A DNA stretch of 38,300 nucleotides from a virus, in UHGV virus genome UHGV-0186551. One strand, given 5' to 3'. Both the position numbers and the translations under genes were made by a program. The notes beneath the pieces were generated by a model. The model had not been told where the DNA came from. It saw only the letters and a list, made by a program, of their open reading frames with translations, and searched no databases. Shown piece by piece: positions 1 to 38,300 of the stretch. Positions within the stretch are counted from its first letter, which is position 1; the number at the start of each line of letters is the position of its first letter.

Positions 1-14
1 TAGTATAAAAAAGC
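1..14. repeat. att core (attR copy), tagtataaaaaagc; window begins inside the core
   Basis: Identical to 37207..37220; is the reverse complement of the lambda core GCTTTTTTATACTAA (first base presumably just left of position 1). Confidence 0.85.
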
Positions 15-160
15 TGAACGTGAAACACTAAAAACCATTAATATCAATGCATTACAATAAATTTAGCTTAAAAAATAGACTATATAATACTGCAAAACGC
101 AACATATGCAGTCACTATGAATCAACTACTTAGATAGTATTAGTGACCTGTAACAGAGCA
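15..160. other. attR P-arm (Int arm-site/IHF/Xis binding region, phage side of attR)
   Basis: Sequence following the core recalls the lambda attP P-arm in reverse complement (recollection, not aligned); individual protein sites not mapped. Confidence 0.55.
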
Positions 161-201
161 TTAGCGCAAGGTGATTTTTGTCTTCTTGCGCTAATTTTTT
201 G
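161..201 (+). terminator. sib/tI-like hairpin with T-run (int retroregulation element in the free phage)
   Basis: ttagcgcaag ... cttgcgctaa inverted repeat followed by tttttt. Confidence 0.5.
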
Positions 202-290
202 TCAACATACTGGGTTATCTGAATTTACAGCCATGCTCAGTATCTCGATAAGCGCAGAGAAATGATGCAGTGGTGGGCGGACTGGCTTGA

Positions 291-314
291 TGAAAAGGTG
301 GAGTGAACCACCTT
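291..314 (-). terminator. Possible terminator hairpin downstream of the 218-aa gene
   Basis: aaggtgg/ccacctt stem with adjacent A-run on + (U-run on - transcript). Confidence 0.3.
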
Positions 315-422
315 AACCACTATCGAAGAGCACAAAACCTTGCAATCAAGTGCAAAGCTTTGTGTGTTATTTTTTATGGCTATATAAATTATATACTGCC
401 AGTGCTATCTAACATTTAAATA

Positions 423-1079
423 TTATGAACTATAATAAGTCCTAATCTTTACAGATGAAAGCATAATCTTCCAAGCTTGATCGCTACCCAACCACTCATC
501 GTTGGTTGGTTCATTATCACCAGATACTACATAAGTATCTGGCATATCAAAGTCTATATTGCAAAGGTCTTCTCCTTTGCGCTCCTTAAAAATAAGAAGA
601 TCTATTTTTGTTGTTGGGAATTTTTTATCCAAAACACTTCTCAGTTTATACACAGCATCTCGTTCTGCATTCAATCTAACGAGTAAAACACGTTCCGACT
701 CATTGATTTTCTCTATAAATCTTTTTCTTCTCGCCTTTATTTTTTTCATCATATTAAACAAGCAGACTTCAATACCTTGTTTTTCATAGTCATCAATAAG
801 AATATCGTGAATACTTCGAAATCCAGTCGCTGTATCTGTGATATCAATACAATTTTTAAATCTGCCATTAATTTTTATATTTTCAGGCAAGAAAAGGTGG
901 TCGCACCCCTTATTAATTATTTTTGTAACTTGAGGTAGTTTTTGAGAGGCAAACCAATCAAATGGTCCACTAAATGTCCTCAACCCAAATCGCTTTAACC
1001 TTCCTGCTGGTTGACATTTTTTACCAAGGCTTGCTATAAAATCATACTCTCCACAAGGAAGAAAAAGGCCTTTATTCAT
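423..1079 (-). CDS. Hypothetical protein, 218 aa; N-terminal motif SLGxxC...PFDW reminiscent of DUF1796 (putative papain-like fold); AT-rich accessory gene
   Basis: ORF track 423..1115; start moved to ATG at 1079 (MNKGLF...) which has an AGGAAA ribosome-binding site; AT-rich composition unlike the rest of the prophage. Confidence 0.7.
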   Translation of the reverse strand: MNKGLFLPCGEYDFIASLGKKCQPAGRLKRFGLRTFSGPFDWFASQKLPQVTKIINKGCDHLFLPENIKINGRFKNCIDITDTATGFRSIHDILIDDYEKQGIEVCLFNMMKKIKARRKRFIEKINESERVLLVRLNAERDAVYKLRSVLDKKFPTTKIDLLIFKERKGEDLCNIDFDMPDTYVVSGDNEPTNDEWLGSDQAWKIMLSSVKIRTYYSS

Positions 1080-1196
1080 ATGATTTTCCTTACATTTTAT
1101 GACGACAAAAATCATAACATTGCCTTATTAATCAGTCAAACAGTTAACAAATGCAAACAAACAAGTAAGCACATTGTTGATAATTTGTTTATTTTT

Positions 1197-1811
1197 ATGT
1201 TTTTGTTATCTATACCATTTTTTTCATTTGCTTCTGATACAAACAAAACGCCACCATATCGCATGAGGGAGTCGATGTTTGAGTTATTAAAGGAGCAAAG
1301 GGATATTGTTATGCTTGGCGATAGCATAACCGCGCGAGGAGAGTGGAATGAGCTTCTTCCTAGTTTATCTGTAGCAAATAGGGGCATTGGGGGAGATGAA
1401 GTTAAATTTATGAAAAGAAGGATTGATTCTATATTTTTATTAAAGCCCAAATATGTATTCATTATGGGCGGAACAAATGATTTCAGAAGAAAAAGAAGTG
1501 TTGATGATGTGGTTCGTGACTATAAGCATATAATAAAAAAACTACACAAACACAGAATTAATGTATTCATTCAGTCCACCCTTTACGTGTCAAGAGAAAG
1601 CAGGTTAAATGACAACATAAAAATATTAAAATTAAACAATGCAATAAATAACTATTGCTCTGTATCTAATTATTGTCGTTTCGTAGATCTTAACGTGCAC
1701 ATGGCAAAAGATAGAAAAATACTAGCTAAGTATAGCGATGATGGAGTCCATCTAAATGGTAATGGGTATTTAATGTGGGCGTCAATCATATACCCTTTAA
1801 TTAAAAAATAA
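1197..1811 (+). CDS. SGNH/GDSL-family hydrolase (esterase/lipase-like) with hydrophobic N-terminus, probably exported or membrane-anchored
   Basis: Motifs GDSIT, GIGGD, GGTNDF, DGVHLN in SGNH block order; N-terminal MFLLSIPFFSFA; start uncertain (ATG 1080, TTG 1185 or ATG 1197; track start 1011). Confidence 0.75.
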   Translation: MFLLSIPFFSFASDTNKTPPYRMRESMFELLKEQRDIVMLGDSITARGEWNELLPSLSVANRGIGGDEVKFMKRRIDSIFLLKPKYVFIMGGTNDFRRKRSVDDVVRDYKHIIKKLHKHRINVFIQSTLYVSRESRLNDNIKILKLNNAINNYCSVSNYCRFVDLNVHMAKDRKILAKYSDDGVHLNGNGYLMWASIIYPLIKK

Positions 1812-1817
1812 GAATAG

Positions 1818-1849
1818 TAAAAAACCATCTCATTATGAGGTGGTTTTTT
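1818..1849. terminator. Bidirectional rho-independent terminator between convergent hydrolase and tailspike genes
   Basis: Hairpin aaaaaccatctca / tgaggtggttttttt with A-run before and T-run after. Confidence 0.6.
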
Positions 1850-1930
1850 ATATAGAATAAAGCAATAGAGGTTTATTTTATTTGTTTATCATGGCTTAAT
1901 GCACTAGCACTTTAATTGAAAAAACTATAT

Positions 1931-4330
1931 TTATTTTAGTATCCATCCGGTATTTCCTGTTCCTGTTTTTTTTTGATACCAATCACCATTATAATCAATG
2001 TACATTGACCCCTTAGGTGCGGTCACAACACCCTCAGGTGAACCGGAGCCTCTATAAATTCCAAAGAGAGTTGTACCTCTTACTTTCTCGTATGCAAACA
2101 ACAAACCATCTGAAGCCCTTCTGATACGCAACGGTTCGTGCTCTGAGTCCGATGCAAATGTAGTGGTGCCGTTTGAATCTGTTTCCCTGGAAAAACTTCC
2201 ATCTGTTCTTGTTCCTTCAATGATCGAATTTGGGTAGTTTGGATCATCAGATGAATGTAACCTAATATAGGAACTATTTGATGCTGATACCCCCCTACCC
2301 CTTAAAATCAATCCCTTAAATGATGACGTAAATAGTGCCTGGATTGAGCCATAAACAGTGTTATCACTACCGTTTTGCTGATCGTATATTCTTAGTCTTG
2401 AGCTATTATCATACATAATAGCGTTGAAGTACTCACCAAGACGTTCGCTAAATGCAACAATATTAAAAGCATTGCGCCATCTAAATGATATATTTCGCCC
2501 GCTTTCTCCGGCATCTACACCTGCATTACTTGAAGCATTGGTTATGCCAGAATTAAGGTTCTGCTCATCGTTGTTACCAGTCGCTGGTCGTATAGAGTAA
2601 ATTGTCTTTTTCTCAAGAGAATAGCTACTTCCCCATCCATAATCTGTATCAGGACTCCAGTCTCCAGAATTTGCATCCTTGGTTGTTTCCACCCAATAAG
2701 AGCCATTTGATGGAGGAACACCAATTATTCCAGAAGTCTCAATAGATGATGCAGCCCATCTTCTTCCACGCCAGTTTACAATATTAGCTCCTGCCCTCCA
2801 TGTTTCTATGCAGCTTATAATTATTTCTTCGCCACGAATAGTTAAACCTTCCGGCTCGAATCTGGCTGGATTCCCAAGAGTTGGATGGTTAAGCAACCCA
2901 TCGCGCCCATATTGCGACCTTGCATCATCGATATCTAATTTTCTTAGTAAATTACCTGTTAAATCATATGTAAAGATATGATGCTTTCCAAAAGCATTAG
3001 TGCCTCCCTTAAGTATATGTATATATCTTCCATCAGACGCAATACCTTGTACAGAGTAAGCGCCTTCAGAAGGTGAGTCGCTCATTTCCCAAACAAACAT
3101 GGGGTTTGCTAATGTTTTATCTTCAAGTTTATCAATTGATATTTTATCGTATATAAATACAGTTCGTTTAGCGGCATCACTCTTTGGTGTATTAACCATT
3201 ATTAAAAGACGACCGTCAGAAGAAATGGCAATTCCTGCACGATTGTAATCTTGAAATGGGTGACCGCTACCAGTAATCCCCCATACATTATAACTTTTTA
3301 CGTCAGACTGAGTTGTTCCTGCCCCTCGCCAAGTTATTTTACTAAACCCTTTGCCTGCAGACTCCCCATCTTCACCTGAATTGGTTACACTTGATGTATA
3401 TAAATATACTTGACCATTCTCCACCATGGCAGAAAGATCAAATCCGTGCCCAAGGTTTAATTCTGGAGAATACGCAACATGGTTTACTACCCTTCCATCA
3501 TCATAAAGATTAAACTCAACAATACGAACTCTTTCTTTATCCGACCAGGTTGGCCCAACAGGCCGTTGTGTGACAAATAGTTTTTCAATGCCATTAACAC
3601 GGCAATATGCGATCCCCTGTAACGCATTTCTGGCATTAGGATAAATTTCTGTGTTTGTTTCTCCCTGAAAACCAAAAAAAGGTTCCATCATTTTTCTCTG
3701 CGCAAGTTTGTCAGTTTCAAGTAGACGAGAAACGGAAATAAGAGAGCCATTATCTGCAACAATCCTCCCAATACCTCGAGCAGAAGATACATCAACTTCG
3801 AGAGTATTTACTGCAAAATCGCCATCAGGAACAAACATTCTATAGCCTGCGTTAGAGAATGCCTCAGTAGCGTCAGTTATTCCATCACTGATAGCCCCCC
3901 AACCGCGAACATCTTTGTCATCACGCCATCGTGCAATCTGCAATTCGGGATATTTTTTAGCACCATCCGGGTCTTCTAACTGCTGCCGTAGCTGATCCGG
4001 GTCATACTTCAGCACATTAGGGAAATAGAACTGCTGAGTGCCATATGCATCATATACAGCCATAGAATGGCCTTGAACAGTTACGAATTTGGCAATCTGC
4101 CCGTTATATACCGGATATCCAGCAGCGTTAATGATGATTGGCTGCGAAACAGGAACATGAGAGCCGTCTTCGTTCTCTACATAAACCTGAATCTGGTTTT
4201 CTGGACTTACCGGGTCAGTGTCAATTTTTCCGATATAAATTTTGCCGTTGGCTACTGCTTTAAAAGAACGCGCCATAGTGAAGAGTTGCGAAGGCATACT
4301 CACTACAACATTGGCTGTAATGTCTGTCAT
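1931..4330 (-). CDS. Tailspike, 799 aa: P22-type N-terminal head-binding domain joined to a divergent receptor-binding domain
   Basis: First ~115 aa ([11 protein letters not shown]...[11 protein letters not shown]...LKYDPDQ) match P22 tailspike N-terminus from memory; remainder unrecognised. Confidence 0.9.
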
Positions 4331-4494
4331 TTAATTTTCTCCAGACGTAGCAATGCGGAACAAGATGCAACTTGCCCGGCATTGCATTAATGTAAGTTAT
4401 GATTTGTTAACTATGAGATGAGTCTATGCAAAAAGATCTGTTGAATATTGCGTTCTATATATTTGGTTTTTGCACATTTCTGGTGTTTGCAAAG

Positions 4495-6492
4495 CTATTC
4501 TGACAACGAATCAGACTTAGCCCCCTGCGTCAGAGCGTTAATTGCCTTTTGTGCCTGCTGCATTGCTTTCTCAAAGGCTGTTGATCCGCGTGGGGTGTTT
4601 GCCATTCTGAGCATTGCATTTCTGAATGGTTCGCTCTCATAGGCGCGAGTAAGAAGTCCGTAGCTTACTGCTGCGCCAGTTGTCGCCGGGTTCATTGCCG
4701 TCCCATACCCGATAATGAACGGGATGGTTTGCTGCCCTGTGGGTGTTGTTACTGCCGCTTTTGCTGCCTGCTGAGTGGACTGAAGGTAATTTTTCAATCC
4801 TTTCAGATAAGCAGCATCCTGCCCCTTAAATGTGATGCCAGTCTGGTTTTGCAGGATGTTAAGCTGCCGAAGGAACTGGTCAGGGGATCCGCCAGATTTC
4901 TCCATCGCCTTTCCAATGATGCCATTGCGCATTTGCGCCCTGCCAACACGACCAACTGAGTTATACAGCGTCTTAATTTCCGATTTGTTCTTGCTGAATA
5001 GCATGTTGTTGACAATTTCCGGTGTCAGGTCGCCTTTCATGAGAACATTCTTCAGCCTGGTATTCTTTAGTTTCGCCGCTTCGTCAGCGTAGACGGCATT
5101 GGCCTGCTGATATTTACGGAGAGTATCGTTGCCAAGATTATGACCAATGGCACCATTGATATCGTCGGTCATCGCCTTGTAAACGCGCTGAATGGCAGCA
5201 TCGGAACGGTTTGGTAACACTGGTCGCTCACCCTTCACGTCCATTCTGAACTGACTGCGCAGGTCGCTTAATTGCTTCAAATCCAGATTTACCGGACCAT
5301 CAGGGCCAGCATTGCGAACAAGCTCATCACGATATGACTGAAGTTTTGAAATTGTCTCGTTATCAGCCACCTTACCAAGCTTCTTCAGATTAGATATCTC
5401 AGTATCAATCTGCTGAATTGCTCGCGCAGGCTGGATATTGACTCCCGCCATTGCATTCTGAACCTGCTCAAGACGGTTCCCTGCAGCACGACGAATTCCT
5501 GATGTTTTCGCTTTAAGGCTGTCAATAACAACAGCTGGATCATACTCACCGAATTTATCAGCAAATCTCTGCACCAACTGGCTTCTCGCTTCCTGTTGCG
5601 TTGCTCTCATTCCGCTTGTGCCAGCCAGGGGGATATTTTCTGCTGTCGTTTGCGCCATTTTTCCGACGCGGGAAGTAGGCTGTAACAGGTCTGTGGTGTG
5701 CAGAGGCACTCCTTCACGCTCTGCAAATCTGATAGCTTGCTGCGCTTCTGGCGCAATAGCACCACGAACTCCACGATAAGCAGCACCTAATCCACGTCCG
5801 GCAGCGTTAATAGCACCGCCAGCCAGCACACCAACGCCCAAATCGGTGGCGAGTGCTTCCGCATCATCTTTCGCACTATTTGCAGCAAGTGATCCAACTG
5901 CGTTTTCTGCTAGAAGGCGAGTTGCCCCATGAGCAATTCGACCAGCAAGTGTTGGTGCCTGTGCTGCCGCTCTCTCAACGCCAGCAGGAGTGAGGTAAGG
6001 CAATGCTTCAGCAAATACCCTTCCCTCTGTCGTTTGTGGAGTCAGCGCGCCTTGCTGAAGGCCAAAGTCCTGCTCTAATCCCTGCGTTGTTACACGTGGC
6101 GCTGGTTGATATGTACCATCGCCAATGCCGAGTTTACCGCCAGCCCAAGCCGCCGCGCTTGTTACAGCATCGGCAACTGATGCAGGTATGTTTGCCACGT
6201 TCACGCCAGCCTGCACCAGTCCGCGACCAGTCTCTTTTACTGCTTCGCCAAGATCAGACATAAATCCACTTTGCTGTGGTTGTTGCTGTGCTACTGGTTG
6301 CTGTGTCTCCACTTGCTGCACATATGGCAATGGATAGGAAGCATAGAAAGCTTGCTTAGCCTGCTCTGCATTTTCTCCGGCTTGCGGGGCAACGACTTCA
6401 TTGAAGTATTGCTCCTGAGCCTGCGCTTTTTGTTCTGGTGCTAACGCCTGATACTGTGGAGAGGCGATAACATCTTTCCATGCTTTAGCCAT
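4495..6492 (-). CDS. Ejection/internal virion protein, P22 gp16-like
   Basis: 665-aa ORF in the gp16 position after gp20; Q/A-rich. Confidence 0.8.
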   Translation of the reverse strand: MAKAWKDVIASPQYQALAPEQKAQAQEQYFNEVVAPQAGENAEQAKQAFYASYPLPYVQQVETQQPVAQQQPQQSGFMSDLGEAVKETGRGLVQAGVNVANIPASVADAVTSAAAWAGGKLGIGDGTYQPAPRVTTQGLEQDFGLQQGALTPQTTEGRVFAEALPYLTPAGVERAAAQAPTLAGRIAHGATRLLAENAVGSLAANSAKDDAEALATDLGVGVLAGGAINAAGRGLGAAYRGVRGAIAPEAQQAIRFAEREGVPLHTTDLLQPTSRVGKMAQTTAENIPLAGTSGMRATQQEARSQLVQRFADKFGEYDPAVVIDSLKAKTSGIRRAAGNRLEQVQNAMAGVNIQPARAIQQIDTEISNLKKLGKVADNETISKLQSYRDELVRNAGPDGPVNLDLKQLSDLRSQFRMDVKGERPVLPNRSDAAIQRVYKAMTDDINGAIGHNLGNDTLRKYQQANAVYADEAAKLKNTRLKNVLMKGDLTPEIVNNMLFSKNKSEIKTLYNSVGRVGRAQMRNGIIGKAMEKSGGSPDQFLRQLNILQNQTGITFKGQDAAYLKGLKNYLQSTQQAAKAAVTTPTGQQTIPFIIGYGTAMNPATTGAAVSYGLLTRAYESEPFRNAMLRMANTPRGSTAFEKAMQQAQKAINALTQGAKSDSLSE

Positions 6493-7787
6493 TAATCACC
6501 CCATAGTGAAGAAAAGTTACTGCCAGCAGGAGATTGTTGTCCTGGCGTATTCTGTACTGGCTCCTGATAATCAAACTGTTTTTTAACAGTGCTCAACTTG
6601 CTTTCAAGCTGATTTCTAATCTTTCCGATAGAGTCACGAAAAGCCTTTTCACTCATTTTGGGGCTTAGGGCACCAACCGCATCGGATAATTTTTTACCCT
6701 CAGCATCTGAAAGAGCGCCCATACCCTTCAGGGACTGCACCATAGGGAGGAAAGTTTGAGCTTTAAAGGTGTCGAGTCTTGCTTCAAAGTTAGCCGCATC
6801 AGATCCAGGAACTGTCGGAAACGCTGAGCGAATGCCTACTGCTTTTGAAAGGCCGGGGCTTTGCTCTATCTCGTTGAGAGAATCAAGCGCAGTGCTGAAC
6901 GTATCAACAGCGCCCTGAGCGGCGGCCTGTCTGTCAGCACGAGCTATTTCAGCCTTTTGCCGAACATCTGCCTGTTTCTGCTTTAGCTCTTCAAGCTTTA
7001 ACTGATTGTTTTCTCTGGCTATCTGTCTGTCCAGAGCCTTTTCTTGTAATTCTGCTCTTTGTATTTCGCGGGAAAGAGCAGCATTCTGTGCGCTGATGTT
7101 CTGACCACGTATCTGGATATCCTGACCTCGCGCTGTTAGTGCCTCGCCAGCCTGATTGCTGCGGATTGTCTCTGCCAGCCTGCCTCGGTCAATCTCACGA
7201 CCAGCCATCTTGTCCTGAACATTGAAGTAATCAATCGGACCAAGCGCGGCCATTCCAAGGTGATCAACAAACTCACCAAATCCTGATGGATTCTGCTGAT
7301 ACATCTGAGCAACGTTATTAGGATCAACACCGACGCGCGCCAGTTCCTTGGCGTTATTTTGCAGCCATGATTGCATTGCTTCTGGAGACGATGCCGCAAG
7401 GCGAGCGCCAGCAGCTAATGTGCCGATAGAATTGCGCTGGTCTTCATCAATGAATCCCATGCCTTTACGAACAGATTCAATCTGGTCTGGATATTGAGTA
7501 GCCAACTGACGCAAAGCACCGCGATCACCAGACGCATAAGCATTAGCGTATGCCTGCTGAAATTCTTTCTGCCGCTGAGCCTGCTTTTCCTGCTGAAACA
7601 CCCCCGCAATACCTGAAAGGCCTTGCAAAGCAGTCAGCCCAACATTGTTAGCGCCTGAACGCTCAATATCATTGTTCTGCCTGATAAGCTGAAGCGTATT
7701 GCCGATGTCATTTACGCTCGGAGCGTTTGAGTTGACGCCGCCGATACCAGCCAACAATCCGCCATTTGATCCTTGCCAAGTAGCCAT
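6492..7787 (-). CDS. Ejection protein, P22 gp20-like
   Basis: 431-aa ORF, position and composition; start overlaps gp16-like stop. Confidence 0.8.
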   Translation of the reverse strand: MATWQGSNGGLLAGIGGVNSNAPSVNDIGNTLQLIRQNNDIERSGANNVGLTALQGLSGIAGVFQQEKQAQRQKEFQQAYANAYASGDRGALRQLATQYPDQIESVRKGMGFIDEDQRNSIGTLAAGARLAASSPEAMQSWLQNNAKELARVGVDPNNVAQMYQQNPSGFGEFVDHLGMAALGPIDYFNVQDKMAGREIDRGRLAETIRSNQAGEALTARGQDIQIRGQNISAQNAALSREIQRAELQEKALDRQIARENNQLKLEELKQKQADVRQKAEIARADRQAAAQGAVDTFSTALDSLNEIEQSPGLSKAVGIRSAFPTVPGSDAANFEARLDTFKAQTFLPMVQSLKGMGALSDAEGKKLSDAVGALSPKMSEKAFRDSIGKIRNQLESKLSTVKKQFDYQEPVQNTPGQQSPAGSNFSSLWGD

Positions 7788-7796
7788 GATTACCCC

Positions 7797-8492
7797 TTAA
7801 AACAACGAGCCAAGCAGGCCAAGTCCGCCGCCAATTGCCGCACCTAATCCAGTGCCAAGTCCGGGAACAATAGAGCCAAGAGCAGCGCCAGTCATAGCCC
7901 CTGAAGCTCCGCCGCTAATTGCTGTCTGAAGGCCTGATGGTTTATTGGCGTTAGCAGCGGCAAGTGCTGCGCTTTGCTGCGCAATGCTGCTCATGTTGTT
8001 GGCGTATGTCTGCCCGGCGTTCGCCTGACCTTGCAGCGCACCAAGGCCAATGTTTGCCAGATTGTTGTAGTTGCTCATCTGGTTCGACAACCACGACTGA
8101 CCGAGAGTCGGGGCAATCGTGGCCAGTTGATTGCTTGTGGCTGTCGAGCCAAGTCCCCCCGTCGCCTCCGCAGCAGCAAGACTCTGGTAACGAGCCTGGC
8201 CTGCAAGGTCTTTATACTGCTGAGAGTTATAATACTGATTAAGTGCCTGCCCTTGGCCTTCTAAACTGGAAAGATTCTGAAGCTGGTTAACATACTGCTC
8301 CGCAAGCGGCGTGAACGGAGCAAGGTTTTTCATGATCGTCTGCCACTGCTGATTTTGCAGGTCTGCGGCATACTTCTGAGCTTCTGCTGCATACTTTGCG
8401 CTTTTATCAGAACTGCCACCTTTCCCGCCTTTTTCAGGGCAATAAGGTTCCTCGCCGCGCAGTTTTCTGCCCAGCTTAAATGCATATAACAT
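7797..8492 (-). CDS. Ejection protein, P22 gp7-like (Gly/Ala/Gln-rich)
   Basis: 231 aa, low-complexity G/A-rich C-terminus, position. Confidence 0.8.
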   Translation of the reverse strand: MLYAFKLGRKLRGEEPYCPEKGGKGGSSDKSAKYAAEAQKYAADLQNQQWQTIMKNLAPFTPLAEQYVNQLQNLSSLEGQGQALNQYYNSQQYKDLAGQARYQSLAAAEATGGLGSTATSNQLATIAPTLGQSWLSNQMSNYNNLANIGLGALQGQANAGQTYANNMSSIAQQSAALAAANANKPSGLQTAISGGASGAMTGAALGSIVPGLGTGLGAAIGGGLGLLGSLF

Positions 8493-8494
8493 GG

Positions 8495-8950
8495 CTATCT
8501 CCCGTGATTCAGGAAGTCGATTAGTTCTTCGCGTGTGACGCTGTAAAACGTCACGTCATCAACGCCTTTGAAGTATTTCTTGATGGTTCCTACACGCTTA
8601 AGGCCAATCATTGCGCAGTACATCTGACCGTGGCGGAATTTGCGTGCAGCGAACGATGTGACGCACTGAACAGTGGTGTTAGTCAGAATGTATCGCCAGA
8701 ACGCCAGCCCGATTTCCTTGCTGAAGCCACGAACCTCTGGCAGGTACATGGCGTGGCAATCGAATGTCAGCGGCTGAATCTCCTGATAGTAAACAATGCC
8801 GCCAAACTGACCGTGCACGTTAACCTCAAAGTAACGGCATTCAGGCTTGTAGTCGTATCCATCACCGTTGTTGCTCCCGGCGATAATGTCGGGGTGATTT
8901 CCGACTGCTTCGATCAGGTCGATGTTTCGCGTTGGTTTGAATGTAATCAT
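8495..8950 (-). CDS. P22 gp14-like virion assembly/ejection accessory protein
   Basis: 151-aa ORF between needle and gp7 genes; assignment by position. Confidence 0.6.
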   Translation of the reverse strand: MITFKPTRNIDLIEAVGNHPDIIAGSNNGDGYDYKPECRYFEVNVHGQFGGIVYYQEIQPLTFDCHAMYLPEVRGFSKEIGLAFWRYILTNTTVQCVTSFAARKFRHGQMYCAMIGLKRVGTIKKYFKGVDDVTFYSVTREELIDFLNHGR

Positions 8951-9651
8951 CAGTCAATCAGCCCATGTAATCTAAGTGCTGTTTCAAGCGCCAGAATACG
9001 CTGCCGCGCCTGCTGCAAACCTGTAGCGAGAGCTGCGACTTCGGATTGCGTGTACGTAGTGCCGACAGTGTATGACTGGTTAGCGTTGAATGAGCCAAGA
9101 AGTGGCGTACCTGTGGCTGCAGTCCATCCGGTATTTCTTGCTCCAACAACCTGAATTCCATCAACTGAATATGATGTTTTTACATCCAGCGGTGACGCAA
9201 GAGACTGCGATTCGGTTACGGTTTTCGATACGTAATCACTCTTAATGTCAGATACATCGCTTTCTACGCCATCCAGTCTTTGGTCAACAGTGACCAGATG
9301 CGCCTGAATATCGATAACCTCATCCAGCAAGTAATCAACATCGCTACGCAGTACGACTATCTTCCCTTCGGCAGTTGTTAACCTGACCTCAAGGAGATTT
9401 ATCGCTTTTGTGTTTGCGGTGATTCTTGCATCGTGATCTGCCAGTTCGACGTCCTGTTCATCGTTTTTCACTTGAGCATCATAAGCGCCCTGACCAGCCT
9501 GATTTGCCTTCCCAGCAATCGCACCGACATCAGCACCCTGATTTATGACATACAGCAGGTAAGACTGGCTGAATATATTGCGTGGCAAAATTGAAGCATC
9601 AAGGCGCGTAGCCTGAACCACGACAGGATCATTCAGTGATGAATCAACCAT
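8950..9651 (-). CDS. Tail needle, P22 gp26-like
   Basis: 233 aa; N-terminus ...[15 protein letters not shown]...YLLYVI... and C-terminus ...ALRLHGLID recalled from P22 gp26. Confidence 0.85.
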
Positions 9652-11069
9652 TACTCAATCCTTATCTGGCAGCCTGACAGAGTGACAGGTGACTTCGTGA
9701 TAACGCGCAATTTGAAACCAATGTTTTTCCTGATGCGCCCTACTTTCTTCCACAAAACGCGTTTGTCGTAAACGAACGGTTCATTCTGCTCAATCATCTG
9801 CTCACGACCGTAATTGATGCCGTCAGTGGTTGCAGAGAGAAAAAGGCGGTCGGCGTACTGCGCAACACCCGTCGATGATTCCACCTCCAGATCGAAGCAT
9901 CTGGCGTTATCCGCTTTGAACAACGGAGTAAACAGCAGGTGTTCCTGCTGCTTGTCGTACTGGCTGCTGATATCGAACTGCAATTTCCCGGTCACGGACT
10001 CCAGCTTATCGCCGCACGTTATCTGATTGCCTTCGTAAATGAAGTCGATAGCGCGGTACACATCGTTATACAGGCCTGTTTTCAGCACACACCATTGCGG
10101 ACCATTGGCGCTTGAAGATGCGTCGTACACGAGGACATGGCGCGGAAGGTGGATAATCAGCAACTCATGCGCATCAAATCGCAGAGACTCCATCACGCCA
10201 TCAGCCAGTTCATCAGCAGTGTAGGAGCGTAGTATTTTCTCAATGCTCGCGCTGGCGATTGGTGATACCTGACCGGAACCGATGATGTACACAGACGGCG
10301 CACCTGTTGCCGGATTGCTGATGAACGCATACGAATCAGCAAACGGCGTTTTGCAGTAGGTTCCGGCAATACCTTTCTGCACCATCAGCGATGGCTGTGC
10401 GACATACAAAGCGGCACCAACGGTGGTTGCACCAGTCAGGGAGAAATATTCAATCGTCGATGAACCAAAGCAGACGATGAAGTCTCGCCATGTGCCGATA
10501 CCGATGATGCCGTCCGGCTGCGATTCTGCGCGATATTGTGCGCTGTAGCGGTCAGGATGCGATTCGTCTTCAGGGTCAGTGATAAACCATGAATCAGTGC
10601 CGTCTTTTGACCACGCATAACGCCCGCGTAAGCGCGTAATGTCACGAACAGAACCTAACTCATACTGCGTGAATCCGCTGTCTGTAGGCCAGTTTGAGAC
10701 TGTTTTAACCGTGCCATCATAACGATACTCGACCAGTTGGCCATTAACGCCTACAGCCTGAGATGTCCGACCATGCGCCATTGATACACGACCACTTCCG
10801 GCGACGTCACCGACTTCACTTTCGCCCTTATACAGCTTGCCACCACATACGCGATAAACAGCATTCTGCGCCATGTTGTACTCGACGCCGCGAGATACAC
10901 CGTTCACATCAGAACGTTTGGCAATGCCCGGGAATGAGCGAAGATATCCGCTGCTGTTGAGTATTTCTTTGGGTGTAGCCAGCATATTCACTGGCAGATA
11001 GTCGATGTAGTCGGCGTTTCGAAAGTCTTTGCCGACACCTTTCATAAGCGGAAGTTGCTGAATCGGCAT
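9651..11069 (-). CDS. Head completion/tail adaptor, P22 gp10-like
   Basis: 472 aa, position after gp4. Confidence 0.85.
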
Positions 11070-11078
11070 TTATTCACC

Positions 11079-11540
11079 TCACGTACTCGGATCATCTTTC
11101 TCGATGTAAAACCGATTCCACGTAAACGCGCTTTTGTTACCACTACCGCGAGGCATGTCATTTCGCCGCTCAAGTGGTGGTATTTTGGTTAAAGCGATGC
11201 AAATTGTCTGATATGCGCTGTCAGCAGCGGTCAGGAGAGCATCCGACGGCTGAATGACGTTATCCATGCACACTTGCACAGCGAGTTTCAAAGCGACGCC
11301 ATCATTTGCCCATGCAGGGATACCTGAATCATCGTCAGGTAACGGCATGATGCCGTTTTCTGTATCAGCAAACTGATACCCAAGCTCGATACCTTTCGCC
11401 TGCCATGCTGCCATCATGTCTTCGAGGTCATTAATGGCATCTTCAATTGCCTGAGGGTCAGCATCTGTCAACGTGGCATTGGAATACAGCCCGGCTTTTC
11501 GTAAAGCCTTAAGAACGAGATCACCCTTCGTTTTCGCCAT
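11079..11540 (-). CDS. Head completion protein, P22 gp4-like
   Basis: 153 aa, position downstream of coat. Confidence 0.8.
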   Translation of the reverse strand: MAKTKGDLVLKALRKAGLYSNATLTDADPQAIEDAINDLEDMMAAWQAKGIELGYQFADTENGIMPLPDDDSGIPAWANDGVALKLAVQVCMDNVIQPSDALLTAADSAYQTICIALTKIPPLERRNDMPRGSGNKSAFTWNRFYIEKDDPST

Positions 11541-11709
11541 CTTCTTCCGCCTTAGCCACTTTATGCTTCGTTGCGGTTTCTTCAGGAGTTTTTACCCAGC
11601 CTTTTTTCAGGTGAGATTTAACTTCTTCGTCATCAACAATGATGTAATCGACAGCAAACTGACCACAGGTGATCATGTTGCCCGGCTTATAGAGCATTGT
11701 TCGTGCCAT
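11521..11709 (-). CDS. Small hypothetical protein, 62 aa
   Basis: ATG at 11709 preceded by GGGAGAAG ribosome-binding site; track ORF 11521..11748. Confidence 0.55.
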   Translation of the reverse strand: MARTMLYKPGNMITCGQFAVDYIIVDDEEVKSHLKKGWVKTPEETATKHKVAKAEEDGENEG

Positions 11710-11720
11710 TGTCTTCTCCC

Positions 11721-11745
11721 AATAAAAATGGGGCCGAAGCCCCAC
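11721..11745 (-). terminator. Rho-independent terminator/attenuator immediately after coat gene
   Basis: Hairpin tggggccgaagcccca (perfect 6-bp stem, cgaa loop) followed by U-run on the - transcript. Confidence 0.6.
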
Positions 11746-11750
11746 CAAAA

Positions 11751-13004
11751 TTACTGCCCGGCAATAACGATGCCCGTATATTCAGGAACAAGTACAGAGC
11801 AACCGTACAGAGTGGTGAAACGAGCAGTGGTTACGCCTTTGATGTGGTCGAAGGCATAAGACATGATCAGCGTAGCGCCCTGCTCGGTGGTTGCTGTCAT
11901 TACCTGTGGACCCTGACCAGTCGGGAACGCCAGTTTGCCGTACATCAGTTCAACAGAACCATCAGCCCAGAACAGGTTAGCCGGTGCGGCATTCTTGTTG
12001 AGAATGGTGATTGCTGCGCTACTTGCCGCGTTAGCATCAACGTTTGCATATGGTCGGCTGGCGACATCCGCGTTGTCAGGCGGCAGAATTTTCGGGGAGA
12101 TAGTTACTGTCGTTCCGCTTACTGCCAGAACGCGGAATACCTGCGGCTGCCCGGTGGTATCTTTGGTGATCTGGTGTACGGAATTCACCCCTGCGATGGT
12201 AAACGCATCGCCAACCTGCAAACCTTCAGCAGATACCGTAATGGTCCCCTGTCGGTTATCCACTGGCATATCGTTAGCATCTTTCGCTTCAACCTTGTGC
12301 GCAGGTTCTGCTGCCAGCGTAATGGAAGTTGCTGTACCCTTCGGAACACGACCAGAAATATCGGTCTTGTAGCTATCGAAGGACGCAACCGGAGGGATTT
12401 GCGCTTTTTCGTATGCTGTCAGGGTTGCGCCCTGAGCATAGGCACGGTGACCAAGCTCGCCAGCAAGGTCTTTGTAGTTGAAGGGGTTCCAGAAAGAGCG
12501 ACGGTTGATACCCTGAGGTACACCAATCGCCGTCATGGTGGCATCAATACCTGCCGCACAGTTCCACAAATCACGGCCCTGTGAACCAGTGGTTGAGTCA
12601 GCCATTGTGATCACGTTAGTAGCACGCTGCGTGACCATGGAAATCAGGTCAGAGTCAATCTGTGCAGCAAGGCGCATACCTGCGGCGCGACCAGCTTCAG
12701 TTTTATGTTCCGGGTCACGCATTTCACGCGCATCCAGAGTGTACAGAATGTTTTTCGGCTCCTTGAACACAGAAGGAACAAGGCGCTGAACCAGTGCTGT
12801 TGGCGTTTTGCCGCTGAGATCTAGGCCTTCCTCAATGTTCATGTGGTAATGCTGCGGACGATACAGAACATCACCTGCTCGCTGCATTGCGGTATCACCG
12901 GGACGGAATTTTTTAGCGTTCCGGGAAACTACGCAGGCGGCCTCAAAGCCTTCAACGTAGTTTTCGAACATGATTTCAAGGTCTTTTGCTAATTGGTTAG
13001 CCAT
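11751..13004 (-). CDS. Major capsid (coat) protein, P22 gp5-like
   Basis: 417 aa, position between scaffold and gp4; LFWADGSVEL region resembles P22 coat. Confidence 0.85.
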   Translation of the reverse strand: MANQLAKDLEIMFENYVEGFEAACVVSRNAKKFRPGDTAMQRAGDVLYRPQHYHMNIEEGLDLSGKTPTALVQRLVPSVFKEPKNILYTLDAREMRDPEHKTEAGRAAGMRLAAQIDSDLISMVTQRATNVITMADSTTGSQGRDLWNCAAGIDATMTAIGVPQGINRRSFWNPFNYKDLAGELGHRAYAQGATLTAYEKAQIPPVASFDSYKTDISGRVPKGTATSITLAAEPAHKVEAKDANDMPVDNRQGTITVSAEGLQVGDAFTIAGVNSVHQITKDTTGQPQVFRVLAVSGTTVTISPKILPPDNADVASRPYANVDANAASSAAITILNKNAAPANLFWADGSVELMYGKLAFPTGQGPQVMTATTEQGATLIMSYAFDHIKGVTTARFTTLYGCSVLVPEYTGIVIAGQ

Positions 13005-13022
13005 GCTTAATGCTCCGATAGG

Positions 13023-13916
13023 TTATTTTTTTGCCTTTTTAGCGGCGAAATACGGCGTCCAGTCACCAGTTTCCAGCGCCCTGGCTTTCAGTTTGTCGAG
13101 GTTGTTGATTACTGCGCCGTTGCTCCCCTTAACTGTTGGGGTTGTGGCTGCCGTGGTTTTTGCTTTTGGCATGATTCTGGCCTTCGATTCGATACGTTCC
13201 AGCAGACGACCAATTGCTACGGGGTTGGTAGCTTCTGCCAGTTGCTTGCGCAGTTCAGCGTTGCGACCGAGTGCCAGAACAACGATTTCCGGCTTCTCTG
13301 ACTCAAACAGGATCGCGTTTTGTGTCTCGATGGGGATTTCCTCGAGTACGGCCTGTTCTGCTTCCTGATAGCCAGGAACCTTGAGAGCCTTAACACGTTG
13401 CTGATATTTGGATAATCGCTCTTGATAAGCAGCCTGAAGCTCCTGCTCCTTCTGCTTGCGAGCCATCTCCTGTTGCTGGTACTTTCCGTTATCCTCTGCC
13501 CACTTAGCCATGCGTTGCTGATAGATTTCTTCATCGAAACCGATGTCCTCATCATCCAGTTTTGGCATTCGCGGTGGTTGAGTGATTACCGGCTGCTGCT
13601 CGACGGGTTTCTGAGACTGACGCATCAGCTCTTTCAGCTCGCGGTCTTTCTCTTTAATCGTCTTGCGCAGGTGTTTTACCAGTCCATGCTCTGCGCTATC
13701 TTCGCTGGTTGGCGAATCCAGCTTTTCATCACCAAAGTAGAATTCCTGCTCTGATTCGTCGTCATCAGTTTCAGTAGCTTCCTCTGCATCATTGCCGGAG
13801 GACTCACTGCCATCTTCTGTTTCGACTTCTTCAGCCAGTTCGACATCATCAGGAATCTGCTCTGACGCGTCGGTTTCGATTTCAACTTCTGGTGTGTTTT
13901 CTGCCATCTGGTCCAT
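13023..13916 (-). CDS. Scaffolding protein
   Basis: 297 aa, acidic N-terminus, charged helical composition, position between portal and coat. Confidence 0.75.
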   Translation of the reverse strand: MDQMAENTPEVEIETDASEQIPDDVELAEEVETEDGSESSGNDAEEATETDDDESEQEFYFGDEKLDSPTSEDSAEHGLVKHLRKTIKEKDRELKELMRQSQKPVEQQPVITQPPRMPKLDDEDIGFDEEIYQQRMAKWAEDNGKYQQQEMARKQKEQELQAAYQERLSKYQQRVKALKVPGYQEAEQAVLEEIPIETQNAILFESEKPEIVVLALGRNAELRKQLAEATNPVAIGRLLERIESKARIMPKAKTTAATTPTVKGSNGAVINNLDKLKARALETGDWTPYFAAKKAKK

Positions 13917-14006
13917 TTGTTACCCCTGTTTACTCGATGTTCAGCCCATCGGAAGGCAATAGGGTGCCAGGCCTCATAAAGACAGCCATTGCACGTTATG
14001 GGTTAA

Positions 14007-16205
14007 TTACTGCTGTGGTTGTTGCTGAGTTGATTTTTGCAGGATGCTGCTGATGTCCATGCGCTGCGCATGGCCCTGTGCCTGACTTTTCAGGACAAGC
14101 TCTGCATCAGCACGGGCATTATCTCCTTGCTGTTGCTGGAACTGTCCGAGCAGTTTCAGAGCCTCGCGGATATCAGATTTCTGCTGACTATCGGCAGATG
14201 CGAGTATTTTCACAACATTTGCCGCTGCAACCTGAGCATCAGTCTGTGCCTGGAATGCTTTAACCTGAATGGCTGCCTGTTCGTTCTGCGCTTTCTGCAA
14301 TTCAGCCTGACCAGCAAGAAGCTGACCTTGCGCTGCAACCATAGCCGGATCTGGCTGACTGGCCTGTTGTTGTTTCGCCTGCTCAACCATCTGCTGTTCT
14401 TCTGGTGTTCTCGGCTTGATAACTCCAGACAGAAGCAACTGATTGCGGTTGTATTCTTTAAGGTCGTCCATCCCTTCGCCGTCCATATTGTCGAGAATCA
14501 TCGACGATACAAGGTCGTGCTTCGGCGTTCCTGGTGGGATAAGTGCCAGCATGGAAAGTAACGACTTAACCGTTGCATCACGGCGAGTAGCGAACGACTG
14601 ACCGACATCGACAGTCACTTCATAGTTACCCTGCGAAAGGTCGTTAAGCGCGATAACCTGTCCTGTCTGACGGTCAACCACTTCACCAGTCATCAGCGCC
14701 ACGTCATCGCTGCCATCCTCATTAACGATGCGCATTGGCGTATCGCTGCCATAGACTTCACGAGCCATAGAAAGCCACACGACGCCAGCACGGCGCATGG
14801 ATTTAGCCATGTTGTCCATGTAGATATAGGACTGCGTGTCCATCCGGTTAAAGATGCTATCAACGGTATCGGTAGCGACGTTGCTCGGCATATTCTCAAG
14901 CTGCGACGCACCTGTAATTTGCTGAATAGCCGTTCCGGTGTACTGCAATAGCCCGGCAAGAGCTGGAGGCATTTGTGTCGGAGGTGTCCAGCCAGCAACC
15001 TGAGCCTCTGAAATGACCGTTCCGTTTTTGTCCTTCTTGCTGGTCATGGGAAGAACTGCAGGTCTTTTCTTATTCCTCTCTGCCCAGTGATTCATTAATG
15101 GACCGGGAATGAAATCAACATCCACGATAGGAATGCCATCACCGCCAGCCTGAGTAGCGTTATCTGCAATCATGGAAACCATCAGGTTCTCAAGACGCTG
15201 TGCATCCATCGCTTTTGCTGCGTGGCCTTCGATTCGCTCCTGATTATCAACAAATGAGCGACGCCCATATACCGGGATGAGAGGAATATGTTCACCCGGA
15301 ATACGCTTCGGTTCTTCCAGCCATTCAGCGCCAGACAGAAGACCGCAATAAACGCGGCGCTTCTTCACCGTTCGCTCGCCAATCAGTTCGAATGCACCAT
15401 CGGTCAGCTCGTCGACAATATCTTTGATTTGCTCTTCATCATAGATTGCCGTTTCTCCGCTAACAGGGTTGCGCCACGCCGTGAGCTTCACCTTCTCTAT
15501 GCGAACTTCGTAGTAGCGTCCAACATAGATGGCATCAGGCGTTGACCAGTCATACTGAGTACCAGTGCCATCACGAGAAAGGCTTGCTGCGATGGAATCA
15601 GGGTATTCAGCCTCGAACGCTTTGGGCGTCATGGAGAACATTTCCATAGCCCACATAGCATCAGAGCGGTCATATTGCTTGCTGTCCTGATCGAAGAAGA
15701 CGCATGTCGCCGGGTCGTAAACAGGAAGAAGGCTGATGCGCCGCTGCTCATTACTCGGATCCATTTCATCTTCGTAATCGGCACACATGCGGAAACAACC
15801 GAATCCGCCCGTTACAGCATCATCAAATGCGTTATCACACGCTTCGCCACCGGATGTTTCCTGATAGTCAGCGCGGAATTTGCCGTTCATCTTTTCGGCT
15901 AACGCTTCCGATGCCTTGTCATCCTTCGGCCTGAATTTAACGCTGATGCGATTCTGTCGATACTCGCCAATGATGCGATCACATTCACGGGCAATCTTAT
16001 TCAGTTCAAAACGCGGATAATGCTCAAACCTGCCTTCATCAAATGAGTAACCAGCGTTTGTGCTGCCTTCCCACTGTGCGCCGGATACCCGGACGAAACG
16101 TTGAGCCTCAATAATCTGCTCACGCATATCCTGCGTTGCTGACCAGGCATTATCAAAGTTGCACAGCACCTTGCGATGCCAGTCAGTCATCTTTTTTTCT
16201 GCCAT
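14007..16205 (-). CDS. Portal protein, P22 gp1-like
   Basis: 732 aa; GEHIPLIPVYG and C-terminal PAMVAAQGQLLAGQAELQKAQNEQ / ADAELVLK motifs recalled from P22 portal. Confidence 0.9.
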   Translation of the reverse strand: MAEKKMTDWHRKVLCNFDNAWSATQDMREQIIEAQRFVRVSGAQWEGSTNAGYSFDEGRFEHYPRFELNKIARECDRIIGEYRQNRISVKFRPKDDKASEALAEKMNGKFRADYQETSGGEACDNAFDDAVTGGFGCFRMCADYEDEMDPSNEQRRISLLPVYDPATCVFFDQDSKQYDRSDAMWAMEMFSMTPKAFEAEYPDSIAASLSRDGTGTQYDWSTPDAIYVGRYYEVRIEKVKLTAWRNPVSGETAIYDEEQIKDIVDELTDGAFELIGERTVKKRRVYCGLLSGAEWLEEPKRIPGEHIPLIPVYGRRSFVDNQERIEGHAAKAMDAQRLENLMVSMIADNATQAGGDGIPIVDVDFIPGPLMNHWAERNKKRPAVLPMTSKKDKNGTVISEAQVAGWTPPTQMPPALAGLLQYTGTAIQQITGASQLENMPSNVATDTVDSIFNRMDTQSYIYMDNMAKSMRRAGVVWLSMAREVYGSDTPMRIVNEDGSDDVALMTGEVVDRQTGQVIALNDLSQGNYEVTVDVGQSFATRRDATVKSLLSMLALIPPGTPKHDLVSSMILDNMDGEGMDDLKEYNRNQLLLSGVIKPRTPEEQQMVEQAKQQQASQPDPAMVAAQGQLLAGQAELQKAQNEQAAIQVKAFQAQTDAQVAAANVVKILASADSQQKSDIREALKLLGQFQQQQGDNARADAELVLKSQAQGHAQRMDISSILQKSTQQQPQQ

Positions 16206-16206
16206 A

Positions 16207-17622
16207 TCAACCTACACCACAAGGAATTGAGTAACTGGAATAGTCGGGTTGCGCAGCCGACTCCGGGCAATGCATGCACATCATCAGCGCATCAGCCAGG
16301 TTAGGAGATGGAATGCCGAGCTTCTGCTTCATTTCGACCTTAGTCATAAGCTCCAGCTTCCCGTTGTTATTGAATTTGCGCTGAATCTGCGTCAGTTCTG
16401 CAAACAGCTTCTCCAGCATATTCTCGCCTATTGCTTCTTTGTCGAAGCTCAGCATGTCGTCGGGGTCTGCATACTCACCGTGGACAACCGCCCGATATGT
16501 CAGATACAGCCTGTCAGCCAGCGCGTAATAGAATTGCGCTCGCTTATTGCGGAACACATCACCAATAGTGCGAACGTTGTCGCCCTGTACGACTTCATCA
16601 GACCATGCTCCGGCCTGATACGGCGCATCTTCATCGAATGGCGATTCGCTGCCCTTGAACATCGTGGCGGTGATTTTCTTGCCGGAGAACGCTTCCGTTG
16701 TCTGTCTGCGTAGCCCTGCACCGACACCATCACCATCCCACAGGTAATGGTCAGCGCCGTCTTCAATCGCCAGCGAAGTAGCCCAGTCAGCGCCCTCGTT
16801 GATGTCCATCAGCAGACCTTCGGCAATGCGCTTAACTACCGAACCGTGGCGCGATGCGTAACCTTTAGCATCTGGACCTGTATCTGACGGGTCATGCGCA
16901 GAGACAACAGCGCCTTTCGCTTTCCATCCGAGTTTCTTGTGCGCATCGGTTGCGGCTTCAAGCCATTCACGTTTGATGATTGCCATATCACTTGCGCTTA
17001 CCGGCTCACCAAGCCAGATGTGACGATACAGTGTCGGATTTCTGCGTTTACACTCTTCCATCTCCAGACGGAGAACTTCAGGAAAATGCGGGTTGTCGGT
17101 GTAGTTCACCGTCAGCAGACAAATATCATCGGGAGGATTTACGACGAATCGCTGATAGGTATCGTCGAGGATGTTTTTCGGGTTGAAACTTACCCATATT
17201 TCAGAGAACGGCTTACGGATGGTTGGAATCAGGATATCCCACGATTCCTTCGTTACCGCTTCCGCTTCTTCCACCCAGCAGATATCAATGCCTTCGAGCG
17301 ATTTAATCTTCGTCGGGTTGTTTTTGATGCCGTAGAACATGAACTCAGCATTCGTTCCGAGATGACGAATCATTGAACGCTGAATTTCAAACTCAGCCGA
17401 ATATCCTTCACGCTCGATGGTATCTTCAAGTAACCTGATTACCGAATCGCTGATACTGTTTTGCAGTTCACGAGCGCAGAGAATACGCACTGGCTGCCGA
17501 CGCGCCGCTTCAACAAGCAGCCTCGCAATTGCCCATGACTTACCGCTACCTCGACCGCCTTTGGCGACTTTGTAGCGATGCGCCTCAATGAACGGTTCAA
17601 AGATAGGATTAATCGTGGTCAT
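16207..17622 (-). CDS. Terminase large subunit
   Basis: 471 aa; Walker A-like GGRGSGKS near N-terminus; position after TerS. Confidence 0.9.
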   Translation of the reverse strand: MTTINPIFEPFIEAHRYKVAKGGRGSGKSWAIARLLVEAARRQPVRILCARELQNSISDSVIRLLEDTIEREGYSAEFEIQRSMIRHLGTNAEFMFYGIKNNPTKIKSLEGIDICWVEEAEAVTKESWDILIPTIRKPFSEIWVSFNPKNILDDTYQRFVVNPPDDICLLTVNYTDNPHFPEVLRLEMEECKRRNPTLYRHIWLGEPVSASDMAIIKREWLEAATDAHKKLGWKAKGAVVSAHDPSDTGPDAKGYASRHGSVVKRIAEGLLMDINEGADWATSLAIEDGADHYLWDGDGVGAGLRRQTTEAFSGKKITATMFKGSESPFDEDAPYQAGAWSDEVVQGDNVRTIGDVFRNKRAQFYYALADRLYLTYRAVVHGEYADPDDMLSFDKEAIGENMLEKLFAELTQIQRKFNNNGKLELMTKVEMKQKLGIPSPNLADALMMCMHCPESAAQPDYSSYSIPCGVG

Positions 17623-18059
17623 TTTCCGAATAGAGTGCTCATCGGTGATGTTTCAATCTGAATTGCGCCGCCGTCTTTGCCTGTTAGCTCGTGATCAACC
17701 TTGTCGCGCCATTTATCCTTCTGTCGGTTCTTAAGCCAGAAGATGGCAGCGGTTGTATCAGGCGGGTAATACTTCTCAAGCGAAGTTTCGACAATTCTGT
17801 TTTCAATAACACGAATATCGATATCTGGAGCCACGAAGCCCATAGCGCGTTGATAAAGACGATCACTAACTTCTGCATCAGCGACGGCCTTACCCTTTTT
17901 TATGGACTCTAAAAACTCCGGATATTCCGATTTCCAATTGTTGATTGTTGCCTCGCTAACTTCAAAGAAGTCCGCGAGTTCGGCGTCTGTATAGCCCAGC
18001 AAGCACAGTTTGCGTGCCTGTTCGGCATACGCCTCTTGATACTTCGTTGGGCGCGCCAT
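17619..18059 (-). CDS. Terminase small subunit (headful type)
   Basis: 146 aa, helix-turn-helix-like N-terminus, immediately upstream of and overlapping TerL. Confidence 0.75.
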   Translation of the reverse strand: MARPTKYQEAYAEQARKLCLLGYTDAELADFFEVSEATINNWKSEYPEFLESIKKGKAVADAEVSDRLYQRAMGFVAPDIDIRVIENRIVETSLEKYYPPDTTAAIFWLKNRQKDKWRDKVDHELTGKDGGAIQIETSPMSTLFGK

Positions 18060-18061
18060 GT

Positions 18062-18304
18062 TTATGCTCCGGTAGTGAACAGGTCTAACGCTTCCTTCGA
18101 TTTACGCACCGCTTCGATAGTGCGGGTCGTGATATCTGAATTAGCGCCGCCTGACTGGAAGTGAATTTTGAATAGCTCAAGCTTCAGTTCGTCAGTGCCA
18201 ATGAACTGAAATGCTTCCTCTGCGGCTGCGTTCTGGTTCATGACCAGCTTGTAAATCTCTAACTGGAATTTCTGTTCTTCAGTCATGGGAATAATCTCTG
18301 CCAT
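18062..18304 (-). CDS. Hypothetical protein, 80 aa
   Basis: ATG-initiated ORF directly upstream of TerS. Confidence 0.6.
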   Translation of the reverse strand: MAEIIPMTEEQKFQLEIYKLVMNQNAAAEEAFQFIGTDELKLELFKIHFQSGGANSDITTRTIEAVRKSKEALDLFTTGA

Positions 18305-18656
18305 TGTTGGCTCCGTTTATCCGTTAAAAGGGATATCAGTTAAGTTATCCCGTGTAGGGTATAAGCCATTGTCGAGACCACTCATTGAATGGTCTCTGCA
18401 ATAACCGATGTCTTTCCATCAGTCCGCCACCACAAAGAATCTTTTTTGCCATCAGGCAAGAGGTTCATCTTTCAGTGGCTGCCAGTGTTATTTCCCCACT
18501 TTCTGGCTTGGTTTGCTTCGTGGTACTGCCGCAACTGGTGGTGCACAGACTTAGTTAAATCTGTTCTCGCCTGAACTATCTTTTACATACCCGGATTGTG
18601 GGGATGTAAATCACGGTTTCATTATCAAGCCCACCCGTAGATGGGCTTTGTAATGG

Positions 18657-18914
18657 CTACTTCGCTTTTGCTTCCGCTCGCTTACGCCGGCGCTCTTCTT
18701 TCCTCTCGGCTTTTGCCATGTCCACGAATGCCTGCATGATCGAGTTCCGCATCATGTAGCTAACAAAGTGATGATTGACACAGCCGTTGAGGCGCAGCTG
18801 CTCGCCAAACTCATCCACCGAGGCCAATGCTTCCATCATGCCCTTCTCGCCTTTCATGAACTCTGAGAAGTCGCGCCCCGCTCTGGAGGCGCATTCAATG
18901 ACACGATCACTCAT
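18657..18914 (-). CDS. Hypothetical protein, 85 aa, basic C-terminal tail; translationally coupled to the KilA-N gene
   Basis: Start overlaps the KilA-N stop by 4 nt. Confidence 0.65.
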   Translation of the reverse strand: MSDRVIECASRAGRDFSEFMKGEKGMMEALASVDEFGEQLRLNGCVNHHFVSYMMRNSIMQAFVDMAKAERKEERRRKRAEAKAK

Positions 18915-19408
18915 CCCGGAAGCCCGGGGATCGTTATCTGCAGCTGGTTAGCCAGGGAGTTAATCTCAGCGACCAACACTGGCTTCGTATAGCGCCATGC
19001 CGCCAGCCCTTGTCCACAGAAGCTCGCCATATCTTTTTTCTGATCAAACTCATGACACTTCATATTGAGCTGCGCACTTAAGCTGTTGCGATGCTGAAGT
19101 TCTCCGGTGAAGTAGTCATCCAGGACTTTATAGGCTGCATATTTAAATCCGGGGTTTAGCCATGCTGCATAATCATAAGCAACAAACTTCCCGCCATATG
19201 TTCCACCGTGTACACCGCGCTCAGTAAAAACCACAGATTCGTGGTTTTTCTCCAGCTCGGCTAAGAACTCTTTGGTCTGCTTGTTTCGCAGGTAGTGGTA
19301 CGGAGATTCAGATTCACTTTTACCACTGGCTTTCCACATATCAGTGAGGCAGATCATGCCATCTTCACCGATACGAATTGGTTGATTGAAGAGGGTTAAT
19401 GATTTCAT
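18911..19408 (-). CDS. KilA-N domain protein, 165 aa
   Basis: IRIGEDGMICLTDMWKASGK...LRNKQTKEFLAELEK...AYDYAAWLNPGFKYAAYKVLDDY matches the KilA-N pattern. Confidence 0.7.
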   Translation of the reverse strand: MKSLTLFNQPIRIGEDGMICLTDMWKASGKSESESPYHYLRNKQTKEFLAELEKNHESVVFTERGVHGGTYGGKFVAYDYAAWLNPGFKYAAYKVLDDYFTGELQHRNSLSAQLNMKCHEFDQKKDMASFCGQGLAAWRYTKPVLVAEINSLANQLQITIPGLPG

Positions 19409-19521
19409 AGCGTGTACCTACTCTTTGAAATGAACCTTTGCCGCACAGGAAACCAGCCCACCGAGGCTCGCCAGCACTAACTGGTATCCTCAAAGGCCCA
19501 TTCCAAAGGGGCAGGTTCGGT

Positions 19522-19578
19522 ATAAAAAACATGCGTTGCGGTACGCATTTATTGCAAAAAGCCCCGCATCGCGAGGCT
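19522..19578 (-). terminator. Tandem rho-independent terminators downstream of Rz
   Basis: Two hairpins (gcctcgcgatgcggggc and atgcgtaccgcaacgcat on the - transcript), each followed by a U-run. Confidence 0.55.
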
Positions 19579-19609
19579 CATTAAATTGACTTTGTGATTT
19601 GCAAAAAAA

Positions 19610-20047
19610 TTATTTCAGGCATTGCGTCCTGATGTACTCCTGCAGGTAGTTAACCTGCGCGGTTATCCTGTCGATTCCGCTTCGTAGACGGTAATAATTG
19701 AGTTCAGCATCTGCTGTAAGTCTTGGGCTTTCTCCATCGCCCATGCTGCTGGCTCCGGTCGTTGACTTTGCACAGGTGGCGGCGACTTGCAGGCGCTTAC
19801 GCCCAGCAGAAACATCAGCACGGAGGCTTTCGATAGTCGCGTTAGCATCAGCAAGCTCCTTTGTGTATCTGGCGTCAAGTTCTGCTACATCACGTTGACG
19901 CTTCTGCATGTCAGCGATTGTGGATGTGGCCTTATCGCGCTGCTCTTTGTAGGCGATTGCATTATCACGGTAATGATTAACAGCCCATGACAGGCAGACG
20001 ATGATGCAGATAATCAGAGCGGAGATAATCGCGGTTAATCTGCTCAT
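19610..20047 (-). CDS. Rz: Spanin inner-membrane subunit Rz
   Basis: N-terminus [28 protein letters not shown] recalled from lambda Rz; overlaps R stop. Confidence 0.9.
19663..19848 (-). CDS. Rz1: Spanin outer-membrane lipoprotein Rz1, embedded in Rz in the +1 frame
   Basis: Lipobox LLGVSAC and Pro-rich region; start uncertain (ATG at 19848 or 19815). Confidence 0.6.
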
Positions 20048-20520
20048 ACCTCAATCTCTCTGACCGTTCCGCCCACTTCTTTGAATTTTGCAATCAGGCT
20101 GTCAGCCTTATGCTCGAACTGACCATAACCAGCGCCCGGCAGTGAAGCCCAGATATTGCTGCAACGGTCGATAGCCTGACGGATATCACCGCGATCAATC
20201 ATCGGCAAAGCGCCACGCTCCTTAATCTGCTGCAGTGCCACAGCGTCCTGACTTTTGGGAGAGAAGTCTTTCAGGCCAAGTTGCTTGCGGTAGGCATCCC
20301 ACCAACGGGAAAGAAGCTGGTAACGTCCGGCTGCTGTTGATTTGAGTTTTGGGTTTAGCGTGACAAGTTTGCGAGGGTGATCTGAGTAATCAGTGAATAG
20401 CTCTCCGCCAACAATGACGTCATAACCATGATTTCTGGTTTTCTGTCGTCCGTTATCAGTTCCCTCTGACCACGCCAGCATATCGAGGAACGCCTTACGT
20501 TGATTATTGATTTCCACCAT
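20044..20520 (-). CDS. R: Endolysin R (lambda-type lytic transglycosylase)
   Basis: 158 aa, [26 protein letters not shown]... recalled as lambda R. Confidence 0.95.
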
Positions 20521-20827
20521 CTTCTACTCCGGCTTTTTTAGCAGCGAAGCGTTTGATAAGCGAACCAATCGAGTCAGTACCGATGTAGCCGATGAACACG
20601 CTCGTTATATAAGCGAGATTGCTACTTAGTCCGGCGAAGTCGAGAAGGTCACGAATGAACCAGGCGATAATGGCGCACATCGTTGCGTCGATTACTGTTT
20701 TTGTAAACGCACCGCCATTATATCTGCCGCGAAGGTACGCCATTGCAAACGCAAGGATTGCCCCGATGCCTTGTTCCTTTGCCGCGAGAATGGCGGCTAA
20801 CAGGTCATGTTTTTCTGGCATCTTCAT
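20504..20827 (-). CDS. S: Holin S
   Basis: 107 aa, [20 protein letters not shown]... with dual-start Met1/Met3, recalled as lambda S. Confidence 0.95.
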
Positions 20828-21230
20828 GTCTTACCCCCAATAAGGGGATTTGCTCTATTTAATTAGGAATAAGGTCGATTACTGATAGAACAAATCCAGG
20901 CTACTGTGTTTAGTAATCAGATTTGTTCGTGACCGATATGCACGGGCAAAACGGCAGGAGGTTGTTAGCGCAACCTCTTGCCACCCGCTTTCACGAAGGT
21001 CATGTGTAGAAGGCCGCAGCGTAACTATTACTAATGAATTCAGGACAGACAGTGGCTACGGCTCAGTTTGGGTTGTGCTGTTGCTGGGCGGCGATGACGC
21101 CTGTACGCATTTGGTGATCCGGTTCTGCTTCCGGTATTCGCTTAATTCAGCACAACGGAAAGAGCACTGGCTAACCAGGCTCGCCGACTCTTCACGATTA
21201 TCGACTCAATGCTCTTACCTGTTTTGCAGA

Positions 21231-21290
21231 TATAAAAAATCCCGAAACCGTTATGCAGGCTCTAACTATTACCTGCGAACTGTTTCGGGA
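21231..21290 (-). terminator. tR' terminator (end of 6S late leader RNA)
   Basis: Extended hairpin cccgaaac...gtttcggg followed by U-run on the - transcript. Confidence 0.7.
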
Positions 21291-21426
21291 TTGCATTTTG
21301 CAGACCTCTCTGCCTGCGATGGTTGGAGTTCCAGACGATACGTCGAAGTGACCAACTAGGCGGAATCGGTAGTAAGCGCCGCCTCTTTTCATCTCACTAC
21401 CACAACGAGCGAATTAACCCATCGTT
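21231..21426 (-). ncRNA. 6S-like late leader RNA from pR' to tR' (qut region at its 5' end)
   Basis: About 195 nt between the predicted pR' start and tR', as in lambda. Confidence 0.5.
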
Positions 21427-21432
21427 GAGTCA

Positions 21433-21461
21433 AATTTACCCAATTTTATTCAATAAGTCAA
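21433..21461 (-). promoter_or_regulatory. Late promoter pR'
   Basis: -35 TTGACT (21456..21461) and -10 TAAATT (21433..21438) on the - strand, 17-bp spacer, just downstream of Q. Confidence 0.7.
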
Positions 21462-21503
21462 TATTATGCCGTTAATATGTTGCCATCCGTGGCAATCATG
21501 CTG

Positions 21504-22127
21504 CTAACGTGTGACCGCATTCAAAATGTTGTCTGCAATTGACTCTTCCTTGTGGCATTGCACCACCAGAGCGTCATACAGCGGCTTAACAGTGCGTGAC
21601 CAGGTGGGTTGAGTAAGGTTTGGGATTAGCATCGTCACAGCGCGATATGCTGCGCTTGCTGGCATCCTTGAATAGCCGACGCCTTTGCATCTTCCGCACT
21701 CTTTCTCGACAACTCTCCCCCACTGCTCTGTTTTTGCTATATCAACCGCACGGCCTGTACCGTGGCAATCTCTGCATCTTGCGCCCGGCGTCGCGGCACT
21801 ACGGCAATAATCCGCATAAGCGAATGTTGCGAGAACTTGCAGTACCTTTGCCTTAGTATTTCCTTCAAGCTTTGCCACACCACGGTATTTCCCCGATACC
21901 TTGTGTGCAAATTGCATCAGATAGTTGATAGCCTTTTGTTTGTCGTTCTGGCTGAGTTCGTGCTTACCGCAGAATGCAGCCATACCGAATCCGGCTTGTG
22001 ATTGCGCCATCCCCATAGCAGCCATCACATCAGTACCGGAAAGAGAGTCAGAAGCCGTAGTCCGTGGTGAGTCGCTCATCATCGGGCTTTTTGGCGAATG
22101 AAATTTAGCTACGCTTTCGAGTCTCAT
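21504..22127 (-). CDS. Q: Late-gene antiterminator Q
   Basis: 207 aa, MRLESVAKFHSPKSPMMSDSPR... with Cys-rich zinc-binding region, recalled as lambda Q. Confidence 0.95.
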   Translation of the reverse strand: MRLESVAKFHSPKSPMMSDSPRTTASDSLSGTDVMAAMGMAQSQAGFGMAAFCGKHELSQNDKQKAINYLMQFAHKVSGKYRGVAKLEGNTKAKVLQVLATFAYADYCRSAATPGARCRDCHGTGRAVDIAKTEQWGRVVEKECGRCKGVGYSRMPASAAYRAVTMLIPNLTQPTWSRTVKPLYDALVVQCHKEESIADNILNAVTR

Positions 22128-22312
22128 CGTCTTCCCCTCTTGCCCTGTTTGACCATCAGGACGCCGTTAACTATTACGTGACGCTCGCCTTTGCTGTCTC
22201 GGTTGTACTTGAGCACTGTTCCTCTTGCGCAGGAAAGCATCCTCGCCACTTCGGTCTGATTGCCTCGTGTCTGGATAAGAAGCTCTGGTATCGTTTGAAT
22301 TGTGGCGTTCAT
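22124..22312 (-). CDS. ninH: NinH-like protein
   Basis: 62 aa; GNQTEVAR...RGTV.KY...IVN.VLMV resembles lambda NinH. Confidence 0.75.
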   Translation of the reverse strand: MNATIQTIPELLIQTRGNQTEVARMLSCARGTVLKYNRDSKGERHVIVNGVLMVKQGKRGRR

Positions 22313-22671
22313 ACGTTCTCCAGTTCGGTGATTTTTATTCCAAGCCTTCCGCCTGGTACTTTCACGCCACGAATTACGCGAATGTCATCGAATTGCTCGT
22401 CGTCTTCCGCAAATCCGGCGTGGATAAGAGAGTCGAGTAAACCTTTCAGGATGTTGTCGAGGTCGCGGCGGCGGGAGTCTGGAACGTCTGCGATGACTTT
22501 GATGCGGAGTCGTGATTTGGTGAAAATATCTAACTTGAGTTGGCGGATGATTTGCTGAACTTCTTTTCGGTATTTCTGGCCTTTATCGCTGATGTAGTAT
22601 TGGCTTCCCCGTCTTCGCCAGTAGGTGTTCACCGACGGCGGGTATGGAAGCACAAACTGATATTCGTTCAT
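22309..22671 (-). CDS. rusA: Holliday-junction resolvase RusA
   Basis: 120 aa; PDSRRRDLDN catalytic motif and overall pattern of RusA. Confidence 0.85.
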   Translation of the reverse strand: MNEYQFVLPYPPSVNTYWRRRGSQYYISDKGQKYRKEVQQIIRQLKLDIFTKSRLRIKVIADVPDSRRRDLDNILKGLLDSLIHAGFAEDDEQFDDIRVIRGVKVPGGRLGIKITELENV

Positions 22672-22958
22672 GGCTTAATCTTCCCCTCCTTCAGCAGTAT
22701 CGCCTGCGTCCTGATCACGCCTTCGAGGTGGTAAAGTCTGGCGTCTTTGTTGTCGAGGTTATGGGTGCGTCGGTCGATTTCATCGTGACACGCGCTACAA
22801 GCCCACGCACCGATCAGGTCGTCAGGCTTCATCCCCGTTCCGCAAATTCCAGCCATCCGGTAATGTGCCAGAACTGTAGTTTCAGGATTGCCATTGCATA
22901 CGCCGTAAATACGTACCTGGCATTCTCTGCCGCGCGCTTCTTTGCGTAGGTTAGCCAT
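22668..22958 (-). CDS. YbcO-like Cys-rich putative nuclease (DUF1364-like)
   Basis: 96 aa with multiple Cys/His; resembles DLP12 YbcO from memory. Confidence 0.6.
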   Translation of the reverse strand: MANLRKEARGRECQVRIYGVCNGNPETTVLAHYRMAGICGTGMKPDDLIGAWACSACHDEIDRRTHNLDNKDARLYHLEGVIRTQAILLKEGKIKP

Positions 22959-23227
22959 TATGGTTCACTCCAGTAATTCTCAATTGCAGCAGCCATTCTC
23001 TGCATCCACTCAGCCAGCTTTAACGCGGCTTCTCTTTCAGAACCACATTTAGGGAAATCCTTCATTTCCATGCTGGCCTTATATGTTCTGAATGCCAGGT
23101 CTCCGGTAATAATCAGCTCCTGATCAAGCACCGAGCGTTTATTCCGGTGCTGAACGTAATAGACAGATTCAGTCCGCATTTCTTCTCTGTCTTTTTTGTA
23201 GGAAATAAGCTCAGAGAAATCACTCAT
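22958..23227 (-). CDS. Hypothetical nin-region protein, 89 aa
   Basis: ATG-initiated ORF, tightly packed with neighbours. Confidence 0.6.
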   Translation of the reverse strand: MSDFSELISYKKDREEMRTESVYYVQHRNKRSVLDQELIITGDLAFRTYKASMEMKDFPKCGSEREAALKLAEWMQRMAAAIENYWSEP

Positions 23228-23396
23228 CGTCTTCTTCCTCGTACATTGAGCTATTCGGATCGCTCATCAGTTCTGCGCAGCAGTGCTCACACACGTGAAC
23301 TTCCAGCACATGCAGCTTCTGACCGCAGTTAGCGCACGTTAAAGCCCGCTCGACGCTTTCTTTCTGGTATTGAATGGATTGGGATGGGCTAAGCAT
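23220..23396 (-). CDS. ninF: NinF
   Basis: 58 aa, [58 protein letters not shown]; not in ORF track (under 60 aa), translated by hand. Confidence 0.8.
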   Translation of the reverse strand: MLSPSQSIQYQKESVERALTCANCGQKLHVLEVHVCEHCCAELMSDPNSSMYEEEDDE

Positions 23397-23754
23397 TATT
23401 GGCGTCCTGCATCATGAGAAAGACAATCATGGCAGCGCGGAGTGGGTTTTCATCTTGAGTCATATGATATGGGGTACTATCACTGCCAACTTTTCTATGC
23501 GCTGCCTTCCATAATCCATTTTCTGGCGCTGGAATAATGCCAATTCTGTTCTCTACGATAATCGGCTCTGCGTCTGATGGGCTTTTACAGTAATCAACCG
23601 TTTTTATTGCATAACCAGTTTCGTCATCCCACTCAACACCAACGATTGATGTTCCCAACTTTGCGATTTCGCAATCTTCGGGAGCAAATCCACAGCAAAT
23701 TGCCACTCGCTTGTTAATTTCAAAATCACTTAACTGTGAATAATCCATTGTCAT
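23389..23754 (-). CDS. Nin-region protein (NinX/DUF2591-like, tentative)
   Basis: ATG at 23754 ([18 protein letters not shown]...); start overlaps ninE stop by 4 nt. Confidence 0.7.
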
Positions 23755-23927
23755 TTCCTCGCACGATGTCTTAGCCACCGGATATCCCACAGGTGAGCTG
23801 TGTAATTGAAGGTTTTTACGTCAGATTCTTTTGGGATTGGCTTGCGTTTATTTCTGGAGCGTTTCGTTGGAAGGTATTTGCAGTTTTCGCAGATGATGTC
23901 GGTGAAACTTCGTCGCTGTCGCCTCAT
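23751..23927 (-). CDS. ninE: NinE
   Basis: 58 aa, [58 protein letters not shown]; start overlaps methyltransferase stop. Confidence 0.8.
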
Positions 23928-24451
23928 GCCGCCCTCCTGACGCCCTGCCCGAACGCCATCAATGCCGCTTTGGATACGGTAGTAAACATCCGTCGAGGAC
24001 TGATGAACGGTCGCCAAATCAGCAGCATGGAGCCTTTGCTGTTTCCATTCTTCTCCAGCCCTGTCGATGGTTCGATAAAATTAATCCGTCCATCAGTGAT
24101 AATGCGAACTTCGTCGACACTCTCCAGAGCCTTGCTGAACCATCCGACTGACATATCCTCTGGCACAAGCATAACTACCGTCTGTCGCTGTTGTATGCAC
24201 TGCTCAGCGGCTTTTTCCACCCACGGCCTGATATTGCTGTACGGTGGGTTATTCCAGATTGCACCGTGGCTTACCCACTCAGAATTGAGCGCGTCGTCGG
24301 CCTCAGTTAGCCAGTGAGCACACAGAGCATTTTTGTCGCTCGCTGCCGAATCCAGCCAGAATCCAAACTCAATATCCAGTGCATCAAAAAGCCAAAGCGG
24401 CGTTTGCCAGCAGTCCTTGTCGTGTGCTGGCGTATTTGATTTGATAGTCAT
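23924..24451 (-). CDS. Phage DNA N6-adenine methyltransferase
   Basis: NPPY catalytic motif (IWNNPPYSN); start ATG 24451 overlaps ninB stop by 4 nt. Confidence 0.8.
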
Positions 24452-24888
24452 GCAGCCCGATCTCCCCATCTCGCTTTCCACTCCAGAGCCAGTCTCGCTT
24501 CGTCTGACCACTTAACGCCACGCTCTGTACCGAATGCCTGTATAAGCTCTAATAGCTCCGCAAATTCGTTTACACGCATCCTGCTGGTTGACTGGCCTAT
24601 TACCACAAAGCCATTCCCGGCAAGGTTAGGAACAACATCCTGCTGCTTTAATGCTGCGGTAAACACACACTTCCAGCTTTCTGCATCCAGCCAGCGACCA
24701 TGCCATTCAACCTGACGAGAGACGTCACCTAAGCAGGCCCATAGCTTCCTGTTTTGGTCTAAGCTGCGGTTGCGTTCCTGAATGGTTACTACGATTGGTT
24801 TGGTTGGGTCTGGAAGGATTTGCTGGATAGCTTGAATGGCGTTCTGCTGATGAATGGGGCTTCTTAGTTCAAACGTTAGTTTCCTCAT
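24448..24888 (-). CDS. ninB: NinB (Orf) recombination mediator
   Basis: 146 aa, near-identical to lambda NinB as recalled (PDPTKPIVVTIQERNRSLDQNRKLWACLGDVSRQVEWHGRWLDAESWKCVF...). Confidence 0.9.
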   Translation of the reverse strand: MRKLTFELRSPIHQQNAIQAIQQILPDPTKPIVVTIQERNRSLDQNRKLWACLGDVSRQVEWHGRWLDAESWKCVFTAALKQQDVVPNLAGNGFVVIGQSTSRMRVNEFAELLELIQAFGTERGVKWSDEARLALEWKARWGDRAA

Positions 24889-25123
24889 GGCTCACCTTCT
24901 GCACGCATGGATTAATTAACGCCAAAATAGCTTCTGGTTTCTCAATAACATCGAACCGCTCACCACTTGCCATTCTTACAATCGTAAATCCGGCATCAAA
25001 TAGGGTTTCGATGTTGTCAGAGTTAACGTACAAGGGCTCATATGCACTTCTGGTGCTTTCTATCACGCCTGTGCTTGGTGGCTGATAGATGCTGCATTGC
25101 ATGGTTAATTTTATAAATGGCAT
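24869..25123 (-). CDS. Hypothetical protein, 84 aa
   Basis: ORF in nin region. Confidence 0.55.
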   Translation of the reverse strand: MPFIKLTMQCSIYQPPSTGVIESTRSAYEPLYVNSDNIETLFDAGFTIVRMASGERFDVIEKPEAILALINPCVQKVSHEETNV

Positions 25124-25127
25124 ATAC

Positions 25128-25445
25128 TCACTCCTTCACTTTGACTCCAGCAGCGCGAATCCGTCCTTCGCATTCACTAATTGCGCTGTTATAACCAAAT
25201 GTGACCCCATCCTCGAAATCGGTAGAAAATGCCTCACGCTCTCTTTCTCCAGGACACTCAATCTCGATAGCTGCTCGCGATGCCTGCCACGTTTGCCAGT
25301 GGCCTTGAACATCGTCCATCACGTATTGACCACCAATATCACCACTGCCAATTTCATGGTGATTTTCAGGGTAACGGATAAGGTCTGATGATTCGCCTCC
25401 ACGTCGCAACCAACTTTCTTCAAACTGCTTTCTTGATTCGTCCAT
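25128..25445 (-). CDS. Hypothetical acidic protein, 105 aa
   Basis: ORF in nin region. Confidence 0.55.
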   Translation of the reverse strand: MDESRKQFEESWLRRGGESSDLIRYPENHHEIGSGDIGGQYVMDDVQGHWQTWQASRAAIEIECPGEREREAFSTDFEDGVTFGYNSAISECEGRIRAAGVKVKE

Positions 25446-25462
25446 CGATACTTACCCTCAGT

Positions 25463-25669
25463 TCAACTCACAAAACGCCACGCCATTTTTGTTACGACAA
25501 CAGGCATAACACCGATAATCACCCAGACAAATGCAGCGCCAAACAACGTATACCATGGGTCTTTACCGTCATTCACAAGACGAATGTAGCTATGCAGAAC
25601 AATAAAAAACGTCAGAAGAATCCATCCAACGCCAACGCATTTGAATGCGACGAGCATAAACTCAGCCAC
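25463..25669 (-). CDS. Small membrane protein, two predicted transmembrane helices
   Basis: Hydrophobic 68-aa ORF; track start is GTG at 25669, alternative ATG at 25657. Confidence 0.5.
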   Translation of the reverse strand: MAEFMLVAFKCVGVGWILLTFFIVLHSYIRLVNDGKDPWYTLFGAAFVWVIIGVMPVVVTKMAWRFVS

Positions 25670-25745
25670 GATTTACTCTCCCCCAAATAAAAAGGCCTGC
25701 GATTACCAGCAGGACTTTTATTAGCTCAGTGATGTAGATGGTCAT
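25662..25745 (-). CDS. Small hydrophobic ORF, 27 aa ([27 protein letters not shown])
   Basis: ATG overlaps helicase stop; a near-identical small ORF is recalled upstream of ninB in lambda. Confidence 0.35.
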
Positions 25746-27118
25746 ACGTCAGCCCCTTGTGCATATCGTCTGCCACGCGCAGCAGGTGCATTTGATGCTG
25801 TGCAAATCTGTCTGGCTTCATCCTGGTCACATGCAACAAAGTGTCCGTTACAGAACCGCTGGTAAACCGTACCAAGCGAGCCAAAACGGTTTTTCGTCAC
25901 GATGATTTCAGCAAATGGCGCGGCGCTACTGTTCTCGTCATATACAGCTTCCCGATAGAGCATGATGATTGAGTCTGCGTCCTGTTCAATGCTTCCTGAA
26001 TCACGCAAATCTGCGTTTGTCGGGCGTTTGTTTGGTCGCTTCTCAACATCGCGCGAAAGCTGACTCAGGGAGATAACAGGCGTTTTCAGGTCTTTCGCCA
26101 TCGCCTTAAGGCTTCCGGAGATGTGAGCAATTGCGAGGTCGTTGCGATCTGCTTTCGGCTTCTCAATCAGGCCAAGATAATCCGCCATGATGAGTGACAG
26201 GTTTGGATTTTCCTGTTTGTGCCGTTCTGCGATTGAGCGTATTTCTTCGACCGATAACCGCGAGGCATCGACTACCCATACATCCAAATCTGCAAGCTGA
26301 CTCATGCCGTTAGCAACACGCGCCCAGCCTTCGTCATCCATCGATGCAGGATTTCGCAGTACGCTAACCGACATCCTCCCGGCGTTGGCAATGCTCCGCT
26401 CTGCAATCTGCAATGCGCTCATTTCCATTGAGAAAATCAATACCCCGCGCCGGACGTCAGAACCAGGAATAACGCGGCTTGCAACGCCTTCGGCAATCTT
26501 CAGCGCCAGTTCGGTTTTCCCCATACCAGGACGAGCAGCGATTATCACCAGGTCTTCTGCGTTCATCCCTCCGGTGATGGCATCAAGTTCTTCGATTCCG
26601 GTCTTCAGGGTATCGGACTCTTCTCCGTTCCTCAGACGCCTGTCAAGCGTGTCAGTGTAGTCAGTAATGATTTCCCCTAACCGTACAGGTTTAACCTCGT
26701 CACGGGGCTTTCTGATGGCTGAAAGACGCTTTACAAGCTCATCCATCGCCTGACTCGATGCGTCGATGGTTCCGCTCTGAATTGGTTCACGCATTTCATC
26801 CATGATTTCCAGCACCAGACGGCGGTGATAGTTATCCGCGACCATTCCGGCATATCCCTTCAGGTTTGCGGCACTCGGGCAGTTTTTGCTGGTCATCAGG
26901 ATTGACGTGAAATGCTCCTCTCCGCACGCCTCGGCAACCATCAGCGCGTCGATTAGGTTTCTGTTTCGCGCCTGCTTGCGGATAACCTCGAAGGCTTTCC
27001 TGTAGAGCGGAATTGAAAACGCTTCCGGCTCCAGCGTTGCCAGAACGTCGCTGGCGGTTGGTGTTAATCCACCAATCAGCAGTCCACCGATAACGCTCGC
27101 TTCGATATCCTGTTTCAT
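25742..27118 (-). CDS. Replicative DNA helicase, DnaB family
   Basis: 458 aa; Walker A ARPGMGKT and DnaB-family motifs; start overlaps O stop by 4 nt. Confidence 0.9.
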
Positions 27119-27936
27119 GCAATCCCCCTGTCTGCAAACTTCCCTTCACGAACTCCCGTTAACGAATCTTCCCTCAGCAGGTAATCAAAATCTGCCGTCC
27201 AGCCAGTGTCGTTGTCTCCGAAGTAAAACGGCTTGGCCTGATGCACAAACGCCCTGACATACGCCCTGAAACCGTCCACGTTTGGCGTTTTCAGTTGCGG
27301 GATGATTTTCTTCAGGCGGCGTTTGCGTTTCTCGTTGACCGCAACAGCGTGTGGAAGTCTGTCACCGACTTCGGCGTTGTAGGCGTTCAGGAAGGATTCG
27401 TAGTCGATTCGTTCTGCCTTGCGACGTTCAGGTTTAACCTGCCCATCGCCGCCCCCGTTAGGGGGTAAGGGGGTATTTGTATTTATTGTCTTTTGTATAT
27501 TGTCTTTTGTGTTTAGCTGACTTGGCTTATACCCATTAGCCGACTCGGCTAATGTTTTATTAGCTGTTTTAGCTAATGTTAAGCTGTCCTGGCTAATCCA
27601 CTGCGAAACCACCTTGTTCACTCCGATTTTCACGCCATCAGCAATGAGGAATTTACGCTCGATAAGCTGGCGCTTGGCAGCGCAAACATGAGTGTGATGA
27701 ATACCTGTCATGGCTGCTATCTGCGTGTTTGTGAGTCGATCCATCGGCTTATTGAATCCGTATGTCTTGCGCATGATAGCGAGCATCACCTTCAGCTGCC
27801 GGACGGTTAAATCAGCCATCAGCAGACTGTCGGTAATCTCGTTAGCAACGCGCATGAAACCATCTTCGGTATCTGCCACGCGATGCTCCACGACCTCCAG
27901 TTGAGGCCTGTAATCAGCTAACTTAACGACGCCCAT
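27115..27936 (-). CDS. O: Replication initiator O (iteron-binding, lambda O-like)
   Basis: 273 aa; N-terminus DLT.RQ.KV.LAI.RKTYG.NKPMDR recalled from lambda O; iterons inside the gene. Confidence 0.85.
27470..27596. repeat. Replication origin: four about 17-bp palindromic iterons (consensus near TTAGCnnnnnnnGCTAA) plus adjacent AT-rich element containing a duplicated ttgtcttttgt
   Basis: Iterons at 27513..27529, 27536..27552, 27560..27576, 27579..27596; AT-rich 27470..27512; inside the O gene as in lambda. Confidence 0.75.
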
Positions 27937-28084
27937 GTTTCACTCCTGCTTTGGCTAGTCTGTAAACACCAACAAGGCGCTCTGCGAACGCCCTGTTATT
28001 TGCTGCGGCTACCACTAATCCCTCAGGTGAATCAGGGTGTCGAATCTCTTCTTTTTCCTGGTATTTCTTACGACGTTTTGTCAT
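27923..28084 (-). CDS. Possible small basic protein, 53 aa (MTKRRKKYQEKEE...)
   Basis: ATG at 28084 with AGGAG ribosome-binding site; overlaps O start by 14 nt; hand-translated. Confidence 0.3.
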   Translation of the reverse strand: MTKRRKKYQEKEEIRHPDSPEGLVVAAANNRAFAERLVGVYRLAKAGVKHGRR

Positions 28085-28119
28085 AATTACTCCTGTGGAT
28101 TGATACAGTCTTTCTACAA

Positions 28120-28398
28120 TCAGGCCTCAAAACTGTTGCCGCAGTCTTGAGGCTTTTCTTTTGTCAGCACCATGGCTACTTTCTTTGCCAGCTCCGCTAA
28201 TTCCTCGTCTTCAACACCCCACTCCAGCACAGCCAGAAGCATGGCCATCTTTGGGATAAAGCTGTCTTTCCATCGCGAAATTTGCGATTCATTGATCCCT
28301 AATGCATCAGCAACCTTTCGCTGACCACGTACAGCAATTCGATTTAGGATGTTGCTTGTAATTGCATTCGCTTTCTTGCGAGTACTTGTAAGTTGCAT
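28120..28398 (-). CDS. cII: Lysogeny establishment activator CII
   Basis: SQISRWK...MLLAVLEWGV motif as in lambda CII; start moved to ATG at 28398 (track start 28485). Confidence 0.85.
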   Translation of the reverse strand: MQLTSTRKKANAITSNILNRIAVRGQRKVADALGINESQISRWKDSFIPKMAMLLAVLEWGVEDEELAELAKKVAMVLTKEKPQDCGNSFEA

Positions 28399-28457
28399 AT
28401 GTAAGTATTTACTTAACAAATAAGAAGTTATGCGCATCAACTTATGCGCGTTGTATT

Positions 28458-28500
28458 CCCGCATTTCGGCGGGAATGAGGACCATGACTGTTAAAGAGCG
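28458..28500 (-). promoter_or_regulatory. nutR (boxA cgctctttaa, boxB hairpin cccgccgaaatgcggg)
   Basis: boxA/boxB read on the - strand between cro and cII; boxB identical to the nutL copy. Confidence 0.75.
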
Positions 28501-28506
28501 GTGTTA

Positions 28507-28701
28507 CTATTTGTTTTTCTTGTTGCTTGGGAAAGGACGAACTTCCTCTCCAATCACACTGCCATCAGGCTTTACCGTAACCATGATGTTACGGCCTGCC
28601 AGAATGGCCTTGCTGATAGCGCACTGGATTACACCAAAGTCACTGGCTGCTTTAGCCTGTCCATGGATTTTGGCGTAATCGGCAAGTGTCATTCGAATCA
28701 T
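28507..28701 (-). CDS. cro: Cro repressor
   Basis: TL.DYA...GQ.K.A.D.GV.Q.AI.KA...GR.I......DGSV..EEV.PFPSNKK as in lambda Cro; ATG at 28701 (track start 28707 is GTG). Confidence 0.9.
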
Positions 28702-28730
28702 ATGCACTCTCCGTTATTAACCATGAACAA

Positions 28731-28799
28731 AGAATACTACAGGTATTCAAAGCAATCAATACTCAGGGTATTTTTAGTTTAAGTACCTTAGCTATTAGA
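28731..28799. promoter_or_regulatory. oR/pR/pRM region: operators near gaatactacaggtattc (28732..28748), aatactcagggtatt (28758..28772), degenerate third (28783..28799); pR -10 28731..28736 and -35 28754..28759 on - strand
   Basis: Inverted-repeat operators sharing consensus with oL sites; pR -35 TTGATT, 17-bp spacer, -10 TATTCT; probable leaderless cI transcript. Confidence 0.65.
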
Positions 28800-28807
28800 A
28801 TTAAGCT

Positions 28808-29524
28808 ATGGAAAATAAAAAATCACTGACGACAGAACAGCTCGAAGACGCTAAGCGGCTTAAGGCTTTGTATGAGTCAAAAAAGAAAGAATTGGGAATA
28901 ACCCAATACTCAATCGCTGATGAACTGGGTATCACCCAAGGAGCGGTAGGGCATTATCTTAATGGCAGAAACGCGCTAAACGTTGAGGTTGCATCTGGTT
29001 TTGCACGATTGTTGCAAGTCTCAATTGCTGATTTTAGCCAGTCAATTGCTGCCAAGGTTGCAGAACAGGCAGAAAGCCTTAAGAGCGATGCCAACGTAAG
29101 GTATGCAGGGGAATACAGAGCAGGAAAGAGGTATCCGGTGTTAAGCAGTATCCAGGCTGGCTCGTGGTGTGAAGCATGCGAACCATACACCATTAAAGAC
29201 ATAGATGTTTGGCTTGAGTCTGACGCGCATATTCAAGGTAATGCGTTCTGGCTTAAAGTGGAAGGTGATTCAATGACGGCACCGGTTGGGTTAAGCATTC
29301 CAGAGGGAACATTCGTTCTTTTCGATACCGGAAGGGAGGCGATCAACGGCAGCTTGGTCATAGCAAAACTTTCTGACTCTAACGAAGCAACATTCAAGAA
29401 GCTGATAATCGACGGCGGAAATAAATACCTCAAGGGACTTAATCCTGCATGGCCTCTCGTGCCAATCAATGGAAACTGCAAGATTATAGGCGTTGCAATT
29501 GAGACAAAACTAAGGCTGGTTTGA
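28808..29524 (+). CDS. cI: CI repressor (N-terminal helix-turn-helix, C-terminal S24 LexA-like autocleavage domain)
   Basis: 238 aa; LTTEQLEDAKRLKALYESKKKELG... and AFWL.VEGDSMTAP as in lambda CI. Confidence 0.9.
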   Translation: MENKKSLTTEQLEDAKRLKALYESKKKELGITQYSIADELGITQGAVGHYLNGRNALNVEVASGFARLLQVSIADFSQSIAAKVAEQAESLKSDANVRYAGEYRAGKRYPVLSSIQAGSWCEACEPYTIKDIDVWLESDAHIQGNAFWLKVEGDSMTAPVGLSIPEGTFVLFDTGREAINGSLVIAKLSDSNEATFKKLIIDGGNKYLKGLNPAWPLVPINGNCKIIGVAIETKLRLV

Positions 29525-29541
29525 TCACGCAAGGGGCGATT

Positions 29542-29910
29542 ATGGTTGGAACCGCTATAGCAAGCTTTTTGGGGATGTTGGCAATCTCAACAATTTACGG
29601 CTTAGCGCATGCTTTTATTGCGAAATCTCTATCAGAAAAAATAAGCCAGGCTTGGGCGCATAGATCTGCTCGTTTCATGATTCTAGTGGTCATAGCAATA
29701 CAAGGGATATCTGCATTTATCCTCTATGGATCAAGCTTATACCTGTTGTATCAAGGCGCGACATTTACGCCTTACACCAGTGATTACGGAACTCTATACG
29801 ATGGTAGTGAAGACATCTCTATGGCTTGGATCGTCTTTGGTTTATCTATGGCCGTGTCTGTTGTAGCAGACATCATTAAGGTAATTCTCGTCTTAACCTT
29901 CGCTGACTAA
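29542..29910 (+). CDS. Multi-pass membrane protein co-transcribed with cI (rex-position cargo)
   Basis: ATG at 29542 with AAGGGG ribosome-binding site, 18 nt after cI stop; about four hydrophobic segments; track start 29521. Confidence 0.7.
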   Translation: MVGTAIASFLGMLAISTIYGLAHAFIAKSLSEKISQAWAHRSARFMILVVIAIQGISAFILYGSSLYLLYQGATFTPYTSDYGTLYDGSEDISMAWIVFGLSMAVSVVADIIKVILVLTFAD

Positions 29911-29999
29911 CCCATAATCCCGGCAGCAATAGCTATCGGGATCCACTTCACATATCCCGCATAAAAAGCACTGAACAAGCAGACACCGAAAAAAAATAA

Positions 30000-30085
30000 A
30001 TATCCTTTGTATTCATTTGCTTATCATTATTTCACCAAAAATAAATACCTTGGGTATTTACACAATAAAATACCTACAGTATTCT
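30000..30085 (+). promoter_or_regulatory. oL/pL: operators atatcctttgtattc (30000..30014), aataccttgggtatt (30044..30058), aatacctacagtatt (30069..30083); pL -35 TTTACA 30057..30062, -10 TATTCT 30080..30085
   Basis: Same operator consensus as oR; promoter geometry mirrors pR. Confidence 0.65.
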
Positions 30086-30130
30086 TTAGCCATCAGCAGG
30101 ACGCTGATAGCCAAACGGAACAGATTGGCA

Positions 30131-30171
30131 GGCTCTTTAACATTGATGGGATTGTCCCGCCGAAATGCGGG
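30131..30171 (+). promoter_or_regulatory. nutL (boxA ggctctttaa, boxB cccgccgaaatgcggg)
   Basis: boxA followed after a 16-nt spacer by the same boxB hairpin as nutR, upstream of N. Confidence 0.75.
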
Positions 30172-30279
30172 AACCAAAGAGTAGTTGGCTTTGGGGTGAC
30201 GTGAAGTTCAGCTGCACGACGGCAACCGGAAGATAAGCACCCGGCGCGTCACCGCCAAAGTCAATCATCGGAGGTCAAC

Positions 30280-30552
30280 ATGGCAGTAGTCATTACATTT
30301 CTGGCTGACGATAACGCCAGAAATCGCCGCAGAGCACGCAGACAGGCTCAACGTGAGCAGGCAATGCAAGAACAGCGACTGGCGCGAAAAATTGCGCTAA
30401 AGCTCTCTGGTTGCGTCAGAGCAGACAAAGCAGCATCACTCGGAAGCCTTCGCTTCAAGAAGGCAGATGAATGGAGTGGAAGTATTTGCCTGCCAAACGT
30501 AGCCATTTACGCGGCAGGCTACCGGAAATCAAAACAACTGACGGCGAGGTAA
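30280..30552 (+). CDS. N: Antiterminator N (arginine-rich-motif type)
   Basis: 90 aa; ARNRRRARRQAQREQ motif; first gene after pL/nutL; GGAGG ribosome-binding site. Confidence 0.8.
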   Translation: MAVVITFLADDNARNRRRARRQAQREQAMQEQRLARKIALKLSGCVRADKAASLGSLRFKKADEWSGSICLPNVAIYAAGYRKSKQLTAR

Positions 30553-30554
30553 TT

Positions 30555-30917
30555 ATGGGTCAGGAAGAAAAATATGAGCTTAAAAAGCTAATTGGAGAAG
30601 ACGCCATAGAAGAAATTGCAGCATTAACAACAGCTATAAAGAATATTAGGTATGCGCTAAATACGCTTATCTCCTCATGCGACAAAAATAGCAGGGAATT
30701 TTTGATACTTGGCGCAGCTCTAGGAATAGTTGATGCGGCAACGCTTCACCTAATTACTCATGACGATATTCTTATTGAGCCGTATGAAACATTACTGCTT
30801 GTCAGGCAAAAAATGGCTGATGCCGCAGCAAATGGAGACCTTCAACTTTACATCGACTTAAGGAAAGTATTAAGGCGAATGGTCAGAACTGAAGGAGATA
30901 TCCCCCTGACAAAATAA
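30555..30917 (+). CDS. Hypothetical protein, 120 aa (Ral-position accessory gene)
   Basis: ATG 3 nt after N stop with GAGG ribosome-binding site; track ORF 30471..30917 trimmed. Confidence 0.65.
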   Translation: MGQEEKYELKKLIGEDAIEEIAALTTAIKNIRYALNTLISSCDKNSREFLILGAALGIVDAATLHLITHDDILIEPYETLLLVRQKMADAAANGDLQLYIDLRKVLRRMVRTEGDIPLTK

Positions 30918-31100
30918 GGGGGTGAGAGGATTTTACTATTTTTCTCGCTGTAGGGGTACACGAGAACCACCGAGCCTGATGTGGTTAAAAGACAGGCACA
31001 ATCTTTACTACCGCAAGCCACGCAGTGAAATGGGCGTGACATGCTCAGGCCGCCAGAAGCAACGCGGAAAATCAATTCCAGCTTATTACGATTGAGGTTA

Positions 31101-31370
31101 ATGATGAAGTTCAAATTGAACGATGAAGTTAAATGGTCAAGCTCATCAAACGGTGTAACGAAGGTAAAAATCGGGTTTATCGTCGAGGTGATTCCTCCTG
31201 GTGTCAACGTAAAAAAATTCGAACTAGGCCGTCTGCTAGATGCACCTGGCCTTCCGAGGAAAGAAGAGAGCTATATAGTTTGTGTAGGTCCAAGACCCGG
31301 ATCTCGAGCCAAGCCAAAATATTACTGGCCGCGAGTTAATAACCTGCGTCACTTACACGATGACAAATAG
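31101..31370 (+). CDS. Hypothetical protein, 89 aa
   Basis: ATG at 31101 preceded by GAGGT; track ORF 31041..31370 trimmed. Confidence 0.55.
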   Translation: MMKFKLNDEVKWSSSSNGVTKVKIGFIVEVIPPGVNVKKFELGRLLDAPGLPRKEESYIVCVGPRPGSRAKPKYYWPRVNNLRHLHDDK

Positions 31371-31425
31371 AAGTGGATGTCATTGTTTTACTTTTTCGCA
31401 GCAAACCACTTATTTGAGGTGAGAT

Positions 31426-31896
31426 ATGACAAAATCATGGAGCGTACCTTTTCCTGAATCAGAAACTGAACATGATGGAATGCCTGTTTTCTGGAGATTC
31501 CAAGCAACAGTTGAAGAAGATGGAATCAAAATATTCGCACTTCAATATATAGCTTTTCATCAGACAGAGCATTATGCATGGTTGGTTCCTGCGCATTGGA
31601 TTGTTAATTTTAAACCAGCACCAAATCAGTGGTTACAGGAATGGAAACAAAATAGAAATAGATATGCAATTAAGAAAGTAGCAAAAAATGCAGAAAGATC
31701 TTTTGCGTTCCCGACGAAGAAACTTGCCATTGAAAGTTTATTGCGCCGGAAGAAATACCATTTGATGAGAATCAAACAAGATTTGGCTGTTGTATCAACT
31801 CTTGTTGATGGGATGAAGAATATTGATACATCAACACCAGATATTGAATATAACTTTGGACACAACCAAGAAACAGAAAATTGGGTGTTTTATTAG
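31426..31896 (+). CDS. Hypothetical protein, 156 aa, AT-rich accessory gene
   Basis: GAGGTGAG ribosome-binding site; AT-rich composition; followed by a 9-bp-stem hairpin at 31911..31938. Confidence 0.7.
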   Translation: MTKSWSVPFPESETEHDGMPVFWRFQATVEEDGIKIFALQYIAFHQTEHYAWLVPAHWIVNFKPAPNQWLQEWKQNRNRYAIKKVAKNAERSFAFPTKKLAIESLLRRKKYHLMRIKQDLAVVSTLVDGMKNIDTSTPDIEYNFGHNQETENWVFY

Positions 31897-32000
31897 TATG
31901 AATAAGCACTGTGTATTCATTCCAACGAGTGAATACACGGAGCAATGTCGCTCGTAACTAAACAGGAGCCGACTTGTTCTGATTATTGGAAGTCTTCTTT

Positions 32001-32026
32001 GCCCTCCAGTGTGAGGGCCTTTTTAT
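32001..32026 (+). terminator. Rho-independent terminator in the pL operon
   Basis: gccctc cagtgt gagggc hairpin followed by ctttttat. Confidence 0.6.
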
Positions 32027-32090
32027 ATGCATACCAATAACGCTTCACTCGAGGCGTTTTCGTTATGCAATCAAATATAAGGAGTTACCC

Positions 32091-32225
32091 ATGATGCACT
32101 TTCAGCTCGCGGGTAGCGGCGTCATGTCCGCTTTCTACCCGCACGAATCTGAATTATCACGCCGAGTTAAACAATTAATTAGAGCAGCAAAGAAACAACT
32201 GGAGGCGTTATGCGCAATGAAATAG
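32091..32225 (+). CDS. CIII-like small protein (putative FtsH inhibitor)
   Basis: 44 aa; AAGGAG ribosome-binding site; pattern ...AG...ES.LSRR..QL resembles lambda CIII. Confidence 0.5.
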   Translation: MMHFQLAGSGVMSAFYPHESELSRRVKQLIRAAKKQLEALCAMK

Positions 32226-32362
32226 CCATTAATCACCAGATGCTTCGTGCGGCACAAAACAAAGCAGTAATAGCCAGATTTATTGGTGATTCAAAAATGT
32301 GGATTGAAGCAAATAAAGCGATGAAATCAGCTATCAACCTTCCGTGGTATCGCAGGAAATGA
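32210..32362 (+). CDS. Kil-like small protein, 50 aa
   Basis: Hand-translated; GGAGG ribosome-binding site; position after the cIII-like gene; resemblance to lambda Kil only vaguely recalled. Confidence 0.4.
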   Translation: MRNEIAINHQMLRAAQNKAVIARFIGDSKMWIEANKAMKSAINLPWYRRK

Positions 32363-32443
32363 GTTTTACAGATAACTGGTCAGACGAAGAATTCATTCGT
32401 CAGATGAACAAAATGCTCAATCAGCACAAAAAACAGGAGAAAG

Positions 32444-32755
32444 ATGATGATTCTGACTCTGAATGATAAGCGTGAAATATCGCAAATCATCGCAAGTTTT
32501 ACTGATGAAGATTACGAACGAATCAACAGTGAAGTTGATCGCCTCTGCAAACGTTGCGACCCAATAAGCGAAATGCTTCGCTCATATAAACCAGATGAAC
32601 ACACTAAGGACGCTATCGACTGGCTGGAAGATGATGACTGTGACTATCAGGAAAAAGCCGCTGAATGGTTCTGGGATGCAATAACCGAAAGAGTTAAGGC
32701 TGAATATGCCTTCTCAATATTCAAACGCAGACACATTTTTGGAGAAGCTGCATGA
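32444..32755 (+). CDS. Hypothetical acidic protein, 103 aa, directly upstream of recT
   Basis: Strong AGGAG ribosome-binding site; stop overlaps recT start. Confidence 0.7.
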   Translation: MMILTLNDKREISQIIASFTDEDYERINSEVDRLCKRCDPISEMLRSYKPDEHTKDAIDWLEDDDCDYQEKAAEWFWDAITERVKAEYAFSIFKRRHIFGEAA

Positions 32756-33663
32756 GCAATATCGTTGAATTCGTTAAACAGCAGGAGCAGTTATTCTGCG
32801 GAGCATTGACTGAACAGACGGTGACATGGGCTAAGGAAAGCCAGTTTGCAATTCAGTATTTCCAGAAAAATGATTACCTGGCTAAAACAGCACTGGCAAA
32901 TCCAACCAGCGCACAGAACGCCATCATCAATGTTGCGGCGATCGGCATCACCTTAAACCCGGCTAGCAAACTGGCTTATCTGGTTCCGCGCGACGGCATG
33001 GTGTGCCTTGATATCAGTTATATGGGATTGCTCCATATTGCAATGGAGTCTGGTGTTATCTCATGGGGTCAGGCAAAACTTGTTCATGCTAACGATACCT
33101 ATGAGTCAAACGGGCTTGATAAAGCACCAACCCATAAATACAACGCCTTCGGTGATCGTGGTGATATCGTTGGCGTTTACTGCACAGTTAAGACGCCAGC
33201 AGGTGATTATCTAACGGAAGAGATGAGTCTTGCTGAAATTGAGGCTGTAAGGAAAACAAGCAAGGCGGCATTCAGCGATAAAGGACCATGGGTAAATCAC
33301 TGGAATGAGATGGCGCGAAAGACGGTCGTAAAGCGTGCAAGCAAGTATTGGCCTAAGGCATCACGTCTTGATAGTGCTATTCACGTACTAAACGAAGAAG
33401 AAGGTGTGTGGACTGAACCAGTTATGCCGCACAAATCAGAGGAAGATATCCGCGAAGATGAACGGAAACGCCAGCAGGAAAGAACGGATAAAGCACAACT
33501 TCTTTGTGATGAAATGGCTCAGGCTGAAAACATGGATGATTTGAAGCGATATTTTGCAGAAGCATATCGCCTGACATCTGGAATGAAATTGCAGCAGAAC
33601 GTACAAGCCATTTACGCAGAATGCAAAGCGAAACTGGAGGTTGCCAGTGAGCAAACTGTATGA
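32752..33663 (+). CDS. recT: RecT-family single-strand annealing recombinase
   Basis: 303 aa; GPWVNHWNEMARKTVVKRASKYWP matches the RecT signature GPWVTHWEEMAKKTAIRRLFKYLP. Confidence 0.85.
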   Translation: MSNIVEFVKQQEQLFCGALTEQTVTWAKESQFAIQYFQKNDYLAKTALANPTSAQNAIINVAAIGITLNPASKLAYLVPRDGMVCLDISYMGLLHIAMESGVISWGQAKLVHANDTYESNGLDKAPTHKYNAFGDRGDIVGVYCTVKTPAGDYLTEEMSLAEIEAVRKTSKAAFSDKGPWVNHWNEMARKTVVKRASKYWPKASRLDSAIHVLNEEEGVWTEPVMPHKSEEDIREDERKRQQERTDKAQLLCDEMAQAENMDDLKRYFAEAYRLTSGMKLQQNVQAIYAECKAKLEVASEQTV

Positions 33664-34129
33664 AATTGCCAATGAATACGCAAAATTGATGGATTCAGAT
33701 TTAGAACCAGAGATGATTGCTGACACAATAGAAGGCATGGAAGGAGAATTTACCGATAAAATAGAGCAACTTCTTTCCGTCATTAAAAATGAATCTGGTT
33801 ATGCCGAACGCCTCAAGGAAGAGGCAAAGTCACTGAATGAGCGAGCCGCAGTAATTCAAAATAAGATTGACAGCATCAAATCATATATAGCGTCATCGCT
33901 TGAAATGGTTGGCAAGAAAAAGATTCGAGCAGGTATTCACCAGGTAACAATCCGCAAACCGTCAGAAACTGTAGAAATCATCGACTCAAGCGCCCTTCCT
34001 CCTGAATACGTTGAGTTTGAAACGACAATTAAAGCCGACAAGTTGGCAATCAAGCACCAACTAAAAGCAGGAATAAATATCCCAGGCGCTCAACTCAAGG
34101 TTGGGAAACCTTCACTTCTTATCAAATAA
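33647..34129 (+). CDS. Gp157-like recombination accessory protein
   Basis: GTG start with GGAGG ribosome-binding site; resembles the Sipho_Gp157 family that commonly accompanies phage recombinases. Confidence 0.6.
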   Translation: MSKLYEIANEYAKLMDSDLEPEMIADTIEGMEGEFTDKIEQLLSVIKNESGYAERLKEEAKSLNERAAVIQNKIDSIKSYIASSLEMVGKKKIRAGIHQVTIRKPSETVEIIDSSALPPEYVEFETTIKADKLAIKHQLKAGINIPGAQLKVGKPSLLIK

Positions 34130-34140
34130 CGGTATCGACT

Positions 34141-34455
34141 ATGAAAAAGACTCCATGGGAGAAATGGGAAGTCGATTTCTTGCGCGAGGTAGCGGCGACA
34201 ATGCCAGTTGAAGTTATCGCAGAAAAACTGGAAAGGACTGAAAAAGCAGTAATGGCGAAAGCAACAAGGATTGGAGCTGACATTGTTAGCCGACTTCGTG
34301 GAAGACGCTGGACAAGAGCCGAAGTATCACTTTTCGGTAAGTTCTCCGCAGAAGAAATAGCAATTGCAACCTGCCGCTCAATTTATTCAGTAAGAGCTAT
34401 GCGATACAAGCTAAAAAAACTCGATGAAGAAAGAGCAGGCATACAAATAAATTAA
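34141..34455 (+). CDS. Hypothetical protein, 104 aa, two internal Trp-containing repeats (possible DNA-binding)
   Basis: ORF track; repeat pattern seen in translation. Confidence 0.6.
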   Translation: MKKTPWEKWEVDFLREVAATMPVEVIAEKLERTEKAVMAKATRIGADIVSRLRGRRWTRAEVSLFGKFSAEEIAIATCRSIYSVRAMRYKLKKLDEERAGIQIN

Positions 34456-34471
34456 CATGGAGTAATTAACA

Positions 34472-34753
34472 ATGAAGCTAAACATCGACCTAGGAAAATA
34501 CGTTATTACCGGAACCAAACACGATCTGATTCTTAGCGAAAGAGGAATTATCAAAGAAGGCGAGAATGCAGGGAAAGAAACACTAAGTCGTATCGGTTAT
34601 TACAGCAAGTTTGAGCATCTGGTTAAAGAGTTATGCAACCGTGAAATCCTGTTATCTCAGGCGCAGACGCTACAGGATATTCAGCAGCATATCGAGACTT
34701 TAGGTATGTCACTTAGCATGGCTATTGACCAGTTCGTGGAGAGTAAATCATGA
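34472..34753 (+). CDS. Hypothetical protein, 93 aa
   Basis: ORF track. Confidence 0.55.
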
Positions 34754-34917
34754 GAGGACTTACATACAATCCCGGCATTCTTCCGGCAGAAATGATTATT
34801 CGTCAACGCGTAAAGCCAATGCCATCGAGAGAGGAATTGCTTAAGCGAAATTCTTTTCTGTCAGTGAATCAAAACAAATATCTGAATGCGATGTGGCGCA
34901 AAGGAGGCAACCAGTGA
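34750..34917 (+). CDS. Hypothetical protein, 55 aa
   Basis: Hand-translated; ATG overlaps upstream stop by 4 nt. Confidence 0.4.
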
Positions 34918-35018
34918 GAAAGATTGGCTATCAGGCACTACGTGAGGCGGCAGAGCAGGCAATGCATGACGACTGGTGATTTGATGCGGACCTTTTCCAT
35001 GAGCTGGCAACACCATCG

Positions 35019-35471
35019 ATGGTGCTGGCACTACTGGATGAACGGGAAAGAAACCAGCAATACGTCAAACGCCGCGACCAGGAGAACGAGGAAATTGCGC
35101 TAACGGTAGGGAAGCTGCGCGTTGAGCTTGAAGCAGTAAAATCAAAACTCAACGAGCAGCGTGAATATTACGAGGGAGTAATCGCGTATGGGGGTAAGCG
35201 CATAGCAGAACTGGTAGCCGAACTCGTAAGCCAGACTTACAAGTTGAATGAGATGTCGGGCAACTCTCCGGTAACTCCGTCTGTCTGGATGAGCTGTAGT
35301 GAGCGAATGCCGGACGACGCGCAGTGGTGCGTAGTTGAAGCCGCAGACGGGTATTACGTGCAATGCTGGTCTGAAGGTCAAGGATGGCTTGGAGATGACA
35401 TCAGCCTACGTAATTGCGATGTAATCAGATGGATGACGATTCCTGAACCGCCGGAGCAGGATGGTGAATAA
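35019..35471 (+). CDS. DUF551-domain protein (coiled-coil N-terminus, DUF551-like C-terminus)
   Basis: C-terminal pattern W..V.A.DGYY..C..........VIRWMTIPEPP typical of DUF551. Confidence 0.7.
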   Translation: MVLALLDERERNQQYVKRRDQENEEIALTVGKLRVELEAVKSKLNEQREYYEGVIAYGGKRIAELVAELVSQTYKLNEMSGNSPVTPSVWMSCSERMPDDAQWCVVEAADGYYVQCWSEGQGWLGDDISLRNCDVIRWMTIPEPPEQDGE

Positions 35472-35557
35472 TGCCGCCAGTTAAAGTTGTGATTATCACT
35501 TTGGTGATGATAGTGATTGCGAGAATCATGTCTGGTGAAGTTTGGTGGATATGGTAA
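35471..35557 (+). CDS. Possible 28-aa hydrophobic peptide (MPPVKVVIITLVMIVIARIMSGEVWWIW)
   Basis: ATG overlaps DUF551 stop (TAATG); single predicted transmembrane helix; hand-translated. Confidence 0.3.
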   Translation: MPPVKVVIITLVMIVIARIMSGEVWWIW

Positions 35558-35590
35558 TGGCTAAGGCAGCAGCAGAGCGCAACTAACAAT

Positions 35591-35646
35591 CCTCGCACTC
35601 GCGGGGATTTCTTTTATCTGAACTCGCTACGGCGAGTTTTGTTTTA
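35591..35646 (+). terminator. Tandem hairpins with T-runs upstream of orf55/xis
   Basis: cctcgcactcgcgggg + atttctttt and aactcgctacggcgagtt + ttgtttt. Confidence 0.5.
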
Positions 35647-35658
35647 TGGAGATGATAA

Positions 35659-35826
35659 ATGCACTTCCGAGTCACAGGTGAATGGAATGGAGAACCATTC
35701 AACAGAGTTATCGAAGCAGAGAACATCAACGACTGCTATGACCACTGGATGATATGGGCGCAGATAGCACATGCAGACGTAACCAATATTTGTATTGAAG
35801 AACTGAAAGAACACCAAGCCGCCTGA
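35659..35826 (+). CDS. Lambda orf55-like hypothetical protein
   Basis: 55 aa hand-translated (MHFRVTGEWNGEPF...); lies upstream of xis as in lambda. Confidence 0.55.
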   Translation: MHFRVTGEWNGEPFNRVIEAENINDCYDHWMIWAQIAHADVTNICIEELKEHQAA

Positions 35827-35865
35827 TGGCGGTTTTTTCTTGCGTGTAATTGCGGAGACTTTGCG

Positions 35866-36084
35866 ATGTACTTGACACTTCAGGAGTGGAACGCACGCCA
35901 GCGACGCCCAAGAAGCCTTGAAACAGTTCGTCGATGGGTACGCGAGTGCAGGATATTCCCTCCTCCTGTTAAGGACGGAAGAGAGTATTTGTTCCACGAA
36001 TCAGCGGTAAAGGTTGACTTAAATCGACCAGTAACAGGTAGCCTTTTGAAGAGGATCAGAAATGGGAAGAAGGCGAAGTCATGA
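35866..36084 (+). CDS. xis: Excisionase Xis
   Basis: 72 aa, MYLTLQEWNARQRRPRSLETVRRWVRECRIFPPPVKDGREYLFHESAVKVDLNRPVTG.LLKRIRNGKKAKS as in lambda Xis. Confidence 0.95.
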   Translation: MYLTLQEWNARQRRPRSLETVRRWVRECRIFPPPVKDGREYLFHESAVKVDLNRPVTGSLLKRIRNGKKAKS

Positions 36085-37132
36085 GCGCCGGGATTTACCC
36101 CCTAATCTTTATATAAGAAACAATGGATATTACTGCTACAGGGACCCAAGAACGGGTAAAGAGTTTGGATTAGGCCGAGACAGGAGGATAGCAATCACTG
36201 AAGCAATACAGGCCAACATTGAGTTATTTTCAGGACACAAACACAAGCCTCTGACAGCGAGAATCAACAGTGATAATTCTGTTACGTTACATTCATGGCT
36301 TGATCGCTACGAAAAAATCCTCGCCAGCAGAGGAATCAAGCAGAAGACACTTATAAATTACATGAGCAAAATTAAAGCAATAAGGAGGGGTCTGCCTGAT
36401 GCTCCACTTGAAGACATCACCACAAAAGAAATTGCGGCAATGCTCAATGGATACATAGACGAGGGCAAGGCGGCATCAGCCAAGTTAATCAGATCAACAC
36501 TGAGCGATGCATTCCGAGAGGCAATAGCTGAAGGCCATATAACAACAAACCCGGTCGCTGCCACTCGCGCAGCAAAATCAGAGGTAAGGAGATCAAGGCT
36601 TACGGCTGACGAATACCTGAAAATTTATCAAGCAGCAGAATCATCACCATGTTGGTTAAGACTTGCAATGGAACTGGCTGTTGTTACCGGGCAGCGAGTT
36701 GGTGATTTATGCGAAATGAAGTGGTCTGATATCGTAGATGGATATCTTTATGTCGAGCAAAGCAAAACAGGCGTAAAAATTGCCATCCCTACAACATTGC
36801 ATGTTGATGCTCTCGGGATATCAATGAAGGAAACACTTGATAAATGCAAAGAGATTCTTGGCGGAGAAACCATAATTGCATCTACTCGTCGTGAACCGCT
36901 TTCATCCGGCACAGTATCAAGGTATTTTATGCGCGCACGAAAAGCATCAGGTCTTTCCTTCGAAGGGGATCCGCCTACCTTTCACGAGTTGCGCAGTTTG
37001 TCTGCAAGACTCTATGAGAAGCAGATAAGCGATAAATTTGCTCAACATCTTCTCGGGCATAAGTCGGACACCATGGCATCACAGTATCGTGATGACAGAG
37101 GCAGGGAGTGGGACAAAATTGAAATCAAATAA
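36062..37132 (+). CDS. int: Tyrosine integrase Int
   Basis: 356 aa matching lambda Int as recalled; overlaps xis 3' end as in lambda. Confidence 0.95.
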   Translation: MGRRRSHERRDLPPNLYIRNNGYYCYRDPRTGKEFGLGRDRRIAITEAIQANIELFSGHKHKPLTARINSDNSVTLHSWLDRYEKILASRGIKQKTLINYMSKIKAIRRGLPDAPLEDITTKEIAAMLNGYIDEGKAASAKLIRSTLSDAFREAIAEGHITTNPVAATRAAKSEVRRSRLTADEYLKIYQAAESSPCWLRLAMELAVVTGQRVGDLCEMKWSDIVDGYLYVEQSKTGVKIAIPTTLHVDALGISMKETLDKCKEILGGETIIASTRREPLSSGTVSRYFMRARKASGLSFEGDPPTFHELRSLSARLYEKQISDKFAQHLLGHKSDTMASQYRDDRGREWDKIEIK

Positions 37133-37205
37133 TGATTTTATTTTGACTGATAGTGACCTGTTCGTTGCAACAAATTGATAAGCAATGCTTTTTTATAATG
37201 CCAAC
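37133..37205. other. attL P'-arm
   Basis: Sequence between int stop and core recalls the lambda P' arm in reverse complement (not aligned). Confidence 0.7.
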
Positions 37206-37220
37206 TTAGTATAAAAAAGC
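37206..37220. repeat. att core (attL copy), ttagtataaaaaagc
   Basis: Reverse complement of the lambda 15-bp core; 37207..37220 repeats positions 1..14. Confidence 0.9.
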
Positions 37221-37266
37221 AGGCTTCAACGGATTCATTTTTCTATTTCATAGCCCGGAGCAACCT

Positions 37267-38300
37267 GTGAACACATTTTCAGTTTCCCGTCTGGCGCTGG
37301 CATTGGCTTTTGGCGTGACGCTGACCGCCTGTAGCTCAACACCGCCCGATCAACGTCCTTCTGATCAAACCGCGCCTGGTACCTCTTCTCGCCCGATTCT
37401 GTCGGCAAAAGAAGCGCAGAATTTCGATGCTCAACACTATTTTGCATCCCTGACACCAGGTGCTGCAGCGTGGAATCCTTCCCCGATTACCCTGCCTGCA
37501 CAACCTGACTTTGTTGTCGGCCCGGCGGGTACTCAAGGTGTAACGCATACCACGATTCAGGCGGCGGTAGATGCGGCAATTATCAAGCGTACCAACAAGC
37601 GCCAGTATATTGCCGTGATGCCTGGTGAGTATCAGGGAACGGTGTATGTCCCTGCCGCTCCGGGTGGAATTACTCTGTACGGTACAGGTGAAAAACCGAT
37701 TGATGTGAAAATTGGGCTTTCCCTTGATGGGGGCATGAGCCCAGCCGACTGGCGTCACGACGTCAACCCACGCGGCAAATATATGCCGGGTAAACCAGCG
37801 TGGTATATGTACGATAGCTGCCAGAGCAAACGCAGCGACAGCATTGGCGTGCTCTGTTCTGCGGTCTTCTGGTCACAAAACAATGGCCTGCAACTGCAAA
37901 ACCTGACCATCGAAAACACACTGGGCGATAGCGTAGATGCGGGTAACCATCCGGCGGTGGCACTGCGTACTGATGGCGACAAAGTGCAGATCAATAACGT
38001 CAATATTCTCGGTCGCCAGAATACCTTCTTTGTCACCAACAGCGGTGTGCAAAACCGTCTGGAAAGCAACCGTCAGCCGCGTACCCTGGTGACTAACAGC
38101 TACATTGAAGGGGATGTGGATATCGTTTCTGGTCGCGGCGCAGTGGTGTTCGATAACACCGAATTCCGCGTGGTGAACTCCCGTACCCAGCAAGAAGCGT
38201 ATGTGTTTGCACCGGCTACGCTGTCCAACATTTACTACGGTTTCCTCGCCGTAAACAGCCGTTTCAATGCTTCCGGGGATGGCGTGGCGCAACTGGGCCG
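37267..38300 (+). CDS. ybhC: Host gene ybhC (putative pectinesterase-family outer-membrane lipoprotein), 3'-truncated by window end
   Basis: GTG start with GGAG ribosome-binding site; lipoprotein signal ...LTACSS; open frame to window end; not in ORF track because it lacks a stop. Confidence 0.8.
   Translation, partial: MNTFSVSRLALALAFGVTLTACSSTPPDQRPSDQTAPGTSSRPILSAKEAQNFDAQHYFASLTPGAAAWNPSPITLPAQPDFVVGPAGTQGVTHTTIQAAVDAAIIKRTNKRQYIAVMPGEYQGTVYVPAAPGGITLYGTGEKPIDVKIGLSLDGGMSPADWRHDVNPRGKYMPGKPAWYMYDSCQSKRSDSIGVLCSAVFWSQNNGLQLQNLTIENTLGDSVDAGNHPAVALRTDGDKVQINNVNILGRQNTFFVTNSGVQNRLESNRQPRTLVTNSYIEGDVDIVSGRGAVVFDNTEFRVVNSRTQQEAYVFAPATLSNIYYGFLAVNSRFNASGDGVAQLG

Follow-up and report, generated by a model that had tools for sequence, protein, structure and literature searches.

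hkaS, a membrane protein gene behind the cI repressor of HK620-type phages, as a candidate phage-exclusion gene

The immunity region and its genes

The DNA analysed here, called the window below, is a stretch of 38,300 nucleotides from a viral genome (UHGV-0186551). From position 28500 to 30600, it is 98.5% identical to coliphage HK620. This identity stops abruptly at about 30925, just past hkaQ, and the virion genes of the window resemble those of other Lederbergvirus phages. By its sequence, the window belongs to a P22-like lambdoid phage or prophage of mosaic composition that is related to HK620. The immunity region and the holin gene are laid out as follows.

20507-20824: homologue of P22 gp13, the holin of the window
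28507-28707, minus strand: cro
28732-28748, 28757-28773, and 28781-28797: right operators OR1, OR2, and OR3, between cro and cI
28793-28798: TATTAG, candidate -10 element of pRM, from which the transcript start would adjoin the cI ATG
28808-29524, plus strand: cI repressor of the HK620 immunity type, 238 aa, with HTH_3 and Peptidase_S24 domains
29531-29536, plus strand: Shine-Dalgarno-like AAGGGG in the cI-hkaS spacer, 6 nt 5′ of the hkaS ATG
29542-29910, plus strand: hkaS, 122 aa, by the HK620 annotation and PHROG 6534
29917-29942, plus strand: stem-loop predicted by RNAfold, 7 nt past the hkaS stop codon and before OL3
29998-30014, 30043-30059, and 30068-30084: left operators OL3, OL2, and OL1, located as operator repeats and annotated in HK620
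30057-30062 and 30080-30085, plus strand: -35 element TTTACA and -10 element TATTCT of pL, from a promoter scan
30280-30552, plus strand: N antiterminator (Pfam N_peptide, E = 2.7e-15; PHROG 271)

The three right operators are 17-mers of the form AATACnnnnnGTATT and lie at the positions annotated in HK620. The two Pfam matches of the cI repressor (E = 5e-24 and 8e-10) agree with the HK620 annotation. The putative pRM is assigned by analogy with lambda, and a consensus promoter scan made no call for it. A search of positions 28000 to 31000 for known RNA families returned none. N is the first gene of the pL operon and forms the far boundary of the accessory slot between cI and N. The only gene between cI and OL3 in the window is hkaS, which the HK620-type immunity cassette carries as its accessory ("moron") gene.

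The initial annotation of this DNA had described a membrane protein gene directly behind cI, on the same strand and ahead of oL/pL. This arrangement was confirmed: hkaS begins 17 nt past the cI stop codon and is followed by OL3-OL1, pL, and N. The gene had been presented as a fresh find, which it is not. It is the hkaS gene of HK620, in GenBank since 2001 and annotated as "unknown" ever since, and its product is called a "hypothetical protein" in E. coli genomes (in 25/25 of the matches listed, which are spread across the ranking).

The start codon, the spacer and the transcript end

Where does hkaS start? An ORF had been annotated at 29521-29910 on the plus strand, and this ORF is present. 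Read from the TTG at 29521, it encodes 129 amino acid residues and overlaps the cI stop codon; read from the ATG at 29542, it encodes 122 residues, with the stop codon at 29910. The ATG is the conserved start, and the TTG was rejected as such, since in Salmonella a TAA in frame abuts the ATG on its 5′ side and the Hafnia TTG lies in another frame. The Salmonella orthologue has AAGGA at the position equivalent to the AAGGGG of hkaS.

The spacer between cI and hkaS, 17 nt in the window, measures 17-19 nt in 79/79 related viral contigs with upstream sequence. Neither a promoter nor a terminator was found in it by an in silico consensus scan. No internal pLIT-like promoter was detected at hkaS by scanning either, in which the gene differs from lambda rex.

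In the stem-loop behind hkaS, 10 of 11 positions are paired, the loop is AAUA, and the dG is -13.7 kcal/mol. It has no U-tract, and an intrinsic-terminator scan did not call it. Related E. coli viral contigs have 13 distinct sequences downstream of hkaS, and each of them is predicted to form this stem-loop. In the Hafnia version, a G.U pair is changed to A.U, and in Salmonella the place downstream of hkaS is taken by another hairpin (dG -18.5). Since pRM, pRE, and pL all point in the same direction, a stop signal before OL/pL is functionally needed, as in lambda. The stem-loop is a candidate for the 3′ end or terminator of the cI-hkaS transcript, which would make it the equivalent of tIMM. Presumably, hkaS shares a transcript with cI, which would start at pRM in the lysogen and at pRE during establishment.

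Conservation and distribution of hkaS

Could hkaS be an ORF by chance alone? It is a genuine protein-coding gene. It is intact in 80/80 related viral contigs, and all full-length orthologues checked (five diverged ones and all 80 copies in the viral contigs) are exactly 122 residues in length. The dN/dS ratio against the Hafnia and Salmonella orthologues is 0.14-0.2, with dS saturating between E. coli and Salmonella. When the window was compared with Hafnia, dN/dS was 0.14 for hkaS and 0.03 for cI, while dS was practically equal for the two genes (0.71 and 0.73, respectively). The equal dS shows that hkaS and cI have been co-inherited and share their history. Within E. coli, the piN/piS ratio of hkaS is 0.26 as against 0.01 for cI, which is 26-fold higher. 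Among 79 loci, there are 26 protein alleles of HkaS and 5 of cI; the repressor is about 100% identical across all 79 related viral contigs, and the HkaS replacements are mostly conservative hydrophobic swaps. HkaS is under purifying selection, far more loosely than the repressor.

Of 5426 complete E. coli genomes, 146 (about 2.7%) have hkaS; these come from many sources and include that of O145:H28 strain RM12581, and the gene is always chromosomal. In 79/79 related E. coli viral contigs with upstream sequence, it lies directly behind an HK620-type cI. The same order of cI and hkaS is seen in a Salmonella prophage (cI 86% and HkaS 59% identical) and in a Hafnia prophage (95% and 81%, respectively). 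The N proteins of these two loci are only 23-38% identical to that of the window. This drop, set against 86-95% for cI, places the recombination boundary between hkaS and N. The cI-hkaS cassette was found in the following phage groups.

Lederbergvirus: HK620
Lambdavirus: HK630
Hendrixvirinae, two genera: HK140 and mEpX2
Sepvirinae: phi296

The cassette also occurs in two Stx2c phages. In summary, it spans four different virion lineages.

Anatomy of the HkaS protein

The initial annotation had counted about four hydrophobic segments in the protein. Only three were found, at about residues 3-27, 45-70, and 94-121, by Kyte-Doolittle and Hessa-scale scans, and lambda RexB, used as a control, gave four in the same analysis. 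The AlphaFold model, which is of high confidence (mean pLDDT 92.8, built on ten homologues), is likewise a bundle of three long helices (2-29, 41-74, and 89-121), together with two smaller elements, a short amphipathic helix at residues 31-38 and, in loop 2, a small beta-hairpin. Loop 1 has four Lys and Arg residues and loop 2 has none, and loop 2 has four Asp and Glu residues. According to the positive-inside rule, the N-terminus and loop 2 are predicted to be periplasmic, and loop 1 and the C-terminus cytoplasmic. The membrane protein that had been proposed is borne out by topology prediction: HkaS is predicted to be an integral inner-membrane protein with three transmembrane (TM) helices in an N-out/C-in orientation. 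TM1 was also considered as a cleavable signal peptide and rejected, since the AHA motif (residues 22-24) is not conserved in the orthologues and a basic n-region is absent.

The conserved residues are distributed over the loops and the helices. The cytoplasmic loop 1 is basic, 17 residues in length, and has the conserved sequence KISQAWAHRxARF. The periplasmic loop 2 is acidic and rich in Tyr and Gly, with the conserved sequence YQGATFxPYxSxYGxxYxG. TM1 has a conserved ladder of small residues, G3-x3-[A/G]7-x3-G11, and there are polar stripes in the helices. The C-terminus has the conserved sequence DIxKxIxVLTFAD, in which the intramembrane residues D110 and K113 of TM3 are invariant. The protein sequence ends with VLTFAD at the end of TM3, and HkaS has no soluble domain at all, so that its action is expected in or at the cytoplasmic membrane.

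Homology and fold searches

To what is HkaS related? It was assigned to PHROG 6534, a family of "unknown function" (E = 2.6e-78). No credible match was found in Pfam, NCBIfam, or PADLOC, the last of which models anti-phage defence systems, both established and candidate ones. GtrA, SMR, and other small-membrane-protein families of Pfam were tried and gave nothing at E ≤ 1 except two insignificant matches, Cation_ATPase_C (0.0074) and TssN (0.037), which are both far under the gathering scores. When 5.8 billion proteins were searched with a word index, 11 HkaS clusters came up; they reach down to 55% identity, and their source material is E. coli, Hafnia, or Salmonella throughout. With a profile, 1.84 billion representatives were searched exhaustively, which returned one real cluster, that of HkaS itself; three further weak matches were judged spurious, namely a 44-aa hkaS fragment, a 309-aa protein of repetitive sequence, and a protein of 5949 aa. 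A sequence search of the PDB gave no match, and three fold searches gave only generic helical bundles, with no fold match to defence, Sie, or Abi proteins. As far as these searches reach, HkaS is an ORFan with no relatives beyond its own small family.

Three of the database homologues, P0005, P0008, and P0009, have one or two member sequences each and are aberrant at the N-terminus. Aligned by eye, they look like rare variants whose N-terminal 30-35 residues or so are in another frame.

A literature search for hkaS, its accessions, and its PHROG found no paper, and no transcriptome of an imm-HK620 lysogen was found. A paper on the svsR sRNA (PMC12803456) deals with a different, icd-integrated prophage and has no link to hkaS.

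Comparison with named phage proteins

HkaS was directly compared with lambda RexB and RexA, P22 SieA, SieB, and gp17, 434 Hex, and HK620 HkaP, and all of these comparisons were insignificant. With SieA and SieB, the blastp E-value was at least 2.5 and a profile search gave nothing. The P22 gp13 holin is 26% identical over 65 aa, but 19 of 200 composition-preserving shuffles score equally and the composition-corrected E-value is 0.17, so that this kinship was rejected. In the window, no homologue of SieA, SieB, gp17, or Rex was found.

The initial annotation had likened the locus to lambda rexAB. The likeness in position holds: hkaS lies on the cI strand, after cI and before oL/pL and N, presumably on a pRM/pRE transcript, and like RexB (144 aa, as compared with 122) its product is a small polytopic inner-membrane protein. 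The likeness to RexB itself does not hold, since there is no sequence similarity (BLASTP E = 5.7), no PADLOC match, and three TM helices instead of four. The absence of a RexA-like partner, which had also been pointed out, was verified: hkaS stands alone between cI and OL3, and a tblastn search of the whole window with RexA gave nothing at E ≤ 1. HkaS is outside the RexB family by homology, helix number, and partner gene. The initial observation was largely right, and its interpretation is plausible, although over-specific in the RexB analogy.

The nearest characterised immunity module is that of phage 434, where hex is a single accessory gene on the pRM transcript, right behind a cI that is 52% identical to that of the window. 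Hex is an unrelated protein, annotated as 134 aa, with an N-terminal segment resembling a signal peptide and no TM bundle, and its homology to HkaS was rejected on direct comparison. BstA and Stk also act against phages as products of single genes, which lie downstream of cI, are expressed from the cI promoter, and establish the slot as a hotspot of defence (PMC8585504, PMC7067206, PMC3564112). The papers ascribe the activities of soluble proteins to them (PMC8585504, PMC3564112), whereas HkaS is a minimal membrane protein, and neither of them surfaced in the HkaS profile search.

P22 SieA, HK97 gp15, and T4 Imm are superinfection-exclusion proteins of the inner membrane, which are small, act alone, and are expressed by a prophage or a phage. 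SieA interferes with the ejection proteins and in this way prevents the delivery of DNA (PMC10461980). HkaS resembles the SieA type in being the product of a single gene and, by prediction, a small inner-membrane protein. It differs in the lack of homology and in its genomic setting; P22 sieA adjoins the ejection-protein genes and has its own promoter, whereas hkaS moves with the immunity cassette over four virion lineages. Class I holins have three TM helices in the N-out/C-in orientation, and HkaS is similar in this respect, as judged from charge and hydropathy. In contrast to the holins, it has no charged cytoplasmic C-terminal tail and is encoded outside the lysis cassette and the endolysin neighbourhood. 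By these comparisons, HkaS is not a member of the SieA, Hex, or holin families.

The slot between cI and N

Accessory genes on the pRM transcript are common in lambdoid phages (PMC3564112), and the region between cI and N was described by the authors of the BstA studies as a known mosaic hotspot (PMC8585504, PMC7067206). The contents of the slot in related phages are listed below.

Serratia phage OS31 (cI 71% identical to that of the window): empty
mEp213 (cI 51% identical): empty
720R6, SEN22, and P22: empty
434 and Sf101 (cI 52% identical): hex
TL-2011c: methyltransferase and endonuclease pair (restriction-modification)
Enterobacter phage BHUENT3: two-gene cassette, both genes of no known function
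lambda: rexAB

The empty slots behind the cI genes of OS31 and mEp213 indicate that hkaS is accessory and not core. By position, hkaS is a pRM-linked accessory gene of the cI-N slot, with every feature of this class that can be assessed in silico: it lies on the same strand between the cI stop codon (29524) and OL3 (29998), it has no promoter or terminator before it and a transcript-end element after it as far as in silico analysis tells, and related immunity modules lack it or have other genes in its place.

The characterised occupants of the slot are rexAB, hex, stk, and bstA, and all of them are anti-phage (PMC3564112, PMC8585504, PMC7067206). In this respect, the initial annotation was correct in seeing the slot as a home of lysogen-expressed exclusion genes. 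RexAB excludes T4 rII, and the eukaryotic-like tyrosine kinase Stk of 933W aborts infection by HK97 (PMC3564112). Hex, a pRM cotranscript in 434, excludes P22; its loss raises spontaneous induction, and it stabilises lysogeny by blocking the RecA-stimulated cleavage of the repressor (PMC3564112). The bstA gene of BTP1 lies downstream of cI, was found on the cI-promoter transcript in 17/17 conditions, and aborts infection (PMC8585504, PMC7067206). BstA localises to the sites of phage DNA replication (PMC8585504).

The cI-N slot is among the best-expressed positions of a lambdoid prophage, and hkaS is an unstudied occupant of it in E. coli, in Shiga-toxin phages, and in Salmonella and Hafnia prophages. 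It is a known ORFan in a known hotspot, and there is no conceptual surprise in this. Should HkaS exclude phages, a very small membrane defence encoded by one gene would be absent from the current defence-finder libraries, and this would bear on host-range prediction in phage therapy and on the carriage of defences by immunity cassettes between lineages. If HkaS is not anti-phage, it would be the first such case shown among the occupants of the slot.

Possible functions of HkaS

What might HkaS do in the lysogen? On the strength of its position and anatomy, I tentatively propose, with slightly less than an even chance of being right, that HkaS is a lysogen-expressed inner-membrane phage-exclusion protein. 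HkaS would be cotranscribed with cI in the lysogen, would insert into the inner membrane in the N-out/C-in orientation, and would exclude superinfecting heteroimmune phages. The anti-phage role is suggested by the track record of the slot, by the maintenance of a gene that is otherwise dispensable, by the lack of another recognisable Sie or Rex gene in the window that could compete for the role, and by the purely membrane-embedded design of the protein. Several points count against it. Neither homology nor a fold match links HkaS to defence, Sie, or Abi proteins. The terminator has no U-tract and pRM is assigned only by analogy. The 26-fold higher piN/piS means a much weaker constraint than on cI. 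Moreover, Hex also stabilises lysogeny (PMC3564112), which makes guilt by position a weak argument.

How might such an exclusion work? The mechanism that I favour, although by rough weight it is itself a doubtful one, is a Sie-type block of genome passage through the inner membrane. HkaS may act on the incoming ejection or tape-measure proteins or on a host inner-membrane entry factor. A passive block is more easily reconciled with a constitutive protein lacking a sensor domain, and the only sizeable conserved exposed element of HkaS is periplasmic, where ejection and tape-measure proteins arrive. Since the cassette is found with many virion types, HkaS must be harmless to varied lytic programmes after induction. 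This fits a broadly triggered suicide channel less well than a block of entry or a trigger that only unrelated phages set off. On the other hand, two points count against an entry block. The genes of known entry blockers, such as P22 sieA, lie beside the virion genes that they target and not in the immunity region, and the small-residue ladder, together with the buried Asp/Lys pair, would be compatible with an oligomeric channel as well.

The second option, to which I give a lower weight and which is unlikely, is that HkaS is a triggered membrane-leak or abortive-infection effector resembling RexB or a holin. HkaS would oligomerise, for example through the glycine-zipper-like motif in TM1, into a latent channel that opens on infection by particular phages and collapses the membrane potential, with an abortive infection as the outcome. 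RexA being absent, the trigger would be sensed by the conserved cytoplasmic loop or by a host or phage factor. The gene lies in the slot of rexB, and 3/4 of the published occupants (rexAB, stk, and bstA) act after entry by aborting infection (PMC3564112, PMC8585504). The G3-x3-[A/G]7-x3-G11 motif, the polar stripes, the invariant D110 and K113 within the membrane, and the holin-like layout of the three helices are consistent with such a channel. However, there are three helices and not the four of RexB, to which no similarity was found, and the similarity to the P22-type holin is insignificant (19/200 shuffles). HkaS also lacks a sensor partner, a soluble domain, and the charged tail that holins typically have at the C-terminus. 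The cassette accompanies many different lytic programmes, which a broadly triggered channel would put at risk, and no self-immunity element is evident.

A bolder proposal, which I also regard as unlikely, is that HkaS is the founder of a new family of single-gene defences: a self-sufficient, sensor-less protein of three helices, tied to one repressor type, that would protect lysogens whatever the virion. It may close a common genome-entry route at the inner membrane, or it may form a glycine-zipper oligomeric channel that is gated directly by an incoming phage component.

Readings without a phage-phage role were given still less weight than phage exclusion by either route. HkaS might be a host-physiology moron product, connected with a transporter, a sensor kinase, or envelope stress, that improves the fitness of the lysogen in the gut. 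The presence of intact hkaS in 2.7% of the complete E. coli genomes, from many sources, is consistent with this idea, and the lysogen-expressed lambda genes bor and lom are of such a kind (PMC7067206). Yet no characterised occupant of the cI-N slot is of this type and the HkaS sequence offers no pointer to a host target, so that I consider this quite unlikely.

It is improbable that HkaS modulates the stability or induction of lysogeny in the manner of 434 Hex, for example by damping spontaneous induction. Hex does fill the same slot behind the closest characterised relative of the cI gene (52%), it is on the pRM transcript and its loss leads to more spontaneous induction (PMC3564112), and hkaS is tied to a single cI type at all loci seen. 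HkaS, however, is unrelated to Hex, and a protein that is nearly all membrane-embedded, with a cytoplasmic loop of 17 residues, has an unlikely route to RecA or cI. Furthermore, cI relatives at 71% and 51% identity do without hkaS.

Just as improbable is a conserved but currently functionless passenger, kept for lying within the cI transcription unit; the tolerance of many conservative changes (piN/piS 0.26 versus 0.01 for cI) and the narrow host range of an ORFan would suit it, but all 80 copies are intact and of invariant length, the E. coli and Salmonella copies, with dS at saturation, give a dN/dS of 0.14-0.2, and the loop motifs and the intramembrane charged residues are invariant.

Divergence of hkaS and the possible end of the immunity transcript

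Between the window and HK620, hkaS, the membrane-protein gene directly behind the repressor gene cI, is more diverged than its neighbour (dS of 0.048 for hkaS versus 0.006 for cI), and the protein identities are 95.8% for HkaS and approximately 100% for cI. Since hkaS exceeds the adjacent cI in divergence from HK620, the sequences suggest that recombination occurred within the cI-hkaS cassette or that hkaS has a differing allele history. Directly past the hkaS stop codon lies a conserved stem-loop without a U-tract (29917-29942). Its position differs from that of tIMM in the HK620 record, which corresponds to approximately 29990-30020 of the window and overlaps the operator OL3; no convincing hairpin was found at this tIMM site.

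Downstream genes

The likeness to HK620 ends at approximately 30925, just past hkaQ, and the window is distinct from HK620. In the compared stretches (window 30900-31460, HK620 4901-5461), hkaP of HK620, a putative SieB-like exclusion gene, is missing from the window. Small, unrelated ORFs lie at its place, and the genes in this part of the window include the following.

30555-30917, hkaQ, directly 3′ of N, 120 aa, PHROG 7374 (unknown function)
31041-31370, + strand, small ORF at the hkaP place
31426-31896, + strand, small ORF at the hkaP place

Only 9 of the 80 related hkaS-bearing loci carry hkaQ, whose AbiH-like Pfam match is insignificant (E=0.16). Across the whole window, no homologues of RexA/B, SieA, SieB, or gp17 were detectable.

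Other occupants of the slot behind cI

In lambda imm434 (2409-2813), Hex is annotated as a protein of 134 aa with the N-terminus MIRIAALLSILLTTSANSEC..., a start that looks like a Sec signal peptide. Such a start fits poorly with the cytoplasmic role published for 434 Hex, that of blocking RecA-stimulated repressor cleavage (PMC3564112). A note in the GenBank record itself states that the paper inferred a wrong start codon.

Enterobacter phage BHUENT3, whose cI has a C-terminal domain closely related to that of the window cI, has two unannotated genes behind cI (2170-2886), which are further uncharacterised content of the same slot.

Within 2170-2886, 127 aa, two Cys-x2-Cys pairs
Within 2170-2886, 109 aa, Gly-rich stretch, heptad-like repeat, and C-terminal TM helix

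In the Stx phage TL-2011c (3388-5678), genes for a DNA methyltransferase and a restriction endonuclease lie immediately behind cI and in its orientation; this pair is a restriction-modification system occupying the rex position.

Follow-up and report, generated by a model that had tools for sequence, protein, structure and literature searches.

Three unrelated accessory genes behind N in the pL operon of a P22-like Escherichia coli prophage are candidates for early host-directed proteins

The pL operon of a P22-like E. coli prophage of the HK620/CUS-3/Kapi1 type carries three genes, here called ORF1, ORF2 and ORF3, between the antiterminator gene N and the cIII and kil genes. In our preferred reading, to which we assign a probability of roughly 45%, these are three unrelated, independently acquired accessory cassettes in an exchangeable slot, and they would encode early proteins that are directed at the host or counteract its defences. 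The functional part of this reading draws on position, timing and analogy. The three sequences are not new, having already been catalogued as hypothetical proteins under names such as hkaQ, HK97 gp45 and 933W p19. The prophage was analysed as a stretch of 38,300 nucleotides (UHGV-0186551), referred to below as the window, and all coordinates are counted from its first letter.

Results

Three conserved genes follow N

N (30280-30552, + strand, 90 aa) was identified by the Pfam N_peptide profile (E 2.7e-15), by phrog_271 and by homology to N of HK620. It is followed on the same strand by ORF1 (30555-30917, 120 aa, pI 5.2), ORF2 (31101-31370, 89 aa, or 88 aa when read from an ATG at 31104; pI 9.9) and ORF3 (31426-31896, 156 aa, pI 8.8). 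Next on the + strand come cIII (32091-32225; Pfam cIII, E 7.8e-30) and kil (32210-32362; Pfam Lambda_Kil, E 1.9e-19), which together (32091-32362) mark the end of the variable interval. A first-pass annotation had reported open reading frames of 120, 89 and 156 aa immediately behind N, and all of the sequence features were confirmed at these positions. It had recognised no family for any of them, and indeed sequence searches against Pfam, NCBIfam, PADLOC and PDB gave no match and yielded no characterised relative; the PHROG families to which the three belong are all labelled 'unknown function'. Literature searches by gene name, locus tag, accession and PHROG identifier returned no functional study, a search of the supplements of one phage accessory-gene screen for peptides of the three proteins was negative, and Rfam detected no RNA family in 29900-32400.

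Judged by sequence comparison, ORF1-3 are real genes and more than chance reading frames, because each has conserved homologues and because ORF2 and ORF3 are under strong purifying selection, with dN/dS values of 0.03-0.17 across the two; ORF1 shows too few differences for such an estimate. All three are preceded by proper ribosome-binding sites. They are, on the same kind of evidence, unrelated and independent single-gene cassettes, each consisting of little besides a ribosome-binding site and an open reading frame, and none has a promoter or a terminator of its own.

ORF1 is a homologue of HkaQ

The ATG of ORF1 lies 2 nt past the stop codon of N, with a GAGG 5 nt upstream of it, and the same start methionine is used in a homologue with 64% identity. 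ORF1 matches phrog_7374 over its full length (1-120/120, E 1.2e-79), which makes it a member of the HkaQ family, and is 99% identical to HkaQ of HK620, whose gene likewise begins 2 nt behind this N allele. The N C-terminus followed by ORF1 at a 2-nt spacing also occurs in a 64%-diverged prophage, the two travelling together. Homologues are rare, with five protein clusters among 5.8 billion and carriage by 96 of 5426 E. coli genomes. The protein has a net charge of about -4 and contains a conserved hydrophobic 19-mer (residues 49-67; Kyte-Doolittle 19-residue maximum 2.03), a segment that may form a membrane helix.

In HK620, hkaQ is followed by the convergent gene hkaP, a putative exclusion gene that carries the terminator tL1 and is flanked on both sides by imperfect repeats of ~12 bp. 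Unlike in HK620, the hkaP cassette is precisely absent behind ORF1 in the window. In its place is a relic patchwork of 183 bp (30918-31100, unstranded), delineated by a blastn mosaic map, megablast matches and a PGAP pseudogene call ('regulator, missing N-terminus'). It comprises an upstream hkaP flank left orphaned without its cassette (30919-30998, from the mosaic map), a linker identical to lambda (30941-31021, matching lambda 34373-34453 by megablast) and the leftover 3' end of an N gene of the Sf6/lambda type (31003-31095, matching by megablast the N 3' ends of Sf6, SfI and mEpX1). A stem-loop behind ORF1 folds no better than shuffled sequence.

ORF2 arrived with a stub of a second N gene

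ORF2 has a GAGG at 31094-31097 and matches phrog_11941 over profile positions 1-87/88 (E 1.3e-45), which places it in that family. We found 31 homologues with 60-94% identity and a dN/dS of 0.07-0.17; the C-terminal motif AKPKYYWPR is invariant. In Cronobacter prophages the gene begins 8 bp past an Sf6-type N, and in one E. coli prophage an Nmad5 gene sits between N and ORF2. In the window, ORF2 came in along with a 3' stub of that Sf6-type N.

ORF2 is carried by 50 of 5426 E. coli genomes and is left unannotated in identical RefSeq genomes, where PGAP makes no call; tblastn against 50,697 phage genomes and records gave no match. Profile searches with ORF2 likewise gave no match. Tudor and KOW domains appeared below threshold with four and two homologues, respectively, and with a best E of 0.023 this identity was not relied on. 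The spacer between ORF2 and ORF3 folds no better than shuffled sequence.

ORF3 belongs to a widespread, phage-only family

The ORF3 cassette (31399-31905, + strand), whose edges were set by comparison with other phages and are common to phi367, O26 prophages and an Stx1a phage, consists of 27 bp that include the ribosome-binding site, the open reading frame and 9 bp past the stop codon. The strong ribosome-binding site described in the first-pass annotation is present as GAGGTGA at 31416-31422, and the AT-richness it remarked on was borne out by a GC content of 35.9% and a GC3 of 27.6%, against 47.3% GC for the window; the low GC content indicates horizontal acquisition. ORF3 matches phrog_1636 over its full length (1-156/156, E 1.3e-111) and is thus a member of the HK97 gp45 family. 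Full-length identity is 98.7% with HK97 gp45 and 99.4% with both ST933Wp19 of 933W and vb_24B_11c of phi24B, and an unannotated open reading frame of H-19B belongs to the same family. In HK97, 933W and phi24B the gene lies in the corresponding operon, downstream of N and ahead of the tL2A boundary described below, and the difference from HK97 and 933W is confined to the combination of cassettes: ORF3 follows ORF2 here, whereas there it follows N directly. In other phages the cassette is found behind N, Ral or HkaP. Literature on HK97 gp45, 933W p19 and phi24B 11c records no function for any member.

ORF3 is carried by 598 of 5426 E. coli genomes (11% of complete genomes) and has a dN/dS of 0.03-0.07. 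The family is confined to phages, temperate and non-lambdoid ones included: unrelated phages, among them Pantoea LIET2 and a Vibrio phage, carry members in their arrays of early genes, and the fold recurs in Erwinia phiEa2809, Rhizobium phages and Cellulophaga phages. Distant relatives lie near RecT/YqaJ or RecE genes, with no informative domain fusion found among them.

Profile searches with ORF3 matched no family or structure. The first-pass annotation had suggested structure prediction and remote homology as a way forward, and for ORF3 this gave a confident model with no fold relative in the PDB. An AF2 run on close homologues was discarded (pLDDT 62), and a deeper alignment of 74 sequences gave a model with a pLDDT of 95.8. 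The fold is thus confidently predicted, and as modelled it is unlike any solved structure. Residues 56-131 are strongly basic (17 K/R versus 5 D/E). Sf6 gp34, which has the same last position before the boundary, was considered as a relative of ORF3 and rejected at an hhalign probability of 0.1%.

A variable slot with a fixed right boundary

The first-pass annotation had assigned a hairpin with a 9-bp stem to the end of ORF3. The hairpin is present (31906-31943), with a longer and stronger stem of 14 bp (31909-31922 / 31927-31940; -22 kcal/mol, z = -5.0), and it lacks a T-run. It does not, however, belong to ORF3. It is the start of a conserved boundary sequence of ~115 bp (31906-32018, + strand; 'bsq4' in the Sf6 record) that runs into the terminator tL2A (32001-32018, + strand, from the terminator scan). 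In an alignment of the window with Sf6, HK620, lambda and phi367 this sequence is near-invariant, and the hairpin is therefore a feature of the phage backbone. A second terminator, tL2B (32039-32058, + strand), was located by the terminator scan and the HK620 annotation.

The description of the interval between N and cIII as a variable hotspot was upheld by a survey of viral contigs, in which we collected 85 distinct N-to-boundary intervals of 220-1858 bp with differing occupants. Ral was the commonest occupant (38 intervals), ORF3 was found in 14, and others held SieB/HkaP-type, Sf6 gp34-like or Sf6 gp36-like genes or further cassettes. Most phages with the same N alleles are devoid of ORF1-3 and carry Ral or nothing instead. 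ORF3 and Ral never occurred together in the survey (0/14 versus 38/71; Fisher p = 1.6e-4), a pattern that is confounded by shared ancestry and by the fact that the two compete for a single place; both genes are present in phi367 and phi296. The earlier comparison with lambda, which placed ral, sieB and ea10 in this interval, was correct for sieB and ral, whereas ea10 lies beyond the boundary sequence.

Known occupants of the slot resemble ORF1-3 in some respects and differ in others. Ral of lambda (PF11058) is a small early protein encoded in the same pL-operon slot, but it is Cys-rich and 66 aa long, whereas ORF3 has 156 aa and another predicted architecture; none of ORF1-3 had a Pfam match at E up to 1, and ORF3 and Ral formed separate clusters in the survey. 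SieB of lambda and HkaP of HK620 are encoded in the same N-to-boundary interval, yet lambda sieB and hkaP lie on the opposite strand, whereas ORF1-3 are co-oriented with pL; no Pfam or PHROG link connects ORF1-3 to either protein. Morons such as HK97 gp15 have their own promoter and terminator and are expressed from the prophage. ORF3 is like them in being a low-GC, horizontally acquired single gene between backbone genes, but the 27 bp upstream of it contain no promoter-like site, and the hairpin downstream is the backbone element without a T-run.

ORF1-3 are predicted to be transcribed with N

A promoter scan identified pL at 30057-30085 (+ strand; TTTACA-17-TATTCT), and homology to the region annotated in HK620 placed nutL at ~30129-30170 (+ strand), the identity to the pL-nutL region of HK620 being 97.8% across the whole stretch 30057-30170. 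The scan revealed nothing promoter-like ahead of ORF2 or ORF3, and a terminator scan from N to 32001 detected no terminator-like site. With the sieB/hkaP cassette missing, which in HK620 carries tL1, the first intrinsic terminator would be tL2A at 32001. Since neither a promoter nor an intrinsic terminator separates ORF1-3 from N, co-expression with N would be expected: the three genes would be transcribed from pL as soon as infection or induction begins, and would be silent in the lysogen under cI repression. Against this expectation, the sequence would also allow the transcript to be processed, or to be terminated by Rho, before it reaches tL2A. In a lysogen of the related P22-like phage Kapi1, a Ral-like gene, cIII and kil showed no expression (PMC12922286).

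Searches for defence and anti-defence relatives

No homology ties ORF1-3 to restriction alleviation or to any defence system. Defence-protein profiles of PADLOC-DB had no significant match among ORF1-3 or among 74 members of the ORF3 family, and comparison with solved anti-defence chains (such as Ocr, ArdA, Tad1/2, Acb1/2, Gam, Abc2 and Dsad1) revealed no similarity in sequence or, for the ORF3 model, in fold. With pI values of 5.2, 9.9 and 8.8, none of the proteins is strongly acidic as DNA-mimic anti-restriction proteins of the Ocr/ArdA type are.

Discussion

The three proteins are small and devoid of catalytic signatures. ORF2 and ORF3 appear to be soluble proteins, basic to neutral in charge, and ORF1 has its one conserved hydrophobic helix. 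Each would be expected to bind some macromolecule of the host and to exert its effect stoichiometrically. Their most likely role would be to neutralise a host barrier or to prepare the cell in some other way for the phage that enters it, in the manner of Ral. ORF3 appears to be the strongest counter-host candidate of the three, because its family is restricted to phages and extends across temperate and non-lambdoid ones, and because its fold is confidently predicted and of an unsolved type. A bolder version of our proposal would make ORF3 the founder of a new and widespread counter-defence family with an unseen fold, made together with N and acting in lambdoid and Shiga-toxin phages as an immediate-early alternative to Ral on, for example, a common E. 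coli restriction or abortive-infection system, with ORF1 and ORF2 as rarer inhibitors of other targets; we hold this version to be doubtful.

Position by itself does not point to counter-defence, as the same operon also encodes the developmental regulators cIII and kil. ORF1-3 could instead serve phage development, by modulating antitermination, the lysis-lysogeny decision, replication or recombination, with ORF1 possibly an accessory factor of N. Such a role would suit the neighbouring operon genes (N, cIII, kil and recombination genes), the constant placement of ORF1 2 nt behind the same N C-terminal segment even in the 64%-diverged prophage, and the positions of ORF2 8 bp past N in Cronobacter prophages and of ORF3 directly behind N in HK97 and 933W. 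The basic centre of ORF3 would lend itself to nucleic-acid binding, and a developmental role would also suit the RecT/YqaJ or RecE genes near its distant relatives. However, all three genes are optional among phages with the same N alleles, core developmental functions are rarely exchanged so freely, and no signature of a DNA- or RNA-binding domain was found; we therefore regard a developmental role as rather unlikely.

Exclusion was among the roles first suggested for these genes. Superinfection exclusion or another anti-phage defence that aids the lysogen, in the manner of sieB and hkaP, would fit an interval that elsewhere holds lambda sieB and the sieB-like hkaP (the latter annotated only as putative exclusion), the low GC content typical of morons, and the hydrophobic helix of ORF1, which is perhaps membrane-associated as in many exclusion proteins. 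Yet ORF1-3 follow N directly and share the strand of pL, where cI would repress them, whereas sieB and hkaP are read from the other strand; no promoter-like site precedes ORF2 or ORF3, the ORF3 cassette offering just 27 bp for one; the operon segment is silent in the Kapi1 lysogen; PADLOC gave no matches; and the ORF3 family reaches phages outside the lambdoid group. These points make exclusion from the prophage improbable; ORF1 may still exclude other phages early in the lytic phase, like T4 Imm or Sp. The predicted pL-early timing speaks for proteins directed at the host or its defences rather than for prophage exclusion genes.

It is highly improbable that ORF1-3 are decaying, non-functional remnants of recombination in a junk-rich hotspot. 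The spacer between ORF1 and ORF2 is demonstrably a relic patchwork that includes a truncated N gene, and PGAP leaves ORF2 uncalled in identical genomes. The genes themselves, however, have proper ribosome-binding sites and intact homologues across genera, the measured dN/dS values are low, many residues are invariant and the ORF3 model is confident, so that this explanation is already effectively refuted for ORF2 and ORF3.

ORF1-3 are therefore reasonable candidates, though unproven ones, for host-directed proteins of early infection. Should they turn out to be ordinary accessory genes without a phenotype, they would be routine phage dark matter in a known hotspot. The anatomy of the N-to-tL2A slot, with its defined right boundary and single-gene cassettes, is usable for the systematic harvest of early-effector candidates. 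ORF3 is carried by 933W-type Stx2 phages, Stx1 phages and HK97, and roughly every ninth complete E. coli genome has a prophage with it. If it does disable a host defence, the anti-defence repertoire would gain a new fold, and it would become easier to understand which hosts Shiga-toxin phages infect and how they spread.

Results

Genomic context of the three ORFs

Similarity to known phages identifies the window as an E. coli prophage of P22-like (Lederbergvirus) type. Its structural half matches CUS-3, Kapi1, and other phages of that kind at 95-97% identity over 52-65% of its length, HK620 is 97.8% identical across the immunity and pL region as far as the end of hkaQ, and a prophage of E. coli WP3-W18-ESBL-08 is 100% identical at 29900-32400. 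The pL-side operon lies on the + strand, with cI (28808-29524), pL and nutL (about 30057-30170), N (30280-30552; Pfam N_peptide), the three ORFs, the terminators tL2A and tL2B (32001-32058), cIII (32091-32225), and kil (32210-32362). ORF1 (30555-30917, 120 aa), ORF2 (31101 or 31104 to 31370, 89 or 88 aa), and ORF3 (31426-31896, 156 aa) fill the space between N and tL2A, also on the + strand. Two further genes of this region were noted. An hkaS-like protein of 122-129 aa with hydrophobic segments (29521-29910; phrog_6534, 'unknown function') directly follows cI, occupying the lambda rexB position, and is a candidate prophage-expressed membrane protein. Between kil and recT, 32444-32755 encodes an acidic 103-aa protein (phrog_3486, 'unknown function'), a further uncharacterised gene of the pL operon.

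The first-pass annotation had described three genes of no recognisable family, the last of them AT-rich and with a strong ribosome-binding site of its own. The ORFs stand at the coordinates given here with good ribosome-binding sites, and they are genuine genes, as conserved homologues, low dN/dS for ORF2 and ORF3, and an intact 64%-identical homologue of ORF1 attest. ORF3 is indeed AT-rich (GC 35.9%, GC3 27.6%, against 47.3% GC for the window). Searches of Pfam, NCBIfam, PADLOC, and PDB sequences gave no significant match for any of the three, and their PHROG families are all labelled 'unknown function'. None could be assigned to Ral, the SieB/HkaP-type proteins, the morons, the PADLOC defence proteins, or the DNA-mimic anti-restriction proteins, and literature searches found no paper addressing them.

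Mosaic structure of the interval

Comparison by blastn with HK620, phi367, an Stx1a phage, an O26 prophage, and lambda, together with megablast, shows that the interval is a mosaic of cassettes. Sequence of HK620 type continues through hkaQ (30555-30929). The next HK620 gene, hkaP, a convergent, putative exclusion gene by annotation that contains tL1, is precisely absent from the window; in HK620 it is bounded by imperfect direct repeats of ~12 bp, and the junction seen here falls between these. Its orphaned far flank, the former upstream region, survives at 30919-30998 (compare 3221-3231 and 3765-3844 of the HK620 region, L001), where it now faces the end of ORF1 in antisense orientation. An 81-bp linker at 30941-31021 is 98.8% identical to lambda 34373-34453, in the ral/sieB intergenic region; it recurs in >100 phages of the lambdoid and P22-like groups, probably as another linker or boundary sequence. 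Next, directly upstream of ORF2, 31003-31095 is a 3' stub of another N gene, of Sf6/lambda type, which PGAP labels a 'regulator' pseudogene. In the ORF3 cassette (31399-31905), 27 bp precede the ORF and 9 bp follow it; elsewhere the cassette sits after Ral (phi367), after hkaP (O26 prophages), or directly after N (HK97, 933W).

At 31906 begins a near-invariant segment of ~115 bp that is also present in HK620, phi367, Sf6 (annotated there as 'bsq4; boundary sequence'), and lambda, in the last of these downstream of ral. At least 120 viral contigs contain this boundary sequence (31906-32018), which opens with a hairpin and terminates in tL2A. The hairpin that the first-pass annotation placed after ORF3 is thus present, but its stem is 14 bp rather than 9 bp (-22 kcal/mol, z = -5.0), and it belongs to the boundary sequence rather than to ORF3. 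The terminator scan found no T-run and Rfam no family match. Since it lies inside the conserved segment, the hairpin delimits the exchangeable slot on its right side rather than serving as a terminator of ORF3. Such strong conservation beside a hypervariable slot suggests a role for the boundary sequence beyond that of a recombination linker, for example, as an RNA processing site.

The slot is the variable hotspot that had been proposed: 120 viral contigs with the boundary motif (IMG/VR loci L024-L143) yield 85 distinct intervals from N to the boundary, 220-1858 bp long (1353 bp in the window), with differing cassettes. Ral occurs in 38 of the 85, ORF3 in 14, a 207-aa protein in 13, Sf6 gp34-like genes in 11, Sf6 gp36-like genes in eight, and SieB-type genes, on the opposite strand, in 12, and there are several further cassettes. 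The 207-aa occupant is probably the Nmad5-domain protein seen in locus L011. Ral and ORF3 co-occur in none of the sampled intervals (Fisher p = 1.6e-4, for intervals that are not independent); phi367 and phi296 have both.

ORF1 and ORF2

ORF1 matches a known sequence and is HkaQ of HK620, carried by 96 of 5426 complete E. coli genomes. Its relatives form only five clusters among 5.8 billion proteins, one being the intact 64% homologue, which opens with the same methionine and so confirms the start at 30555; the 148 aa given in some databases result from extending the ORF too far, into N. The gene has 40% GC and encodes a conserved hydrophobic 19-mer (Kyte-Doolittle 2.03), given which the protein may act at the membrane. 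In a 64%-diverged prophage, hkaQ moves together with the last ~25 residues of N (window 30508-30881, L147 3954-4327), while the N-terminal two-thirds of that prophage's N are unrelated, which places a recombination joint inside N. A review of P22-like early-left operons likewise notes mosaic junctions within the N-analogue gene 24 (PMC8022706).

ORF2 (phrog_11941) is rare, being present in 50 of 5426 complete E. coli genomes and not found by tblastn in 50,697 phage records. The motif AKPKYYWPR is invariant among 31 homologues of 60-94% identity, and dN/dS is 0.07-0.17. RefSeq/PGAP leaves ORF2 unannotated in E. coli genomes with an identical copy, despite this strong purifying selection. In Cronobacter prophages, ORF2 begins 8 bp after an intact Sf6/lambda-type N, just as it follows the N stub here, which shows that it was imported with part of its native N; one E. 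coli prophage has the order N, Nmad5 gene, ORF2 homologue. The protein is basic, and sub-threshold Tudor/KOW matches hint at a possible small beta-barrel at its N-terminus.

ORF3

ORF3 corresponds to an already known sequence, HK97 gp45, which is also ST933Wp19 of 933W and vb_24B_11c of phi24B; it occurs in H-19B, BP-4795, Min27, and many Stx1a and Stx2a phages as well. It is carried by 598 of 5426 complete E. coli genomes, in up to four copies per genome. Homologues form 33 clusters across Enterobacterales with 40 invariant residues, and dN/dS is 0.03-0.07. Searching 1.84 billion representative proteins with a profile yielded 87 relatives, a broad family of 130-155 aa with the consensus '...YR..E.G....ET.C...K..K..RFAF.TK..A..SL..RK..QL.HLK...'; 74 aligned members match phrog_1636, phrog_13631, and phrog_25384 but lack any assignment in Pfam, NCBIfam, or PADLOC. 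Distant relatives sit within arrays of small early genes; some adjoin RecT/YqaJ, RecE, or a DNA methyltransferase, and no neighbour is conserved as a partner; a Pectobacterium homologue lies directly upstream of xis-int.

The protein is acidic at both ends and strongly basic in the centre, and a hydrophobicity scan found no hydrophobic segment. AlphaFold2 on the 74-member alignment gave a confident model (pLDDT 95.8, pTM 0.83). It comprises three long strands in antiparallel arrangement (19-55), a pair of short helices, one short strand, and a helix of 33 residues (98-130), after which comes a conserved C-terminal tail, 'FGHN.ET..W.F'. Comparison with solved structures found no relative of this predicted fold, which is apparently new.

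Discussion

A promoter scan, which returned fewer sites than in shuffled sequence, found no sigma-70-like site upstream of ORF2 or ORF3; within the interval, the + strand has a single consensus match, at 30702-30730 in ORF1. No intrinsic terminator was detected between N and tL2A, and the folding of the stem-loops behind ORF1 and ahead of ORF3 is no stronger than that of shuffled sequence. With tL1 gone together with the hkaP cassette, N and ORF1-3 should share an N-independent immediate-early pL transcript, which cI should repress in the lysogen. In lysogens of the related phage Kapi1, RNA-seq did not detect expression of the Ral-like gene, cIII, or kil (PMC12922286).

ORF1-3 are shown to be optional, horizontally exchanged single-gene cassettes within the operon, and their products are small proteins that lack signatures of catalysis or of defence systems. 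For most genes of P22-like early-left operons, a review states, no function is known (PMC8022706). Our best single guess, at a probability of roughly 0.45, is a role in counter-defence or host conditioning, in which the proteins would be made at the very beginning of the lytic programme and would act by binding host components. Ral is the most frequent occupant of the same slot. ORF3 is the strongest candidate of the three, because members of its family occur phage-wide, in temperate phages and in non-lambdoid ones.

Developmental or regulatory functions tied to N are a rather unlikely explanation for these cassettes. Exclusion by prophage-expressed proteins, which the first-pass annotation had also considered, is less likely still, since the strand of ORF1-3, the absence of a promoter, and the presence of the ORF3 family outside the lambdoid group all disfavour it. 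That the ORFs are non-functional relics is highly improbable, and purifying selection refutes it for ORF2 and ORF3.

Judged by their sequence matches, ORF1-3 belong to catalogued yet uncharacterised families (HkaQ, phrog_11941, and HK97 gp45) and are accessory cassettes of the N-cIII hotspot. What is new is the confident, apparently novel fold predicted for ORF3 and the wide extent of its family, the anatomy of the cassettes and their boundary, and the argument on when ORF1-3 should be expressed.

Follow-up and report, generated by a model that had tools for sequence, protein, structure and literature searches.

A conserved acidic protein in the gam position of lambdoid prophages is a candidate diverged relative of the lambda Gam nuclease inhibitor

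The stretch of DNA analysed here (hereafter, the window; 38,300 nt) is a lambdoid prophage of Escherichia coli. An early-left operon of the pL type occupies the plus strand of its right-hand part. Nearly identical DNA is found in phages Kapi1, 683R2, HK140, mEpX1 and Gally. A drop in GC content (0.31–0.45) together with a change of sign in GC skew at about 29 kb (window 28000–30000) indicates a switch between leftward and rightward blocks of prophage genes, and the low-GC left end (1–2 kb with GC 0.32–0.34, within window 1–4000) may represent a moron or non-phage DNA. The features of the operon and of the loci compared with it are summarized in Table 1. The stop codon of kil is coupled to the start of a small acidic ORF, orf35, by an ATGA overlap, and orf35 is followed by the subject of this study, orf103, and by genes for a RecT annealase and a protein of the Sipho_Gp157 family.

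Table 1. Features of the early-left operon in the window and of related loci
Feature	Position	Strand	Evidence and remarks
kil (Lambda_Kil)	32210–32362	+	PF06301 E 2e-19, phrog_2055; left border of slot
orf35, small acidic ORF	32359–32466	+	35 aa from ATG 32359; 40 aa from GTG 32344 in the ORF list
orf103	32444–32755	+	acidic, all-helical, predicted lambda-Gam fold; candidate RecBCD inhibitor; probable start 32447
recT, single-strand annealing protein	32752–33663	+	PF03837 E 2e-32, phrog_148 E 1.5e-92
Sipho_Gp157 / MuGam-type gene	33641–34129	+	PF05565 E 2.5e-38, full profile; phrog_253 'Mu Gam-like end protection'
104-aa HTH-like gene	34141–34455	+	phrog_11492, phrog_323, weak HTH_12 match; right border of module
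DUF5405, Ead/Ea22-DUF551, xis, lambda-type int	int at 36062–37132		in this order downstream of the 104-aa gene
phi80 Agt/Mog and its homologues	L007:2265–3236; L018/L056/L074:~4658–5098; phi80 L010:9844–10812		absent from the window
SEN22_31	L002:5215–5784		189 aa; no Pfam match

The borders of two neighbouring genes require comment. For the Gp157 gene, the sequence GGAGG at 33636–40 is situated 6 nt before a GTG at 33647, and for this reason that codon is favoured as the probable start; the resulting protein of 160 aa has the same length as its homologues. Annotations of this start disagree, and in the record of Gally the gene begins at the ATG that corresponds to 33689 (146 aa). In the form read from TTG 33641, the match to the Pfam profile sets in at residue 5. 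The 104-aa gene is labelled 'Anti-RecBCD protein 1 (Abc1-like)' in Gally and 'D5-like transcriptional regulator' in PHROGs. The Abc1-like label could not be reproduced, as P22 Abc1 gave no match to this gene by BLASTP or tblastn.

The initial annotation described an acidic protein of 103 aa directly upstream of RecT and a Gp157-like partner and overlapping the start of recT, and all of this is borne out. Read from 32444, orf103 contains 25 D+E against 15 K+R, corresponding to a pI of 4.6 and a net charge of -10, the two downstream genes match PF03837 and PF05565, and the overlap is an ATGA at 32752–55. The start is likely to be the second ATG, at 32447, giving 102 aa, because AGGAG lies 7 nt upstream at 32435–39, homologues begin with M-[IRNK]-L, and the PHROG profile covers residues 2–103. 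The Shine-Dalgarno sequence of recT (GGAG, 32741–44) sits within the final orf103 codons, which accounts for part of the conserved G-E-A-A at the C-terminus, and this coupling to the first gene of the recombination (Rec) module is conserved. That orf103 is a real gene is evident from its match to phrog_3486 (E 6e-59), from some 35 full-length homologues of conserved length and from a model with a pLDDT of 91. The function of phrog_3486 is not assigned, and the label is 'hypothetical' in every record examined.

No Pfam family was matched by orf103. A word-indexed search returned only 28 close clusters; when 1.84 billion representatives were searched exhaustively with a profile, 55 matches were obtained, about 35 of them full-length (97–110 aa; counted as clusters at 50% identity), with identities down to 24%. 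Acidity is a constant feature, with net charges from -4 to -14 (median -9) in all 38 aligned members, and D or E makes up at least 60% of 14 alignment columns, seven of which fall within residues 8–32. The taxonomic spread is narrow, being confined to phages of Enterobacterales. Of 5426 complete E. coli genomes, 265 (~5%) contain the cassette of orf35 and orf103, annotated there as 'hypothetical protein'. Three chimeric relatives (P0023, P0009 and P0003) join the N-terminal 50–80 residues of orf103 to unrelated C-termini, one of them with DUF551, which suggests recombination breakpoints or frameshifts within the gene in some prophages. A literature search found no paper on the family, and a survey of the Rec modules of lambdoid phages published in 2025 does not mention it in the main text (PMC12315714).

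In all cases that could be read, members of the family are positioned between kil and the first gene of the recombination module, immediately before that gene, whatever the type of the module. The cases comprise the window, 80 IMG/VR loci, six phages that span five types of module, and distant relatives. The place at the head of the module, between kil/cIII and the annealase gene, is the one that defines the Gam class by position, and the parallel with lambda drawn in the initial annotation is exact, the lambda order being cIII-kil-gam-bet. Its parallel with the P22 Abc proteins does not hold, since abc1 and abc2 come after erf in P22 and the slot before erf is taken by arf. The RecT+Gp157 module of the window recurs in Pantoea phage PA-1 and in three metagenomic or genomic relatives at 25–33% identity, in one of which an extra small gene is interposed after the orf103 relative. 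A RecT and YqaJ-type exonuclease module follows in Cronobacter ENT47670 and Erwinia Midgardsormr38, and a RecE+RecT module, with RecE first, in Erwinia phiEt88. In Salmonella SEN22, a copy 94% identical to orf103 precedes a RecE-like nuclease and a 189-aa protein, and there is no RecT. None of these last four loci encodes Gp157 or another known inhibitor. The order orf35-orf103-recT-gp157 was found in 80 of 80 IMG/VR loci, although the scan of viral contigs yielded only loci at least 97% identical, and one of genome contigs yielded none, so that these context statistics are of low diversity. Homologues of lambda Gam, phi80 GamL and P22 Abc2 were absent from all 89 loci with a member of the orf103 family, a sample made up mostly of close relatives.

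The slot can be seen to exchange its contents when the window is compared with two other phages. Phage Dewey has kil, recT, gp157 and the 104-aa gene in common with the window at 93–96% DNA identity, but replaces orf35 and orf103 by an 80-aa ORF and a PF06064 Gam. The breakpoints correspond to window positions 32365, to which the homology across kil extends, and 32750. With SEN22, homology is limited to 32359–32755 (96.5%) and the 104-aa gene, which is thus kept beside different recombinase genes, and the flanks differ. Together, the two comparisons indicate that the slot is a cassette swapped at gene borders, with true Gam among its alternative contents.

Several other proteins near the slot were observed in the course of these comparisons. 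The orf35 gene moves with orf103 as one cassette and is present in 83 loci; in ENT47670 an equivalent separates kil from the orf103 homologue, and none was found in PA-1, Midgardsormr38 or locus L092. It matches phrog_17766 (E 4e-15, from residue 6) and phrog_2123, which is labelled 'recombinase'. Its segment 'SDEEFI' resembles the start of P22 Arf (MQHEFSDEEFI...), the occupant of the same place in P22, but the resemblance is weak (BLASTP E 0.2). SEN22_31, encoded after the RecE-like nuclease at the usual place of an annealase, may be an unrecognised single-strand annealing protein. Finally, Midgardsormr38 and three IMG/VR loci carry, immediately before cIII/kil-orf103, a homologue of phi80 Agt/Mog (~38% identity over the first ~150 aa); in the record of phi80, Agt/Mog is described as 'anti-toxin for Gam / modifier of Gam'.

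The conservation of context bears on two alternative accounts of the gene. The first takes orf103 to be a moron or filler with a function unrelated to DNA ends, which owes its location to mosaic recombination at gene borders. A functional annotation was found nowhere and the taxonomic range is narrow, as this account would have it, but the position is kept across ~25–95% identity and five module architectures, as is the coupling to the Rec gene that comes first, and the predicted fold and charge (described below) are Gam-like; we regard it as highly improbable. The second takes orf103 to be an accessory factor of phage recombination that would assist in loading RecT or work with host SSB, as Arf does for Erf, with the Gam-like fold being a coincidence or a reused scaffold. 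The translational coupling to recT is in keeping with such a role, as are the persistence of the RecT+Gp157 partnership in relatives at 25–33% identity, the occurrence of a RecT-family protein in every module type seen except that of SEN22, and the place of Arf between kil and the annealase gene in P22. Against it, the SEN22 copy has no RecT beside it, the next gene in phiEt88 is recE rather than recT, and orf103 has no similarity to Arf. It would also leave unexplained both the exact replacement by Gam in Dewey and the structural match to GamS, and we consider it distinctly unlikely.

The structure of the orf103 monomer was predicted from an alignment of 38 sequences with a pLDDT of 91.4 and a pTM of 0.78. 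The model comprises helices at residues 6–17, 21–35, 40–47, 54–64 and 66–102. GamS is its single best structural match, with a moderate structural score and 15% identity in the structural alignment, and the predicted helical fold can be superposed on GamS over most of the chain, as is characteristic of the Gam structural class. The two proteins are also alike in size and charge, with 102–103 aa and a net charge of -10 for orf103 and 98 aa and -10 for GamS. A Foldseek search of BFVD did not recover Gam, and the top match was an unnamed protein of 107 aa (E 0.03, TM 0.59); such misses are common with short helical proteins, and the search was uninformative.

In sequence, the link to Gam is confined to a short region. 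BLASTP against the Gam of Dewey gave a 23-residue match to orf103, and hhalign aligned orf103 residues 53–80 with GamS 57–84 (28 columns; P 4.6e-4). The hhalign P value improved as diversity was added to the alignments (1.9e-3, 8.6e-4 and 4.6e-4), with probabilities of 14%, 24% and 33%. Widening the Gam profile brought little gain, taking the probability from 24% to 33%, as the Gam family is narrow and only phiES15 (36% identity) added diversity to it. When the columns of the Gam alignment were shuffled, none of 200 shuffles reached the real score of 23.7 (shuffles: mean 11.2, sd 2.3, maximum 19.0). The column shuffle alone was used as the null; a shuffle of 7-column blocks was discarded because it often leaves the motif intact. 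Within the aligned region, the best-conserved orf103 columns (A57, L61, D65, Y68, Q69 and E70) align with the Gam invariants A61, A65, D69, F72, Q73 and E74. The shared motif suggests divergent homology of orf103 and Gam, though at a level under the usual thresholds. Neither orf103 nor any of the 38 members matched PF06064 at E up to 1, no Gam chain was found when PDB sequences were searched with phmmer or hmmsearch, and the orf103 family HMM gave GamS a score of 10 bits. The best PDB matches in the phmmer search and two profile searches, to TipA, S15 and BamD (E at least 0.02), were judged to be noise.

The suggestion in the initial annotation that orf103 is an unrecognised anti-RecBCD protein is partly supported, on computational grounds, by the predicted Gam fold, the motif, the position and the replacement by Gam in Dewey. 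Membership of PF06064 does not stand.

Four types of anti-RecBCD protein have been described in lambdoid phages, namely Gam, GamL, Abc2 and MuGam, and 43 of 246 lambdoid Rec modules surveyed were without any of them (Zheng, Casjens, Davidson, Amundsen and Smith 2025, PMC12315714). [quoted passage not shown] In comparison to lambda Gam (PF06064; PDB codes: 2UUZ and, with RecBCD, 5MBV), orf103 has no significant overall sequence similarity (hhalign probability of 33% at most), and the single long N-terminal helix of Gam is predicted as two in orf103, with a break at residues 18–20. The C-terminal helix of the orf103 model is longer than that of Gam. Its last residues are a conserved E-[AV]-A, encoded where the following gene has its Shine-Dalgarno sequence and start.

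The GamL protein of phi80 is predicted to have a Gam-like fold without sequence similarity to Gam (PMC12315714). Like orf103, GamL (PHI80_39, 93 aa, net charge -7) is acidic, and its gene has the same place, immediately before a recT whose product is 59% identical to the RecT of the window; an upstream Mog-like gene is a further point in common with four loci of the orf103 family. GamL begins with MNAYLTYDRIE as does lambda Gam, however, and orf103 lacks this N-terminus. A GamL-type sequence for orf103 was rejected, as BLASTP gave E of at least 1 and the score against the family HMM was 4 bits.

P22 Abc2 (PF11043) and Abc1 resemble orf103 in being small proteins of a Rec module, that of P22-like phages, and Abc2 targets RecBCD through RecC. 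Abc2 modifies RecBCD and does not block it (PMC9836394). It is basic (pI 8.9, net charge +3) and encoded downstream of erf, whereas orf103 is acidic and encoded upstream of recT. No match of orf103 to Anti-RecBCD_p2 was found in Pfam, and none to Abc2 by BLASTP at E up to 10. BLASTP likewise gave no similarity to Abc1 or Arf. The protein gp5.9 of T7, at 52 aa, is small and acidic like orf103 but unrelated in fold and size, and searches of PDB sequences detected no similarity between the two. It inhibits RecBCD as a DNA mimic (PMC9836394).

The remaining type is represented in the window itself. The Mu Gam/Sipho_Gp157 protein (PF05565) is encoded two genes downstream of orf103 in the same module, outside the Gam slot, and this type of protein binds DNA ends and not the enzyme. 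MuGam is counted as the anti-RecBCD component of HK140-type modules, in which a type-4 annealase is accompanied by MuGam and by no nuclease or SSB (PMC12315714). Sipho_Gp157 co-occurs with true Gam in Dewey, and from this pairing with the same RecT+Gp157 it follows that the functions of Gam and Gp157 are not redundant.

The presence of Gp157 leads to a further alternative, in which Gp157 deals with RecBCD and orf103 is an acidic, DNA-mimic-like inhibitor of some other host or defence protein, such as SbcCD alone, a restriction or anti-phage nuclease, or a sensor of DNA ends. The strong acidity of the family is conserved as such a role would lead one to expect, MuGam-type proteins have already been credited with blocking RecBCD (PMC12315714, PMC12407980), GamL is annotated in the phi80 record as an inhibitor of SbcCD as well as of RecBCD, and counter-defence genes are abundant in early-left regions (10.1101/2023.04.06.535777). 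The Gam slot would then stay empty in ENT47670, Midgardsormr38, phiEt88 and SEN22, however, and this alternative sits poorly with the combination of true Gam and the same RecT+Gp157 in Dewey and with a motif that spans the invariant residues of Gam. On this evidence it appears unlikely.

At the chromosomal density of E. coli, some eight Chi sites would be expected in the window, and about 1.2 at random. The Chi octamer, GCTGGTGG, does not occur in the 38.3 kb on either strand. Lambdoid phages that encode an inhibitor are mostly without Chi (PMC12315714), and the absence of Chi from the window fits this pattern, as weak evidence.

The Gam slot and the predicted Gam fold together make orf103 probably an unrecognised relative of the Gam inhibitor of host nucleases. 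On balance we favour a diverged Gam-fold protein that, in the early phase of lytic growth, would block RecBCD and perhaps SbcCD, and within the Gam fold orf103 is most likely a third sequence type of inhibitor beside lambda Gam and phi80 GamL. As part of the pL operon it would be an early gene, with its translation coupled to that of recT. If the protein acts as Gam does, it would most likely be a dimer, acidic and helical, lodged in the DNA-binding site of the host's RecBCD and possibly in that of SbcCD. Inhibition of RecBCD in this manner would protect the linear ends of phage DNA and the intermediates of replication and recombination, and recombination would be left to the phage's own RecT and Gp157. 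The main caveats on this Gam-type reading of the model are the split N-terminal helix, the moderate structural score and the MuGam-type gene in the same module.

More speculatively, and as a possibility that we put forward tentatively, orf103 could represent a third, unannotated family of Gam-fold RecBCD inhibitors which fills an otherwise empty inhibitor slot in ENT47670, Midgardsormr38, phiEt88 and SEN22. In the nuclease-free RecT+Gp157 modules it would be combined with a MuGam-type end-binding protein, in a two-layer protection composed of an enzyme blocker and an end cap. On this reading, the broken N-terminal helix may mean that RecBCD is bound in a manner unlike that of lambda Gam, or that the range of targets has shifted, for example to SbcCD or to other end-processing or defence nucleases.

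Bacterial immunity and repair converge on RecBCD, and its phage inhibitors are both tools, as with Gam in recombineering and base editors, and triggers of guard-type defence systems, of which retron Ec48 and P2 Old respond to Gam. The mechanism proposed here is not a surprising one, and the orf103 family is chiefly of use to specialists. If orf103 is indeed a Gam-fold inhibitor, some survey assignments of Rec modules would change, and the family would offer a measure of how far the sequence of Gam can drift with fold, charge and position retained, as well as a compact new candidate inhibitor to try in recombineering systems based on RecT. Should orf103 prove not to be an inhibitor, it would still be a conserved partner of RecT modules to which a function is worth assigning.

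Follow-up and report, generated by a model that had tools for sequence, protein, structure and literature searches.

A conserved 28-codon gene for a predicted single-pass membrane peptide in the lambdoid prophage exo-xis region

From the comparison of divergent relatives we conclude that a small ORF at positions 35471-35557 (+ strand) of the window, i.e. of the whole 38,300-nt stretch of viral DNA analysed here, is a real protein-coding gene. It comprises 28 codons and encodes the hydrophobic peptide MPPVKVVIITLVMIVIARIMSGEVWWIW. The best explanation, to which we assign a probability of roughly 70%, is a genuine gene for an early-expressed single-pass inner-membrane peptide that would act through helix-helix contacts in a regulator-like manner. 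The 28-aa peptides are a new family of small phage/bacterial membrane protein, not a new kind of system. They are encoded by lambdoid and P22-like prophages residing in Enterobacteriaceae, Shiga-toxin phages among them.

Position and composition of the small ORF

The ATG of the small ORF (35471-35473) has one base in common with the TAA (35469-35471) of the upstream Ea22/DUF551 frame (TAATG), and its own stop codon is the TAA at 35555-35557. The initial annotation had described a 28-aa hydrophobic ORF with its ATG over the stop of a DUF551 gene, and both the ORF list and Pfam agree with this description. In isolation, the small ORF is not significant versus chance. According to the ORF list, the 4.8-kb stretch around it contains 72 ORFs of at least 20 aa, and with a GRAVY of 1.56 the peptide ranks fifth by hydrophobicity among the 193 ATG-initiated ORFs of 20-40 aa in the window. 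Since the ORF is unremarkable by size and hydrophobicity, and its Shine-Dalgarno (SD) sequence is favourable without being exceptional, the verdict rests on comparative data.

Within the family, GRAVY ranges from 1.39 to 1.80. Lys5 is the sole N-terminal charge and Trp28 is invariant. Position 18 in the middle of the helix is always polar, either Arg or Gln, and co-varies with Ala or Cys at position 17, and small residues and Gly cluster at positions 21-26. The composition fits a single transmembrane helix of <50 aa with nearly uniform hydrophobicity, which is not amphipathic. Conservation along the 28-aa family showed no clear 100° peak of helical periodicity, so the interaction face and the mechanism of partner binding can only be inferred.

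At the DNA level, codons 7-10 of the small gene contain a perfect 11-bp palindrome (GTGATTATCAC, 35489-35499), followed by two more GTGAT motifs. The palindrome is present in E. coli-type copies. Its DNA is not conserved in the other clade (GTTGTTATTAC), and it is therefore probably incidental.

Homologues and conservation of the reading frame

Frame conservation in relatives had been named as a check on the ORF, and the outcome is clear: about 40 distinct homologues retain the frame, the 28-codon length, the start and the stop. These homologues stem from prophages of E. coli, from IMG/VR contigs and metagenomes, and from Pseudocitrobacter. They consist of exactly 28 codons, with rare variants of 27 or 31, and share the same ATG, a strong SD sequence and the terminal W-stop; the family consensus is MPPVKVV(I/V)IT…(A/C)(R/Q)…(I/L/V)W. 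When IMG/VR was scanned with the first 17 nt of the ORF, which leaves the remaining 23 codons unconstrained, copies whose 3' two-thirds lie beyond blastn alignment were still 28-aa hydrophobic ORFs ending in (I/V)W-stop. Divergent 28-aa examples are MPPVKVVVITVVMLAICQLVSMTGYGIW, MPPVKVVVITLAMCAICQLIAASGMGIW and MPPVKVVIITLVMMVVARLMTGEMGAIW. Degenerate N-terminal patterns applied to IMG/VR and the metagenomes brought the total to 37 distinct 28-aa peptides encoded by 42 distinct DNA sequences. A 15-nt pattern (GTGGATATGGTAATG) was too unspecific and yielded mostly chance matches. Among the GTDB species representatives, one match to the N-terminal pattern is true (Pseudocitrobacter vendiensis); the other 13 arose by chance, have ORFs of unrelated length and were used as a control.

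In the reverse search, the C-terminal half of clade B alone was used as the anchor. Each of the 28 matches began with an ATG placed exactly 28 codons ahead of the stop, and the N-terminus was MPPVK in each case except for MPQVK (twice) and MPPIK (once); this search added further distinct peptides to the 37. Twelve members representing all clades form a 120-column alignment without a gap. Exceptions to the common length or start are few: 27 aa twice, 31 aa once, and loss of the start in three loci. The ATG or the last codon is lost in loci L006/L014, L021, L029 and L175, as expected for decaying prophages.

Of the two main clades, A (…A-R…GE…) corresponds to the E. coli type. Complete E. coli genomes contain almost no copies of clade B (…C-Q…), and the flanks of clade B resemble phages of Salmonella, Klebsiella, Enterobacter and Citrobacter.

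Translation start signals

A purine-rich SD region (GGAGCAGGATGGTGA, 35453-35467, + strand) lies within the 3' end of the upstream gene and includes AGGA (35458-35461) and GGTGA (35463-35467), the SD-like AGGA being located 9 nt 5' of the ATG. The predicted anti-SD duplex of the window copy has a stability of -7.8 kcal/mol, which is in the top 2.4% of 672 same-strand ATGs (background median -2.2). The family median of -10.0 kcal/mol falls in the top 0.3% of this background. Most relatives have a stronger SD sequence than the window, with GGAGGTGA 5-6 nt 5' of the ATG. A start codon and a ribosome-binding site are thus found at proper spacing, as in a protein-coding gene. The absence of a translation signal had been put forward beforehand as evidence against the ORF; on the contrary, an SD sequence precedes the ATG in the window and, in stronger form, in most relatives.

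Nucleotide conservation is confined to about -25 to +87 relative to the ATG. It stops at the stop codon, and sequences more than about 25 nt 5' of the ATG are unrelated between loci. We also considered a -1 frameshift by which the DUF551 protein would acquire the peptide as its membrane anchor. This was rejected, as in the window a TGA (35465-35467) lies in the peptide frame two codons 5' of the ATG.

Substitution pattern, antisense frame and RNA structure

The substitution analysis was limited to codons 11-28, which lie outside every N-terminal search pattern. Variability is three-periodic, with column entropies of 1.05, 0.60 and 1.35 at the first, second and third codon positions. Pooled pS was 0.65 and pN 0.34 (ratio 0.53), and within the two main clades pN/pS was 0.30 and 0.33; across comparisons pS ranged from 0.53 to 0.65, which is near saturation, and pN from 0.16 to 0.34. 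The other two same-strand frames gave pN/pS values of 0.95-2.5, compared with 0.30-0.53 in the peptide frame. Near-identical E. coli copies differ by about three synonymous and six non-synonymous substitutions, which are too few to be decisive, and the coding-type signal came only from the divergent clades. Purifying selection acts on length, start, stop and hydrophobic character, and it is this conservation across divergent relatives that raises the gene above chance.

The antisense frame that shares its wobble positions with the peptide frame has a pN/pS of 0.37-0.56, as expected for geometric reasons. The ratio alone therefore cannot pick the strand, and the limits of the ORFs decide. In the window, a 57-aa antisense ORF (35425-35598, - strand) covers the whole small gene, and 75 of 80 family sequences keep the equivalent frame open, because A is rare at sense second codon positions. 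Across the family the antisense ORF varies from 11 to 118 aa, with its limits inside unrelated flanking genes and without a conserved start or stop. Its low pN/pS and openness are a by-product of sense composition and shared wobble positions.

A conserved RNA element as the cause of the conservation was ruled out as well. RNAalifold detected no conserved structure in the 12-member alignment (consensus -1.4 kcal/mol, one weakly covarying pair, hence essentially no covariation), and the single-sequence folding z-score of -1.8 in the window is due to the two terminators described below.

Genomic context and mosaic structure

The small gene is part of a rightward (+ strand) early operon that ends in xis-int and corresponds to the lambda pL/exo-xis region. 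The order is recT, Gp157-family, DUF5405, DUF2737, Ea22/DUF551, small ORF, tL4, orf55, t'I, xis, lambda-type int and ybhC. In locus L168, the small gene stands last in the nin region and is closely followed by terS and terL; the exo-xis and nin locations both belong to early operons.

The Ea22-like/DUF551 ORF immediately upstream (35019-35471, + strand; Pfam Ead_Ea22 E 3.5e-17, DUF551 E 3.7e-7) ends with …PEPPEQDGE*. A frame starting at GTG 34914, over the stop of the DUF2737 gene, reads …EAAEQAMHDDW up to a TGA at 34977-34979 and then continues in the same frame (FDADLFHELATPSMVLALL…), so that 35019-35471 probably represents the 3' portion of a gene with its original start at GTG 34914 that has been disrupted. 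RefSeq lists a partial ead/Ea22-like pseudogene and a 54-aa hypothetical protein at this locus. As the upstream gene appears to be disrupted, coupling of the small ORF to upstream translation may be weakened in the window prophage.

Nearly all members of the family overlap the upstream stop with their ATG, as TGATG or TAATG. The proteins encoded upstream, which include several DUF551 architectures and zinc-ribbon proteins among others, are otherwise unrelated and have only the last eight or so residues in common, either …PEPPEQDGE* or …AAPQQEVK* (window 35440-35470, L157, L161, L163, L175 and L177). The codons of this tail encode the SD sequence of the small gene, which means that the initiation region moves with the small gene in mosaic recombination. 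That the tail is shared by unrelated upstream proteins places the recombination joint of the module inside the upstream coding sequence.

On the other side, the stop of the small gene overlaps the ATG (TAATG) of a nine-codon remnant, MAKAAAERN* (35557-35586, + strand). The full-length downstream gene, present in loci L012, L017, L022, L045 and L168, encodes a protein of 112-113 aa that matches phrog_536 'transcriptional regulator' (E 6e-34). In the window, as in most copies from E. coli, only eight shared codons of the 112-aa gene are left, joined to the tL4-orf55 module. The mosaic joint lies at about 35582/35583, and for many phages the shared sequence begins only at 35584 and extends rightwards. 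Since the remnant and the mosaic joint are common to most E. coli copies, the 'spacer' separating the small ORF from the terminators is conserved. Downstream genes at other loci, as in the ancestral arrangements, likewise start over the stop of the small gene and encode the 112-113-aa phrog_536 protein, a 95-aa or a 91-aa protein; relatives of the 95-aa protein in deposited phages are annotated as ASCH-domain or RNA-binding. In the window, the small gene is intact while its neighbours have decayed, as shown by the upstream nonsense codon and the downstream truncation.

Two terminator-like hairpins with T tracts follow the ORF, in line with the tandem terminators noted earlier. Terminator 1 (35588-35618, hairpin 35588-35609, + strand) has a 9-bp stem and aligns to 't-L4' of the phage 434 record M60848. 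Terminator 2 (35620-35648, hairpin 35620-35639, + strand) has an 8-bp stem, lies directly 5' of orf55 and is conserved in phages 434, E212 and 1717. Both were found by the scan and by MFE folding; the scan returned five terminator-like sites in 1.5 kb versus 1.1 expected. The hairpin before xis (35816-35835) matches t'-I of M60848.

Distribution and annotation status

Using blastn, the block 35451-35584 was found in 228 of 5,426 complete E. coli genomes, and also in the isolated phages E212 and EC.P3, the Stx2 phages 1717 and 2851, as well as the related Stx2a_F349, WGPS4 and WGPS8. A 161-nt query around the ORF was 100% identical to E. coli WP3-W18-ESBL-08. In E. coli and phages the block follows DUF551, ead/Ea22-like or dATP/dGTP pyrophosphohydrolase-domain genes.

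None of the GenBank/RefSeq records inspected carried an annotation of the small ORF, and an exact look-up of five peptide variants in a collection of 15 billion proteins gave no hit, which bears out the expectation of the initial annotation that such an ORF would normally be missed. Common gene callers apply length cut-offs near 30 codons, and this is probably why the peptides are absent from the protein collection. Profile and HMM searches of Pfam, NCBIfam, PHROGs, PADLOC and PDB returned sub-threshold noise only; in Pfam, NCBIfam and PADLOC the best matches were PsbN (E 0.049) and DUF5359 (E 0.14), both far below the cut-offs.

The peptide string was not found in the literature searched, nor was the peptide found in the supplements of the small-gene study on O157:H7 Sakai, and the search turned up no ribosome-profiling or proteomic data set from a strain with the gene. 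The exo-xis papers searched, including the review PMC8614690, list orf60a, orf61, orf63, orf73, ea22, ea8.5 and orf55 without a membrane peptide. In PMC8614690 the word 'transmembrane' is absent and three uses of 'membrane' are unrelated to a membrane peptide.

A second family of small hydrophobic ORFs

At the same position in other phages we observed a second unannotated hydrophobic family of 27 aa, M(S/T/N)WPEAF…SICRW(G/R). Within the sequence ATGA, the 27-aa ORF starts and a DUF551-type or exo-xis gene stops. The member of phage 933W (MTWPEAFANVGTVMAVVLVVYSICRWR; L302:701-784, corresponding to NC_000924.1 58826-58909 on the minus strand of the record) is encoded just upstream of hokW/sokW. 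Further 27-aa variants are MSWPEAFAIVGVAISIALIIFSICRWG; the family also occurs in loci L285, L266, L289 and L297. The MxWPEAF and MPPVK families have no recognisable sequence similarity, and the 27-aa family is more widespread among deposited phages: tblastn matched 92 phage records, among them numerous Stx1 and Stx2 phages, versus 10 for the MPPVK family.

We further inspected 59 loci encoding close relatives of the DUF551 domain of the window. A hydrophobic ORF is located at the stop of the DUF551 gene in 25 of these loci; 24 overlap the stop, and the one in L245 starts 4 nt after it. The 25 ORFs comprise four of the MPPVK type, 14 of the MxWPEAF type, one 41-aa phrog_5525 member, one of 38 aa and five of 95 aa.

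Proposed role and alternative explanations

According to our proposal, N-antiterminated pL transcripts would give rise to the peptide soon after infection or induction, with initiation of translation occurring both directly and by coupling to the upstream gene. It would then insert into the inner membrane with the Lys5 N-terminus on the cytoplasmic side and the Trp-rich C-terminus facing the periplasm, an orientation (N-in, C-out) suggested by the positive-inside rule. Helix-helix contacts might be made through the conserved Arg/Gln18 and the small Ser/Gly residues at positions 21-26, the partner being a host or phage membrane protein, in the manner of MgrB, AcrZ, PmrR and KdpF, or the peptide itself. 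The outcome could be an effect on host physiology during early phage development.

The strongest competitor, although distinctly less probable than a modulatory role, is a membrane-damaging toxin of the type I kind (Ibs, TisB, DinQ, Hok), which would form oligomers and dissipate the potential of the inner membrane, e.g. so as to slow down the host at an early stage of infection or to serve an abortive or exclusion function. Type I toxins are likewise of this size and have a single hydrophobic helix and short termini (PMC12648545), the GRAVY of the peptide being about 1.6, and in 933W the analogous position, occupied by the different small ORF family, adjoins hokW/sokW. However, we detected no signature of an antitoxin RNA: Rfam gave no match at E<=1 over 34000-38300, and the antisense strand yielded a single, weak promoter-like match (9/12), which is situated in codons that the family does not conserve and has no minus-strand terminator to its left. 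Nor is there a plus-strand promoter-like site in 34700-36200, the gene being translationally coupled inside an operon. The peptide matches no toxin family in Pfam, NCBIfam or PADLOC and is almost uniformly hydrophobic rather than amphipathic. The likeness to small membrane toxins or regulatory peptides noted by the initial annotation is a resemblance in size and hydrophobic helix; the defining type I toxin-antitoxin architecture (own promoter, antisense RNA) and a toxin-family match were sought without success. Because every testable architectural hallmark of type I toxin-antitoxin loci is absent, we favour a modulatory role over a classical toxin.

A further, rather doubtful proposal is that the DUF551 protein and the directly following membrane peptide form a two-part functional module. 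The peptide would in this case tether or couple the soluble DUF551 protein, such as the Ea22 variant found in Stx phages, either to the inner membrane or to a membrane sensor of the host. If so, the module would feed into the lysis-lysogeny/induction decision that controls Shiga-toxin release.

It is improbable that the ORF is a mere translational relay, which would lead ribosomes from the DUF551 gene to the next gene via overlapping stop and start codons while the peptide itself is unimportant. The overlap of the ATG with the upstream stop in nearly all members is what such a relay would look like, as is the overlap of the downstream start with the small ORF stop (TAATG, GTGA, ATGGTGATGG) wherever a downstream gene exists. 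A relay, however, needs an open frame only, whereas amino acid sequence, hydrophobicity and exact length are conserved here with synonymous sites saturated, and the ORF is intact in the common E. coli arrangement in which the downstream gene is deleted. Conservation of peptide sequence and length and survival of the ORF without the downstream gene thus make a pure relay unlikely.

That the ORF arose by chance in a conserved non-coding stretch (3' UTR, regulatory RNA or recombination linker), or that the antisense ORF is the true gene, is very improbable: the window does contain many small ORFs, the region forms a mosaic joint and the antisense frame is mostly open at low pN/pS, but variability is three-periodic without conserved RNA structure, and the antisense ORF has inconstant limits that fall in unrelated flanking genes.

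A phage lysis peptide (holin, antiholin or spanin) was rejected as a candidate, since the gene belongs to an early operon and not to a late lysis cassette with endolysin; the only tblastn match to a spanin/lysis protein had an E value of 7.

Implications

With the gene for the 28-aa peptide, the exo-xis region gains a conserved, previously unannotated gene. Its ribosome-binding site and start lie inside the 3' end of the Ea22/DUF551 gene, so that deletions or tags introduced there will remove the peptide as well, and this loss may confound phenotypes attributed to Ea22-type genes. The family is a clean case of a gene of <30 codons missed by standard pipelines, and the antisense ORF over it is a caution for automated small-ORF calling. 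The recurrence of small hydrophobic ORFs directly after DUF551 genes is a pattern open to test.

Comparison with known systems

In size and as a hydrophobic single helix the peptide is similar to type I toxins (Ibs, ShoB, TisB, DinQ, Ldr, Hok/HokW), for which a prophage location is common (PMC12648545). Unlike type I toxin-antitoxin loci, it is operon-coupled, and no antisense or trans sRNA, own promoter or structured 5' UTR was found; it also has no match to the Hok, Ibs, Ldr, TisB, ShoB, DinQ or Zor families.

With the exo-xis genes of lambda and Stx phages (orf60a, orf61, orf63, orf73, ea22, ea8.5 and orf55) the small gene shares the region and, presumably, pL-driven early expression, and it directly follows a DUF551-type Ea22 variant at the position where lambda has ea8.5. 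The known exo-xis proteins, in contrast to the predicted membrane peptide, are soluble and described.

KdpF (29 aa), PmrR (29 aa), MgtR (30 aa), MgtS (31 aa), CydX (37 aa), MgrB (47 aa) and AcrZ (49 aa) are examples of enterobacterial small regulatory inner-membrane proteins. The peptide resembles this class (PMC12648545) in having <50 aa, one predicted hydrophobic helix and very short termini, and in being missed by standard gene callers. It differs from them in lacking sequence similarity to any curated family, and from host small membrane proteins in being phage-borne and encoded in an early phage operon instead of a host stress regulon. As in these small regulatory proteins, the polar and small residues within the helix could mediate helix-helix contacts.
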